Below are positions 1 through 5,283 of a stretch of 5,283 bases of DNA, one piece after another (the stretch's first letter is position 1; each line of letters starts with the position of its first letter). Location of the stretch: the IMG/VR virus record IMGVR_UViG_2534681742_000007; one strand, given 5' to 3'. A model generated the notes under the pieces. That model was not told the origin of the DNA. It worked only from the letters and a program-made list of their open reading frames with translations, and made no database searches. The translations under genes and the position numbers were made by a program. The stretch comes from a virus (Duplodnaviria; Heunggongvirae; Uroviricota; Caudoviricetes).

Positions 1-408
1 ATGGCAACTCTTAAATCAATAATGGCAATAACCACCTTAATAATTTCACTCAATGCATACGCAAACACGAATGACATTAAAACTCTTCAAAAACAACTGA
101 AACCATGGCAACCACTGGAAATCACAACAAAAGATAGCTCTCTTACCGTTGTTCTCCCTGCTAAAAAAATCACATCAGAAGCCTATAATCATTTAATTAT
201 GTCCGGTGTATGCACCCCACTCTGGACACATGACGCTCCTTCTTCATTTTTAAAAAATGTAAGTGAAATCAATATAGTTAACCAATATAAGTCTATTGGA
301 TATACCTTTGAAGACCCATTGACCACATGCAATGAAATCGCTCCGTTAATGGAAAAACCTGCACAAACAGTGGTGTTATCCAAAACTCATACCTACACAG
401 GTAAGTAA
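1..408 (+). CDS. hypothetical small secreted protein (135 aa as read; ORF starts at window edge, so the true N-terminus could lie upstream)
   Basis: ATG at 1-3, stop TAA at 406-408. N-terminus MATLKSIMAITTLIISLNAYA-NT has a signal-peptide layout (charged n-region, hydrophobic core, AYA signal peptidase I-type site). Two Cys in the mature part (GVCTPLW, TTCNEI). Visibly AT-rich relative to the rest of the window. Followed at 425-448 by a hairpin terminator. No family recognised from sequence. Confidence 0.5.
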   Translation: MATLKSIMAITTLIISLNAYANTNDIKTLQKQLKPWQPLEITTKDSSLTVVLPAKKITSEAYNHLIMSGVCTPLWTHDAPSSFLKNVSEINIVNQYKSIGYTFEDPLTTCNEIAPLMEKPAQTVVLSKTHTYTGK

Positions 409-424
409 ATAGCTCAAATAAGAT

Positions 425-455
425 AAAGCCCCTCGACTGAGGGGCTTTCTGTTTG
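425..455. terminator. bidirectional rho-independent terminator between convergent genes
   Basis: Perfect 10-bp inverted repeat AAAGCCCCTC (425-434) / GAGGGGCTTT (439-448) with 4-nt loop GACT. Followed on the plus strand by CTGTTTGT and on the minus strand by AUCUUAUUUG. Lies 17 nt after the stop of the 1-408 gene and 11 nt after the ogr stop (459-461). Confidence 0.6.
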
Positions 456-458
456 TAA

Positions 459-677
459 TTACATCCACATAATTTGCTGCCCTGACGGCAACGGGTGCGG
501 CCTTACGGCGTGGACTTCTCCCGGCTTCACGATGTATCGCTGTACCGACTCATAGGTGATGAACGTGGCGCTGCAATTCACGTTCTGGCACTGGTGATAA
601 CGCTCTTTTGTCGTGTCAGTGATATAGCGGCTTGTACGCGCATGTGCGGCATGCTGGCATAAAGGACAATGAAACAT
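459..677 (-). CDS. ogr: late gene transcriptional activator Ogr (zinc-finger, 72 aa)
   Basis: Protein MFHCPLCQHAAHARTSRYITDTTKERYHQCQNVNCSATFITYESVQRYIVKPGEVHAVRPHPLPSGQQIMWM carries the C-x2-C-x22-C-x4-C zinc-binding motif of the P2 Ogr / 186 B / P4 Delta family, and Tyr42 is present. ATG at 677-675 is preceded by GAGGTG with ~6-nt spacing. The track's 93-aa form starts at a TTG (740-738) with no comparable ribosome-binding site. Position immediately after D matches P2 synteny. Confidence 0.88.
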   Translation of the reverse strand: MFHCPLCQHAAHARTSRYITDTTKERYHQCQNVNCSATFITYESVQRYIVKPGEVHAVRPHPLPSGQQIMWM

Positions 678-711
678 CGCGAGCACCTCTTCCGGTTTTG
701 TTGATGGTGCC

Positions 712-740
712 ATTTTAGTTAATTTATCCTTATAAAACAA
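712..740 (-). promoter_or_regulatory. candidate sigma70 promoter for ogr in the D-ogr intergenic region
   Basis: On the minus strand: TTGTTT (plus 740-735) as -35, a 17-bp spacer, TAAAAT (plus 717-712) as -10, about 35 nt upstream of the ogr ATG. The intergenic region (678-758) is AT-rich with no hairpin terminator. Pattern match only. Confidence 0.35.
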
Positions 741-758
741 ACAGATAAATAAAACATA

Positions 759-1922
759 TCACTCATCATCTTCTGTTTCGTACTCCACATCAGAAAGCCT
801 GACCTCAAGCTCCAGGGACGTCGTGAAGCCGCTATTATTCAGAAAATGTGTCACCTTAGTGATAGTCCAGTCCTGCTCGTCTATGACGCGCTTAAAGCCT
901 GACACTCTGACCGGTGTTTCCGTGTAAATATCTGCCCGACCGGTAGCCAGGCTGATGGAGAACTCCGCAACGCCCCGTTGCAGTTTATCCCACTTCGCCT
1001 GAGCGGCGCGCATGGCCTGCGCTTTCGTGGCATATACCGTAGTCAGGGCAAAAACGTTGTCAGCCTCACCGGCCATGTATTCACCTTCGCGCGCTTCCGG
1101 TACTTTTGGCGCTTTCTTCTGCGTGACCGGTTTTGCTTTCGGGTGCTCCAGTGCGCGCAGGTGTTTCTCTTTCTTTTTGCGCTTCAGTTTTACCTTCTGC
1201 TTTTGTGGCTTTGGGTCTTTGGTGTGTAACCACTTTGCCGTTACGCCGGTATAGGCTCCACGGTCAGCAATCGCAAAATGATGGCGGTCGCCGTCGCTGC
1301 GGGTGATGGTAATCTGCGGGATTTTTTTACCGCTGGCCGTCACCCCCTGCCCCGCTTTGAGAAACAGCAGTTTTCCCATTTTTACCGACACCTCACCGCC
1401 GTTGCGTTCAGCAAGACGGGTCAGGAATTTCGCATCAGACTCCTGCGACTGGTCGATGTGCGGGATTTTAATTCCGGCCAGTGACGGAGCGACACTGGCT
1501 TCCAGCTTGTTACGGCAGGCTATCGCCTCAACAATCGCACCGAGCGTGGTGTCATGCCAGGAGCCTTCACGGCGGGAATTGAGCGTCCCGCGAAAATCTG
1601 CACTCCGGGCGCGGATGGTGACCACATCCGGCGCGCCCCGGTGTTCGATCTCATCAACGGTAAATTTCCCTTTGCATACCAGGGCAAAACCTTTCCAGCC
1701 GATATACACCGTCAGGACAGCGCCACGAACCGGCAGCCCGACCTGCCCGTCGGCATCATTCAGTTCAATATCAAGCTGGTCAGCCTCAAAGCCCCGGTTA
1801 TCCGTCAGGGTCATGCTCATCAGACGGTCGCTGATATTGCCGGTAATATCCCTGCTGTCGAGCATCAGCATATAATCCGGCGTCAGCGTACTGCCTGCAT
1901 CAAATGTCAGCGCATCCAGCAT
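759..1922 (-). CDS. D: tail/baseplate hub protein D (P2 gpD, 'late control gene D' family; the domain shared with T6SS VgrG N-termini)
   Basis: 387-aa ORF, the length of P2 gpD. Sits between U and ogr. Its ATG (1922-1920) overlaps the U stop as TAATG (1924-1920). Ends ...RLSDVEYETEDDE. Confidence 0.88.
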   Translation of the reverse strand: MLDALTFDAGSTLTPDYMLMLDSRDITGNISDRLMSMTLTDNRGFEADQLDIELNDADGQVGLPVRGAVLTVYIGWKGFALVCKGKFTVDEIEHRGAPDVVTIRARSADFRGTLNSRREGSWHDTTLGAIVEAIACRNKLEASVAPSLAGIKIPHIDQSQESDAKFLTRLAERNGGEVSVKMGKLLFLKAGQGVTASGKKIPQITITRSDGDRHHFAIADRGAYTGVTAKWLHTKDPKPQKQKVKLKRKKKEKHLRALEHPKAKPVTQKKAPKVPEAREGEYMAGEADNVFALTTVYATKAQAMRAAQAKWDKLQRGVAEFSISLATGRADIYTETPVRVSGFKRVIDEQDWTITKVTHFLNNSGFTTSLELEVRLSDVEYETEDDE

Positions 1923-2401
1923 TATCCCGCCCCCGTCATACCCGTGAATCTGGTCGCCATACTGCCAGCCTTACCGATGAGCGATTCCGCCTGTTTACCG
2001 ATATCGCCATAAAGCGCGACCAGTGATTCATCAACGCGGGTGAGCGACAGCGTAAAATCAATTTTCCGGGGTGTGCCGTCTGCAAAGAAAATACTCCCTG
2101 TTTCACTCACCCTGCTGATGACATACATGCCGTAAATCATGCCGGTGCCATCCAGTAACGGCCACGCCCGGCCTTCCTCAGCCATCATCCTGAGCGTGGT
2201 CATCGTCAGCTTGCCGCCGGTCAGTTCGGGATAAAGCACACCGGCAAGCGTGATGTTTTCCTCGCCAACACCGAGAAACTGAAAGGCATCCCGTTTGCCG
2301 ATACGGGAATTTGACGGCCAGCGATAATCTGATTCACGCTGCATGGTCTGGTGTGGCAGCGTCTGGCGCATAAAAACAAACATACCTAACGCGAGCATCA
2401 T
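1922..2401 (-). CDS. U: tail protein U (P2 gpU, tail terminator-type protein)
   Basis: 159-aa ORF directly downstream of T. Strong ribosome-binding site AAGGAGGTGA about 7 nt before the ATG at 2401-2399; a second in-frame ATG follows at 2398-2396. Stop TAA at 1924-1922 overlaps the D start. Confidence 0.88.
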   Translation of the reverse strand: MMLALGMFVFMRQTLPHQTMQRESDYRWPSNSRIGKRDAFQFLGVGEENITLAGVLYPELTGGKLTMTTLRMMAEEGRAWPLLDGTGMIYGMYVISRVSETGSIFFADGTPRKIDFTLSLTRVDESLVALYGDIGKQAESLIGKAGSMATRFTGMTGAG

Positions 2402-2415
2402 TTTTCGTCACCTCC

Positions 2416-4863
2416 TTAACCGTCATGCATCATGCTGGCACGGGCGCGCGCACGTTTATCCCGCTCGTATTTTTCGAGCGCATCCTGTAACTGGCGGTCA
2501 AGCTGTGTCCCCGGCGCAGTACCACCCGTCAGGCTGATGTGATATTCGTTTTTACTCTGGTCTACATAAGAGCGGCCAGCCGGTGCCGTAACCGGCTGAT
2601 AAGCCTGATAACCTGCATAAGAGCTGGTCGCCGGAATATAACCACCGGTGCCATACGTGGCGGCATGAGTTCTGGCGGCGGTCTGGTCAAGTGTGTCTGA
2701 CTCTTTGTTGATAACACCGAGTTTTTCCAGCACCCAGTCAATACCGCTGCGCAGTTTGTTGAACGTATTAAGCGGCAGCATCAGCGCGTCAGCCAGTGCC
2801 TGCCCGAACATGACCCCCGTGTCACGGCAACGGTTCAGGGTGTCCTGTGTGGCTTTAACCGGGGCAATCAAGTTTTTAAACCACTGCCACGCGGCCTGTA
2901 ACTTTTCACCCAGCCAGTCAAACACCGGCTTAAGTGGCGTGAACAGTTCCCCCACCGGCGCAAATGCCACTTTCAGCCCTTCAACCACACCGCCAAAGAA
3001 TGCGCTGACAGGCTCCCAGTATTTACGGATAAGCAACGCCCCGGCGACAATTGCGGCCACCACGGCCACAACCGGCCAGCTAATAGCCCCGATGGCGGTC
3101 ATAACAGCACTGCCAACCGTCGTGAAGATTGCCCCCATTGCGCCTGCTGCCGCGATGATGGCATTGATGCCGGTGATAACCGGCCAGGCTACGAGGCCAA
3201 TGGCACCGATGACACCAATCAGTGCCAGTGCACCACCGACAATGATGCCGATGGTTGACGCCAGTGATTTGTTTTTCTGGATCCAGCCGTCGAGTTTTAA
3301 CACATACTTTGTGGCCGTCTGCGTGAGATTACGCAGTGCGCCTTCCTGCTGGTCAAACAGGTCAGTCCCCACCGCCTCATAAGCGGACTGAAACTCCTTA
3401 AAGTCACCGCCGAGGTTGTCCTGCATGATATTTACCAGCTCTGCGGTCTTTCCGTCTGAGGCTTTAAACGCAGCGGTCAGTTTGTCCAGCTTTCCGGTTG
3501 AGGCGGCAGTCATCAGCACGGCGGCGGCTGAGCTGGCCTCCTCCCCGAAAATAGTTTTCATGTATTCAGCCTGCTGGGCAGTACCGAGCCGGTTTTTCTC
3601 AAAACTGGCCTGCATTTCTTTCAGAATGGTAAATATTGGCCTGGTGTTTCCCTTGCTGTCTGAGGTTTTTACGCCAAGCTCTTTGAGTGCATCCCATGCT
3701 TTTCCCGTCGGTGCCTGCAGGCGGCTTAACACGGCACGGCTTCCCGTCCCCGCCATTGAGCCTGTGATTTTTGCATCATGCAGCGCCCCGACCATTGCGG
3801 CGGTTTCTTCAATGCTGACACCGGCATTTTTTGCCACAGGTGCGGCATAGGTCAGCGCATCGCTCATGCCGTCAAAATCGGCGGCGGTTTTGTTCATCGT
3901 CATGGAGAGAACATCCCCGATATGAGCGACCTTATCGTTTGAAAGCTGAAAAGCGGATTTCATCCCCATCAGCAGGGCGGCGTTTTCTTCCATCGTGCGG
4001 CGGTTCGCCAGCGCCATATTCAGCGTGACCGGCGTTGCCGCCTGAATGGCATCAACATCCCCACCCGCTTTCGCGATGATTATCTGTGCACCGGCCGCAT
4101 CATCCGCCGAGGCGGCAGTATTGTCACCGAGCTGGCGCGCCTGTTTGCGTAGTGCTGCCATTTCGGCGGAATCTTTTGCCACACCGAGCACGGCCTGTAA
4201 TTCTGAGTTTTTCTGCGCAAACTCATAACCGGGCATCAGTAGCTTAACACCGGCCATCGTTCCCGCCGCCGCAATCCCCACACCGGCAGCGCCCACTGAG
4301 GCCATATTTCCGGCCAGCTCCTTTCCGGCCTGATAACGCTGTTTTACTGCGTTAAGTTTTGCCTGTTGCGCACTGACACGCGCCAGCGCGTCACGCTGAC
4401 GGTTAAGCTGTGCGGTGGTTTCACTGATACGGTTTTTCAGTCCCTGCTCATCATGTGCAAGATTGCGGGTATTAATTCCCACAGCGGCCAGTTCCCGCTG
4501 CTGGCGTTTAACGGAATCCGTCAGGCGGTTATATTTCGCCTGTAAGTCCTCCGCCGCACGCTTTGCGGATTCCAGCACTTTCGCCTGAGCACGGGTCGGA
4601 CGTTCGGTGTTTTTAAACTGTGTGGCAAGGGCTTCTGCTTCCTGCCGAGCCTTTTCAAGTGCATGACCAGTCACGGCGAGCTGTGCACTGGTCTTGCGGA
4701 ATCCCTCAATACGGGATGCCTGACCGTTCAGCTCGCGCAGTGATTTTTGTGTTTCCCGGATATCCCCCGACAGCGACTTGCTCGCTGTGCGGATGGATTT
4801 AAACGGACGGGATGCCTGGTCAACAGCCCTGAGCAATACCTGTAATTTTACATTGTTACTCAT
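2416..4863 (-). CDS. T: tail tape measure protein T (P2 gpT)
   Basis: 815-aa ORF, the length of P2 gpT. N-terminal two-thirds is rich in A/Q/K/R/E and coiled-coil-like; the C-terminal third has a long Gly/Ala/Ile/Val-rich hydrophobic segment (…IGIIVGGALALIGVIGAIGLVAWPVITGINAIIAAAGAMGAIFTTVGSAVMTAIGAISWPVVAVVAAIVAGALLIRKYW…). Lies immediately downstream of E/E'. ATG at 4863-4861, stop TAA at 2418-2416. Confidence 0.92.
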   Translation of the reverse strand: MSNNVKLQVLLRAVDQASRPFKSIRTASKSLSGDIRETQKSLRELNGQASRIEGFRKTSAQLAVTGHALEKARQEAEALATQFKNTERPTRAQAKVLESAKRAAEDLQAKYNRLTDSVKRQQRELAAVGINTRNLAHDEQGLKNRISETTAQLNRQRDALARVSAQQAKLNAVKQRYQAGKELAGNMASVGAAGVGIAAAGTMAGVKLLMPGYEFAQKNSELQAVLGVAKDSAEMAALRKQARQLGDNTAASADDAAGAQIIIAKAGGDVDAIQAATPVTLNMALANRRTMEENAALLMGMKSAFQLSNDKVAHIGDVLSMTMNKTAADFDGMSDALTYAAPVAKNAGVSIEETAAMVGALHDAKITGSMAGTGSRAVLSRLQAPTGKAWDALKELGVKTSDSKGNTRPIFTILKEMQASFEKNRLGTAQQAEYMKTIFGEEASSAAAVLMTAASTGKLDKLTAAFKASDGKTAELVNIMQDNLGGDFKEFQSAYEAVGTDLFDQQEGALRNLTQTATKYVLKLDGWIQKNKSLASTIGIIVGGALALIGVIGAIGLVAWPVITGINAIIAAAGAMGAIFTTVGSAVMTAIGAISWPVVAVVAAIVAGALLIRKYWEPVSAFFGGVVEGLKVAFAPVGELFTPLKPVFDWLGEKLQAAWQWFKNLIAPVKATQDTLNRCRDTGVMFGQALADALMLPLNTFNKLRSGIDWVLEKLGVINKESDTLDQTAARTHAATYGTGGYIPATSSYAGYQAYQPVTAPAGRSYVDQSKNEYHISLTGGTAPGTQLDRQLQDALEKYERDKRARARASMMHDG

Positions 4864-5283
4864 TCGTGTTTCCGCTTCGCCTGAGCGCCTTTTCGCGCCA
4901 TGTGATGAGTTCGGTCAGGCTCATGGGATACAGTTCTGATGGCGGCCAGTGAAATATCACTGCCACATCCGCCATCAGGTCATCGACCGAGAGATTTTTC
5001 GGAAACGTCACTGCACCGAGTTCGGCGACAAAAAACCGACCACCTTACCGGCCAGCGCCACAAGGTCAGGCAGTTCCAGCGCGGCGACCTCCTGCTCGGT
5101 CAGCATCGGTGCCGTCATGCGCGGCAGCACTTTAATCAGTGCATCGACTTCGGAGTTTGCGACCGCAGCCAGACTGACACCGCGCAGCGTCCCGGCATTG
5201 GGTTTCATCAGCGTGACCTGTTCGATAACCTGTTCACCACGTTTAACCGGATTATCCAGGGTAATGACGTTTTCTTTGTTCAT
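4856..5283 (-). CDS. E+E': E+E' tail assembly chaperone produced by programmed -1 frameshift (about 142 aa)
   Basis: Hand translation of the -1 frame after the T TTT TTG heptamer (plus 5035-5029) gives an open extension …VAELGAVTFPKNLSVDDLMADVAVIFHWPPSELYPMSLTELITWREKALRRSGNTNE. It ends at TAA 4858-4856, 3 nt past the T start codon. Total of about 85 + 57 = 142 aa, the size of P2 E+E'. Analogous to lambda G/GT. Confidence 0.7.
5008..5283 (-). CDS. E: tail assembly chaperone E (P2 gpE, 91 aa)
   Basis: ORF MNKENVITLDNPVK…GKVVGFLSPNSVQ, 91 aa as in P2 gpE. Contains the in-frame slippery run GGT TTT TTG near its 3' end. Its ATG is the last three bases of the window (5283-5281), so the upstream ribosome-binding site is not visible. 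Confidence 0.82.
   Translation of the reverse strand: MNKENVITLDNPVKRGEQVIEQVTLMKPNAGTLRGVSLAAVANSEVDALIKVLPRMTAPMLTEQEVAALELPDLVALAGKVVGFLSPNSVQ
5029..5035 (-). other. -1 programmed ribosomal frameshift slippery heptamer T_TTT_TTG
   Basis: Minus-strand sequence GGT TTT TTG TCG (plus 5037-5026) in the E reading frame. The run of six T followed by G is the P2-type slip site, and the -1 frame downstream is open for 57 codons. Confidence 0.7.

Follow-up and report, generated by a model that had tools for sequence, protein, structure and literature searches.

Classical phage morons are set between conserved phage genes, deviate in base composition and carry a terminator of their own. Lambda bor and lom, HK97 gp15, and P2 old, tin and Z/fun are units of this type, i.e., single genes that are present or absent in a variable hotspot, and many defence systems have already been found in the old/tin and Z/fun hotspots of P2-like phages. 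Other small phage proteins with a signal peptide or an envelope location, e.g., P1 Sim and T4 Sp, stop infection after adsorption. In the P2-related Vibrio phage K139, a small protein of 137 aa with a signal peptide, Glo, is encoded on the lysogeny side (gene order cI-orf2-glo-int) and is described in the K139 record as a "periplasmic protein; involved in phage exclusion". Rousset et al. (PMC9122126) identified the slot between cI and int in K139-like phages as a defence hotspot.

This study deals with a window of 5,283 nucleotides (the whole stretch of DNA that was analysed), which is 100% identical to E. coli GN04592 (identical record L001). This window represents the tail end of a P2-like prophage, with ogr, D, U, T and E/E+E' on the minus strand. 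A gene for a 135-aa protein lies at positions 1-408 of the plus strand, convergent to ogr, and is an uncharacterised example of a familiar element, namely, a prophage moron that encodes a predicted exported protein in a variable hotspot. Like Glo, the window protein is small, has a predicted signal peptide and is encoded on the lysogeny side. The slot of glo in K139, after the repressor and a BRCT-like gene, is also that of the family gene in one relative (L044), whereas in the window's phage the gene comes after int and attP, and glo comes before int. Homology to Glo was rejected, since comparison of Glo with the family by hhalign gave a probability of 1.4%, i.e., no detectable homology. The classical morons are likewise single-gene units of variable hotspots; the hotspot of the window gene, however, is the gap between ogr and attP and not the old/tin or Z/fun locus, and its product is a predicted soluble periplasmic protein, whereas classical morons encode lipoproteins, outer-membrane beta-barrels or cytoplasmic enzymes. 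The window protein showed no homology to bor, lom, HK97 gp15, old, tin or Z/fun. The export features of P1 Sim and T4 Sp agree with those predicted here, an analogy that is functional only.

Relatives by descent have also been named in other phages, namely, gp9 of Burkholderia phage KS14, SP004_00135 of Salmonella phage FSL SP-004, orf1 of Serratia phage KSP20 and QIW90038.1 of Yersinia phage P37, each of them annotated as "hypothetical". These are true homologues, 24-100% identical to the window protein, that share its length class, signal peptide, Cys pair and convergence on D. No function is described for any of the four, and in the KS14 genome paper gp9 is treated as no more than hypothetical.

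The 135-aa gene and its predicted product

The gene (positions 1-408, stop codon included) is an ATG-started open reading frame (ORF) in the ORF list and is annotated as the same CDS in RefSeq (WP_000212593.1), which is present in NZ_CP095538.1 and in phage P37. In the identical record, an AAGGA Shine-Dalgarno sequence lies 6 nt 5' of the ATG, and an in-frame TAA is found four codons 5' of it (L001 11989-11991). Because of this stop codon the ORF is complete and has no upstream extension, and a larger host gene reaching in from upstream, a possibility raised in an earlier note made from the sequence alone, is ruled out. The G+C content of the gene is 0.36 (0.34-0.39 over positions 1-400) compared to 0.55 for the rest of the window. 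No non-coding RNA was detected in the window by an Rfam search at gathering scores.

The N-terminus of the protein contains a single Lys and a hydrophobic core of 12 residues, and A-Y-A directly precedes N22. For residues 1-21 (positions 1-63), a Sec (SPase I) signal peptide without lipobox was predicted, with cleavage at AYA/NT. This call is heuristic, i.e., a simple hydropathy and AXA test, which both the window protein and 176 of the 182 stand-alone family members pass. Residues 1-19 are disordered in the AlphaFold2 model, and pLDDT falls below 50 only there. The protein is thus predicted from its sequence to be exported to the periplasm with the Sec signal cleaved at AYA/NT. The window protein has no Cys before residue 71, and a lipobox-like motif occurs in just 3 of the 182 stand-alone homologues; a lipoprotein, i.e., an exclusion factor of the Cor, Llp or Ltp type, was rejected for want of a lipobox Cys at mature position +1. 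C71 (positions 211-213) and C110 (positions 328-330) are both (nearly) invariant in the 47-sequence family alignment and probably form a disulfide. A Pfam search of the protein gave no match at E<=1, integrase domain included, and an integrase remnant was rejected on this ground and by the presence of the real int upstream of attP in phage P37. The features that the earlier note had read here, i.e., an ORF for a 135-aa protein, AT-richness relative to the phage genes, a signal-peptide-like N-terminus, two Cys and a lack of integrase motifs, were all recovered.

The predicted mature part (positions 64-405) comprises 114 aa and forms an alpha/beta domain according to the AlphaFold2 model. This model, built from the 47-sequence alignment, has a pLDDT of 84.7 and a pTM of 0.76; in the mature domain, pLDDT per 10-residue block ranges from 81 to 97 and exceeds 90 in 9 of 12 blocks (the others having 81, 90 and 84). 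Comparison of the model with solved and viral structures gave no convincing fold match; the model is confident but has no structural relatives, and the fold assigns no function. Sequence and profile searches with the protein in Pfam, NCBIfam, PADLOC and PDB gave no matches, none of the defence-protein models in PADLOC-DB 2.0 was hit at E<=10, and the periplasmic lysozyme inhibitors Ivy and MliC/PliC matched neither by family profile nor by fold. The protein does match the PHROG 3807 profile from end to end (residues 1-135 on positions 1-135 of 135, E 2e-60).

A cassette in the gap between attP and ogr

In the isolated Yersinia phage P37, which encodes a 100% identical copy of the protein, the gene order is C, int, 324 bp containing attP, and the gene, with ogr and D on the other strand. 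The phage sequence shared by P37 and the E. coli junction begins at GATAAAAAAAACCCCCACATCATGTGGGGG, a point ~200 bp 5' of the ATG in the gap beside fieF. The interval from this point to the gene contains the GTCCACA Int arm repeats, followed by a plus-strand terminator hairpin (L001 11916-11939, beyond the window; 62 nt 5' of the ATG, -14.8 kcal/mol), a second terminator that insulates the gene from upstream. On the other side, a bidirectional intrinsic terminator hairpin, AAAGCCCCTCGACTGAGGGGCTTT, is located at positions 425-448, as found by a terminator scan on both strands and by folding energy (-18 kcal/mol, z -4.2 and -5.3). It is followed by a T-rich tail and is common to the gene and the convergent ogr. 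The equivalent hairpin is annotated in the P2 record as the ogr/F-operon terminator, and the Int P-arm sites of P2 are found 4 nt past it with no intervening gene. Similarly, a prophage of E. coli J6 that shares both the att site and the Ogr protein lacks the gene and has just one hairpin (alignment A3). The right-hand boundary of the inserted DNA falls at positions 418-425, where homology to ~2,030 E. coli genomes that carry ogrK and lack the gene begins. The gene thus forms a ~510-bp cassette, inserted between the attP arm sites for Int on one side and the terminator of ogr on the other. The earlier note was correct on the P2 order (ogr, attP, 3' end of int), as the P2 record confirms, but its placement of the gene just outside the P2-like module was not, as the gene lies ~200 bp inside the att junction.

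The two bracketing hairpins (L001 11916-11939 and window 425-448) have identical 8-bp stems, AAAGCCCC/GGGGCTTT, and cargo-free prophages have one hairpin. This suggests gain or loss of the cassette through duplication of the ogr terminator or through recombination at that site.

Among 5,426 complete E. coli genomes, the ogr part of the query has a match in 2,072 and the gene is present in 44, each of the latter with one intact copy whose match continues into ogrK. The gene is absent from the other ~2,030 ogrK-carrying genomes (~98%), in which homology to the window begins at 418, 425 or 434 (terminator); K-12, in which the ogr part only is matched, is among them. In no E. coli genome is the gene found without an adjacent ogrK. 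The cpxP/fieF att site is used in all five of the 44 carriers that were inspected (two with allele A and three with allele B, as defined below). The gene is therefore not host core or island DNA: it is identical in phage P37, it is always accompanied by ogrK in E. coli, and K-12 lacks it. Of the earlier suggestion that the gene is acquired cargo or island DNA, horizontally acquired cargo is supported and host or island DNA is not. The gene has the properties of a moron in being present or absent among close relatives, in its deviant G+C content and in having its own downstream terminator. In E. coli ESY003, the same att/ogr slot contains a gene for a 213-aa hypothetical protein on the minus strand, for which Pfam gave no family, together with IS150 (L041 298-2453); this alternative cargo shows that the slot between att and ogr is a genuine variable hotspot.

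Two alleles occur in E. coli: allele A in 17 of the 44 carriers (>=98% nucleotide identity), and allele B, of 133 aa, in the remaining 27 (~76% nucleotide and 69% protein identity). Prophages that are 100% identical in Ogr and 99% identical in gpD may differ in this protein to the level of 69% identity, divergent alleles being exchanged on a nearly unchanged backbone, and co-variation with gpD was not seen. Between alleles A and B, dS is 0.11 for the upstream DNA and signal peptide versus 1.3-1.4 for the mature part. Because of this jump, a recombination breakpoint would lie inside the gene, at around positions 60-120 (codons ~20-40), and the sequences point to intragenic recombination between alleles. 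The C-terminal part of allele B is similar to a Citrobacter allele. For the mature domain, pairwise comparisons gave dN/dS values of 0.05-0.2, dS frequently being saturated, which indicates purifying selection on a functional protein; diversifying selection is unsupported, dN/dS being well under 1. In the Enterobacterales at least five allele classes below 55% identity were distinguished, several of them per host genus and single classes crossing genera, and the G+C content of the gene is 0.37-0.45 compared to 0.50-0.60 for gpD. A third allele, 44% identical, occupies the same slot in a Salmonella Newport record, where the order is again fieF, gene, ogr and D. This record (L055, NZ_CP051374.1, "plasmid" p20723-1) is linear, 194 kb long and contains sbp, pfkA, fieF and the P2-like prophage, and it is probably a misassigned chromosome fragment.

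The remainder of the window follows P2. The late-gene activator gene ogr (OgrK, 72 aa) is located at positions 459-677 of the minus strand (Pfam Ogr_Delta, 2e-21; RefSeq), and tail gene D (baseplate hub) at 759-1922 of the same strand (Pfam Phage_GPD, 3.3e-26; synteny table). The mechanically called ogr ORF (459-740) has a TTG start and 93 codons, whereas the start used in RefSeq and in P2 is the internal ATG at 677, which yields 72 aa. The elements of the P2 ogr promoter would fall in the gap at 678-758 after gene D. At the far end, the E gene (5008-5283) and an overlapping "GpE family" ORF (4856-5011) correspond to the E/E+E' pair of P2, in which programmed frameshifting is an ordinary feature. 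Beyond the window, the same prophage encodes a 197-aa hypothetical protein without Pfam match (L001 19392-19985) in the gap between the tail-fibre assembly and sheath genes, which is the classical Z/fun hotspot of P2.

A family with a recurrent position

Word-indexed searches retrieved 51 relatives in Enterobacterales and in Burkholderia/Paraburkholderia. An HMM scan of 1.84 billion representatives extended the family to 359 clusters (at 50% identity) with E<=1e-3, 212 of them with E<=1e-10. The label "orphan", given to the gene earlier, is therefore not applicable to a member of PHROG 3807 with a family of at least 359 clusters. Conserved features in alignment A2 (47 sequences) are LQKxLKPW, GxCxPxW, N94, G100, F103 and C71/C110. 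The number of Cys in the mature part is even (2, 4 or 6) in 164 of 184 homologues (89%), with two in 102 members and four in 60. Unlike the window protein, members of the Burkholderia clade are extended at the C-terminus by a segment containing a second Cys pair, and the G+C content of their genes equals that of the phage. In some relatives, the domain is located behind a membrane anchor or is joined to another module (pentapeptide, SH3_3, YARHG or VasI); several of these modules are typically found outside the cytoplasm.

The gene is convergent on gpD in 30 of 30 IMG/VR loci, a figure biased towards phages since IMG/VR contains viral contigs only, and in seven phage or prophage records (P37, FSL SP-004, Klebsiella ST147-VIM1phi7.1, KSP20, a Klebsiella prophage-plasmid, KS14 and the E. 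coli prophage). In the loci examined, which range from Enterobacterales to Burkholderia, the family gene is always on the repressor/int strand, with the coding sequence for Ogr either upstream of it or between it and D. In phages of Paraburkholderia and Burkholderia (L049-L050, L033-L035), an HTH repressor gene is followed by a gene for a 241-aa protein with a membrane segment and then by the family gene. In L044, an HTH_3 repressor gene is followed by one for a 159-aa protein, which has a weak BRCT-like region, and then by the family gene. The BRCT-like region, the only Pfam similarity of this neighbour, aligns with the BRCT portion of K139 orf2 (E 0.001), and from this order of repressor and BRCT-like gene it follows that the L044 gene sits in the slot of glo. 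The gene order in L044, L049-L050 and L033-L035 fits co-transcription with the repressor; in the window's phage, a terminator lies ahead of the gene, which comes after int and attP.

Two kinds of neighbour deserve mention in their own right. The 241-aa protein (L049 5194-5919, with homologues in L033-L035) has a C-terminal membrane segment and a Cys-containing tail, and is a possible membrane partner for the exported protein. In the non-P2 mobile elements L045 (5714-6004), L051 (3793-4092) and L052 (4734-5093), an overlapping ORF of 96-119 aa lies upstream of the family gene; its products have a signal peptide, two Cys and the motif GYVGCLTE...RQMQALLG, and may form a second uncharacterised exported family acting with the 135-aa family. 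Pfam gave no family for the 241-aa membrane protein or for the exported partner (99-119 aa). Two-gene cassettes of this kind, with a second exported protein of ~100 aa, are found on mobilisable or Rep3 elements. Other distant members of the 135-aa family occur on plasmids that range from a 5.8-kb Halomonas plasmid up to Pseudomonas megaplasmids, in one case adjoining a type I R-M system, and in one case in an unremarkable chromosomal setting.

Proposed role and alternative explanations

The gene very probably encodes a real exported accessory protein of the phage. The reading preferred here, i.e., that it is a phage-borne accessory ("moron") protein that guards the lysogen in the periplasm, is given an even chance. 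The cassette is a self-contained unit with its own ribosome-binding site and a terminator hairpin on either side, and it is present or absent among near-identical prophages. According to this proposal, transcription would proceed on the repressor/integrase strand, opposite to the late tail operon, as for the last gene of the repressor operon in several relatives. Expression in the lysogen is considered reasonably probable because of the location on the repressor/int strand and at the end of the repressor operon in relatives, and it would probably be driven by a weak promoter of the cassette itself. A TATAAC/TATAAA element ~35 nt before the ATG is kept across diverged alleles, with a poor -35 region, and a promoter scan upstream of the gene gave no site above the 9/12 threshold. 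Such a gene is not mentioned in the Salmonella BTP5 transcriptome data (PMC7067206).

The product would then be made with a cleavable Sec signal peptide and freed into the periplasm as a 114-residue alpha/beta domain, which would probably be stabilised by a C71-C110 disulfide. There it would stop genome delivery by superinfecting phages or another envelope-directed attack, as a functional analogue, not a homologue, of Glo. A role specifically in superinfection exclusion or envelope defence is put forward tentatively, by analogy, because of the location in or beside the lysogeny module, the slot equivalent to that of glo, the hotspot context and the pattern of allele classes. The genomic context thereby gives somewhat more weight to lysogenic conversion or exclusion, which the earlier note had offered as speculation. 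It is more doubtful that the family represents a novel type of periplasmic exclusion or immunity protein, with its own fold and a fixed slot between the lysogeny module and D in Peduoviridae as well as on plasmids, that blocks DNA delivery by contractile-tail phages, tailocin delivery or another envelope attack, with specificity set by the allele classes.

A function in host fitness or lysogenic conversion apart from phage defence, e.g., in stress tolerance, colonisation or virulence, as for the host-helping lambda morons bor and lom and the periplasmic SodCI of Gifsy-2, is considered unlikely. It would account equally for the moron anatomy, the AT-richness and the export, and the occurrence of relatives on plasmids of very different size and on non-phage chromosomes suggests a benefit that is independent of phages. 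Clinical, ETEC and avian isolates are among the E. coli carriers; the gene is, however, found in only 0.8% of the complete genomes with no obvious restriction to a pathotype, and no similarity to known virulence or stress proteins was found for its product. The fixed place beside gpD or the lysogeny module, across phages of beta- and gamma-proteobacteria, would moreover be left unexplained.

The protein might instead bind toxins or hydrolases that act in the envelope (T6SS effectors, bacteriocins, lysozymes or muralytic enzymes of phage tails) as a periplasmic immunity or inhibitor protein, which is judged quite unlikely. A small protein without a catalytic motif that is predicted to be periplasmic and disulfide-bonded is typical of such inhibitors, one relative is fused to the T6SS-associated VasI and others to the cell-wall-associated SH3_3 and YARHG modules, and deeply divergent allele classes within one host genus are expected for determinants of specificity. 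In alphaproteobacterial elements, furthermore, the gene is paired with one for a second small exported protein.

It is very unlikely that the protein serves the lytic cycle, e.g., by modulating lysis or by reducing the loss of progeny on debris, with expression by C-int read-through or by late transcription. In the circular phage genome, the gene does lie directly 3' of int on the same strand, it is conserved beside the structural operon in distant Peduoviridae, and in Burkholderia phages its G+C content equals that of the phage, like that of a long-resident gene. A strong terminator, however, separates int from the gene, and the gene is dispensable, since P2 and ~98% of the ogrK-carrying E. 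coli genomes are without it. Reading by eye, no Ogr-type late promoter with the right spacing was seen upstream. A TGT...ACA-like sequence found there was rejected as a late promoter, since its spacing is wrong (N13), it falls on the Int arm repeats and it precedes a terminator.

Finally, a spurious or decaying ORF in AT-rich junk at the prophage end, to which the missing functional annotation and the lack of a promoter over the scan threshold might point, is effectively refuted by the conservation data, i.e., the full-length PHROG match, the 359 clusters and the dN/dS of 0.05-0.2 with saturated dS, as well as by the confident structure model and the intact state of the gene in 44 of 44 E. coli copies.

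More than one in three complete E. coli genomes contain P2-like prophages. Between ogr/D and the att-int-repressor region, these phages have a third variable slot, far less explored than the old/tin and Z/fun hotspots, and the 135-aa gene is a recurrent occupant of it from Enterobacterales to Burkholderia. As a small, predicted exported protein with a confident model that has no structural relatives, its product is a cheap and well-defined candidate for work on envelope exclusion or another lysogenic-conversion trait, although specialists would find nothing here very surprising. If it does not block contractile-tail delivery, the gene is an ordinary uncharacterised moron. If such a periplasmic block is true, it would represent a mechanism that is poorly represented among known defences and would be relevant to phage and tailocin therapy.
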